A model generated the notes under the pieces. The model made no database searches. It was not told the DNA's origin and was given only the letters and a program-made list of their open reading frames with translations. From contig CP060232.1 of assembly GCA_023898645.1 (NCBI GenBank), positions 510,001 to 542,000 on the forward strand: a stretch of DNA of 32,000 nucleotides. Reading direction: 5' to 3'. Source of the DNA: Candidatus Saccharimonadota bacterium. Lineage in GTDB: Bacteria > Patescibacteriota > Saccharimonadia > Saccharimonadales > Saccharimonadaceae. The position numbers and the translations under genes were made by a program. The number at the start of each line of letters is the position of its first letter. The first letter of the stretch is position 1. Positions 1 through 32,000 of this stretch are shown piece by piece.

Positions 1-1519
1 GTTCGATCAAGATATCTAGCACGGTAGCGACGATGTTGACCTGACTATAGCGGTAAGATATTTGCTGGCCTACAGCGATGAACGGCATATAGATAATGTC
101 GCGCAATAGAGAAAGGGAGCCTTGCGGTGTGTTGACTACTTCTAGTTCGTGAATCTGACGACTCAAACGGAAAGACAGGAAGCTGGCCGTTGACAAGAAG
201 GTAAAGAATATAAAGCCTTGGACTATGTTAAATTCAATCAAGTAAAGTCCGTAAGTAAGAGCGGCAAAAGCGATAAAGAAAATCGTGGCGTACATACTAT
301 TGAAGATAATTGACGAGGTCTTCTTAGGGATTCGTAGCGGGTAGGCCTTAGTGTCGCCGTCAAATATCATGTGGGACACTTGTTTTATAACTGCCGAGGT
401 GTTGCGATCTACTGGCTTTGAAAGAGTTACGCGACTAAACGCGATGAACAGAGCTGGGAAAAATAGATTTACCGCAAACGGCGTCCACAATATATGCCCG
501 CTTATAAATATGTCGTAAGGTACTTCAACTGCAAAACCGACAAGGCCTTTGGTGATGAGAAGGAATATGACGCTGCGTATGATTCCTACATCTAGACGTT
601 TGTCGAGCGCTGTATATTCCGCTTCTATGTGACGGTGAAGGTTCTGTTCGAGTGCTTCAGGCGATTTAAGCGACTGTGCTGTCAAAGGTGCTTCTTTGCC
701 GTAGAAGCCACTGTAGATGAACCTGAGCGAAGCGCCATTCTTGCTGACGATACGTGTCATATTGACAGTCGTCTTTGCGTCGAATAGGACGTCGACCCTA
801 CGGTTGAATTGTTCAAATGCTTTGATGTCATCTATATCTTGTCGGTAACTGTCGATAAGAGCTGTTCGGATGGTTGCATTGTCGGATTTAAGTAACGATC
901 TATGTATAGCGATATAGAGAATTATTGAGAAATCTTCTTGATTGAATACTTCATAATCTTTAATTATTTTTTTGGTGTTAATTTTTTCATGCAGATAGCT
1001 ATAGGCAAAATGAGCAAACATAAGTTGCCGGATATGACTTTGCAGAGTTTGTTCGGAGCGGACAGCAAGAACATCGAGTATCCATTTTTGAAATGCGGCA
1101 CGATCATCAATGTCGTTATCGGAACCAACGTAGTTCCAGTAGGCGTTGTAATAACGTTTTATGTCACGGTCAATGATTTTAACATCGGCTTTGGTGGTGT
1201 GGTCATTGGCTAAATATTCAGCTTGCGTAAGCTCCGCAACAAGTTCATCGGCTAGGTTTTTTGTTGAAGCTTTGGCATGAAAAGACAATACTCGTCGCAG
1301 ATAACGACGAATCGCGCGCTGCTGGAGTAGATCGCCTTCGGAATATTCCGAGGCATTGCGCAATTGCTCGTAGGCTGTAGAAATGGTGTTGCCAACCGTC
1401 GGGATATGGATAGTATCTTTTTCACGCCGGGCAAGTATGTCAGCTTCGTATGTGTCAATTCGTTTTAGCGAATCAGCAAGCAATCGCCCTAGCTGGCTTA
1501 TCTGAGAATTTTGATTCAC
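1..1519 (-). CDS. Hypothetical multi-pass membrane protein; C-terminal end runs off the left edge of the window; absent from the supplied ORF track
   Basis: I translated the reverse strand by hand. The frame is open from a GTG at 1519 down to position 1 (506 codons), with an in-frame TGA just upstream at 1547-1549. Product begins VNQNSQISQLGRLLADSLKRIDTYEADILARREKD. The N-terminal ~330 aa look soluble and helical, followed by at least 4 hydrophobic helices (IIRSVIFLLITKGLVGFAV, ILWTPFAVNLFFPALFIAF, IIFNSMYATIFFIAFAALTYGLYLI, IVQGFIFFTFLSTASFLSF). It lies directly downstream of pepN on the same strand. The two short track ORFs here are in other frames and have odd composition. Confidence 0.6.
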   Translation of the reverse strand, partial: MNQNSQISQLGRLLADSLKRIDTYEADILARREKDTIHIPTVGNTISTAYEQLRNASEYSEGDLLQQRAIRRYLRRVLSFHAKASTKNLADELVAELTQAEYLANDHTTKADVKIIDRDIKRYYNAYWNYVGSDNDIDDRAAFQKWILDVLAVRSEQTLQSHIRQLMFAHFAYSYLHEKINTKKIIKDYEVFNQEDFSIILYIAIHRSLLKSDNATIRTALIDSYRQDIDDIKAFEQFNRRVDVLFDAKTTVNMTRIVSKNGASLRFIYSGFYGKEAPLTAQSLKSPEALEQNLHRHIEAEYTALDKRLDVGIIRSVIFLLITKGLVGFAVEVPYDIFISGHILWTPFAVNLFFPALFIAFSRVTLSKPVDRNTSAVIKQVSHMIFDGDTKAYPLRIPKKTSSIIFNSMYATIFFIAFAALTYGLYLIEFNIVQGFIFFTFLSTASFLSFRLSRQIHELEVVNTPQGSLSLLRDIIYMPFIAVGQQISYRYSQVNIVATVLDILIE

Positions 1520-1574
1520 GAAACCAATTATAACCTTTCTTTGACGTCAATGCGGGACAATCACGAATATTAAA

Positions 1575-4094
1575 CTAATTTTCAATTGCAAGTAATGCAG
1601 CTACAACCGCATCTTTGTCGCGTTCTATGAGCTCTACGCGACCCTCTATCTCACTGATGCCAACTGAAATTGCACGACTGAGGGCAGGAATGCTAAGTTT
1701 TGGCTCAAAGAACGCCTTGAATTCTTCGAGCTGTTGGCGAGTGCAGAGCGCACTTGATGCGAAGCGGACAAAATCTTCGTAACTTTTGTCGCCGGCAAAC
1801 GATCGCTCCACCCAGTCCCAGTTGTCGCGTAGCCACTGCCATGAAAGATCACGACTGTATCGACCACGCACAAGGTATACAAACCATCGATAAGAGTCTT
1901 GCGGACGGATGACACTTGGATCTTTGAGTAGGTTTAGTAATTCTGTAATTTTATCCGGTAAGCGAGTACTAGTAACGCCCATGCAGATGTCTTGGCGCAG
2001 TTCCGCAGAGCTTGTAGACTTGTAGGCATTTATCATCTCGTCAACGATGCTAGCGTCACCGTAACGGGCAACGGTTCCAAGGATGAGTGGCCGCAGTTCT
2101 GGGTCTAAGTCCTCAGTTTTATGTCGATCGTACAGCTCTTGAGACATCATGAGAGCTTCGGGTACTTCGCCATACAGAGTTTGCCCTACGACGATTGCGC
2201 GGAGCTTCGTGTCTTCTTCCGATTCGCCGCTAATGACGTTCCAGCCGAGTCGTTCATATTGTTTTGATGCGAGATTTGCAGCTAGTTGTCGCAGCTTTTC
2301 TTCTGCAGCTGGGGCATCCTCTACGAATTTACGTAATTCCCCGACTGCCAAAGAAATGATACTCCAGACTGATTCAAGCTCTTCATCCTTGTAAGATTGC
2401 AACAGCGGAAGCAGTTGCTCGCTAGACATGATACCGCCTCGGGCAAGTAAGGTTGCTTCGTCGAGCAGCTGAGTTCGGCCGACCGCATCGAGTGAGCCAT
2501 CTTGTATTCGGCTGATTAGGTGCTGGCGTGATGTGTCATCATAGTGAGTTATGAAATGCGCACTATCTGCTTCGTTGAGCTGAAGAGGTTCGTTTGATGT
2601 AAAGCTGACAGATTTAGAATTGAGCAATTTAGGTACGATATCCGAGCTTGATTCAAGGGGGATTGGCCAAAGTTTTTCAGATGCCTCGTGAGGTCCAACA
2701 AAGAATTGTTGTTGTGACAACGTAACATTGTCTCCTTCACGGGTAACGTTTACGACCGGATAGCCTGATTGTGAAATCCATGTGTTCATGATAGCGGCGA
2801 TGTCTTTTCCACTTGCGTCGCTAAGCTCGACCCACAGGTCATTGCCGACAGTATTTTTGTACGCATGTTCTGCGAAATAATGCTTTAAGCCAGCTTTGAA
2901 CGATTCATTACCGATATAATACTGAATCATACGAAGAAGGCGGCAACCTTTTGCGTATACGATGGCGCCGTCAAAGAGGGTGCTAATTTCGTCTGGATGA
3001 TTAACGTCGACTTGGACGGATTGGACGCCGTCTATACAGTCTCTTCGAAGAGCGGCGATAGATTCGTTTGTAATGAAGCTTTGCCATATGTTCCATTCGG
3101 GATGAATGGCGTCAATGGAAATGTATTCCATGAGTGTAGCAAAGCTTTCGTTGAGCCATAGGTCATTCCACCAGCTCATCGTGACGAGATTACCAAACCA
3201 TTGGTGAGCTAATTCGTGGGCAATGACTGTCGCTATGTAATGTCGACCACTAACGCTGACGATTTTTGGATCTGCGAGTAGTGCGACCTCGCGGTAGGTG
3301 ATAAGTCCCCAGTTTTCCATGGCGCCCACAGTAAAGTCTGGCAGTGCGACGTGGTCACTTTTTGGTAATGGATAAGATGTGCCAAAATAATCATCATAAA
3401 ATTCAATAACTTTAACGGCTGTTTCAAGAGCGAAATCGAGACTTTCGGCAGTTTGAGCTGGCGTTGCCCACACGTTGACCTCGACACCGCTATTGGTTCG
3501 AGAAGTTTTGCGGTGTAGCTCACCGACGACAAATGCGACTAGATATGTGCTCATGCGTGGAGTTGTTTGGAAGTGCGTAACGAGCTTACCGTCTACTACG
3601 GACTGCTCATCGATAGGCATGTTCGACAGCACGGTCTGGTTTGGAGTGGTCGATAAGTGTACGTCAAAGCGCGCCTTAGCGCCCGGCTCATCTATACAGG
3701 GGAATGCTTCGCGTGCGTAGTGAGATTCGAATTGTGTTGCTATGAGTTCTTTTTTAACCCCATCATGCTCAAAATAACAGGGGTAAATTCCATGCATTTG
3801 ATCAGTAATTTTGGCGTTGAATTCTACTGTCGCCGTATGTTCTCCGACTGAGATGTTGCTACCGAGCGCCAGTTCATCTAGCTCTCCAGGCACGAATTCT
3901 ACAGATTGGCCGTCGATTGTCGCCTTAGTGATTGTTAGATGTTTTGCGTGTAGCTTGACTGGCTGGCCGCTGATGTTTGCTCGCCCGCGGACAGAGACTG
4001 TTCCGCTATATGTGTGTTCTGACTCGTTTAAGTCGATTTTTAGGTCGTAATGCTCTGGTGTGAAGTAGTCAATTAGTTTGGGTACGCTAGTCAT
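1575..4094 (-). CDS. pepN: Aminopeptidase N (M1 family zinc metallopeptidase)
   Basis: 839-aa ORF with the GAMEN exopeptidase motif (VGAMENWGLITY) and the zinc site HELAH-18 residues-E (HELAHQWFGNLVTMSWWNDLWLNESFA). Long C-terminal helical (ERAP1_C-like) region. Confidence 0.95.
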   Translation of the reverse strand: MTSVPKLIDYFTPEHYDLKIDLNESEHTYSGTVSVRGRANISGQPVKLHAKHLTITKATIDGQSVEFVPGELDELALGSNISVGEHTATVEFNAKITDQMHGIYPCYFEHDGVKKELIATQFESHYAREAFPCIDEPGAKARFDVHLSTTPNQTVLSNMPIDEQSVVDGKLVTHFQTTPRMSTYLVAFVVGELHRKTSRTNSGVEVNVWATPAQTAESLDFALETAVKVIEFYDDYFGTSYPLPKSDHVALPDFTVGAMENWGLITYREVALLADPKIVSVSGRHYIATVIAHELAHQWFGNLVTMSWWNDLWLNESFATLMEYISIDAIHPEWNIWQSFITNESIAALRRDCIDGVQSVQVDVNHPDEISTLFDGAIVYAKGCRLLRMIQYYIGNESFKAGLKHYFAEHAYKNTVGNDLWVELSDASGKDIAAIMNTWISQSGYPVVNVTREGDNVTLSQQQFFVGPHEASEKLWPIPLESSSDIVPKLLNSKSVSFTSNEPLQLNEADSAHFITHYDDTSRQHLISRIQDGSLDAVGRTQLLDEATLLARGGIMSSEQLLPLLQSYKDEELESVWSIISLAVGELRKFVEDAPAAEEKLRQLAANLASKQYERLGWNVISGESEEDTKLRAIVVGQTLYGEVPEALMMSQELYDRHKTEDLDPELRPLILGTVARYGDASIVDEMINAYKSTSSAELRQDICMGVTSTRLPDKITELLNLLKDPSVIRPQDSYRWFVYLVRGRYSRDLSWQWLRDNWDWVERSFAGDKSYEDFVRFASSALCTRQQLEEFKAFFEPKLSIPALSRAISVGISEIEGRVELIERDKDAVVAALLAIEN

Positions 4095-4100
4095 GCATCC

Positions 4101-4108
4101 AGTATACT
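4101..4108. promoter_or_regulatory. Palindromic -10 element AGTATACT shared by divergent pepN and the nuclease gene (putative bidirectional leaderless promoter)
   Basis: The intergenic region is only 20 bp (4095-4114). TATACT reads on both strands from the palindrome AGTATACT. On each strand the hexamer is followed by exactly 6 nt and then ATG (4115 on plus, 4094 on minus). There is no room for a Shine-Dalgarno sequence. Confidence 0.4.
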
Positions 4109-4114
4109 AAAGAA

Positions 4115-4822
4115 ATGATTTCGAGGACACTGCGACGCCGACGGATAGGCGCCGCCATTGCTATGCTTATACTCGCCGTCGTGACAATGGTACAAAATGA
4201 TGACATGTGGCAGATGCAGTCTTTGTCGGCTCCATCTCCGAAAACGTCAGATTCAGTGTCTGGTGACGCGGCTAATTTGCTTACGACGATTCCTATAAAG
4301 GGACGTGCACCTAAGACTGGTTATTCACGAATGCAGTACGGAGATGGCTGGGCAACAACAGATGGTTGCGATACGCGAAACATTATATTGCACCGTGATT
4401 TACAGAAACCGGTTGTCGGCGATAACTGCAATGTTTTAAGCGGGACGCTAGACGATCCTTACACTGGTAAGACAATTGTGTTTAAACGCGGCGCAGATTC
4501 GAGCGCAGATGTTCAAATTGATCATGTGGTGGCGCTTGGCGACACGTGGCAAAAGGGCGCTCAGCAACTTAGCAAAGATGAGCGCTTAAGGCTTGCGAAT
4601 GATCCGCTAGAGTTACTGGCGGTAGATGGACCGGCTAACCAGCAAAAAAGTGATGCCGACGCCGCAACCTGGTTGCCGTCAAACAAGCCGTTTCGTTGTC
4701 AATATGTCGCTCGTCAAATTGCCGTCAAGGCGAAATACCACCTGTGGATGACACAGGCGGAGCACGATGCTATAGCTGGAATCTTATCAAGGTGTCCGGG
4801 TCAGCCATTGCCGATGGCTTGA
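4115..4822 (+). CDS. Membrane-anchored or secreted DUF1524/HNH (His-Me finger) family nuclease
   Basis: 235 aa. N-terminal basic stretch plus hydrophobic anchor (RRRRIGAAIAMLILAVVTMV). C-terminal core typical of the extracellular DUF1524/GmrSD_C-like nucleases of Gram-positives (CDTRNIILHRDL, VQIDHVVALGDTWQKGA, GPANQQKSDADAATWLP). Confidence 0.7.
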   Translation: MISRTLRRRRIGAAIAMLILAVVTMVQNDDMWQMQSLSAPSPKTSDSVSGDAANLLTTIPIKGRAPKTGYSRMQYGDGWATTDGCDTRNIILHRDLQKPVVGDNCNVLSGTLDDPYTGKTIVFKRGADSSADVQIDHVVALGDTWQKGAQQLSKDERLRLANDPLELLAVDGPANQQKSDADAATWLPSNKPFRCQYVARQIAVKAKYHLWMTQAEHDAIAGILSRCPGQPLPMA

Positions 4823-5793
4823 ATTTGACGTTTGTCTGTCTCGTCTTCAATTTCATGCCCAACGATTTCTTCAATCAGATCCTCAATAGTGACGATACCT
4901 ACGATGTAATCGTCTTTTTCAATTGGAATCAAGTGAGAGCTGGTCGAAATAAACCTACGAAGCATTGTGTCGAGTGCGGTGCGACTCCCAACCATCTGGA
5001 CTGGATAAAGAGGAAGATCGTCTACGGTATAGTCTGTGTCATCAAAGTCGATATCAACTAGATCTTTCATAAGAAGTACACCATAGCAGTGCGTAAGCTT
5101 CTGATTAAAGATAGGTATGCGACTGCGACCAACTGCTTTGATTTCGTCTATCTTTTCTGCAGTTAAGTGCGTACCGGGTTCTAGCCAGAAAACATGATTA
5201 ATGTGCAGCATTATATCGCTTACTCGTTTTTCACTAAGTTGCAACGCTCCACGGATGATTTCAACTTCATCGTTATCAAGTTCGCTTTCTCTATGACCAA
5301 TATGCTCACTAATGAGCACGCCGAGTTCTTGTCTGGTGTGTAGCTGAGTGCGCTGTTCGCTGAATAAGTAGTCTAGTAAAAGCTGAAGAGGCTTAGATAT
5401 GGGGTAGGTTATGAAGATCATCAGTTTAATAACAGGGACTAAGAAAGACATGTAACGAAGTGCATCTCGGCTAAATAATGCCTGAGGAAGTATTTCTCCG
5501 AAAACGACGATCAAGACAGTCGTAATAAAGCCAGCAAGCAAGCCGTATAAAAAGCTTTCTAAAAATAATGATGTCGCAGACACTGCGGCCACGTTGCTTA
5601 GGAGAATTGCGGCTAGTGTGAGGTGGGTATTTTTTCTAAACGGATAAACACGTTTAGCTTTAGTATTCCCAAGTTTTGCTTTGCGATGGAGGTCGCCTAA
5701 ATCGAGTGACATGAGAGCAATATTCAAACCCGAACAGAGGGCAGACAATCCAATCAGCAGGACGACGATGATAATAGTAAGTAATATACTCAC
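4801..5793 (-). CDS. CNNM/DUF21 transmembrane domain plus CBS-pair protein (CorB/TlyC-like putative Mg2+/Co2+ transporter, 'hemolysin family')
   Basis: 330 aa with a GTG start. N-terminal 4-helix DUF21 region (ILLTIIIVVLLIGLSALCSGLNIALMSL...) is followed by a CBS pair (RVSDIMLHINHVFWL ... IVGIVTIEDLIEEIVG). The CorC_HlyC C-terminal domain is absent. The 3' end overlaps the convergent nuclease gene by 22 nt. Confidence 0.85.
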   Translation of the reverse strand: MSILLTIIIVVLLIGLSALCSGLNIALMSLDLGDLHRKAKLGNTKAKRVYPFRKNTHLTLAAILLSNVAAVSATSLFLESFLYGLLAGFITTVLIVVFGEILPQALFSRDALRYMSFLVPVIKLMIFITYPISKPLQLLLDYLFSEQRTQLHTRQELGVLISEHIGHRESELDNDEVEIIRGALQLSEKRVSDIMLHINHVFWLEPGTHLTAEKIDEIKAVGRSRIPIFNQKLTHCYGVLLMKDLVDIDFDDTDYTVDDLPLYPVQMVGSRTALDTMLRRFISTSSHLIPIEKDDYIVGIVTIEDLIEEIVGHEIEDETDKRQIQAIGNG

Positions 5794-5807
5794 AGAATGA
5801 TTACCAT

Positions 5808-5816
5808 TTTATAACA
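5808..5816 (-). promoter_or_regulatory. Extended -10 promoter (TGTTATAAA) for the CNNM gene
   Basis: The reverse strand reads TGtTATAAA, with 14 nt to the GTG start at 5793. This implies a very short leader. Confidence 0.35.
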
Positions 5817-5846
5817 GTATGGTCGTTCTAGTAAAGGCCGAGTATT

Positions 5847-6386
5847 TTATGACGGCTGGCCATCCCTGTTATTTTCTAATAGTGCCCAAATGTCATGCCA
5901 TGGCATGCCTTTTTTTCGTAGAAACAACATCTCGAATTCACGTTTATTGCGCTGGATGTCGTCATCTAGCTCTTTCATTTCTGCTTCGTTTGAAGGGATA
6001 AAAAAGTCGTCAAACGATTGCGGCGCAGGTATGACGACGCCGTTTTTTTCGTCTTGTTTAGTACGCGGCCATACGTGAAAATGCACGTGATCCATTTTGA
6101 TTCCGTTTTCCTTTTGAAGTGGTTGTGACTTTTGCGTGACGACAGAGCCGTACCCAAAATCCACGACATCGGCGAGAGACTCTGCTTCGTAAACGATTCG
6201 ACCCAATAAAGCTGCGCCCATCTTGCTGGCGACAGTATAGTGCTCATCAGGGACGACTAGTAGATGATTGCGTCGGAACCTTGGTTTAGAAAAAAATGAT
6301 ATAAAACCATCCCCTCTGTTTACTATAAGGTTTTTCATGGAGTCGTCCGGCTGACAAAATGCACAGTCTGGTTTCTTTTCGGGCAT
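5847..6386 (-). CDS. HIT (histidine triad) family nucleotide hydrolase/transferase
   Basis: Histidine triad HVHFHVWPR and an N-terminal CAFC motif. I prefer the ATG at 6386 because AAGGAG sits 5 nt upstream of it. The track start at 6401 would place that SD inside the ORF. It carries a C-terminal extension of ~45 aa beyond a minimal HinT. Confidence 0.85.
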   Translation of the reverse strand: MPEKKPDCAFCQPDDSMKNLIVNRGDGFISFFSKPRFRRNHLLVVPDEHYTVASKMGAALLGRIVYEAESLADVVDFGYGSVVTQKSQPLQKENGIKMDHVHFHVWPRTKQDEKNGVVIPAPQSFDDFFIPSNEAEMKELDDDIQRNKREFEMLFLRKKGMPWHDIWALLENNRDGQPS

Positions 6387-6499
6387 TGCGGCTCCTTTCA
6401 TTGTTCTATTGCTATAAACTCACCTGCATGCTAAACTTATTTTAGTACATTCCGGCCGGCAGGTCGGATTTTTTCATACAAGAAAGGAACAATGACACA

Positions 6500-7657
6500 A
6501 TGGAAGACTTAAACATTAAACAACTTACACTGGCCGTCCGTACGATTGCTGAGGAAAAGAACCTACCCGAAGAGACTGTCATGAGCGTTATTGAGCAGGC
6601 GATTGCCGCCGCTTGGCGCCGAGACAACGGAGAGCGCGATCAAGAAGTGCGCGCAGTACTTAACGTTAATGACGGCACTGCAAAAGTATTCGTAGCTCGT
6701 GAAGTAGTAGAGATCGTCGGAAGCGACGCTGTCGAAATCAGCCTAGAAGACGCGAAGAAAGTAAAGAAAGACGCTGAGATTGGTGATGTAATTGAAGAAG
6801 AGCACGAAGTCGAGTCATTTGGCCGCGTGGCAGCTCAGACCGCCAAGCAAGTCGTGTTGCAGCGTCTTCGTGAAGCAGAGCGTGAAGTCGTACTAGCTGA
6901 ATACGAAGACAAAATCGGTACCGTTGTTACCGGTACTGTGCAGCGTGTAGAACCACGTGTGATTCGCGTAGAATTAGGTAAAGCTGCAGGTATCATTCCT
7001 CAGAGTGAACAGATTCAGGGCGAGTACTACAGTGTCGGTTCTCGCATAAAGGTATTTATAAAGGACATCGAGCGCGATAATCGTGGTCCTCAATTGATTT
7101 TGAGCCGCGGTAACGAATCCTTTGTCGAATACTTGTTCCGTCAGGAAGTTCCTGAGATGGAAACTGGCGCCGTTGAGATTAAGACCATCGCTCGTGAGGC
7201 TGGTCGTCGTACGAAATTGGCGGTTGCTAGCACTGTACCTGGCGTGGATCCTGTCGGTACGTTTGTTGGCGGTCACGGTACTCGCGTGCAGGCTGTTATG
7301 AACGAAATCGGCGATCAGGAAAAAATCGACATCATCACATATGATGAGAATCCCGAACAATTTATTCGCAATGCGCTGAGCCCAGCAGAAGTTGCAAAAG
7401 TTGAAATTGACGAAGCGGCTAAAAACGCAAAGGTTTACGTAGCTGAAGATCAGCAATCAATTGCAATTGGGCGCGGCGGTCAGAATGTTCGCTTGGCGTC
7501 ACGCTTAACTGGTTACGAACTCGACATTGAGACTGCGCAACCAGAAAAGAAGGTAGAGCCAGTCAAACCAAAGAAAAACATCGAAGACAGTCTGTTTAGC
7601 GCTATCGAAGAAGCTGGTGACGAAGTTAAAGAAAGCGAAGAGAAGAGCGAAGAATAG
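6500..7657 (+). CDS. nusA: Transcription termination/antitermination factor NusA
   Basis: 385 aa with NusA N-terminal domain, S1 domain (GTVVTGTVQRVEPRVIRVELG) and two KH domains (second contains GRGGQNVRLASRLTG). Acidic/lysine-rich tail and no AR1/AR2 repeats. No rimP upstream or infB downstream in this window. Confidence 0.95.
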   Translation: MEDLNIKQLTLAVRTIAEEKNLPEETVMSVIEQAIAAAWRRDNGERDQEVRAVLNVNDGTAKVFVAREVVEIVGSDAVEISLEDAKKVKKDAEIGDVIEEEHEVESFGRVAAQTAKQVVLQRLREAEREVVLAEYEDKIGTVVTGTVQRVEPRVIRVELGKAAGIIPQSEQIQGEYYSVGSRIKVFIKDIERDNRGPQLILSRGNESFVEYLFRQEVPEMETGAVEIKTIAREAGRRTKLAVASTVPGVDPVGTFVGGHGTRVQAVMNEIGDQEKIDIITYDENPEQFIRNALSPAEVAKVEIDEAAKNAKVYVAEDQQSIAIGRGGQNVRLASRLTGYELDIETAQPEKKVEPVKPKKNIEDSLFSAIEEAGDEVKESEEKSEE

Positions 7658-7676
7658 TCTTCTGGATATTCACATT

Positions 7677-7708
7677 AAAATACCGCCTCGTGGAGGCGGT
7701 ATTTTTTT
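7677..7708. terminator. Bidirectional rho-independent terminator between convergent nusA and the ABC permease gene
   Basis: AAAATACCGCCTC-GTG-GAGGCGGTATTTTTTT. A 9-10 bp GC-rich stem is flanked by an A-run on the left and a T-run on the right, so it is usable on both strands. Confidence 0.8.
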
Positions 7709-7714
7709 GATTCT

Positions 7715-8509
7715 CTATGTTTGTATGTCGCGACGGATGAAGCCAAGCCAACCTACTATTGTCAGCACGACTATGACACCGACAAGTATATATACGTGAT
7801 GTGTGTTCAGGCCGTGTTGCATGATTTGCGGGTTATTGTAGTAATGAAAGATAGATAGCTTATCTGGTGCCTGCAGTTCTTTAACTGCCGGCGCAAGCGA
7901 CGAAATGATAAAGCTGAGCGCTGCATAGCCACTAGCGACTGCGACCGTGAGACCTTTTTTGCCGAACGCCATGGCTACACTAAATGCGACAAGGCCGTAC
8001 GCGACGTTCATAAGCCATGCATCAAATGCCGACTGCATAATACGAGGAAAATCGACAGACTTATCAATGATAGGCAGCGCTAGGTAGACTCCGGCAACGA
8101 TACCAGAGCATACGACTGCTATAAAAAATACGAGCGCGAGCCATTTTTGGAAATATACCGAGGTACGTGTAACGGGTAGACTCAGTAGCGACTGCAGGCG
8201 TCGGGAGTCTTCTTCGCTGGCGCTGATACCTATAAAAACTATGATAGACATGGCGATTGTCAGTATCACGACATTGGGTCCAAAGATTTGCTGACCGACA
8301 TAGCCTGGAATTGTTTTAAAGTCAGCAACGTCTCCAACAAGTGATTTGAGTGAGTCTGGGACTGAATTAACGATGCTTTCGATACCTTGTTGGTTGAATG
8401 AGTTAAAGAGAACCATGGTTAGAAACGCGACAAAAGTGATGCTAAGCATCCAGCCAAGAAGCTGCCAACGTAGGTTAAATATCGTTTTCAGTAATACTGA
8501 CCTAAACAT
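7715..8509 (-). CDS. ABC-2 type transporter permease
   Basis: 264 aa with about 6 hydrophobic helices. Its start overlaps the stop of the upstream ATPase gene by 8 nt, consistent with translational coupling. Confidence 0.7.
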   Translation of the reverse strand: MFRSVLLKTIFNLRWQLLGWMLSITFVAFLTMVLFNSFNQQGIESIVNSVPDSLKSLVGDVADFKTIPGYVGQQIFGPNVVILTIAMSIIVFIGISASEEDSRRLQSLLSLPVTRTSVYFQKWLALVFFIAVVCSGIVAGVYLALPIIDKSVDFPRIMQSAFDAWLMNVAYGLVAFSVAMAFGKKGLTVAVASGYAALSFIISSLAPAVKELQAPDKLSIFHYYNNPQIMQHGLNTHHVYILVGVIVVLTIVGWLGFIRRDIQT

Positions 8510-9422
8510 GTTTATTTTCTCCTCGGTAATAGCCCATAAATAACTCTTCTAAGTCCGGTTCGCTGATAGTGAGCGAGTCGACAGGGTGGGCGGCGAATAT
8601 GCGCAGAAGTCGATTGATATCGCCTGCAAACGTAAAACTGGTCAGGCCGTCAGTGTGTTTTAGGCTTCTCACTCCATCAAGTTGCTTCAATTGTTTACCA
8701 GACAGTTCGTTACGTAAACGGACTTCTACTCGTCGTGGTGTTTTTTCAAGTAGTGTACGCAGCGAGCCGACATGCACGAGTTTACCTTCTCGTATGAAAC
8801 CGACACGATCGCAGGTTTCCTGAACTTCGCTAAGTACATGTGACGACATGAAGGTCGTTTTGCCGCGCTCTTTGTGTTCTTTTATTATGGCATTGAATTC
8901 TGTTTGAATAAGCGGATCAAGACCACTGGTTGGTTCGTCGAGAATTAAGACGTCTGGGTCGTGCATGAGAGCAGCTATGAGGCCAATCTTTTGTCGATTA
9001 CCGCGTGATAGGTGTTTAATCTTAACAGAAAGGTCGGCTTTGAGACGTTTTGCCAGACCGGTGATTGTTTTTTGCTCAACGTTACCATACAGATGAGAAA
9101 CGAAAGATAGGTACTGACGACCAGTCAAAGTAGGGTCGGTTTCCATGTCTCCGGATAAATAACCTATGTGCTTATGGACTCTACGAACGCGTTTTTGATG
9201 ATTAAGGCCAAGGATTTCGATACTTCCGCTGTCTGGACGGAGCGCATCGAGAATAGTGTTAATAGTTGTTGATTTTCCAGCTCCATTTGGGCCCAAAAAA
9301 CCGAAAACTTCGCCCTGGTTTACAGTGAGACTTATGTCTTTAATGCCATGGTCGTCATCATAGAGCTTAGTAAGGTGTGAAATTTTGAGCGCAGGAGTAT
9401 CCGTGCTTTTGATATCGGTCAT
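8502..9422 (-). CDS. ABC transporter ATP-binding protein (ABC-2 exporter type)
   Basis: Walker A GPNGAGKST, signature LSRGNRQKIG, Walker B LILDEPTSGLD, H-loop SSHVL. I prefer the ATG at 9422 (MTDIKS...), which places Walker A at a typical distance. The track start at 9458 is a TTG that abuts the CIRCE element. Confidence 0.9.
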   Translation of the reverse strand: MTDIKSTDTPALKISHLTKLYDDDHGIKDISLTVNQGEVFGFLGPNGAGKSTTINTILDALRPDSGSIEILGLNHQKRVRRVHKHIGYLSGDMETDPTLTGRQYLSFVSHLYGNVEQKTITGLAKRLKADLSVKIKHLSRGNRQKIGLIAALMHDPDVLILDEPTSGLDPLIQTEFNAIIKEHKERGKTTFMSSHVLSEVQETCDRVGFIREGKLVHVGSLRTLLEKTPRRVEVRLRNELSGKQLKQLDGVRSLKHTDGLTSFTFAGDINRLLRIFAAHPVDSLTISEPDLEELFMGYYRGENKHV

Positions 9423-9461
9423 GGTTTGTAGTGTATACCCATTACGAAATTGGGTCAAAAA

Positions 9462-9488
9462 TTAGCACTCCGTTGACGAGAGTGCCAA
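9462..9488. promoter_or_regulatory. CIRCE inverted repeat (HrcA operator)
   Basis: TTAGCACTC-CGTTGACGA-GAGTGCCAA, compared with the consensus TTAGCACTC-N9-GAGTGCTAA. The left arm is perfect, the spacer is exactly 9 nt, and the right arm has one mismatch. Confidence 0.7.
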
Positions 9489-9501
9489 CTATGTTTATAC
9501 T
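9473..9501 (+). promoter_or_regulatory. Sigma-70-type promoter of clpC (TTGACG-17 nt-TATACT), overlapping CIRCE
   Basis: -35 TTGACG at 9473-9478, a 17-nt spacer, and -10 TATACT at 9496-9501. This leaves a leader of about 55 nt with GGAGG at 9548-9552, 10 nt before the ATG at 9563. Confidence 0.55.
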
Positions 9502-9562
9502 GGATATATAGTGCAGTAAAGGTTAAATATACCGCTTGCGCTGTCACGGAGGAAAGATAATA

Positions 9563-12052
9563 ATGAATAATATGCCTGATGAGTTCACAGATTTTATTTC
9601 GCACCTTACCGATAACGCGCGAACAAGTCTGCAACATGCAGATGCAATCGCGAGAGGGTACGGTAGTGCATATATTGGCACAGAGCACCTTCTTCTTGGT
9701 GTTCTGGCGCAGGGGTCGTCGGTTGCGGCGAAGGTGCTTGCTGATTCCGGTGTAACGCTTGATAGAGCGGAAATGGCATTGAATCTTACGCCTCGTACAC
9801 TTGTTGTTAGCACTGGCGCTAAAGGTTTAAGCGAGACGGCCAAGCTTACTCTCAAGATGAGTTGGGATATCGCACAGGAGTTCCATCAAGACTATTTGGG
9901 CACTGAGCACATCCTTTACAGCATACTTAGTCAAAAGAATGCTCGAGCGACCGTATTATTGCGTGACATGAATATCGATGTAACGACAGTTACAAACGAA
10001 CTCGAGGAGTTCTTTGATCGCCAGGCGAACGACTTTCATCAGTCCACTGAAGAGGCTGCCGCACAGGCGACGAAAAAGCGTCGAAGTGGTGCGCTAGAGG
10101 CATTTGGTACCGACCTGACTGTAAAGGCTCGTGCTGGTGAATTAGATCCAGTTATTGGCCGCGACGAGCAGCAGGAGCGCTTAGTCACTATACTGAGCCG
10201 CCGGACAAAGAACAACCCGGTACTTATAGGTGAGCCTGGTGTAGGTAAGACCGCCGTTGTTGAGGGACTGGCGCAGAGAATCGCGCGAGAGGACGTACCC
10301 GACCATCTACTTGATCGACGGGTTGTTCAGCTTGATCTTGCAGCAATGATTGCTGGTACTAAATATCGTGGTGAGTTTGAAGAAAGACTAAAGAAGGTTG
10401 TAGACGAACTTCGCTCGCAAAAGAACGTCATCTTATTTATAGATGAGTTACACCTCATTACAGGTGCGGGTGCTGCGGAAGGCGCTCTGGATGCGGCAAA
10501 TATGCTAAAGCCGGCATTGGCGCGCGGTGAACTGCACATGATTGGCGCAACGACGATGGACGAATTCCGTAAGCACATTGAAAAGGACAGCGCGCTCGAA
10601 CGTCGCTTCCAGCCGATCGTCATCAAAGAGCCGTCACTCAAGGATACCAAAGCGATACTTAAGGGGTTGAAGTCGTACTACGAGAAGCACCACGGCGTCA
10701 CTATTAGCGATGACATTATTGACGATGCGGTTTACATGGCTGATCGCTACGTAAGCGAGCGATATATGCCCGATAAGGCCATTGACGTTATAGACGAAGC
10801 CTCAGCATTAGTTCGCGTACGGCACAGTCGCAAGCCGAGTCGTATCCGAGATTTCACTCGACAACTTAAAAATTTGAATGAAAAAATGGACGAAGCTGTC
10901 ACGGCCGAAGACTATGAACGAGCCGCACTATATAAGACTCGTATAGTTCAACTACAGGCTAAGCTGACAGAGACGAAGGAAAAGGATGAAATGAAGTCCC
11001 CAATCATATTGAAGGGTGACGACATTGCTCATGCTATAGCAACAATGACGGGCATACCAGTAAAGAGGTTAAAGAAGTCTGAGACTAAGCTACTTCGCAA
11101 CCTTGAAAGGTATCTAGCAAAAAGCATCATCGGTCAGGAAGAAGCTGTTAATGCTGTGTCAAAGGCGATTCGTCGCTCGCGCAGTGGAGTAGCAAGCAGT
11201 AAACGACCAATAGGATCGTTTGTGTTCATGGGTCCGACAGGAGTTGGCAAAACAGAATTAGCGCGAGTATTGGCTCGTGAAGTATTTGGTAGCGATGACG
11301 CACTTATAAAAATCGACATGAGTGAATTCGGTGAAAAGCATAACACGAGCCGCTTAGTGGGAGCCCCTGCCGGCTACGTTGGCTATGAGGATGGTGGCAA
11401 GCTGACTGACAAGATTCGTCGACAGCCGTATAGTGTCGTACTGTTTGACGAAATTGAAAAGGCTCACCCTGATGTGTTCCATATGCTCTTGCAGCTACTT
11501 GAAGACGGCAAATTAACAGATGCCAAGGGTCGAGAGGTTGACTTCACGAATTCAATTATCATATTGACGAGCAACCTAGGCGCCGAAAAGATGATGAAAG
11601 AATCGTCACTTGGTTTCCATGCTACAACGAGTAGTGACAACAAAAAGCTAGATGAATTGCACGATGAAAATGCTCAGGCTGCGCTTGAGGCACTACAAAA
11701 ACGAATGCGACCAGAGCTAATCAACCGATTCGATGCAATTGTAACGTTCCGCGCCCTGACGCCAAAAGAGGTTGGAAAGATTTTTGATAATCTGATCGAC
11801 CAATTGCAGGAACGTCTGTCACGAAAGGGTATTAGGCTAGTTGTTAAGCCGACCGCAAAGCGTTATTTGATTCAAAAAGGGTTCGATGAAAAGTATGGAG
11901 CTCGCCCGCTTCGCCGCGCCATTCAAAATGAGTTGGAACATCAGCTCGCAGAGGGTATACTGGATGAGAAATATGAACGCGGCACGGTACTAGCAGCTAC
12001 CGCGCGAGGGGGCAAACTTGCAATCAACGTTACCGCAGAGCAACCAGCATAA
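9563..12052 (+). CDS. clpC: ATP-dependent Clp protease ATP-binding subunit ClpC (class I AAA+ unfoldase)
   Basis: Two Clp_N repeats ([18 protein letters not shown]). NBD1 Walker A GEPGVGKT and Walker [12 protein letters not shown]-like linker ([20 protein letters not shown]). NBD2 Walker A GPTGVGKT and Walker [13 protein letters not shown] prefer the start at 9563 (MNNMPDEF) because of the SD; the track start is 9536. Confidence 0.93.
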
Positions 12053-13028
12053 ACACAAAGGACTAGGTAGTCTAATAGTTCTAGGTATCACAATCACGTT
12101 GAGCGCGTGCTTGTGGTTGAATCGTCAGCTTGTGGCAGATGCCGTAAGTTACTTTAGCTATCATCCTACGGTCGCAATTGAGCAAATAGCGTCACGGGAT
12201 AAATTAACGGACTTAGGAAAGTTCTATTTCTATGCTGACAATCCGGGCGTAGAGGCCAGTGCTACGTTTAGCAAGGCATGCGACAACAAGGAAAGTGGAA
12301 CTGCTATTTTAGGATGCTACGTCAACAACCGTATTTACGTATATGACGTTACAGATAATCGTCTGGACGGTATTGAGGAAGTTACGGCGGCGCACGAGTT
12401 ACTCCATGCGGTATACCAACGCATGTCGGACAGCGACAAGGCAACGGTAAACGCTCTGGTTGAAGCTGAGTATGTAAAACTTCAAAAAGACCCGACTTTT
12501 GCAGAGCGAATGGCATACTATGCAAGAACTGAGCCTGGTGAACGCGACAACGAGCTTCATTCAATTATCGGTACTGAAGTCGCGTCAATCAGCCCGGAGC
12601 TAGAGGCTCATTATAAGCAGTACTTCGCTAATAGGGCGCAAATAGTCGCATTTCACGACGCTTATAACGGTGCTTTTGTAAAACTTGCCGATCAAGCAAA
12701 AAGTATGTCTAAGCAGATGGATAAGCTCAATACCCAAATTACTGCGATGTCAAAGCAGTATGATGCGGACGTCAAAAATCTTAATGCGGATATAGCCGAC
12801 TTTAATCAGCGTGCGAAAAACGGTGGCTTTTCATCGCAGTCTCAGTTTAACTCCGAACGACAAGCGCTCGTGAGCAGGGCTTCGTCGATAGCTGCTGAGC
12901 ATACAGACATCAATAATATGGTTGATAAATTCAATACGCTGCGCAGCCAGTACAATGATATTGTGACACAATCAAATGATCTTTATAAGAGTATCGACAG
13001 TACTTTAGCTCCAGCCCCCAAGGTGTAG
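12018..13028 (+). CDS. Membrane-anchored hypothetical protein with an HExxH motif and a C-terminal coiled coil (putative zinc metallopeptidase-like)
   Basis: 336 aa. TTG start preceded by GAGGGGG 5 nt upstream, and it overlaps the clpC 3' end by 35 nt. One N-terminal TM helix (LGSLIVLGITITLSACLWL). HExxH in TAAHELLHAVYQRM. The last ~110 aa are heptad-like and rich in Q/N/K/D. Confidence 0.6.
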   Translation: MQSTLPQSNQHKHKGLGSLIVLGITITLSACLWLNRQLVADAVSYFSYHPTVAIEQIASRDKLTDLGKFYFYADNPGVEASATFSKACDNKESGTAILGCYVNNRIYVYDVTDNRLDGIEEVTAAHELLHAVYQRMSDSDKATVNALVEAEYVKLQKDPTFAERMAYYARTEPGERDNELHSIIGTEVASISPELEAHYKQYFANRAQIVAFHDAYNGAFVKLADQAKSMSKQMDKLNTQITAMSKQYDADVKNLNADIADFNQRAKNGGFSSQSQFNSERQALVSRASSIAAEHTDINNMVDKFNTLRSQYNDIVTQSNDLYKSIDSTLAPAPKV

Positions 13029-13052
13029 ACTACCAAGGTATAATAGGAGCAT

Positions 13053-14402
13053 ATGGTAAAAATAAAGTCCCAGTTCGTTTGTCAGAGTTGCGGAGCTAGC
13101 TATCCGAAATGGACAGGACGTTGCGATAATTGCGGAGAATGGAATACGCTTGTCGAACAGCTACCTGTTTCGTCTGGTAATTCTGCAATTGCAAAGAGTC
13201 GTGGAATCCCTCTTACAAGTAAATCTATAGACTCTATAGACAAGGGGAGTAACATAAAACGACTCAGTACGGGTATAGGCGACCTAGACGTCGTGCTGGG
13301 CGGCGGTGTGTTGCCCGGAGGAGTTATCTTGCTTGCAGGACAGCCGGGGATGGGAAAAAGTACGTTACTCCTTCAGGTCTCTGCTACGATTGCTAAAAAT
13401 ACCCCTGTGCTATATGTTAGCGGCGAAGAGTCTGCTTCACAGGTGAAAATTAGGGCGGAGCGACTAGGAGCTGCCGGAAATGAGCAATTAAGTTTCGCGG
13501 CAAGTACGTCCGCAGATGACATAGCTGCCAGTATCCGTACAGGTAATTACAGACTCGTCGTTGTCGATTCTATCCAGACACTAACACTTGGAGAGCTAAC
13601 GTCTGCGCCAGGTACGGTCAGTCAGATCACAAACAGCAGTAACGTAATCATTCAGGCGGCAAAGGCAGCGGATGTTGCGGTTGTGCTGGTGGGTCATGTC
13701 ACCAAAGAAGGCTCAATTGCAGGTCCGAAAGTATTGGAGCATCTGGTAGACGTCGTATTGCAATTTGAAGGAGACCGTTACGGTGGGTTTAAGGTTGTCC
13801 GTGCAATAAAAAATAGGTACGGCTCGACGAATGAAGCGGCGATTTTTGAAATGGATGATAGCGGCCTGTCTGTCGTTGAAAATCCGTCGGCGGCTCTTCT
13901 AGCTGAGCGCCAAAACGCTGATGGATCAGTCGTATTAGCGACACTTGAAGGCACGAGGCCACTTTTAGTAGAAATCCAAGCACTTGTCAATCCAACTAGT
14001 TTCGGGTATCCTAAACGTACAGCCAGTGGATTTGATTTAAACCGACTCAATCTGTTGATTGCCGTTTTAGAGCGGCGTACGAAATTGAATTTATCCGACA
14101 AAGATATCTACATCAACGTTGTTGGCGGGTTGAAACTGGCTGATCCTGCGGCTGACTTGGCCGTGTGTATGGCGATTGCTAGCGCTGCGGCGGGCCGCAA
14201 GTTAGACGATAGCACCGTAGTGTTTGGTGAAGTAGGACTTGGAGGGGAAATACGCTCTGTCACAGCTGTAGACAGACGAATCGCCGAAGCAAAAAAGCTT
14301 GGCTTTACAGGAGCAATTGCTCCAGCCAGCGGAAAAAAGAATACATTTGTCACTGGTGCGAAAGATTTACGCCAAGCGTTGATCAATTACCTGCAGAAAT
14401 AA
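13053..14402 (+). CDS. radA: DNA repair protein RadA/Sms
   Basis: N-terminal zinc finger CQSCGASYPKWTGRCDNCGEWNT, Walker A GQPGMGKST, KNRYG motif (AIKNRYGSTNE), and a Lon-like C-terminal domain. Confidence 0.95.
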   Translation: MVKIKSQFVCQSCGASYPKWTGRCDNCGEWNTLVEQLPVSSGNSAIAKSRGIPLTSKSIDSIDKGSNIKRLSTGIGDLDVVLGGGVLPGGVILLAGQPGMGKSTLLLQVSATIAKNTPVLYVSGEESASQVKIRAERLGAAGNEQLSFAASTSADDIAASIRTGNYRLVVVDSIQTLTLGELTSAPGTVSQITNSSNVIIQAAKAADVAVVLVGHVTKEGSIAGPKVLEHLVDVVLQFEGDRYGGFKVVRAIKNRYGSTNEAAIFEMDDSGLSVVENPSAALLAERQNADGSVVLATLEGTRPLLVEIQALVNPTSFGYPKRTASGFDLNRLNLLIAVLERRTKLNLSDKDIYINVVGGLKLADPAADLAVCMAIASAAAGRKLDDSTVVFGEVGLGGEIRSVTAVDRRIAEAKKLGFTGAIAPASGKKNTFVTGAKDLRQALINYLQK

Positions 14403-14426
14403 CCTTAGTAAAGGATAAAATTAATT

Positions 14427-15302
14427 ATGAATAATGATATAGAACAACTAATGATTGTTGGTGCGCTTTTAGTATTGCTGTCTGAAGTGACATACCTCGT
14501 TGCAAAATTACCAAGGCAGGCGGGTGGTAAGAAACGTATGATGTTTGTCGATACGTCAGTTCTGATCGACGGCCGCATCGTACCCGTTATCGCCTCTGGG
14601 TTTGTTAGCGACACTATCGCCATACCACGCAGTGTTATCGGAGAATTACAGTTCTTGGCGGACAACGCAGATCCTGAAAAGCGATCACGCGCACGCCATG
14701 GACTCGATATAGTGCGTGAACTTCAACAAATTGAAGGTGTAGACGTACAGATATTTCAAGATGGCAGTAAAGCCGAGGAAGGTGTGGACGAGCGCTTATT
14801 GAACCTTGCCAAAAAACACGGCGGAACTGTATGTACGATTGACTACAATTTAAACAAAGTCGCTGCCGTAGAAGGCATCGTTGTCTGCAACATAAATGAA
14901 TTGGCCAAGAATCTCAGGATGGCGTATTTGCCGGGCGAGAAAATGAGACTAGAACTTGTACAAAAGGGTCAAGACAGCCATCAGGGCGTCGGATACCTTC
15001 CTGACGGCACGATGGTGGTCGTTGAGCATGCTTCTGGGCAAATTGGTCAGATCGTTGAAGTAGAATTTATTCGTAGCCTTCAGACGGCTGCAGGTAAGAT
15101 GATGTTTGCGAAAAAGGTTGAAACTGCTACGAAGAGTAGTACGCCATCTCAGCCAAAGCAACTTGCGAAACCGAAGCCGCAAAAGGCATCAGGTACGAAG
15201 CCGGCCGCGCAGCCTTCTCGACAGCGCAATGATCGCCGTCAGCAACGACGACCAAAGAATCACGAAGATAGCCTCATCGAACTTGTCGAAAAACAACAGT
15301 AA
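14427..15302 (+). CDS. PIN/TRAM domain protein (YacL-like), membrane-anchored
   Basis: N-terminal TM helix, PIN domain (MMFVDTSVLIDGRI ... DERLLNLAKKHGGTVCTIDYNL) and TRAM domain (GEKMRLELVQKGQDSHQGVGYLPDGTMVVVE). K/P/Q-rich disordered tail. It sits downstream of radA, as yacL does in Bacillus. Confidence 0.8.
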   Translation: MNNDIEQLMIVGALLVLLSEVTYLVAKLPRQAGGKKRMMFVDTSVLIDGRIVPVIASGFVSDTIAIPRSVIGELQFLADNADPEKRSRARHGLDIVRELQQIEGVDVQIFQDGSKAEEGVDERLLNLAKKHGGTVCTIDYNLNKVAAVEGIVVCNINELAKNLRMAYLPGEKMRLELVQKGQDSHQGVGYLPDGTMVVVEHASGQIGQIVEVEFIRSLQTAAGKMMFAKKVETATKSSTPSQPKQLAKPKPQKASGTKPAAQPSRQRNDRRQQRRPKNHEDSLIELVEKQQ

Positions 15303-15305
15303 GCT

Positions 15306-18035
15306 TTACGGGATGACTGGGGTGTAAGGGCTACTCTTTGTATCTGAGTAGTACAAATCGTCTGTGACAGAAGCTGAAATTGTAAATGGATCAGTGCTGT
15401 CGGACGTATAAGAAGCTTCGTAGCTACCTGCGGCGCTAATGGTTTGCGAGTTAATTTTCTTCCCGTTTACAGATATCGTCAGTCCGTTTGGTTTGCCCTT
15501 ACCGGCAGCAACAGTAACAGAGATTGTATATACGTTGCCCGAAGGAGAAACGTCAATTGCAGTGATAGACGGCTTAGCGTCGTCACATTTGTGGGCGTCA
15601 TCGTTTTCGGAGGCGTCGAAGCCACTTGGAGACAAGTACACAACCTTTTTTGTGGTTGGGTCAATCGTTTTCAATACGTCTTGCTCAATCTTAGCTGCGG
15701 CTGGAGTACAGTCAGTTGCTAGCTTTTGAGAAACTTTGTCGAATGTCAATTTTGTGTAGCGTTGGGCGTTCTTTTGGTTATACCAAGACGGATAAAGTTC
15801 TTTGCCAATTTGCTGAATACCTTTAGGTTTGCTGTACCACTCTCCGGGCTTCCATTTGCCTTCTTTTGCGTATACTACCTCGTGGGCATATGCCATGACT
15901 TCATTGATAATCGCGCCCGGCAGGGATGAGTTGCCGTTTAAGAGCGGTTTAGGGTCGTTGTTTCCTAGCCAAACGCCCATTGTAAGTGCCGGGCTATAGC
16001 TCATCATCCAGATATCCTTTGACTTACCATCGACGTCAGAAGTTCCGGTCTTAGTTGCTGTTTTTACTTTGCCGTTGTCTACTACAATTCCGGGGAAGTT
16101 TGTGCCATACAGTCCGGCGCGGGCATGGTCGTCACTAAGCATATCGGCAACTATGTAAGCTACCTGAGGGTCAATGACTCGCTTTGATTGATCGTCGCTC
16201 CACTTTTTTAATACATCGCCATCACTGTTTTTTACCTCTAGGATTGTTGACCACGGCTTATATACGCCACCTCTTGCTAGTGTAGAGAATGCATTGACAT
16301 GGTCAATTTGTTTAGTGCCACAGCCACCAATGGCAGCCGCTAATCCAACTTGTTTTTCGGCGCCTTGCGTACAATAGGGAGTATCGCCGGCGGCGTGAAT
16401 CAAATCGAGGGTTTGTTTGACACCCGTCAGCTGCATAGCCTTGATTGCGGGTATATTTCGAGATAAGGCAAGACTGTTACGGATAGGGATATTACCTAGA
16501 AAGCGATTGTCGGCATCGTGCGGAGTATAGTTGACCGGAAATGTGGTGCGAGTGTCGGATAGAACGGTCCCGCTACCATATATATTTAGTAGGTCGTTAT
16601 CGTGCTTTGCAAAGAGTGCTGAGTAGACGAGGGGTTTAATAGTCGAACCGGGTTGTATATACGAAGTTGCGGCATTCGTTTGGCCAAAGCCTGGATAATT
16701 GTAGTCACGGCTTCCCATCATAGCAATTATCTGTCCGGTCTTTGAATCTTCTACAGTGGCTGCACCGTTATTGAAACCAGCGTACGTCGGTAAGTTCACG
16801 CCGTATCGTGGACTGATTCCGTTAAACATTTCCTTAAAGCTATGCTCAAGCTTAGCTTGCACCTTCAAGTCCAAAGTTGTAGTGACAACCAGCCCTCCTT
16901 GACCTACTGTCGCCTTACCTAGTTCGGCCTCAAGCTCCGAGCGTACCATCTGTACGAAATGAGGAGCTTTAATATCGGCAAATTGAGAAGCTTGCGGCAA
17001 TATGGTATCAAGAATCGGCTCTGCTTTTGCCTTTGCTGCTTGATCTTTAGTTATGTAACCTTGCGAGACCATTTCATCAAGGACTTTATGCTGACGTTCG
17101 ATGAGAGGCTTTTGGCCGGCTGGGTTGTAAGGGTCGTATAAACCAGGTTCGTTCGGGATGGCTGCAAGTAGGGCTGATTGTGCGAGATTTAAGTTTTTCG
17201 CGTCTATGCCAAAGTATGTCTTTGCAGCAGATTCAACGCCATTTCGGCGTCCTCCATAGGGAGACTCGTTGAGGTAAAGATTAAGGATCTGATCCTTGTT
17301 GTACATACGCTCTACTTCAATTGATAGAATTATCTCTTTGATTTTACGCGGAACACCAGCGAGTCCTCGCTGCTGAGCTTCGCTCGCGAAGAATACCTGC
17401 TTAACGAGTTGCTGAGTTAACGTAGACCCACCCTGCGTACTACCACCCGTGTAGTTGTTGATCATAGCTCGCGTTATACCGGTGAAGCTGACTCCTCCGT
17501 GTTTGTAGAAGTCTTTGTCTTCGATCGCGACAGTAGCTTCTTTCATGAGCGTACTAATCTCGTTACCAGCGACAACAAGTTTATAGTTTCCGTCGCCTTT
17601 ATCTTCCCAGAGTAACTTTCCGTTACGGTCGAGATACTTTGTGACGGTTGTATGGACTCGCTTAGAAAGTTCTTCGGGCCTTATGGAGTCTAGGTCTTTG
17701 CGAAAATATGCAAATAATCCGCCGACTAAAATAGCTACTAGCAGTACCCCAGTACCCATGATTTTGAGAATCATTTTGCCGCCCTTGCGGCTGAACCAGT
17801 AACCTGCAACTCGTTTTGGATGCATGCGTGCAAAGAATCGCTTTATAGGATGTTTCGGTAGGGTAGCTAAATACTCCGCTTTTTTGCGGTGAATAGCATC
17901 TTTTTTAGTCTTTCGTGCACGACTTAAATTAGCGTACACATTCAGCTTGCGGGTACCACGCTTTTTGGCCACCTTTAATCCCCATTTCTCATAAGCAGTA
18001 TTACGTTCCATTATAACACCAATCACGAAACGCAA
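15306..18035 (-). CDS. Class A penicillin-binding protein (PBP1A-type transglycosylase/transpeptidase) with an extra C-terminal beta-rich domain
   Basis: GT51 motifs EDKDFYKHGG, GGSTLTQQL, RKIKE. Transpeptidase motifs STIKP (SxxK), SRN (SxN), KTGTS (KTG). Basic cytoplasmic tail plus one TM helix. The start is ambiguous: TTG at 18035 (track) or ATG at 18011. Confidence 0.92.
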   Translation of the reverse strand: MRFVIGVIMERNTAYEKWGLKVAKKRGTRKLNVYANLSRARKTKKDAIHRKKAEYLATLPKHPIKRFFARMHPKRVAGYWFSRKGGKMILKIMGTGVLLVAILVGGLFAYFRKDLDSIRPEELSKRVHTTVTKYLDRNGKLLWEDKGDGNYKLVVAGNEISTLMKEATVAIEDKDFYKHGGVSFTGITRAMINNYTGGSTQGGSTLTQQLVKQVFFASEAQQRGLAGVPRKIKEIILSIEVERMYNKDQILNLYLNESPYGGRRNGVESAAKTYFGIDAKNLNLAQSALLAAIPNEPGLYDPYNPAGQKPLIERQHKVLDEMVSQGYITKDQAAKAKAEPILDTILPQASQFADIKAPHFVQMVRSELEAELGKATVGQGGLVVTTTLDLKVQAKLEHSFKEMFNGISPRYGVNLPTYAGFNNGAATVEDSKTGQIIAMMGSRDYNYPGFGQTNAATSYIQPGSTIKPLVYSALFAKHDNDLLNIYGSGTVLSDTRTTFPVNYTPHDADNRFLGNIPIRNSLALSRNIPAIKAMQLTGVKQTLDLIHAAGDTPYCTQGAEKQVGLAAAIGGCGTKQIDHVNAFSTLARGGVYKPWSTILEVKNSDGDVLKKWSDDQSKRVIDPQVAYIVADMLSDDHARAGLYGTNFPGIVVDNGKVKTATKTGTSDVDGKSKDIWMMSYSPALTMGVWLGNNDPKPLLNGNSSLPGAIINEVMAYAHEVVYAKEGKWKPGEWYSKPKGIQQIGKELYPSWYNQKNAQRYTKLTFDKVSQKLATDCTPAAAKIEQDVLKTIDPTTKKVVYLSPSGFDASENDDAHKCDDAKPSITAIDVSPSGNVYTISVTVAAGKGKPNGLTISVNGKKINSQTISAAGSYEASYTSDSTDPFTISASVTDDLYYSDTKSSPYTPVIP

Positions 18036-18047
18036 TGCATAAATTTT

Positions 18048-18056
18048 TGCTACAAT
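18048..18056 (+). promoter_or_regulatory. Extended -10 promoter (TGCTACAAT) of tyrS, implying a leaderless mRNA
   Basis: TGcTACAAT is followed by 6 nt (ATAAAC) and then the ATG at 18063. There is no SD. The whole divergent intergenic region is 27 bp. Confidence 0.5.
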
Positions 18057-18062
18057 ATAAAC

Positions 18063-19277
18063 ATGAATTTATCAGAAGAACTTGCTTGGCGCGGATTTAT
18101 AAATCAGACGACCTATACGGATATTAAGGAACTTGATAGCGAATCGATTTCGTTTTACTGGGGGGTTGATCCTAGCGCGAGCAGTATGACGATTGGAAAT
18201 CTTGCGGCGGCTATGCTCGTACGACATTTCGTTGATCATGGTCATAAGGCGTTTTTGCTCGTTGGCGGAGCTACTGGCATGATTGGCGATCCAGATGGTA
18301 AGAAGGACGAGAGAAATCTAAAAACTCTCGACGAGATTGCTTCTAACAAAGTTGCTATTTCTGTGCAATATGAGCGCATTTTTGCTGGTAAACCGTTTGA
18401 AATCGTCGACAACTACGACTGGTTCAAAGACATCAACTATCTGAACTTTTTGCGTGATGTTGGCAAGCATGTTCCTCTCAGTAGTATGTTGGGCCGAGAT
18501 TTTGTCCAAGCTCGATTAGGCGAAAGCGGTAGTGGCATCAGCTACGCCGAGTTTAGCTATGGTCTTATTCAAGGTTATGATTTCTTGCATTTGTACCGTG
18601 AGAAGGGTGTGACGCTTCAGGTTTGCGGTGCCGATCAGTGGGGTAATTCAATTACAGGAGTAGACTTAATCAGGCGTATTGAAGGTGGCAACGCCAACGT
18701 ACTCAGCTCACCGTTAATTGTAAATAAGACGACTGGTGTTAAATTTGGTAAGTCCGAGGATGGAGCCGTGTGGCTCGACCCTACGCTTACGAGTGTCTAC
18801 AAGTTTTATCAGTTCTGGCTCAATGTTGACGATGAGGGAGCACTTGATTATGCCAAAATCTACACGTTACTGGGCAAGGAGCAAATTGACGAGCTGGCCG
18901 CAAAACAACAGGCAAATCCAGGCGCTCGCGATATCCAGAAGTCATTAGCTTATGAAGTGACGAAGCTTGTCCATGGCGAAGGCGCGGCAGAAAGTGCGAA
19001 GCGTGTTACCGGAGTGCTATTTGGTGGAACCGAATTTTCGAGTTTATCGCAGGAAGACATTAATTTACTTGCTAACGAAATTCCTTCAGCATCCACGGGT
19101 GCATCGGTTGTTGATCTACTTACAGACAACTCTTTGGCGGCTAGCAAGGGTGAGGCACGACGTCTAATTCTTGGTGGCGCTGTTTCAATCAACGGCGAAA
19201 AGATCCTTGATGACAAGATTGTCTCTGAACCTACTCTCGTTAAGAGAGGCAAAAATTCCTTTTTGCTTGTACGCTAA
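18063..19277 (+). CDS. tyrS: Tyrosine--tRNA ligase
   Basis: 404 aa, colinear with bacterial TyrRS (LAWRGFINQTT, GVDPSASSMTIGNL, LVGGATGMIGDP, KFGKS as the KMSKS-equivalent loop, C-terminal S4 domain). The HIGH motif is degenerate (TIGN). Confidence 0.93.
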   Translation: MNLSEELAWRGFINQTTYTDIKELDSESISFYWGVDPSASSMTIGNLAAAMLVRHFVDHGHKAFLLVGGATGMIGDPDGKKDERNLKTLDEIASNKVAISVQYERIFAGKPFEIVDNYDWFKDINYLNFLRDVGKHVPLSSMLGRDFVQARLGESGSGISYAEFSYGLIQGYDFLHLYREKGVTLQVCGADQWGNSITGVDLIRRIEGGNANVLSSPLIVNKTTGVKFGKSEDGAVWLDPTLTSVYKFYQFWLNVDDEGALDYAKIYTLLGKEQIDELAAKQQANPGARDIQKSLAYEVTKLVHGEGAAESAKRVTGVLFGGTEFSSLSQEDINLLANEIPSASTGASVVDLLTDNSLAASKGEARRLILGGAVSINGEKILDDKIVSEPTLVKRGKNSFLLVR

Positions 19278-19288
19278 CCAAATGTCAA

Positions 19289-19297
19289 TGATATAAT
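19289..19297 (+). promoter_or_regulatory. Extended -10 promoter (TGATATAAT) of the HAD hydrolase gene
   Basis: TGaTATAAT gives a leader of about 25 nt carrying GGAGGG (19318-19323), 4 nt before the ATG at 19328. Confidence 0.45.
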
Positions 19298-19327
19298 GAG
19301 AGCTCGATAATAATTCTGGAGGGACAC

Positions 19328-20098
19328 ATGACAAAGAAGGTTATTGCTTTTGATCTTGACGACACACTTGCTGTTACGAAATCACCCATATCAGACGAAA
19401 TGAGTGAGATTCTAGGAAGACTTTTAGAACACTATGATGTATGCGTAATTTCTGGTGGTAATTTTGACCAATTTAAAAAGCAGGTTGTCGATAGGCTTGA
19501 AGTACCTGCGCATAAATTAAACAGGTTGCATCTTATGCCAACGTGCGGCACACGTTATTACCGTTATGATGAGCTTAAGACCAATTGGGCTTTGCAATAC
19601 GCCGAAGACCTGACCGATGCTCAGAAAAAGGACATTGTTGATGCGCTTGAAAAGGTGTCTAAAGAACTTGGCTTATGGGTGGAAAACCCTGCAGGCGAAA
19701 TCATTGAGGATCGCGGCAGTCAGGTGACGATGTCTGCGCTTGGACAGCAAGCAACTCCTGAGGACAAGTACGCTTGGGCTGAAAAATACAAAGACGTGCG
19801 CCCAGTTCTTCGCGACAAGGTGGCAGAGCGGCTGCCCGACCTAGAAGTGCGCATAGGGGGTACTACCAGTACTGACGTGACTATGATCGGTATCGATAAG
19901 GCATATGGTATGAAAAAACTATGTGAAGCAATTGATATTAGTAAAGATGAAATACTATTTGTTGGCGACAAGTTACAAGAGGGCGGCAATGACTATCCGG
20001 TAAAGTCAATGGGCATTGATACTATTGAAGTTCGTCATCATGACGATACGCTTTTTGTCCTTGAAGGTGTTTTGGGCGTCACAAACAAGAACTCCTAG
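19328..20098 (+). CDS. HAD-IIB superfamily hydrolase (sugar phosphatase / phosphomannomutase-like)
   Basis: Motif I IAFDLDDTLA (DxDxT), motif II VISGG, and motif IV GDKLQEGGNDYP. The cap insertion between motifs II and III is typical of HAD-IIB. Confidence 0.8.
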   Translation: MTKKVIAFDLDDTLAVTKSPISDEMSEILGRLLEHYDVCVISGGNFDQFKKQVVDRLEVPAHKLNRLHLMPTCGTRYYRYDELKTNWALQYAEDLTDAQKKDIVDALEKVSKELGLWVENPAGEIIEDRGSQVTMSALGQQATPEDKYAWAEKYKDVRPVLRDKVAERLPDLEVRIGGTTSTDVTMIGIDKAYGMKKLCEAIDISKDEILFVGDKLQEGGNDYPVKSMGIDTIEVRHHDDTLFVLEGVLGVTNKNS

Positions 20099-20104
20099 AA
20101 GTAG

Positions 20105-20132
20105 TTACAAAATAACATAAATATGTTATAAT
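20105..20132 (+). promoter_or_regulatory. Promoter TTACAA-16 nt-TGtTATAAT for a putative four-gene operon (217-aa hypothetical, recG, 273-aa hypothetical, rsmD)
   Basis: -35 TTACAA at 20105-20110 and extended -10 TGTTATAAT at 20124-20132, 11 nt before the ATG at 20144. The spacer contains the inverted repeat ATAACATA-AA-TATGTTAT. Confidence 0.5.
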
Positions 20133-20143
20133 AACCTCATAAT

Positions 20144-20797
20144 ATGAACACGCCTAGCACACCTGAGCTTAGTGATATTCTCGATGAGATTACTCCAAAA
20201 ATCGATTTCGCTCTTAGCGAGGGTTCGATAAATGAGTATTTAGAGAATCCCGATTTGCCGGCAGACCTCCAGCGTCGTGATTGTAATTGCAACCCCACGA
20301 GCTGGTTACTTTCATTTGTCCTTCGGGATATGGGTATTTTTGCAGTACCTCATTTACGGACGGGAAGTATAGCCTACCGTAGTGAACAAATACCGATTGC
20401 GCATGTCGTACTTAAAATGCCGACGGGGGATAACCGAATAATCGATCCGACGTCTCAGCAATATTATAGATTTGTTGGCTTAAGACCTTCTAGTGTTATA
20501 AATGACCCGGATCTTGTCAATTTATATCCAAACAACAGAGTCGCTATCATAGAACCTGATGAAAATGGGTTTCAGGATAACTTTGCAAGCATTGCCCATG
20601 ACGTAGAGAGGCGCCTTACAGAGAGAGGAACTAAGGGAGGACTACTCTCGGGCTCTACGCTAGATGAAAAGAAGAATGCCTATAGTCAGTTATGGAGCGC
20701 TGATTCGTATAAATCTATGTTCCAGCCAAAAAGAGATTTACGGCGCGCGATAACACAGTCGGCAATTGTTGCAGACCGTTACGAACTGCTAAAATAA
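20144..20797 (+). CDS. Hypothetical protein; a possible Cys-His-Asp (transglutaminase/papain-like) arrangement is speculative
   Basis: 217-aa ORF that ends 4 nt before recG. Ordered candidate residues: C in RDCNCNPTSWLL, H in IAHVVLKM, D in RIIDPTSQQY. I recognise no family motif with confidence. Confidence 0.55.
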   Translation: MNTPSTPELSDILDEITPKIDFALSEGSINEYLENPDLPADLQRRDCNCNPTSWLLSFVLRDMGIFAVPHLRTGSIAYRSEQIPIAHVVLKMPTGDNRIIDPTSQQYYRFVGLRPSSVINDPDLVNLYPNNRVAIIEPDENGFQDNFASIAHDVERRLTERGTKGGLLSGSTLDEKKNAYSQLWSADSYKSMFQPKRDLRRAITQSAIVADRYELLK

Positions 20798-20801
20798 ATT
20801 C

Positions 20802-22832
20802 ATGCATTTAAACACGCCGCTCGAAGCGGTAAAAGGTGTCGGCCCAAAGATAGCCGAACAGTTAGCTGTTGCTGGTTTGGAGACTGTTGGCGATTTGATA
20901 TCATTTTTGCCACGTAAGTATGAAGATTTTTCAGTCGTCGTGCCTATCACGGAGATCAAGCCAGGCAATCAAACCATTCGTGCTCGTTGTGAAAAGGTAG
21001 AGACGAAGCGTGTGCGGAGGGGTATGACAGTGACCACAGCGTCGCTGGCAGACAAAACTGGCAAGCTGCAAGCAGTATGGTTTAACCAGCCGTATCGCGC
21101 CAATCAGCTCAAGAGTGAAGACGAATTTTACTTTTCGGGTATGTTTGAATTCAGCTATAACCGCTACCAGCTGACGAGCCCGAGCGCAGAAAAAGTGAGC
21201 GAAATTCCTGTGTCGAGCGATCGTATTGTTCCAATCTACAGAGCAATCAAGGGTCTAAAGAGCCAGCTTGTACGTAAGATATTAATTGAACTACGTTCGT
21301 ACATCACAACCATATCGGACCCGATGCCGGAAGACATAGTAAAAGATCAGAAATTATTGCCGTATGCGAACGCGTTACTAGCACTGCACTTTCCCAATAA
21401 CGGCGATGATGTAACGCGTGGACGTGAGCGGTTAGCCTTTGATGAATTGTTCCAGTTACTGCTTGCTGCGCAACTTAACAAGCAGGCTAATAATCAGCTT
21501 GCAGGATGGAAGTTGCCATTTAACAAATCGGCCGTCCAGAGTTTTGTTGAGCAGCTTCCCTTTGAATTGACGGATGCGCAACGGCGAGCGGCGTGGGATA
21601 TCATCCAAGACTTTGAGCGCGAAACTCCCATGAATCGACTACTACAAGGCGACGTAGGTAGCGGCAAGACTGTCGTCGCCGGGTTGGCGGCTCGACAAGC
21701 GGCCGTAGCTGGGTTTCAGTCTGCAGTCATGGCCCCCACTGAGATCTTGGCTTCGCAGCATGCGGAAACCTTGGCTGGGATGCTGCAGCCACACGGTGTA
21801 TCGGTTGCGCTGCTCACCGGTAGCGTTAAGGGTAAAGTTCGACAGGAGCTGTACAAACACATTGCAGACGGTAGCGTAGACGTTGTCGTCGGTACGCATG
21901 CGCTTATACAAGAAGCAGTAAAATTTCATAAACTTGGCTTTGTTGTCATCGACGAACAGCATCGTTTTGGTGTAGCGCAACGTCAGGAACTATTAAAAAA
22001 ATCCCACCAAATGCCGCACCTACTGGCAATGACTGCTACTCCTATACCCCGAAGTCTCGCTCTGACGGTGTATGGCGAGCTAGATATCAGCATATTGAAT
22101 GAACGACCAAAGGGACGCAAGCCGATTATTACTAAAATATGGTCACCAAACAGCCGGCCTGGGTTGTATGAATTGATCGAAGAGCAGTTGGCCAATGGCC
22201 GGCAGGCGTATGTTATATGCAGTTTGATTGACGATAACCCCACGCTAGAGCAAAAAAGCGTGCAAGAGGAATACAAAAAGCTGCGTGTTGGTCCGTTTAA
22301 TCATCGTCGGATTGGTCTGCTTCATGGCAAGTTAAAGCCTGCCGAAAAAGATGCCGTGATGGGGGATTTCGCAGCGGGTAAGATTGACATATTGGTTAGT
22401 ACCACTGTGGTGGAAGTGGGCGTGGACGTTCCTAACGCCACTGTCATGCTGATAGAAAATGCTGATCGTTTCGGGCTTGCACAACTACATCAGTTGCGTG
22501 GCCGAGTTGGTAGATCCGATATGCAAAGTTATTGTTTCTTGATGATGTCCGATAGCAGTGCGCCGACGAGGCGATTGAAAGAGATCGAAAAGTCGGGCGA
22601 CGGTTTTTATCTCGCCGAAGTAGACCTGAAGTTGCGTGGGCCGGGAGAGATATATGGTCGGGCGCAGCACGGAGAATTAAATCTGCAAGTTGCCACACTT
22701 GGTGATACGGCGCTTATTGCTCGAGCTCAGCGTGCGGCACGACAATTCGTCGAATCCGGTCGTGATTTGTTACAATATGAGCAGTTAGAGAAGCAGGTTG
22801 AGAAATACCGGCGTCTGACAAAATTGAATTAG
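20802..22832 (+). CDS. recG: ATP-dependent DNA helicase RecG
   Basis: 676 aa with an N-terminal wedge/OB region, Walker A GDVGSGKT, DEQH box (VIDEQHRFG), TATPIPRS and QLRGRVGR motifs. Confidence 0.95.
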   Translation: MHLNTPLEAVKGVGPKIAEQLAVAGLETVGDLISFLPRKYEDFSVVVPITEIKPGNQTIRARCEKVETKRVRRGMTVTTASLADKTGKLQAVWFNQPYRANQLKSEDEFYFSGMFEFSYNRYQLTSPSAEKVSEIPVSSDRIVPIYRAIKGLKSQLVRKILIELRSYITTISDPMPEDIVKDQKLLPYANALLALHFPNNGDDVTRGRERLAFDELFQLLLAAQLNKQANNQLAGWKLPFNKSAVQSFVEQLPFELTDAQRRAAWDIIQDFERETPMNRLLQGDVGSGKTVVAGLAARQAAVAGFQSAVMAPTEILASQHAETLAGMLQPHGVSVALLTGSVKGKVRQELYKHIADGSVDVVVGTHALIQEAVKFHKLGFVVIDEQHRFGVAQRQELLKKSHQMPHLLAMTATPIPRSLALTVYGELDISILNERPKGRKPIITKIWSPNSRPGLYELIEEQLANGRQAYVICSLIDDNPTLEQKSVQEEYKKLRVGPFNHRRIGLLHGKLKPAEKDAVMGDFAAGKIDILVSTTVVEVGVDVPNATVMLIENADRFGLAQLHQLRGRVGRSDMQSYCFLMMSDSSAPTRRLKEIEKSGDGFYLAEVDLKLRGPGEIYGRAQHGELNLQVATLGDTALIARAQRAARQFVESGRDLLQYEQLEKQVEKYRRLTKLN

Positions 22833-22838
22833 CCTGAC

Positions 22839-23660
22839 ATGTATAGCGGAACGACACTACGAAATAAGTCAGGGCGCGTTATGGGCGCCCACCAGCGGAT
22901 TGACCGCCTTGCTCGTCGTGAGTTGGCTCATTTACTTCGTAAAAAACGCTACTTCCCAACTATCCGCGAAATCTTGCATTTTGAGGGGCTTAACGGACCA
23001 GACGGCATAAAACGAAAAAGTCCCGGACAGGACGAGCCTTGGCATTATTTGGATCCGACAGACCAAGAAGATGTGAAACTGCGCCAGATGATAAATGATC
23101 ATATTCATAATTTGTCAGTTGCGCTCGCAAAAGGTAATTCACAAAGAGCGGCTTTTGAGGCTGCTTGGATGGCGCACGCAATTACCGATGGTTTGACGCC
23201 AGCACACCACTATCCACTCGAAGAAAAGCTAGAAGAACTACGAGGCGGAGAGGGGCTTGAAACTCGAAATACTCCACGAAAAAAGCTGCTAATGCCCGGA
23301 GATACTAGGCGGCAGAAACTGCGTAATAACTGGGAGTATTGGGGAGCCAAAGGAGTTATGACAACTCACTTAGCCTTTGAGCTGGGTATTGCCACGACAA
23401 TAGCTGCCGGTCGTTTGCAAGATACCGCTCCGTCAAAAAGCGACATTGCACGCCTTAAAAGGGATGGTTTCATGGTGTTATTTGACGAGGCATTGGATCA
23501 TATCGTCGATTTGCAGCTGTATGAAGAGTTTACGCGTTCAGGTTGGACGCGACGACTTGCGCGTGACACTAGAACCGAGCTAGTGCCAGAGATTATTCGT
23601 ATTATCACCTTGGCTTGGTACAGTTCAGTATTAGCCGCCGAAGAGAAAGAGAAATCATAG
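22839..23660 (+). CDS. Hypothetical His-rich protein; a zinc-dependent phospholipase C / P1 nuclease-like fold is only a guess
   Basis: 273-aa ORF, 6 nt after the recG stop and 1 nt before the rsmD start. Conserved-looking His/Asp clusters (GAHQRID, ILHFEG, PWHYLDP, NDHIHN, WMAHAITDGLTPAHHYP). No motif I can name precisely. Confidence 0.5.
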   Translation: MYSGTTLRNKSGRVMGAHQRIDRLARRELAHLLRKKRYFPTIREILHFEGLNGPDGIKRKSPGQDEPWHYLDPTDQEDVKLRQMINDHIHNLSVALAKGNSQRAAFEAAWMAHAITDGLTPAHHYPLEEKLEELRGGEGLETRNTPRKKLLMPGDTRRQKLRNNWEYWGAKGVMTTHLAFELGIATTIAAGRLQDTAPSKSDIARLKRDGFMVLFDEALDHIVDLQLYEEFTRSGWTRRLARDTRTELVPEIIRIITLAWYSSVLAAEEKEKS

Positions 23661-23661
23661 C

Positions 23662-24201
23662 GTGCGGATTATCGCAGGTCGATTAGGCGGTCGTACGATA
23701 GCGTCTCCGGACGGTAGGCGAACTCACCCTATGAGTGAACGAGTCCGGAACGCTATGTTTAATAGTTTGGCCGATAGGGTTCAAGATGCTTACGTGCTCG
23801 ACGCATTTGCCGGTACGGGCGCAGTCGGAATTGAATCGATTAGTCGTGGTGCGAAATTTACAACATTTATCGAGCGCGATCGGGCTGCGCAAATAGTCCT
23901 GACTAAAAACATAGAAAACCTTGGTTTAACAGATGAAACGAAGATTATTAAAGCAAGCGTTGCCGCCTGGACTGAGACGTATGACGGGCCAAAATTTGAC
24001 CTTATTTTTGCTGATCCGCCCTACCATGACCCCCAGTTTTCCACAGTTCAGCGATTAATAGGGCTTTTAAAACCAGGAGCGCTTATGCTATTATCTCATT
24101 CAGGAAGCAGTGAGAGCCCGACCTTACCTGGAGTTGTTGTGGTGGACAATCGTGGATATGGAGATGCGGCAATCACCATCTTCCGACAAGAAGGCGCGTA
24201 A
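23662..24201 (+). CDS. rsmD: 16S rRNA (guanine966-N2)-methyltransferase RsmD
   Basis: GTG start, 179 aa. SAM-binding motif LDAFAGTGAVGIES and catalytic FADPPY. Size and position after recG are typical of rsmD. Confidence 0.88.
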   Translation: MRIIAGRLGGRTIASPDGRRTHPMSERVRNAMFNSLADRVQDAYVLDAFAGTGAVGIESISRGAKFTTFIERDRAAQIVLTKNIENLGLTDETKIIKASVAAWTETYDGPKFDLIFADPPYHDPQFSTVQRLIGLLKPGALMLLSHSGSSESPTLPGVVVVDNRGYGDAAITIFRQEGA

Positions 24202-24232
24202 GCGTCTTCTTGTCTTGTTATGACAAATAATA

Positions 24233-24264
24233 AATCATCCGACTAATTTGTCGGATGATTTTGC
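24233..24264. terminator. Hairpin terminator between convergent rsmD and tRNA-Leu(UAG)
   Basis: AATCATCCGAC-TAATTT-GTCGGATGATT (11-bp stem). It is followed by TT on the plus strand and by TATTATTT on the minus strand. Confidence 0.5.
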
Positions 24265-24277
24265 AATTTCAGCTCTC

Positions 24278-24362
24278 TGGTACGGCAGAAAGGACTTGAA
24301 CCTTCACGCCCGGAGGCACTAGCTCCTAAGGCTAGCGTGTCTACCAATTCCACCACTGCCGC
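24278..24362 (-). tRNA. tRNA-Leu, anticodon UAG, class II with long variable arm, CCA encoded
   Basis: The reverse complement folds as follows. Acceptor GCGGCAG/CTGCCGT. D arm GTG-GAATTGGTAG-CAC. Anticodon arm CTAGC-CTTAGGA-GCTAG. Variable arm TGCCTCCGGGCGT. T arm GAAGG-TTCAAGT-CCTTT. Ends in ACCA. Confidence 0.92.
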
Positions 24363-24399
24363 ACAAGAGAACTGAGATTGTTAAATTTTGATTAAGATT

Positions 24400-24408
24400 A
24401 TTATACCA
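24400..24408 (-). promoter_or_regulatory. Extended -10 promoter (TGGTATAAT) of tRNA-Leu(UAG)
   Basis: The reverse strand reads TGgTATAAT about 38 nt upstream of the mature tRNA 5' end. Confidence 0.5.
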
Positions 24409-24452
24409 AATTTTCCTCGGTAAAACTACTCTTTTTGAATTCATGGTGCTTG

Positions 24453-24461
24453 TGCTATGAT
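24453..24461 (+). promoter_or_regulatory. Extended -10 promoter (TGCTATGAT) of the FAD oxidase gene, implying a leaderless mRNA
   Basis: TGcTATGAT is followed by 7 nt and then the ATG at 24469. The track start ATG at 24457 lies inside the -10 hexamer itself. Confidence 0.45.
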
Positions 24462-24468
24462 AGTTGCA

Positions 24469-26103
24469 ATGAGCAAGGTTTCGGAGTATCTAAACGAGCA
24501 TTTGCAAGGGGAGCTGTCGACAAACGAGCAGGTTCGTCGAGCGTTTTCTACTGACGGTAGCGTCCTTTCGATAATGCCAGACATGGTTGTTTACCCACGC
24601 ACTACTAGTGACTTGCGCAAGGTTGCCCGATTCTGTTGGCAACTTTCAGAGAAAGGCCATAAGCTTCCTATTACTATGCGTGGTGGCGGTACTGACCAGA
24701 CGGGAGCTGCCATAGGCTCTGGTGTCATAGTGAACACGACTGCCCATATGGATACTATTTTCGAGATTGACGTTAAGCAAAGACTTGTACGCGCTCAGCC
24801 TGGAGCTACATTCAGGACACTTAATCAAGCACTTCGCGTACAGGGGCTTTATATACCATCTTTTCCAGCATCACAGTCCTTTAGCACCATTGGTGGGGCT
24901 ATCGCAAACAATGCTAGCGGCGTATTGTCTGGGCGATTTGGCTCAACTATGGAGTGGGTCAAGCAACTAGAAATTGTGCTTAGCAACGGTGAAATACTAC
25001 AGACCGGCAGACTAAGTAAACGTGATTTAGAACGCAAAAAAGGCCAGCAGACATTCGAGGGCGAGATTTACCGCAATATCGATAACTTGATCATAGATAA
25101 CGACAAGGTTATTGATTCACTGGCGATTGATGTTCGCGACAACGTCGGATATAACATCGTCGATGTGAAGCGGCGAGATGGATCGTTTGACCTGACACCT
25201 ATATTTATTGGTAGCCAAGGCACGCTAGGTATCATTTCTGAGGTTATCTTAAAGGCAGAGGCTAGTTCGGGGCCACCTCTCGTGGGTGCGATTGCTTTTA
25301 ATGACTTTGAGTCCGCACGTGACGGTATGGAAGTGCTGGCTGGCCTCAATCCAACTTTACTTGAATATGTGGACAATAGATTACTAGAGAAAGCCACGGC
25401 AAATGGTAATCGCTATCCATTTTACACAGAAGCCCTAGAGGCGGACAAAGTCGCCGCAGTTGTAGTGATGGAGTTTGACGAGCCTCATGATCGGGCGAAA
25501 AAGAAGATAGCCAAAAAGGTTGCGAAATTGTTTAAAGACAAACCATCTCACCTCGTACTCGAAAATGACGAGTTGATTGCTGCAGAACTAAGGCTAATCG
25601 CAAATCTACCAACAATGGCACTGGTACCTGATAAAAGTAACGACAGTGATCCTGGAGTGCTCCACGGGGCCTATATACCTCCGGAACGTTTTGAAGATTT
25701 TACACATGGAGTAGAGAAATTAGAAAAGAAATATCACGTAGACCTACCGTTATGGGGGCATGTGACACAAAGCGTTTTTCATGCACGACTGTTACTAGAT
25801 TTGACGAAGCCAAGTGAACGGCACAAGGTATTAAAGCTGCTAGCTGAATGGGGCGTTTTGGTGGCCGAAAATGGCGGACATTTGATTGGTGAAGCTGCCG
25901 AAGGACGGCTTAAAGCAGCCTTTGCCTATAAAGACATGAGCGACGAGATGAAGAAGCTGTATGCTGATATACGTGATATATTCGATCCGATGGGAATGAT
26001 GAACACGGGCGTCAAGCAGTCTGTTGATTTAAAGAAACTTATCGATGAACTACGTACGAATTACGATATTGCTAGTTTCGCTGGCTACGTAGAAGGAGAG
26101 TAG
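24469..26103 (+). CDS. FAD-binding (PCMH-type, GlcD / D-lactate dehydrogenase-like) oxidoreductase
   Basis: N-terminal FAD_binding_4 signature region (PDMVVYPRTTSDLRKV..., ITMRGGGTDQTGAAIG, SFSTIGGAIANNASG, GSQGTLGIISEVILK) plus a C-terminal FAD-oxidase cap domain. I prefer the start at 24469; the track start is 24457. Confidence 0.85.
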   Translation: MSKVSEYLNEHLQGELSTNEQVRRAFSTDGSVLSIMPDMVVYPRTTSDLRKVARFCWQLSEKGHKLPITMRGGGTDQTGAAIGSGVIVNTTAHMDTIFEIDVKQRLVRAQPGATFRTLNQALRVQGLYIPSFPASQSFSTIGGAIANNASGVLSGRFGSTMEWVKQLEIVLSNGEILQTGRLSKRDLERKKGQQTFEGEIYRNIDNLIIDNDKVIDSLAIDVRDNVGYNIVDVKRRDGSFDLTPIFIGSQGTLGIISEVILKAEASSGPPLVGAIAFNDFESARDGMEVLAGLNPTLLEYVDNRLLEKATANGNRYPFYTEALEADKVAAVVVMEFDEPHDRAKKKIAKKVAKLFKDKPSHLVLENDELIAAELRLIANLPTMALVPDKSNDSDPGVLHGAYIPPERFEDFTHGVEKLEKKYHVDLPLWGHVTQSVFHARLLLDLTKPSERHKVLKLLAEWGVLVAENGGHLIGEAAEGRLKAAFAYKDMSDEMKKLYADIRDIFDPMGMMNTGVKQSVDLKKLIDELRTNYDIASFAGYVEGE

Positions 26104-26164
26104 TTTAGCCGTTCTTCTGGCTTATCTAGGCTGAGTAAGATTCATTACAGCATGCACGTAGTGT

Positions 26165-26176
26165 TGATAGCATAAT
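26165..26176 (+). promoter_or_regulatory. Candidate -10 region (TGaTAGCAT / CATAAT) just upstream of the 149-aa ORF
   Basis: CATAAT at 26171-26176 is followed by 6 nt and then the ATG at 26183. The overlapping TGATAGCAT is an alternative. No SD. Confidence 0.3.
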
Positions 26177-26182
26177 GTAGTA

Positions 26183-26632
26183 ATGATTCATTCTCACACG
26201 AAACCTGATAACGAGGTTTTCTTAGACAAGCACGGCATCATCCACTGTGTGTATTATGGTCAACAGACTGCTCAGACTTTAGAGCCGACTCATGAGCGGA
26301 CGATGAAGATAATCGTAAATTTAATAGCAAACGATAGTCCCGTATGGATACTTGCCGACATCAGACGTATGGGTCAATACGATGTACCTGCGCGATTTGT
26401 TGAAATGCACGCCAGGACAGCGATTCCGTATTGGAAGATGGCAATCGTTACTTCTGAACCTGGTTCAATCGGTGAAAGAATCTCACGACAGCTGACTGCC
26501 ATGTCTGGTAGAAAGGGTGAGATTCGCTATTTTAAGCGCGAAGACGATGCGAGAGGGTGGTTACTTGCCGCTCAGAACGGAGGAAGATGGGAGCCAAAAA
26601 TAAACCAACCGTCTCAATGGAGTGCTTCGTAA
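26183..26632 (+). CDS. Hypothetical protein, possibly SpoIIAA-like (STAS fold)
   Basis: 149-aa ORF. The pattern looks like STAS/SpoIIAA-like proteins (WILADIRRMGQYDVPARFVEMH ... WKMAIVTSEP ... IRYFKREDDARGWL). This rests on resemblance only, not on a diagnostic motif. Confidence 0.45.
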   Translation: MIHSHTKPDNEVFLDKHGIIHCVYYGQQTAQTLEPTHERTMKIIVNLIANDSPVWILADIRRMGQYDVPARFVEMHARTAIPYWKMAIVTSEPGSIGERISRQLTAMSGRKGEIRYFKREDDARGWLLAAQNGGRWEPKINQPSQWSAS

Positions 26633-26646
26633 GAGGTAAGTTTCAT

Positions 26647-26665
26647 TGGTACGGATGAGAGGACT
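26647..26665. repeat. 19-nt direct repeat of the tRNA-Leu(CAG) 3' end (att-like duplication)
   Basis: TGGTACGGATGAGAGGACT at 26647-26665 versus TGGTACAGATGAGAGGACT at 26832-26850, a match of 18 of 19 in the same orientation. Confidence 0.85.
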
Positions 26666-26736
26666 ATCGGCTAAAGCCTCCTTCGTTTGCTCATTCTGGC
26701 AAAAGTAAACTTTTCCAGAATTTCACCGCACTGCGC
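26647..26736 (-). pseudogene. Decayed tRNA-Leu-like remnant
   Basis: Reverse strand: GCGCAGTGCGGTGAAATTCTGG...GGAGG-CTTTAGCCGATAGT-CCTCT-CATCCGT-ACCA. The 5' end resembles the tRNA-Leu(CAG) 5' end (GCGCAGATGTGGCGGAATTGG). The T stem GGAGG/CCTCT and the 3' end are retained. The T loop is expanded to 14 nt, the acceptor no longer pairs, and a 29-nt hairpin (26693-26721) replaces the D/anticodon region. Confidence 0.45.
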
Positions 26737-26740
26737 GACC

Positions 26741-26776
26741 CTCCACTTCAAATTTTGCATGCAAAATTTCGTGGAG
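26741..26776. repeat. 36-nt imperfect palindrome with a perfect 20-bp core, AAATTTTGCATGCAAAATTT
   Basis: CTCCAC-TTC-AAATTTTGCATGCAAAATTT-C-GTGGAG. The core (26750-26769) is its own reverse complement. The outer arms CTCCAC/GTGGAG match the T-stem sequence of the adjacent tRNA-Leu. Confidence 0.9.
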
Positions 26777-26797
26777 ATTCAAGTCCGACGGCGACCA
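26770..26797 (+). other. Inverted copy of the tRNA-Leu(CAG) T-arm, followed by an acceptor-like tail ending in ACCA
   Basis: CGTGGAGATTCAAGTCC (26770-26786) matches the reverse complement of 26846-26862 (CGTGGAGGTTCAAGTCC) at 16 of 17 positions. It is followed by GACGGCGACCA. It does not fold as a tRNA. Confidence 0.6.
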
Positions 26798-26800
26798 AAT

Positions 26801-26823
26801 AAAAAACCGACACGAAGGTCGAT
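26801..26823 (-). terminator. Weak candidate terminator for tRNA-Leu(CAG)
   Basis: On the minus strand, CGAC-CTTCGT-GTCG is followed by GTTTTTTATTT. The stem is only 4-6 bp, so this call is weak. Confidence 0.3.
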
Positions 26824-26831
26824 TCTTTATT

Positions 26832-26918
26832 TGGTACAGATGAGAGGACTTGAACCTCCACGCCCTTGCGGGCACTAGCACCTGAAGCTAGCGCGTCTAC
26901 CAATTCCGCCACATCTGC
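26832..26918 (-). tRNA. tRNA-Leu, anticodon CAG, class II with long variable arm, CCA encoded
   Basis: The reverse complement folds as follows. Acceptor GCAGATG/CATCTGT. D arm GCGG-AATTGGTAG-ACGC. Anticodon arm CTAGC-TTCAGGT-GCTAG. Variable arm TGCCCGCAAGGGCGT. T arm GGAGG-TTCAAGT-CCTCT. Ends in ACCA. Confidence 0.92.
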
Positions 26919-26922
26919 GCAT

Positions 26923-27318
26923 TGTAAAAGTTATGTACGGGTCGTAGTTTATCGTCTTTACGGACCTTACGCGCTACGCGTCTACGCATATTTGCATTCA
27001 CGCAGACTGCCAATTGCGAACTGTAAAAGTTATGTACGGGTCGTAGTTTATCGTCTTTACGGACCTTACGCGCTACGCGTCTACGCATATTTGCATTCAC
27101 GCAGACTGCCAATTGCGAACTGTAAAAGTTATGTACGGGTCGTAGTTTATCGTCTTTACGGACCTTACGCGCTACGCGTCTACGCATATTTGCGTTCACG
27201 CAGACCGCCAACTGCGCATTGTAAAAATTATGTACGGGTCATAGTTTATCGTCTTTACGGACTTTGACGTGCTCGCATCTACACATGATGTACGTTTCAC
27301 ACAGCCCCCCAAGCGAAC
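26923..27318. repeat. Tandem repeat, 99-bp unit x 4, starting 4 nt from the tRNA-Leu(CAG) 5' end
   Basis: Units start at 26923, 27022, 27121 and 27220 (TGTAAAAGTTATGTACGGGTCG...). By my reading, copies 1 and 2 are identical over 99 of 99 nt and copy 3 differs at 5 positions clustered in its last 25 nt. Copy 4 (27220-27318) is clearly diverged but alignable throughout. Confidence 0.95.
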
Positions 27319-27370
27319 GTCATTTACAGCATCGAAAATTATAACCCATTACAAACCCAGTCGCAACGAC

Positions 27371-28180
27371 TTACCGGGAAGGTGTGCCCAATATACTCAC
27401 GACAAGTGCGGCTACGATAACGAGTGTAGATAGTGCTAGCAGAAGGATGAATGGTAGTGCGAGTGTTAGCCAAGAAAGCCAGTGCGCTTGAGGTTTTTTG
27501 TTACCAACGCTTTCGAATTGTTTGTAGAGTGTCGCGTTTACCCCGGTTGAGACGATTGAAGAAACTACGCCGAGCGTGAGTATATTAAGTAAAGCATTCG
27601 AGGCGTAGGTAGTTATCCATCCGTTTTTTGTCATACGAATGCTTTCTTTGATGGCAGCATTGCCGCGCAGATTTTTCTTTTCATCATAAAACGCTACCCC
27701 GGCTAGACTATATCGAATAGACATAATGATGCCAGGTACGATAAAAAGGAGTGTCCACAGAAGTAGCTTGGTAAAGATAATAACTTGTAGCCATAGATAC
27801 GGCCAAAGGTTCTCGAACGCATTACGAAAAGCTACCTGTAGGCTTACTTTGTGACCTCGGGCTAGTTGGGCCGACGTGTACGAAGCAACCCCATTAAAAA
27901 GAGCGGAGACCATGACCACGGCCAGCCCAATTATGGCGAAGCTTTCAATTGTGAATATCCATTCGTTAATTGACCAAGCGCGAATTGTAGAAGAAACAGC
28001 ATCAAATGAATATTTAGTAGGATCCGGAGAGATACTATTTGTAAACAAGTTGAGTGTCGACAGGATGATAAAAAGTATGAAAATAGGCTGGGCTCTGTTA
28101 GCGAGCAAGCTAATACCGTTACTCGCTATAAAAAACGGGTTATTTTCGAACTGATTATGTGGTTTAGATTTATTTGCCAT
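27371..28180 (-). CDS. Hypothetical multi-pass membrane protein
   Basis: 269-aa ORF with about 6 hydrophobic helices (PIFILFIILSTLNLF, IFTIESFAIIGLAVVMVSALF, LWLQVIIFTKLLLWTLLFIVPGIIM, LLNILTLGVVSSIV, LSWLTLALPFILLLALSTLVIVAALVVSIL). I recognise no catalytic motif. Confidence 0.6.
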   Translation of the reverse strand: MANKSKPHNQFENNPFFIASNGISLLANRAQPIFILFIILSTLNLFTNSISPDPTKYSFDAVSSTIRAWSINEWIFTIESFAIIGLAVVMVSALFNGVASYTSAQLARGHKVSLQVAFRNAFENLWPYLWLQVIIFTKLLLWTLLFIVPGIIMSIRYSLAGVAFYDEKKNLRGNAAIKESIRMTKNGWITTYASNALLNILTLGVVSSIVSTGVNATLYKQFESVGNKKPQAHWLSWLTLALPFILLLALSTLVIVAALVVSILGTPSR

Positions 28181-28323
28181 ATATAGGTATGTTCATACAT
28201 AAGTATAGCAACAAGCTTGAGCCTAGTATAGTGCGCGCGTATATCAGAAACACGGTGATTGCTAATTGCAGAGGTTGTCCTTGTGGCTGACAGTACGATG
28301 ATTTTGCTCGGTGTAGCCGCCAC

Positions 28324-28332
28324 TGCTAGACT
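28324..28332 (+). promoter_or_regulatory. Extended -10 promoter (TGCTAGACT) of the SpoU/TrmH gene, implying a leaderless mRNA
   Basis: TGcTAGACT is followed by 6 nt (GTATGT) and then the ATG at 28339. No SD. Confidence 0.4.
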
Positions 28333-28338
28333 GTATGT

Positions 28339-28878
28339 ATGGATGATAAGATTACAGCAGACAATGATCACCGTAATGTCGTTGATGAATTTCGTGGCAT
28401 GAGTGTTGAAAAAATCAAAGACGAACTAAATTCGAGAAGAAATCGGCTTCATATTGCTGTAGAAAATCTTGAACGTGATTTTAACGCTGGTACGATCGTA
28501 AGAAACGCCAACGCTTTTAACGTTGAGGCAGTGCATATAGTCGGACGTCGGCAATGGAATAAGCGAGGAGCGATGGCGACAGATCTGTACATGAATGTTT
28601 ATTACCACCCGACAATTGCCGATTTTATAGAGGCGACCAAAGGCCGGAGTGTGATAGGTGTCGATAATATAAACGGCAGCGTTCCGCTGCATGGATTTGC
28701 CCTACCTGAAAACTCAGTATTAGTTTTTGGTAGCGAAGGACCTGGCCTGAGCGATGAGATGGCGCGTAAATGCGAGGCAATTGTTGCGATTGAGCAATTT
28801 GGTAGCACGCGATCTGTTAACGTCGGTGTTGCGTCTGGCATTGCTATGTATAACTGGCTACAACAACACGTATTGTAA
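28339..28878 (+). CDS. SpoU/TrmH family RNA 2'-O-methyltransferase (SPOUT superfamily)
   Basis: 179 aa with SPOUT motifs NAGTIVRNANAF (motif 1), LVFGSEGPGLS (motif 2) and IEQFGSTRSVNVGVASGIAMYNW (motif 3). Confidence 0.85.
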   Translation: MDDKITADNDHRNVVDEFRGMSVEKIKDELNSRRNRLHIAVENLERDFNAGTIVRNANAFNVEAVHIVGRRQWNKRGAMATDLYMNVYYHPTIADFIEATKGRSVIGVDNINGSVPLHGFALPENSVLVFGSEGPGLSDEMARKCEAIVAIEQFGSTRSVNVGVASGIAMYNWLQQHVL

Positions 28879-28944
28879 ATATTTTTACATCATAGACTGG
28901 CACTCTCCTGAGAAGATAGATAGTAGGTAATGGAGGGAAAAATT

Positions 28945-29706
28945 ATGCCAAGTCTAAAAGGGGTGGTGAGAAACATTAATACCACGCGCCCACATAGTAT
29001 GGCACTAATGGCAGGCTGCACCTTGGTGGTGGCAGCCGTGCTTGTGGTGACATCTGTCGTGCAAGCGTATGACAATCAAGCTGCGTACGGTGGATATTAT
29101 GGATTAAATGACGGGAGCTCTCTCGACAATGGATATGGTAGTGGGGGTAATGCACCGTACTCGGATGGGGGCTACGGTGGCTATCCAGTCGGAAGCGGGT
29201 ATCTTGCTGGAATAGGCGCGGGTAGTAGCACCACCCCATATGATAGCGGAGGGTATCCTGTCGGTACCGCCGGAAATAATGGCTATACACCCGTCGATAC
29301 TGGTAGCTATCCGGCCGGAGCCGATGGGAGTAATGACGGTAACGTGCCTATAGACAATGGAAATGCGCAAGATAATGGTGCGCCAGTCGATAATGGTGGC
29401 GTGCCGGACAATAGTATACCTGTTGATAACGAGACAAATAACACTACCGCGTCACCATCACCAGAAGCAAGCCCGTCGCCTCAACCAGTTGCGACTGCTA
29501 ACGCTACTGCAAAAATTATTATCAATAAAGTGGCGCCAAGCTCTGTCGCACGTGCTACATCTACTTCAGTACCGACCGAGCTTCCTGTTACTGGTCTTAG
29601 CGGAGGAACGATAGCGAGCGGTATAGGTTTAGCTGGAGTCACTGCTGCGATGGCATACTACCTAAATTCGCGACGTGAACTACACCGTGTGATTTCAAGA
29701 CGCTAG
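28945..29706 (+). CDS. LPXTG-anchored cell-surface protein, low complexity (G/Y/D/N/P-rich)
   Basis: Signal peptide (LMAGCTLVVAAVLVVTSVVQA/YD). Repetitive GGYPVG and (V/I)P(V/I)DNG motifs and a P/S/A linker. C-terminal sorting signal LPVTG, then a hydrophobic helix (GTIASGIGLAGVTAAMAYYL), then a basic tail (NSRRELHRVISRR). I prefer the ATG at 28945, with GGAGG 8 nt upstream; the track start at 28930 includes the SD. Confidence 0.8.
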   Translation: MPSLKGVVRNINTTRPHSMALMAGCTLVVAAVLVVTSVVQAYDNQAAYGGYYGLNDGSSLDNGYGSGGNAPYSDGGYGGYPVGSGYLAGIGAGSSTTPYDSGGYPVGTAGNNGYTPVDTGSYPAGADGSNDGNVPIDNGNAQDNGAPVDNGGVPDNSIPVDNETNNTTASPSPEASPSPQPVATANATAKIIINKVAPSSVARATSTSVPTELPVTGLSGGTIASGIGLAGVTAAMAYYLNSRRELHRVISRR

Positions 29707-29723
29707 GATTACTCGAATATCCT

Positions 29724-29732
29724 TGGTATAAT
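29724..29732 (+). promoter_or_regulatory. Extended -10 promoter (TGGTATAAT) of hisS
   Basis: TGgTATAAT lies 10 nt upstream of the ATG at 29743. That leaves a leader of at most a few nt, with no SD and no room for a T-box. Confidence 0.5.
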
Positions 29733-29742
29733 AACAGGGATT

Positions 29743-31080
29743 ATGAGCACACTTTCATCGCTGCCGTATAAAGGCACACGTGATTATTACCCGGAAGACA
29801 AGCGGGTTCAGAACTACATATTTGCTACATGGCGTAAAGTCGTAGAGCGACACGGGTACCAGGAATACGGTGCGCCACTTATTGAACCGCTAGAAGTCTA
29901 CACTGCTAAGTCAGGAGATGAGTTAGCCAATGAGCAGACGTATAGCTTTACCGACAGAGGCGATCGAGTTGTTGCAATCCGACCAGAAATGACACCAAGC
30001 ATCAGCCGTATGGTTGCCGCTAGGCGGCAAGAAATGGCATATCCAGCTCGTTTGTATAGCATAGCTAATTTTATGCGTTATGAGCGTCCACAGCGTGGTC
30101 GTGACCGAGAATTTTGGCAGCTCAATGCTGATTTGTTTGGTGTTGAGGGTTCGCTTGCCGATGCTGAAATTATCGAACTGGCACACGAGATCATGCAAGA
30201 GTTTGGCGCTAAAGGCGACATGTATGTCATCCGGGTAAACAATCGTGACCTTATCGACCACATGATGTCTAGTTATCTTGGCCTTGATGCCGTTGGCTCG
30301 CAACTCATGATTAAATTATTTGATCGCAAGGAAAAGATCTCTAATGACGATTTTGCTCAGCAGGCAGCCGAAATTTTTGGCAACGAGCAAGTCGAGGAAG
30401 GTCTCGCAAAGTTACGGCAACTTGTTTCAGCTACGTCCATCGAAGACCTGCCGTCTGAATTGCACGAGACAGAATATGTCAAAGAGCTCGAAGACTTATT
30501 CGAACAGTTACAAAGTGCTGGCGTTAAGAATGTTAAATTCGACATCACACTTATGCGTGGACTAGATTATTACACCGGCATGGTGTTTGAGGTCTTTGAT
30601 CTACATCCGGACAATAATCGTTCGTTGTTTGGTGGAGGCCGTTATGACGGTCTAGTTGGCTTGTTTGGTGCAGAACCTATACCGACTGTCGGCTTTGCTC
30701 CTGGTCTGACGACGACAGAACTATTCCTGAGGTCACATGAACTTCTTCCTGTACTTGCTCCGACAACTGAAATAAATATCCTTGTTGTAGACGATAGTAT
30801 GTCTGCTGCGCTGGAAGCGGCTCGTAAATTGCGAGAAGAAGGCGTTAAGGTAGAAGTCGACATTAGTGGGCGTAAATTAGATAAGCAAATAAAGTCAGCG
30901 CTCAAAAAAGAAGTTCCTTACTTGATGTTTGTTGGATCTAACGAAGTCCGAGAAGGTATATATACGCTGAAAGATACTGCCACGACAACCGAAGAAAAAA
31001 TGAGCTTAGAACGAATTATTGGCAAGGTGAAAGATCATAGGCGCAATGGCGTAGATAGTGACGAACTGCCAAATATTTAA
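29743..31080 (+). CDS. hisS: Histidine--tRNA ligase
   Basis: 445 aa, class II aaRS. Motif 2 region FMRYERPQRGRDREFWQLN, HisRS-specific GGGRYDGL, and a C-terminal anticodon-binding domain. Confidence 0.95.
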   Translation: MSTLSSLPYKGTRDYYPEDKRVQNYIFATWRKVVERHGYQEYGAPLIEPLEVYTAKSGDELANEQTYSFTDRGDRVVAIRPEMTPSISRMVAARRQEMAYPARLYSIANFMRYERPQRGRDREFWQLNADLFGVEGSLADAEIIELAHEIMQEFGAKGDMYVIRVNNRDLIDHMMSSYLGLDAVGSQLMIKLFDRKEKISNDDFAQQAAEIFGNEQVEEGLAKLRQLVSATSIEDLPSELHETEYVKELEDLFEQLQSAGVKNVKFDITLMRGLDYYTGMVFEVFDLHPDNNRSLFGGGRYDGLVGLFGAEPIPTVGFAPGLTTTELFLRSHELLPVLAPTTEINILVVDDSMSAALEAARKLREEGVKVEVDISGRKLDKQIKSALKKEVPYLMFVGSNEVREGIYTLKDTATTTEEKMSLERIIGKVKDHRRNGVDSDELPNI

Positions 31081-31153
31081 CAGACTTATACAGCCAAATT
31101 TCATATCATAATAATTGTCCAATGAGTTCCAATTCCAAAGGAGGTCTCAGGAT

Positions 31154-31414
31154 GTGCTGAGGATAAATGCGACAAAAGTCGCAACTCTCGGTGTTCTCGG
31201 AGCCGTCCTGTTTACAGGTGGATCCATGGTTGCTGTTGCTACGGCGCCAGCAGCGAAGGCAGATTATTGTTCCAGTGGATGGGTGCCGACGACTACATGG
31301 TCGACATGCGACTATCCGATTGAACCTGATGGTAGTCACATACATTGCGACGCCGTGTTTGTATTTGGGTTCGGTGGTAGAAATTGCTATCGGGTATATC
31401 CGCCACCACCGTAG
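31154..31414 (+). CDS. Small secreted cysteine-containing peptide with a PPPP C-terminus (paralog 1)
   Basis: AAGGAGG (31138-31144) lies 9 nt before the GTG at 31154, in the same frame as track ORF 31115..31414. Signal peptide (M)LRINATKVATLGVLGAVLFTGGSMVAVATAPAAKA/DY. The predicted mature peptide is 50 aa with 4 Cys and ends in YPPPP. Confidence 0.6.
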   Translation: MLRINATKVATLGVLGAVLFTGGSMVAVATAPAAKADYCSSGWVPTTTWSTCDYPIEPDGSHIHCDAVFVFGFGGRNCYRVYPPPP

Positions 31415-31439
31415 CAGAAGGTCGTCTGTTCTGAGAGCA

Positions 31440-31487
31440 GCTCCGCGTTTACTTTCACCTGGAAGTGGGCGCGGAGCATTTCGTTTG
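31440..31487 (+). terminator. Weak candidate terminator after paralog 1
   Basis: GCTCCGCG (31440-31447) pairs with CGCGGAGC (31470-31477) around a 22-nt loop, followed by ATTTCGTTTG. Confidence 0.3.
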
Positions 31488-31580
31488 CAGCGACAGTGCT
31501 AGATATTTTACAGACCTGCATGACAGGACCGATTATCATAAAAATACCCAGAGGTACCATTCCAAAGGAGGTCCGAGGAA

Positions 31581-31916
31581 ATGTATAAGAAGTTTGCGGT
31601 AAAAGCTGCAACTCTGGGTGTTCTTGGAGCAGGTTTGCTTCTTGGCGGTACCGTCGTCACGGGAGCGTCGGCTCCCGAGGCGCATGCTAACGGATGCTTC
31701 GGATGGAATGGAATTTTCATTCATGCGCAGTGGTGTGGTGGCGGTCCATGGGGCGGATACCCTGGAATTGGGTATCCGGGAGGATGTGGTGGTTTCGGTG
31801 GGTGCTATCCGAATGTCGGATATCCACCACCTCCATTATTTCCCCCGCCACCTCCGCCACCACCACCGCCACCTCCTATTTGGGGACCTCCGGGTCCCGG
31901 TCCGTGTGGGTGCTAG
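31581..31916 (+). CDS. Small secreted Gly/Cys-rich peptide with a polyproline tail (paralog 2)
   Basis: AAGGAGG lies upstream of the ATG at 31581. Signal peptide MYKKFAVKAATLGVLGAGLLLGGTVVTGASAPEAHA/NG. The mature part has 6 Cys, GGxG/GYPG repeats, and the tail PPPPLF-P12-IWGPPGPGPCGC. Confidence 0.65.
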   Translation: MYKKFAVKAATLGVLGAGLLLGGTVVTGASAPEAHANGCFGWNGIFIHAQWCGGGPWGGYPGIGYPGGCGGFGGCYPNVGYPPPPLFPPPPPPPPPPPPIWGPPGPGPCGC

Positions 31917-31932
31917 CCGTCCAAGAACACAC

Positions 31933-31977
31933 TCCGTGTCCCCGCCGCACTTAAAGGCGGGGCACGGAGATTTTTTT
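31933..31977 (+). terminator. Strong rho-independent terminator after paralog 2
   Basis: CTCCGTGTCCCCGCC-GCACTTAAA-GGCGGGGCACGGAG (14-bp GC-rich stem with one bulge), followed by ATTTTTTT. Confidence 0.85.
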
Positions 31978-32000
31978 GCGAATCATCGCCACCTCTGTTA

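Follow-up and report, generated by a model that had tools for sequence, protein, structure and literature searches.

Tandem repeats that copy part of an adjacent tRNA gene have long been known from the tyrT-tyrV locus of Escherichia coli (rttR/RtT RNA, RF00391; tpr), where the repeats are co-transcribed with the tRNA, are processed into a small RNA and are thought to arise via unequal recombination. Tandem Repeats Finder describes this array as 3.1 copies of 178 bp at positions 905-1463 of the E. coli sequence (L040), overlapping tyrV (1445-1529, minus strand) by 19 nt at its 3' end, with rttR and tpr annotated within it. Three further systems invite comparison: the att-site duplications of genomic islands and prophages, in which a repeat, usually of the 3' part of a tRNA, flanks kilobases of mobile DNA with an integrase; the 3'ETS of E. 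coli leuZ, a functional RNA that is cut from a pre-tRNA spacer and acts as an sRNA sponge; and rrn P1/P2, the tandem promoters of stable-RNA operons.

Here we describe four tandem 99-bp units (c1 to c4) immediately upstream of tRNA-Leu(CAG) in a 32,000-nt stretch (the window) of a Saccharibacteria MAG, a genome present in samples SRR12358676, SRR28385528, SRR28385526 and SRR14234112. As at tyrT-tyrV, a tandem array abuts a tRNA gene and its units repeat part of that tRNA; as at att sites, a partial direct repeat of the tRNA lies beside the intact gene. We show that the element occupies the space between promoter and tRNA-Leu and is present as a single copy in many Saccharibacteria. Our literature searches found no description of a tRNA-Leu leader element of this kind.

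Array geometry and likeness to tRNA-Leu

On the minus strand, the order of features is P1 (27366-27338), c4, c3, c2, c1, tRNA-Leu(CAG) and a terminator-like hairpin (Table 1), and the neighbouring genes encode a SpoU methylase, HisRS, UPF0259, a SpoIIAA-like protein and an FAD oxidase. Tandem Repeats Finder reports a period of 99 over 26916-27286 (3.7 copies, 94% matches, score 635), confirming the exact 99-bp units beside the tRNA 5' end that had been proposed in a first-pass annotation of the window. Ungapped comparison from the unit starts (26923, 27022, 27121 and 27220) likewise bears out its statements that c1 and c2 are identical (99/99) and that c3 differs at five positions (94/99 against c1, with mismatches at unit positions 1, 3, 8, 14 and 26), and the identity of c1 and c2 supports the recent amplification that it suggested. 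Its description of c4 as degenerate holds for the 5' half, to which the divergence is confined (67-68/99 against the other units overall), but not for the 3'-most 42 nt, which match c3 at 40/42, nor for hairpin 1, in which pairing is complete. c4 is a divergent yet structurally intact copy, and across the four units the 3' halves have been homogenised, to the level of 40/42.

Table 1. Features of the tRNA-Leu(CAG) locus, in window coordinates
Feature	Position	Strand	Description
Promoter P1	27338-27366	-	TTGCGA, 17-nt spacer, TATAAT; sole sigma70-type match in 26600-27500; just past UPF0259 gene stop codon, upstream of whole array; predicted transcription start near 27331
Unit c4	27220-27318	-	Promoter-proximal copy; 5' half divergent; 3' 42 nt near-identical to other units; 5' tRNA-like segment degraded, reads TTCGCTTGGGGGG
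c4 hairpin 1	27291-27303	-	UGUGU-GAA-ACGUA, pairing complete
Unit c3	27121-27219	-	Opens with ATGCGCAGTTGGCGG, the leader/tRNA boundary junction sequence
c3 hairpin 1	27191-27202	-	UGCG-UGAA-CGCA
Unit c2	27022-27120	-	Identical to c1
c2 hairpin 1	27092-27103	-	UGCG-UGAA-UGCA, one G.U pair
Unit c1	26923-27021	-	Hairpin 1 at 26993-27004
c1 hairpin 2	26969-26981	-	ACGCG-UAG-CGCGU
c1 hairpin 3	26954-26965	-	GUC-CGUAAA-GAC
c1 TAAACTA box	26945-26951	-	
c1 TACAT	26933-26937	-	
ATGC	26919-26922	-	4 nt after c1, before tRNA
tRNA-Leu(CAG)	26832-26918	-	87 nt; acceptor stem GCAGAUG/CAUCUGU; A73; encoded CCA; location 26832/26835-26918 (ARAGORN; Rfam tRNA, 53.4 bits)
Terminator-like hairpin	26794-26835	.	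Inverted repeat, 18-nt arms, 89% complementary, T-run; directly after tRNA
Second tRNA-Leu 3' end copy	26641-26665	-	AGTCCTCTCATCCGTACCA; direct repeat, 88%, 185 bp downstream of gene

The mature 5' end of the tRNA can be placed at the G at 26918, because the cmscan alignment begins at GCAGAUG. The inverted repeat that follows the gene was not called by the terminator scan on that scan's own criteria. The duplicated 3' end further downstream is of the GCGGATG/CATCCGT type, as in the tRNAs of relatives.

Each unit ends in (C)ATAA(C/T)TTTTACA, the same sequence that lies directly 5' of the gene, and the view that the units end in the tRNA's own leader is thus confirmed. A mirroring of the tRNA start (GCGCAGATG...) had also been claimed for the unit start: the 5' mimic is real, but the 'GC' in the tRNA start as quoted there belongs to the leader and not to the tRNA. 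The c3 5' end is the tRNA-junction sequence, GTTCGC standing in its place in c1, c2 and c4, and in these three units the 5' mimic is degraded. The reported mimic of the D-arm and anticodon stem is also real, with GTAGACGCG-TAGC (c1-c3) aligning to tRNA positions 18-32 at a score equalled or exceeded by only 7-11 of 2000 shuffles. The units retain tRNA positions 1-13 and about 19-27 plus a variable-arm-like arm, and are without a T arm and 3' acceptor strand. The proposed composition of the unit, leader plus an insertion-bearing mimic of the tRNA 5' part, is therefore supported, except that the likeness is not restricted to the 5' half: hairpin 3 (GUCCGCAAUGAC) is similar to the tRNA-Leu variable arm of relatives (GUCCGCAAGGAC), and the unit is as long as one tRNA plus a spacer.

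The units are nevertheless not tRNAs or pseudo-tRNAs by the usual detectors, as ARAGORN and Rfam call only the two genuine tRNA-Leu genes and no unit even at E <= 10. They match no Rfam 15 family, at the gathering threshold or at E <= 10, and RtT RNA (RF00391) has no match at E <= 10 in 26600-27450. A protein-coding repeat was rejected on the grounds that homologues measure 92-106 nt and no frame is consistently stop-free; the 133 aa and 104 aa ORFs that run across the array do so because 99 = 33 x 3. Type III toxin-antitoxin RNA array, CRISPR and retron were likewise rejected, there being no adjacent toxin, cas or reverse-transcriptase gene.

Distribution and conserved hairpins among relatives

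The order of UPF0259 gene and tRNA-Leu(CAG) is kept in about 20 Saccharibacteria genomes, and a single-copy homologue of the unit separates tRNA-Leu(CAG) from a conserved sigma70-type promoter at 13 of 25 further loci (L008, L009, L010, L011, L014, L016, L020, L021, L025, L027, L033, L037 and L039). A homologue also stands before tRNA-Leu(TAG) at 9 of 11 loci (L008, L010, L012, L014, L019, L021, L023, L037 and L039). Whether the element is present varies independently between the two tRNA genes of a genome: L012 and L023 have it before the TAG gene and not before the CAG gene. The carriers extend to L027 and L033, in which the neighbouring protein is only 39-45% identical to that of the window, and the nearest relative (L039) has a single copy near-identical to the first part of c3 (GCAG...GTAGACGCG). 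The search of relatives that the first-pass annotation had advised was thus rewarded with homologues, also at a second tRNA gene, tRNA-Leu(TAG), and with variation in copy number (at least two tandem copies in L008, about 1.5 in L016). The slippage scar that it listed among the options is not upheld, nor is the unit an isolated oddity, given single-copy homologues upstream of both genes in many Saccharibacteria.

A covariance model (R1) was built from nine homologues, c4 being in the seed and c1 not, and spans the 5' tRNA-like segment, the GAA hairpin, AAAT, GTAGAC, the hairpin 3 region and the TAAACTA box. It scores 70.3 bits (E = 9.5e-17) on 27216-27317, the seed member c4, and 51.3 bits (E = 2.8e-11) on 26919-27019, the non-seed c1. 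In the 236 kb searched, its matches fall at tRNA-Leu leader sites only, bar a weak one in a phage contig (L007; E = 0.27). At the window and 22 other loci the element lies on the same strand as, and immediately 5' of, tRNA-Leu and after the conserved promoter. Hairpin 1 stands 83-91 nt from the tRNA in every plain single-copy locus, and 141-168 nt from it at the loci L008, L009 and L016 CAG, which carry a second module or a partial second copy.

A 21-mer common to the four units has no other site in the window with up to three mismatches (chance expectation 0) and no exact match among 185,579 species-representative genomes. In metagenomes it matches two contigs, the phage contig L007 and a low-GC contig, at one site each and with similarity limited to the 21 nt, against roughly 0.2-0.5 matches expected by chance, an estimate for a collection of inexact size. 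We treat these two matches as unexplained and not as evidence. The hairpin 1 pattern was found in none of the viral contigs.

The element comprises a 5' acceptor/D-arm segment, a GAA-loop hairpin in the position of the D-loop (hairpin 1), two small hairpins, the TAAACTA box and a short tail. Hairpin 1 is its best-conserved part: across ten genomes, mean pairwise identity is 0.88 for hairpin 1 plus AAAT, 0.27 for the 30 nt upstream and 0.36 for the tail. Its bases pair in 100% of alignment cells, with one position occupied by GC 13 times, GU six times and AU twice, and the observed pairing was reached by 0 of 500 shuffles; the second copy in L016 has a different stem sequence and keeps the GAA loop. 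C-to-T mutation bias of the non-template strand could alternatively have produced the G.U bias. Hairpins 2 and 3 also remain hairpins despite sequence change (GACG/CGUC versus GACAC/GUGUC; GUC/GAC versus CUCG/CGAG versus GAGUAU/AUACUC). The 5' segment of relatives is identical to the tRNA 5' end over 13 of 13 positions, and both this segment and GTAGAC(G/A)CG vary with the type of tRNA next to them, with a D-stem-like pair that is CG in 11 cases and UA in seven. Such tracking of tRNA type by the mimic requires repeated short-homology exchange, a putative process.

Folding of the unit, which had been proposed as a check, gives a divided result: the small hairpins are conserved across homologues, but whole-unit energies are ordinary (13 homologues, z from +1.33 to -2.74, mostly within one standard deviation of shuffles). 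Sense and antisense minimum free energies do not differ (Wilcoxon p = 0.95, t-test p = 0.74), and since both strands fold equally well, the support for structure at the RNA level comes from the small hairpins. A 4-pair helix was all that RNAalifold found in the raw MAFFT alignment, since a compensating 1-nt insertion and deletion had shifted the hairpin register there; alignment to the covariance model restored it. A cloverleaf closed by pairing of the 5' mimic with the TACAT tail was rejected, because shuffled tails gave duplex energies just as good (mean z = -0.12).

A proposed leader module and competing explanations

Based on these observations, we suggest that the units are probably four tandem copies of a conserved module of about 100 nt, derived from tRNA-Leu and transcribed from P1 together with the pre-tRNA, with a copy number driven by recombination; we hold this reading with some confidence, short of certainty. 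P1 is the sole promoter match at this locus, and it is conserved, TTGCGA-17-TATA(A/C)T occupying its place in relatives with or without the element; most likely, therefore, transcription of the array produces a leader. The tRNA begins about 13-36 nt past the -10 in element-free loci, and elsewhere the mimic begins about 7-46 nt past it. Transcription from P1 would yield a 5' leader of about 410 nt on the pre-tRNA, which RNase P would be expected to remove at the tRNA +1 position. Each module would contribute a copy of tRNA positions 1-13 and about 19-27, a GAA-loop hairpin replacing the D-loop, two small hairpins, one of them variable-arm-like, and a TAAACUA box predicted to be single-stranded. 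The hairpins and AU-rich boxes are probably recognised by a protein or RNase, and this putative recogniser may act either on the precursor of tRNA-Leu or on the leader once released. Slippage or unequal recombination, with the tRNA-like segments or 3' halves of the module on one side and the 5' part of the real tRNA on the other, could either delete a module, the tRNA taking the place of the mimic, or duplicate one; the four copies in the window would represent a recent expansion, which itself may be close to neutral.

A bolder proposal, which we advance tentatively and consider possible though doubtful, is that the element represents an undescribed class of structured RNA that evolved from a copy of the tRNA-Leu gene, a leader module that retains the 5' acceptor/D segment of the tRNA, has gained a conserved GAA hairpin and binds a tRNA-Leu-specific factor (LeuRS, a modification enzyme or a processing RNase). 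It might then control the maturation or dosage of the adjacent tRNA, or act in trans after release by RNase P, with amplification tuning the dose.

The first-pass annotation had also considered that each unit adds a promoter. In its fullest form, this explanation makes the 3' half of the unit a promoter, so that four units would multiply the start sites of tRNA-Leu, the -10 being either TAAACT or TACAT, the latter with a -35 formed by the 3' strand of hairpin 3, and the conserved 5' half being an upstream protein-binding region. The TAAACT box looks -10-like. Its form nAAACT keeps the A and T that are essential to a -10 and lies 20-30 nt before the tRNA, the 3' halves of the window's units are near-identical, and the 21-mer lies just upstream of ORFs in the phage contig and the other metagenomic contig. 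Units of L010 and L014 contain a strong internal match, TTGACA-18-TACAAT (11/12), and the TAAACT box of L023 has TTGCGA 17 nt upstream, so at least some units may start transcription themselves. The promoter scan, however, found no consensus within the window's units, and a -35/-10 pair spaced by 16-18 nt per unit was obtained in L010 and L014 only. What stands 17 nt upstream of TAAACT (GCGCGT, GCGCAA, CGTGTC etc.) is not -35-like, and the spacing from box to TACAT varies from 2 to 12 nt. P1 is still conserved in carriers of the element, which would be unexpected had an internal promoter taken over, and stems that vary while pairing is kept are unlike a sequence-specific DNA site. We consider such a promoter cassette unlikely as the function of the units. 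A functionless by-product, in which partial tRNA-Leu duplicates made by replication slippage decay and owe their likeness to ongoing exchange with the tRNA, would agree with the absence of the element from about half of the CAG loci with no obvious consequence, the variable copy number, the ordinary folding energies and the degraded 5' mimic in c1, c2 and c4. It does not readily account for hairpin 1, which has no template in the tRNA and yet is 88% identical, against a random-level 27% in flanking intergenic DNA, and whose variants are always paired, nor for persistence in lineages as distant as those with a neighbouring protein at 39-45% identity; we think it quite improbable.

A scar of a mobile element whose att site targeted the 5' part of tRNA-Leu, leaving the mimic as the displaced half of the target and a core of element-borne recombination sites, could explain the patchy distribution at two different tRNA-Leu genes, and the duplicated 3' end at 26641-26665 means that the locus has been rearranged; the units moreover share a 21-mer with a phage contig. 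Against it, neither the window nor the relatives have an integrase or mobile-element gene next to the duplicated tRNA segments, where the genes are housekeeping or uncharacterised, the element measures about 100 bp wherever it occurs, the likeness to the phage is confined to 21 nt, and the mimic matches the local tRNA type (CAG versus TAG) where a mobile element would carry its own version, all of which makes a scar very unlikely. Finally, over-expansion of a single-copy element by the assembler would account for the identity of c1 and c2 and for short-read contigs that do not span the array, and the number of identical copies c1/c2 is assembly-based, as these contigs cannot confirm it. Short-read contigs from four independent samples nevertheless reproduce the sequence from gene through c4 to c3 exactly, including the same c4-c3 junction, and all end within c3, as expected for a true repeat; c4, c3 and c1/c2 differ from one another and require at least three distinct copies, and tandem copies occur in unrelated assemblies too (L008, L016). 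An artefact is thus the least credible of these explanations, and we give it very little weight.

Comparison with known systems

Despite the very small size of Saccharibacteria genomes, many of them retain about 100 nt of conserved non-coding DNA before two different tRNA-Leu genes, and this points to an unrecognised step in the making or control of their tRNA-Leu. The leader module that we favour may be viewed as a tRNA gene copy remodelled into something else that still tracks its parent gene, and its array as clearly illustrating how short repeated segments of a tRNA can drive changes in copy number. We propose R1 as a means of surveying for the element, which cultivated Saccharibacteria would make testable.

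In concept, the leader may be likened to the leuZ 3'ETS as a transcribed non-tRNA part of a precursor that possibly serves as a functional RNA; it is tRNA-derived, has conserved hairpins and has no sequence relationship to leuZ, the likeness being conceptual and any trans role putative. The two sigma70-type matches in succession before the tRNA in L010 and L014 recall rrn P1/P2, whereas in the window only the upstream promoter fits the consensus, the unit is far longer than a promoter and the hairpin is its best-conserved part. The window does hold a classic att-like duplicate of the tRNA 3' end (26641-26665); by contrast with att sites, the array is built on repeats of the 5' part, separated by about 85 nt of conserved DNA, and has no integrase in its vicinity. 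The E. coli tyrT array lies downstream of its gene and repeats the tRNA 3' end, whereas the window array lies upstream and repeats the 5' part, with a unit of 99 bp that has no conserved ORF and no sequence or Rfam similarity to the E. coli repeats. Unlike those repeats, the unit belongs to a family that many genomes conserve in single copy, and that occurs at two different tRNA-Leu genes, and its array in the window can be regarded as the 5' counterpart of the long-known tyrT repeats.

The tandem array and its surroundings

Tandem Repeats Finder gave a single array (period 99, 3.7 copies, 94% matches, 26916-27286), which together with unit comparison confirms the 99-bp tandem units abutting tRNA-Leu(CAG) described in the first-pass annotation, whose unit starts we retain, reading c1 to c4 on the minus strand. 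As described there, c1 and c2 are identical and c3 differs from both at five positions. The copy called degenerate, c4, has 67-68% ungapped identity to the other units, but not evenly so: it agrees with c3 at 40 of the final 42 nt, and the 5' half carries the divergence. The claimed tRNA-like stretches are present; GTAGACGCG-TAGC aligns to tRNA positions 18-32, and only 7-11 of 2000 shuffles score as well. The leader/tRNA junction sequence opens c3, whereas GTTCGC opens c1, c2 and c4; all four units have homogenised 3' halves, and over the 5' half c1-c3 hardly differ from the single copy of L039, the nearest relative.

The stretch from the upstream gene through c4 into c3 is exactly reproduced in short-read contigs from four independent samples, all of which end inside c3, where the sequence turns repetitive. 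This supports a true repeat, with short-read contigs having no power to count identical copies. Contigs arriving from the opposite side (L005) end at about 26722.

On the tRNA strand the order is promoter, c4, c3, c2, c1, tRNA and terminator-like hairpin (an inverted repeat and T-run directly after the tRNA), with 4 nt between the array and the mature tRNA 5' end. The promoter lies directly 3' of the upstream gene's stop codon and, if used, would make the array a leader of ~410 nt. Locus tag H6797_02640 of an NCBI MAG encodes a protein identical to the product of this UPF0259 gene, and the relatives of the product are all Candidatus Saccharibacteria. Two ORFs cross the array, with products that are exact 33-residue repeats; they stay open only because the period of 99 is a multiple of three, and no reading frame is conserved among homologues. 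Taken together, the tRNA fragments and palindrome downstream resemble a scar left by some earlier replacement or integration event at the tRNA 3' end. The window tRNA-Leu(TAG) lacks the element and has an extended -10 ~37 nt upstream.

Coordinates of features in the window and in compared loci (L008, L009, L016, L019, L037 and L039, Saccharibacteria relatives; L006, metagenomic contig; L007, phage contig)
Feature	Sequence	Position	Strand	Remark
tRNA-Leu(CAG)	window	26832-26918	-	ARAGORN and Rfam tRNA model; starts GCAGAUG
c1	window	26923-27021	-	
c2	window	27022-27120	-	
c3	window	27121-27219	-	
c4	window	27220-27318	-	
Promoter TTGCGA-17-TATAAT	window	27366-27338	-	only sigma70-type match within 26600-27500
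Upstream gene	window	27371-28180	-	ORF; Pfam UPF0259 (precomputed annotation)
133-aa ORF	window	26866-27267	+	
104-aa ORF	window	26897-27211	-	
tRNA-Leu 3'-end copy	window	26641-26665	-	AGTCCTCTCATCCGTACCA; acceptor of GCGGATG type, as in relatives
Inverted T-arm-like piece	window	26770-26800	+	terminal ACCA
Palindrome	window	26750-26769		20 nt, perfect
tRNA-Leu(TAG)	window	24278-24362	-	
Region upstream of tRNA-Leu(TAG)	window	24363-24420	-	extended -10 TGGTATAAT, TATAAT 24400-24405
Tandem element copies	L008	6587-6723		
Element copies	L016	2386-2531		
206-aa ORF	L037	5264-5884	-	
Module 2	L008	3960-4053		
Module 2	L009	3925-4011		
Module 2	L019	3900-3994		
Module 2	L039	3310-3404		
21-mer	L007	1620-1640		
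21-mer	L006	446-466		

A conserved leader element in Saccharibacteria

We compared 27 Saccharibacteria loci from a protein-based scan and four found by exact protein look-ups. In most, tRNA-Leu(CAG) comes after the UPF0259 gene and is read in the same direction, often with tRNA-Leu(TAG) ~2.5 kb beyond. A search for the unit in related genomes, as had been suggested, finds homologues upstream of both tRNAs. Beyond the window, 13 CAG loci carry the element (L008, L009, L010, L011, L014, L016, L020, L021, L025, L027, L033, L037, L039) and 12 do not (L012, L013, L015, L017, L018, L019, L023, L024, L026, L028, L032, L036). The TAG gene carries it in 9 of 10 related genomes (L008, L010, L012, L014, L019, L021, L023, L037, L039), and lacks it in L015 and in the window itself. 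At element-bearing CAG loci the tRNA is separated from a conserved TTGCGA-17-TATA(A/C)T promoter by one homologue of the 99-bp unit; at element-free CAG loci the tRNA starts about 13-36 nt past the -10. There are at least two tandem copies at 101-bp spacing after the tRNA-Leu(TAG) promoter of L008, a lower bound as the compared sequence ends within the second copy, and about one and a half ahead of tRNA-Leu(CAG) in L016. In L037 an extra ORF without a Pfam match separates the UPF0259 gene from the tRNA-Leu promoter, with promoter and element intact downstream.

A covariance model seeded with nine homologues and run over about 236 kb matched only these tRNA-Leu sites, plus one weak site in phage contig L007 (E = 0.27); c1, outside the seed, scored 51 bits. 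No Rfam 15 family matches the window units or homologues. The 99-bp unit is a member of a conserved Saccharibacteria family.

The element opens with a copy of tRNA positions 1-13 (GCNGAUGUGGYGG; the 5' mimic), followed by hairpin 1, UGCG(U)-GAA(A)-(A)CGCA, and AAAU. Next come GUAGAC(G/A)CG, a match to tRNA positions of about 19-27 that supplies the 5' strand for hairpin 2; hairpin 3, usually GUC-CGNAAN-GAC; a UAAACUA box; UACAU 2-12 nt past the box; and a final 2-16 nt to the tRNA. From hairpin 1 to the tRNA start is 83-91 nt at every plain single-copy locus, and 141-168 nt at the CAG loci of L008, L009 and L016, where module 2 or part of a second copy is also present. Mean pairwise identity across ten genomes is highest for hairpin 1 with AAAT (0.88), followed by the GTAGAC region (0.72), the 5' mimic (0.66), the hairpin 2 and 3 regions (about 0.5) and the tail (0.36); the 30 nt upstream of the element are at 0.27, the level expected of unrelated sequence. 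Since nothing in the tRNA corresponds to hairpin 1, exchange with the tRNA cannot maintain its similarity, and selection must do so.

Module 2, a separate conserved stretch of ~85 nt (GAGCTTTAGGGGG...GTTTTTCGAATTCATTTCGAAAAC...GGAGGGGAGAACCCCTCC) with two clear hairpins, precedes tRNA-Leu(CAG) in four genomes, downstream of the element or of the promoter; there is no Rfam match among L008, L009 and L019. A 21-mer spanning hairpin 3 and box, GTCCGTAAAGACGATAAACTA, occurs exactly once in L007 (also L035; IMGVR_UViG_3300020201_000165), whose genes include those for a portal protein, GroEL, both terminase subunits (large and small) and two tRNAs; the match sits between the portal gene and the ORF that follows it. 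It also occurs once in the low-GC metagenomic contig L006, ~26 nt ahead of an ORF with a Shine-Dalgarno sequence. Neither contig resembles the element beyond these 21 nt, and the sharing may reflect chance or a common signal.

Structure and possible function

The evidence supports three small hairpins. Hairpin 1 is paired in every cell of the model-based alignment, one pair being GC in 13, GU in 6 and AU in 2, and its observed pairing or covariation score was reached by none of 500 shuffles. The second copy of L016 keeps the GAA loop on a different stem (GGUUCUUGC/GCAAGACC), and the TAG copy of L037 has CUUCGG at that position. Hairpin 2 varies with tRNA type (GACG/CGUC versus GACAC/GUGUC or CACG/CGUG), and unrelated hairpins replace hairpin 3 in L021, L019, L020 and L011. 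Because stems change sequence yet stay paired, action at the RNA level appears more likely, if not proven, than action as a DNA site. Folding energies of whole units are ordinary and lend no support to a compact global fold; sense and antisense strands fold equally well. A closing helix between 5' mimic and tail did no better than chance.

The element is conserved, linked to tRNA-Leu, downstream of a conserved promoter, non-coding and without a known family match. We suggest that it would be transcribed within the pre-tRNA leader and that RNase P would then cleave it off; a factor that targets the precursor, or the leader once released, would recognise the hairpins and AU-rich boxes. The strongest competing idea, already raised in the first-pass annotation, is that every unit has a promoter of its own. 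TTGACA-18-TACAAT does occur inside the element of L010 and L014, and L023 has TTGCGA 17 nt upstream of the TAAACT box; yet a promoter scan of the window units gave no consensus match, the -35 position is not conserved, and element-bearing genomes still conserve the upstream promoter.

Origin and relation to known repeats

Tracking of tRNA type and lineage, variable-arm likeness and unit length point to descent of the element from a tandem tRNA-Leu copy that was remodelled in its D-loop, anticodon arm and 3' third. Both GTAGAC(G/A)CG and the 5' segment carry the CAG- or TAG-type bases of the downstream tRNA, the D-stem-like pair is CG in 11 versus UA in 7, and the acceptor-like part changes along with the tRNA between lineages (GAUG versus GAG); hairpin 3 resembles the variable arm of relatives' tRNA-Leu, and a tRNA together with a spacer has the length of one unit. 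The tRNA-like segments recur as direct repeats at a spacing of about 100 bp, and unequal exchange between them would delete or duplicate the element. Deletion would leave the tRNA exactly at the mimic's former position relative to the promoter, and tRNAs at element-free loci are placed as this predicts. Presence and absence are independent at the CAG and TAG loci of one genome (L012, L023), and arrays occur in three genomes; unequal exchange would account for both, for the mimic-tRNA match, and for the c3 junction start against GTTCGC, the L039 likeness and the homogenised 3' halves. We infer this whole copy-number account, with c4 as an older copy, from such sequence patterns.

Literature searches turned up no description of the element, which with reasonable probability may be a functional leader RNA of a new class. 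Among known arrangements E. coli tyrT-tyrV comes closest: its 178-bp x 3.1 array reaches 19 nt into the tyrV 3' end, with the small RNA rttR and the ORF tpr annotated within it. It is a mirror image: the window array lies upstream and repeats the tRNA 5' end, whereas the E. coli array repeats the 3' end. The sequences are unrelated, and the Saccharibacteria family, unlike the E. coli repeats, is single-copy in many genomes. A further related arrangement is the partial tRNA duplication seen where elements integrate; here, in contrast, no integrase lies nearby and a conserved ~85 nt separates the repeated segments. The earlier observation is upheld and its reading supported in part, with the novelty relocated: tRNA-linked repeats carrying a piece of the tRNA were already known, and what is new is the conserved tRNA-Leu-derived Saccharibacteria leader element, of which the window array is an amplified instance.

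Follow-up and report, generated by a model that had tools for sequence, protein, structure and literature searches.

Two genes for predicted secreted, disulfide-rich mini-proteins share an expression and export module at a variable locus of a Saccharibacteria genome

Why does a Saccharibacteria genome carry, side by side, two small genes that resemble each other up to the signal peptide and hardly beyond it, and what might their products do? The pair, ORF1 and ORF2, lies at the end of the window, the 32,000-nt stretch of DNA analysed here, and direct reading of the sequence places both genes where the initial annotation had put them (Table 1). That annotation was also right that no modification enzyme, immunity gene or transporter accompanies them: the flanks are hisS upstream and, in the region past position 32000 that it had proposed to inspect, the genes for trigger factor (tig) and then clpP. 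Between hisS and tig we found two separate units, each with a promoter-like module, a strong ribosome-binding site (RBS), an AxA signal peptide, a Cys-containing product and a hairpin terminator. Judged by this layout, ORF1 and ORF2 are two separate predicted transcription units.

Table 1 Features of the hisS-tig locus, in window coordinates.
Feature	Position	Strand	Description
hisS (histidyl-tRNA synthetase)	29743..31080	+	Upstream flank; 445-aa ORF; same gene in related contigs has Pfam tRNA-synt_His and HGTP_anticodon
Cassette 1 promoter-like module	31078..31110	+	TAACAGAC, 18 nt, TATCATA; kept in relatives' orthologous cassettes; overlapping sigma-70-like match
RBS of ORF1	31137..31146	+	AAAGGAGGTC; direct reading
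ORF1, 86 aa	31154..31414	+	Signal peptide 31154-31261 (predicted cleavage after A-K-A); 50-aa mature CDGP-like domain, 4 Cys, YPPPP end, 31262-31411
Cassette 1 intrinsic terminator	31440..31477	+	17-bp stem, CTCCGCG...CGCGGAG core; terminator scan; -34.2 kcal/mol, z -4.6
Cassette 2 promoter-like module	31508..31540	+	TTACAGAC, 18 nt, TATCATA; same pattern; conserved in relatives' orthologous cassettes
RBS of ORF2	31565..31574	+	AAAGGAGGTC; direct reading
ORF2, 111 aa, ATG start	31581..31916	+	Signal peptide 31581-31688 (predicted cleavage after A-H-A); GCFGWNGIFIHAQWC hairpin; Gly/Tyr/Pro-rich stretch with CGGFGGC loop; polyproline; C-terminal CGC 31905-31913
12-proline-codon run in ORF2	31842..31877	+	Mixed CCN codons; direct reading
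Cassette 2 intrinsic terminator	31932..31977	+	CTCCGTG...CACGGAG stem and U run; -33.6 kcal/mol, z -5.9

We compared the two cassettes part by part against 1000 shuffles. The 90 nt upstream of each ORF are 74% identical (z = 8.5, 0/1000 shuffles as good), and the 108-nt signal-coding parts are 61% identical (z = 7.1, 0/1000), which confirms the reported alignment of the upstream regions and, at the coding level, that of the signal peptides. A second conserved upstream block, ATATTTAACAGAC in one cassette and ATATTTTACAGAC in the other, lies ~75-95 nt 5' of the start codons, beyond the extent given in the annotation. The mature-coding parts score far lower (z = 2.2, 23/1000 shuffles as good), and the regions after the stop codons give a z of 0.8. 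The mature part of ORF2 matched an HMM of the ORF1 family no better than 2000 shuffles did, and a mature-only profile-profile comparison of the two with hhalign returned a probability below 1%. Their sole weak local likeness is GFGG..CY..YPPPP (z ~3.7); BLOSUM global and local alignments differ significantly from shuffles only when the YPPPP end is included, and a 34.6-bit match of the ORF2 profile on ORF1 falls mostly in the signal peptide. Neither result was therefore accepted as mature-part homology. These comparisons support the earlier description of a pair of expression and export cassettes that are paralogous to each other and differ in their mature parts, for which homology does not appear demonstrable from sequence.

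The pattern T[ATC]AC[AT]G[AT]C-N15-24-TAT[CTG]ATA of the upstream modules occurs just three times in the genome, each time 5' of a gene for a small secreted Cys protein, and both modules of the locus are putative promoters. A 14-mer, TTCCAAAGGAGGTC, is identical in the two cassettes and absent from the rest of the genome. Hairpins with the terminator core are found at seven genome sites, two of them at this locus and one after a third cassette; an Rfam search of the region gave no match. By exact or near-exact search, the 5' cassette with its signal is present in two copies in the 1.13-Mb genome, and a looser search added the third, more distant one (G000:712449-712915). It shares the promoter-like module and the terminator type, and its signal peptide is similar, but it carries a different cargo, which matches 253 mycobacteriophage records and phrog_2582.

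By direct reading, both products begin with a basic n-region and a hydrophobic h-region and have small residues at -3 and -1, as expected for Sec and signal peptidase I (SPase I) substrates: MLRINATK / VATLGVLGAVLFTGGSMVAVATAP / AAKA|DY in ORF1 and MYKKFAVK / AATLGVLGAGLLLGG... / EAHA|NG in ORF2. Both families conserve the A-x-A ahead of the first Cys. From this n/h/c layout and the conserved AxA site, we infer that both products are exported and cleaved. We considered two other surface fates and rejected them: K-A-D-Y-C in ORF1 and H-A-N-G-C in ORF2 do not fit the lipobox [LVI][ASTVI][GAS]C of bacterial lipoproteins, and the C-termini ...RVYPPPP and ...GPGPCGC lack the LPXTG motif, hydrophobic segment and basic tail of sortase-anchored proteins. 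The genome encodes VKOR (102 bits), a DsbA-like Thioredoxin_4 protein (76 bits) and EF-P (71 bits). In the mechanism we propose, each product would be exported by Sec, cut by signal peptidase I after AxA and oxidised outside the cell to a disulfide-bonded mini-protein.

The best start of ORF1 is GTG 31154, which lies 9 nt past GGAGG and is an ATG at the same position in the orthologue of the nearest relative, L038; the start in the ORF list, TTG 31115, is less likely. The size, Cys count and C-terminal end reported for its mature part were borne out on reading. An AlphaFold2 model of ORF1 (pLDDT 89.9) has strands at residues 2-8, 11-17, 26-34 and 37-45, with the four invariant Cys in hairpin register. 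Mature ORF1 is thus predicted to fold as a beta-meander whose four strands form two hairpins, with a PPPP tail behind them; the disulfides Cys3-Cys16 and Cys29-Cys42 (mature numbering) probably staple one hairpin each. Searching solved structures with the ORF1 sequence returned signal-peptide noise only, and in a Foldseek search of the PDB with the model no match had an E value below 0.3, the matches being generic beta-meander sub-structures only.

ORF1 scores 20.4 bits (E = 8e-4) against the CDGP domain, PF24238. Because the gathering threshold of this family is 24.3 bits, we treat ORF1 as a homologue below threshold and not as a curated member. Its orthologues score 18-21 bits over the same region, a relative from the same genus (G017) reaches 26.0 bits, and Mycobacterium homologues reach 27-29. 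The Mycobacterium and Actinomycetota homologues above the Pfam cut-off are 38-67% identical to ORF1 in the domain, and tblastn of ORF1 to Mycobacterium genomes gave E values of 1e-12 to 2e-14. A profile of the ORF1 family retrieved 85 proteins, most of them precomputed as PF24238; where a source names the organism, it is Mycobacterium or Mycolicibacterium, apart from one "soil metagenome"; 82 representative clusters match the family at E <= 1e-3. ORF1 also matches phrog_17375 over residues 17-85 (49.2 bits, E = 1.1e-12), and 19 mycobacteriophage records match the family with proteins that exceed the CDGP cut-off. On these similarities, ORF1 is a divergent homologue of the CDGP family and of phrog_17375, and hence no orphan. 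The NCBIfam search yielded no family, and our literature search found no paper on the CDGP domain and no description of small Cys-rich secreted proteins in Saccharibacteria.

Like ORF1, the PF24238 proteins of Mycobacterium and Mycolicibacterium combine a signal peptide with a ~50-residue domain, four invariant Cys and, frequently, a Pro-rich tail, and the two groups have the core G-G-x-C-D ... P-D-G-S-x-x-x-C ... V-x-V-x-G-x-G-G-x-N-C-Y in common. The four Cys are invariant across the ORF1-family alignment. ORF1 differs from the PF24238 proteins in having SSGWVPTTTW where they have a Gly-rich first turn, in its residence in a 47% GC Patescibacteria genome, and in the motif after the second Cys: ORF1 and its clade have C-D-Y-P there, and the type II proteins found in its own genus (G004, G017) have C-D-G-P. 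The phrog_17375 proteins, among them Saguaro gp55 ("membrane protein") and Minerva gp110, resemble ORF1 in their signal peptide and four-Cys layout. Unlike ORF1, they form a clade of their own (97/98 support) with the distinct tail VRPVPxDVDPRGWVPA; the ORF1 clade groups with chromosomal mycobacterial types instead.

The initial annotation had proposed sizing the family in this genome and its relatives. Besides the three cassettes of the genome, we found the ORF1 family in 7 of 23 genomes from the genus and in 7 of the 151 genomes within the family of a Mycobacterium genome, but in none of the 400 genomes searched from elsewhere in the Patescibacteria (320 genera). Contigs of this genome or its close relatives came from ERZ12590892, ERZ27245345, SRR20363705, SRR33243814 and SRR14234116. 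All named homologues outside the genus belong to Mycobacterium, Mycolicibacterium or their phages. A family tree built on 46 columns suggests multiple independent transfers, yet an AU test leaves one common origin for all the Saccharibacteria copies unrejected (p = 0.19). Because the ORF1 family is otherwise found in Mycobacterium, Mycolicibacterium and their phages, its most likely origin is exchange in the gene pool of a host that bears mycolic acids, with the direction of gene transfer one that we infer.

The mature part of ORF2 showed no detectable similarity to the CDGP domain and has no Pfam match. Its described make-up (~75 aa, six Cys, polyproline, CGC end) held up at 75 aa and 12 Pro. 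We identified 10 clusters of related proteins with an invariant hairpin, G.GY, PP and CGC end; the hallmarks are a GCFGWNGIFIHAxxC hairpin, GYPG repeats, a polyproline tract of about 4 to 14 residues and the C-terminal CGC. In the hisS-tig gap, members always follow an ORF1-type gene. ORF2 defines a small, previously undescribed, lineage-restricted family with an unusual C-terminal Cys-Gly-Cys; a search of phage sequences gave no match. Motifs of the CXC type are able to mimic disulfide isomerases (bioRxiv 10.64898/2026.01.27.701630). AlphaFold2 modelled the hairpin and polyproline only (mean pLDDT 51.6), and we envisage that ORF2 would consist of one stapled hairpin similar to those of ORF1, a disordered Gly/Tyr/Pro-rich segment, a polyproline rod and the terminal Cys-Gly-Cys. 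Its exact 111-aa product is absent from a collection of 15 billion proteins in which the exact ORF1 product is present, and public protein sets seem to lack an annotation for ORF2.

The cargo had been described as rapidly diverging, with a comparison of dN/dS between signal and mature regions proposed as a check. Against L038, omega is 0.14 for whole ORF1 and 0.05 for its mature part, and 0.08 for whole ORF2 (50 synonymous versus 23 nonsynonymous differences) and 0.07 for its mature part; all indels preserve the frame and all Cys are kept (6/6 in ORF2). The mature parts are as constrained as the signals or more so. Measured against L038, purifying selection on the two genes is strong, and the cargo is therefore not fast-diverging between orthologues, contrary to that description. 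Diversity is seen instead at the level of the locus: across the genus, the hisS-tig gap either is empty or encodes between one and three small, unrelated secreted proteins, those other than ORF1 and ORF2 having no match in PHROGs. This variety and the third cassette reinforce the earlier picture of a conserved module with diverse cargo. The gap is empty in the closest species by Tig (G012), so the two genes are dispensable in some lineages.

With moderate confidence, we read the locus as two genes for Sec-exported disulfide mini-proteins behind a shared module in a variable island, with an origin in the gene pool of a mycolic-acid-bearing host and an extracellular role at the epibiont-host envelope. 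On this model, ORF1 and ORF2 would have promoter-like module, 5' leader, signal peptide and terminator type in common but no demonstrable mature domain, and would most likely act outside the cell at the interface of the two envelopes, for example by binding or masking an envelope component. A role at the envelope of a mycolic-acid host is our best guess; the functional part is conjecture, the CDGP, phrog_17375 and ORF2 families being uncharacterised. The host-interaction idea raised in the initial annotation is plausible and, given the sequence link to mycobacteria, now better motivated. Parasitism of mycolata by Saccharibacteria is known, the cultured precedents belonging to a different genus (PMC11880426; PMC12592800). 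A more specific scenario, which we put forward tentatively and think unlikely, is that one Saccharibacteria genus acquired small secreted proteins with disulfide bonds from the mycobacterial and mycobacteriophage gene pool, set them downstream of a shared promoter, leader and signal module, partly in a swap-prone island by tig, and deploys them on the surface of its mycolic-acid host, where they might bind or mask the envelope like a phage-encoded exclusion protein.

The selection and distribution data bear on a different reading, in which neither product is directed at a host and both work in the envelope of the epibiont itself. As small structural or wall-associated proteins, they would use their polyproline and Gly/Tyr-rich segments as spacers and CGC as a cross-linking or redox handle, and the mycobacterial similarity would reflect an old transfer of no present ecological meaning. 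Strong purifying selection is typical of housekeeping-like proteins, the genes sit among housekeeping genes, Pro-rich tails are common in the mycobacterial members too, and the composition of ORF1 is fully ameliorated to its genome (GC 52% versus 63-69% in mycobacterial loci). Presence, absence and complete replacement among species of the genus speak against a core envelope role, however, and a coincidence is hard to see when two of the three shared-module cassettes carry cargo from the mycobacterial and phage pool. We regard this own-envelope function as possible but doubtful.

The proposal that the products are Sec-dependent bacteriocin-like or antimicrobial peptides, directed against competitors or the host, is improbable. 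The products are small, Cys-stabilised, predicted to be secreted and lineage-variable, and some Saccharibacteria lyse their hosts (PMC11880426). Size, Sec signal peptide and disulfide stabilisation are indeed features of Sec-dependent class II bacteriocins, which ORF1 and ORF2 do not resemble in immunity gene or family match: no immunity, transporter or modification gene is found here or at the syntenic loci of relatives, and Pfam and NCBIfam gave no bacteriocin-family match. The organisation of a bacteriocin or RiPP locus is likewise missing, the neighbours being hisS, tig and clpP here and in relatives, and this housekeeping setting leaves the "bacteriocin-like" label of the initial annotation without contextual support. 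Mature ORF1 is not obviously cationic or amphipathic, and the mycobacterial family members are single-copy genes with unremarkable neighbours. That ORF2 has no function of its own, whether as a degenerating copy of ORF1 or as low-complexity non-coding DNA, is very improbable: its product's absence from the protein collection, the low AlphaFold2 confidence and a premature in-frame TGA at codon 8 of the L038 orthologue would fit decay, but its low omega with an excess of synonymous differences, intact frame and six conserved Cys, the hairpin and CGC end invariant in ten homologous clusters, and its own RBS and terminator speak against it.

For the reading we prefer, at the host envelope, the way the ORF1 family is distributed, within the genus, outside it and among mycobacteria and mycobacteriophages, provides a concrete and testable clue to a mycolic-acid actinobacterial host for this genus, and the family may point to the host of this parasite. 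The gap addressed is that of the hosts and host-surface molecules of most environmental Saccharibacteria; if the more specific scenario above holds, the set of cargo proteins would allow the host of an uncultured epibiont to be read from its genome. The CDGP and phrog_17375 families gain a fold predicted with confidence and, in ecological terms, a third setting, which may help explain their role in mycobacteria and phages. A shared expression and export module with exchangeable cargo, together with the variable hisS-tig island, offers a simple route to candidate interaction proteins in related genomes.

Conotoxins and NCR peptides form eukaryotic superfamilies that are large and show positive selection on the mature part. 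The cassettes described here are like conotoxins and legume NCR peptides (PMC7230169) in evolutionary pattern only, that is, in joining a conserved expression and export module to unrelated or hypervariable disulfide-rich cargo. Unlike them, the cassettes number three per genome, their cargo is under purifying selection, and diversity arises by replacement at the locus and not by point-mutational divergence.

The genome under study is closed, a single contig of 1,134,346 bp with 46.7% GC. Between hisS and the trigger factor gene (tig), which lies with clpP behind it immediately past the window end and 3' of ORF2, are two genes for small, predicted secreted proteins, ORF1 and ORF2. Each is a monocistronic unit that has a ribosome-binding site and a terminator to itself. 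We prefer the GTG start for ORF1 because GGAGG stands 9 nt before it and this codon is ATG in the closest relative. Both signal peptides show the n/h/c layout and a conserved AxA site, and neither product has a lipobox, an LPXTG motif or a second hydrophobic segment. A spurious long ORF in the tig frame, starting at GTG 31618, overlaps ORF2.

Features of the hisS-tig locus and of the related cassette elsewhere in the genome (window positions unless prefixed)
Feature	Position	Strand	Description
hisS	29743-31080		upstream of ORF1 and ORF2
ORF1	31154 (GTG start)	+	86 aa; MLRINATKVATLGVLGAVLFTGGSMVAVATAPAAKA (signal), then DYCSSGWVPTTTWSTCDYPIEPDGSHIHCDAVFVFGFGGRNCYRVYPPPP (mature)
Terminator of ORF1	31440-31477		strong hairpin, fold z -4.6
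ORF2	31581-31916	+	111 aa; MYKKFAVKAATLGVLGAGLLLGGTVVTGASAPEAHA (signal), then NGCFGWNGIFIHAQWCGGGPWGGYPGIGYPGGCGGFGGCYPNVGYPPPPLFPPPPPPPPPPPPIWGPPGPGPCGC (mature)
Terminator of ORF2	31932-31977		strong hairpin, fold z -5.9
Third cassette (L086)	G000:C1:712449-712915	+	outside the window; same promoter-like module

The initial annotation described two cassettes alike up to the signal peptide and with unrelated mature parts, and both points hold. Judged against 1000 shuffles, the 90 nt upstream of the two ORFs (74% identity, z 8.5) and the 108 nt encoding the signals (61%, z 7.1) were equalled by no shuffle, so the likeness is real and beyond chance. A second conserved upstream block, ATATTT(A/T)ACAGAC, lies ~20 nt 5' of TATCATAA in both cassettes. 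Within the genome, the 14-mer TTCCAAAGGAGGTC occurs solely at ORF1 and ORF2, as does the peptide motif LG[VA]LG within a signal region. The mature-coding parts scarcely rise over chance (z 2.2), and the regions after the stop codons show no whole-length similarity over chance in 1000 shuffles; the two terminators share the stem core CTCCG(C/T)G...C(G/A)CGGAG, which has just 7 sites genome-wide. A multiple alignment can match up four cysteines of the mature parts. An HMM of the ORF1 family did not separate the ORF2 core from 2000 shuffles, and profile-profile comparison of the mature parts gave a probability below 1%, leaving cargoes without demonstrable homology. The sole mature block to stand out, GFGG(RN)CY..YPPPP (z ~3.7), loses significance once its prolines are removed. 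The first cysteine pair sits at mature positions 3 and 16 in both proteins, which is suggestive of kinship yet is no test of it.

We compared both genes with L038, the nearest metagenomic relative, over an aligned locus with a mean column identity of 86%. Omega was 0.14 for ORF1 (signal 0.38, mature 0.05) and 0.08 for ORF2 (signal 0.02, mature 0.07); dS near saturation makes these ratios rough, with the synonymous excess still plain. Every indel is frame-preserving, and ORF2 keeps its six cysteines. ORF1 and ORF2 are real protein-coding genes, and the mature omega values contradict the earlier picture of rapidly diverging cargo, as orthologous cargo is not fast-diverging. In L038 the ORF2 orthologue (L038:3272-3589) has an in-frame TGA at codon 8, where our genome has AAA, followed by an intact frame, six cysteines and the CGC end; the TGA means either that the gene was lost very recently or that the assembly is wrong here.

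Sequence comparison identifies ORF1 as a divergent homologue of the CDGP domain family (Pfam PF24238), which is known but uncharacterised; a literature search found no paper mentioning this domain. ORF1 and its orthologues match PF24238 at 18-21 bits, under the gathering cut-off of 24.3, and one protein of the same genus reaches 26 bits. Scanning one genome per species with the family alignment returned three Saccharibacteria, three Mycobacterium and one Actinomycetota loci. The latter two groups are 38-67% identical to ORF1 (for example, ...QCVGPNAVVFGHGGGRCDHPPGPDGSFVRCDTVYVFGIGGTNCYQVPPGTP), and three of these four loci encode proteins that score over the Pfam cut-off. Searching 5.8 billion proteins with a profile gave 85 relatives, the majority precomputed as PF24238; wherever the source gave an organism name it was Mycobacterium or Mycolicibacterium, apart from one 'soil metagenome'. 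With HMMER run in full on 1.84 billion representatives, 82 clusters came up at E<=1e-3. Phages carry relatives too: tblastn with ORF1 hit 19 Mycobacterium phage genomes, and ORF1 matches the mycobacteriophage protein family phrog_17375 (49 bits, E 1.1e-12). The phage homologues score over the Pfam cut-off and combine a signal peptide with a true C-D-G-P motif; Saguaro gp55 (annotated 'membrane protein') and Minerva gp110 are among them. Secreted mini-proteins are common to one Saccharibacteria genus, mycobacteria and mycobacteriophages.

The ORF1 family was found in 7 of the 23 genomes of the genus and, among 60 relatives, in no other genus. A search of 400 more genomes from the phylum (320 genera, E<=1e-4) gave none, and of 151 genomes in the taxonomic family surrounding a Mycobacterium genome at least 7 have it. 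A tree built on 46 mature-domain columns places the hisS-tig type as one clade (100/99) within chromosomal Mycobacterium types (93/92), a second Saccharibacteria group (G018, G007) within another mycobacterial group (97/95), and a third (G004, G017), with a true CDGP motif and sited elsewhere, within a third group (99/93). Phage proteins form a separate clade. A single Saccharibacteria clade is not rejected by the AU test (p 0.19). Since the family is far more diverse in mycobacteria, transfer from a mycobacterial pool to the epibiont is the simpler reading, though not proven. Contamination is excluded: Saccharibacteria housekeeping genes flank the two genes both in this closed genome and across several independent assemblies, the GC content of ORF1 is 52% versus 63-69% at the mycobacterial loci, and selection acts on both genes. 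The CDGP proteins of G004 and G017 (L006/L007) are a second type in the genus, at other genomic sites, with the tail ...NNMxxQHIPxHIG, and group with Mycolicibacterium sequences. On a 63% GC metagenomic contig, a CDGP-family gene (L083:2462-2713) that clusters with the mycobacteriophage clade has numerous small ORFs, an HNH endonuclease gene and a gene for an AAA protein as neighbours, a setting that looks phage-like.

With ORF2 as its first example, a small undescribed family can be defined. ORF2 itself had no match in Pfam, NCBIfam, PHROG or phages; searching with a profile built from it and two relatives gave 10 clusters. Invariant or nearly so are the A-x-A site, G-C-F-x-W-N-G-x-F-x-H-x-x-x-C, a G-x-G-Y element in a Gly/Tyr/Pro-rich stretch of variable length, a proline run of ~4 to 14 residues, and a C-terminal C-G-C. 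In all contigs examined the gene lies between hisS and tig, 3' of an ORF1-type gene. The exact 111-aa product was not found in a 15-billion protein collection that does hold the ORF1 product, and the gene caller chose another frame at the L038 orthologue, so ORF2 is probably unannotated in public records. According to a preprint, CXC motifs can mimic protein disulfide isomerase (bioRxiv 10.64898/2026.01.27.701630); by analogy, and as a lead only, the CGC end could be redox-active or form intermolecular disulfides. In one relative (L048:3099-4324) the hisS-tig interval contains three tandem cassettes, encoding in turn an ORF1-type protein, a 117-aa Gly-rich product with CGCG, and an ORF2-type protein.

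The hisS-tig interval is a variable island. We fetched the region 5' of tig from 20 genomes of the genus (L062-L081), and the gap is empty (47-60 nt) in four: G013, G021, G001 and G012, the last being closest to ours when Tig sequences are compared. In most of the remainder the gap contains one to three small signal-peptide ORFs that are Cys/Trp/Gly/Pro-rich and mostly mutually unrelated; a C-G-C end recurs in the otherwise dissimilar products of G015, G014, G007 and our ORF2. The pattern T[ATC]AC[AT]G[AT]C-N15-24-TAT[CTG]ATA occurs only three times in our genome, upstream of ORF1, of ORF2 and of a gene at 712521. This third cassette has a similar signal peptide (MHKQFASIAAAIGIMGIGL...AHA), the same terminator core (CTCCGTG...CACGGAG) and an unrelated cargo of 84 residues with four cysteines. 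Among mycobacteriophage records, 253 match this cargo (46% identity, E 4e-14), as do phrog_2582 and phrog_17562; elsewhere in the genus it is found only in G018, G004 and G016. The third cassette and the variable island bear out a conserved promoter, leader and signal, a common expression and export module, with exchangeable cargo; the cargo changes by replacement rather than by fast point divergence.

AlphaFold2, run with an 86-sequence alignment, modelled the 50-residue mature ORF1 with a mean pLDDT of 89.9 and four strands (2-8, 11-17, 26-34, 37-45). Read as two beta-hairpins, these limits place residue 3 opposite 16 and 29 opposite 42, precisely the four invariant cysteines; this register, rather than model coordinates, suggests disulfides C3-C16 and C29-C42. 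Foldseek of the model against the PDB gave no match below E 0.3, and a sequence search of PDB chains returned signal-peptide noise only. For ORF2 (mean pLDDT 51.6) the prediction is limited to a hairpin at the N-terminus and a polyproline segment modelled with confidence. Disulfide formation outside the cytoplasm is plausible, since genes for VKOR (102 bits) and a DsbA-like thioredoxin (76 bits) are present in the genome, and EF-P (71 bits), also encoded, would serve the proline runs. Both products would be exported by Sec and cleaved at residue 36/37, disulfides would pair in the mature chains, and the proteins would then be released to, or retained at, the cell surface. The bacteriocin-like role first proposed found no support. 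Some Saccharibacteria are documented to parasitise Gordonia and many other mycolata and to need an intact mycolic-acid layer (PMC11880426; PMC12592800), and we speculate that the ORF1 and ORF2 proteins have their target in the envelope of an actinobacterial host with mycolic acids.
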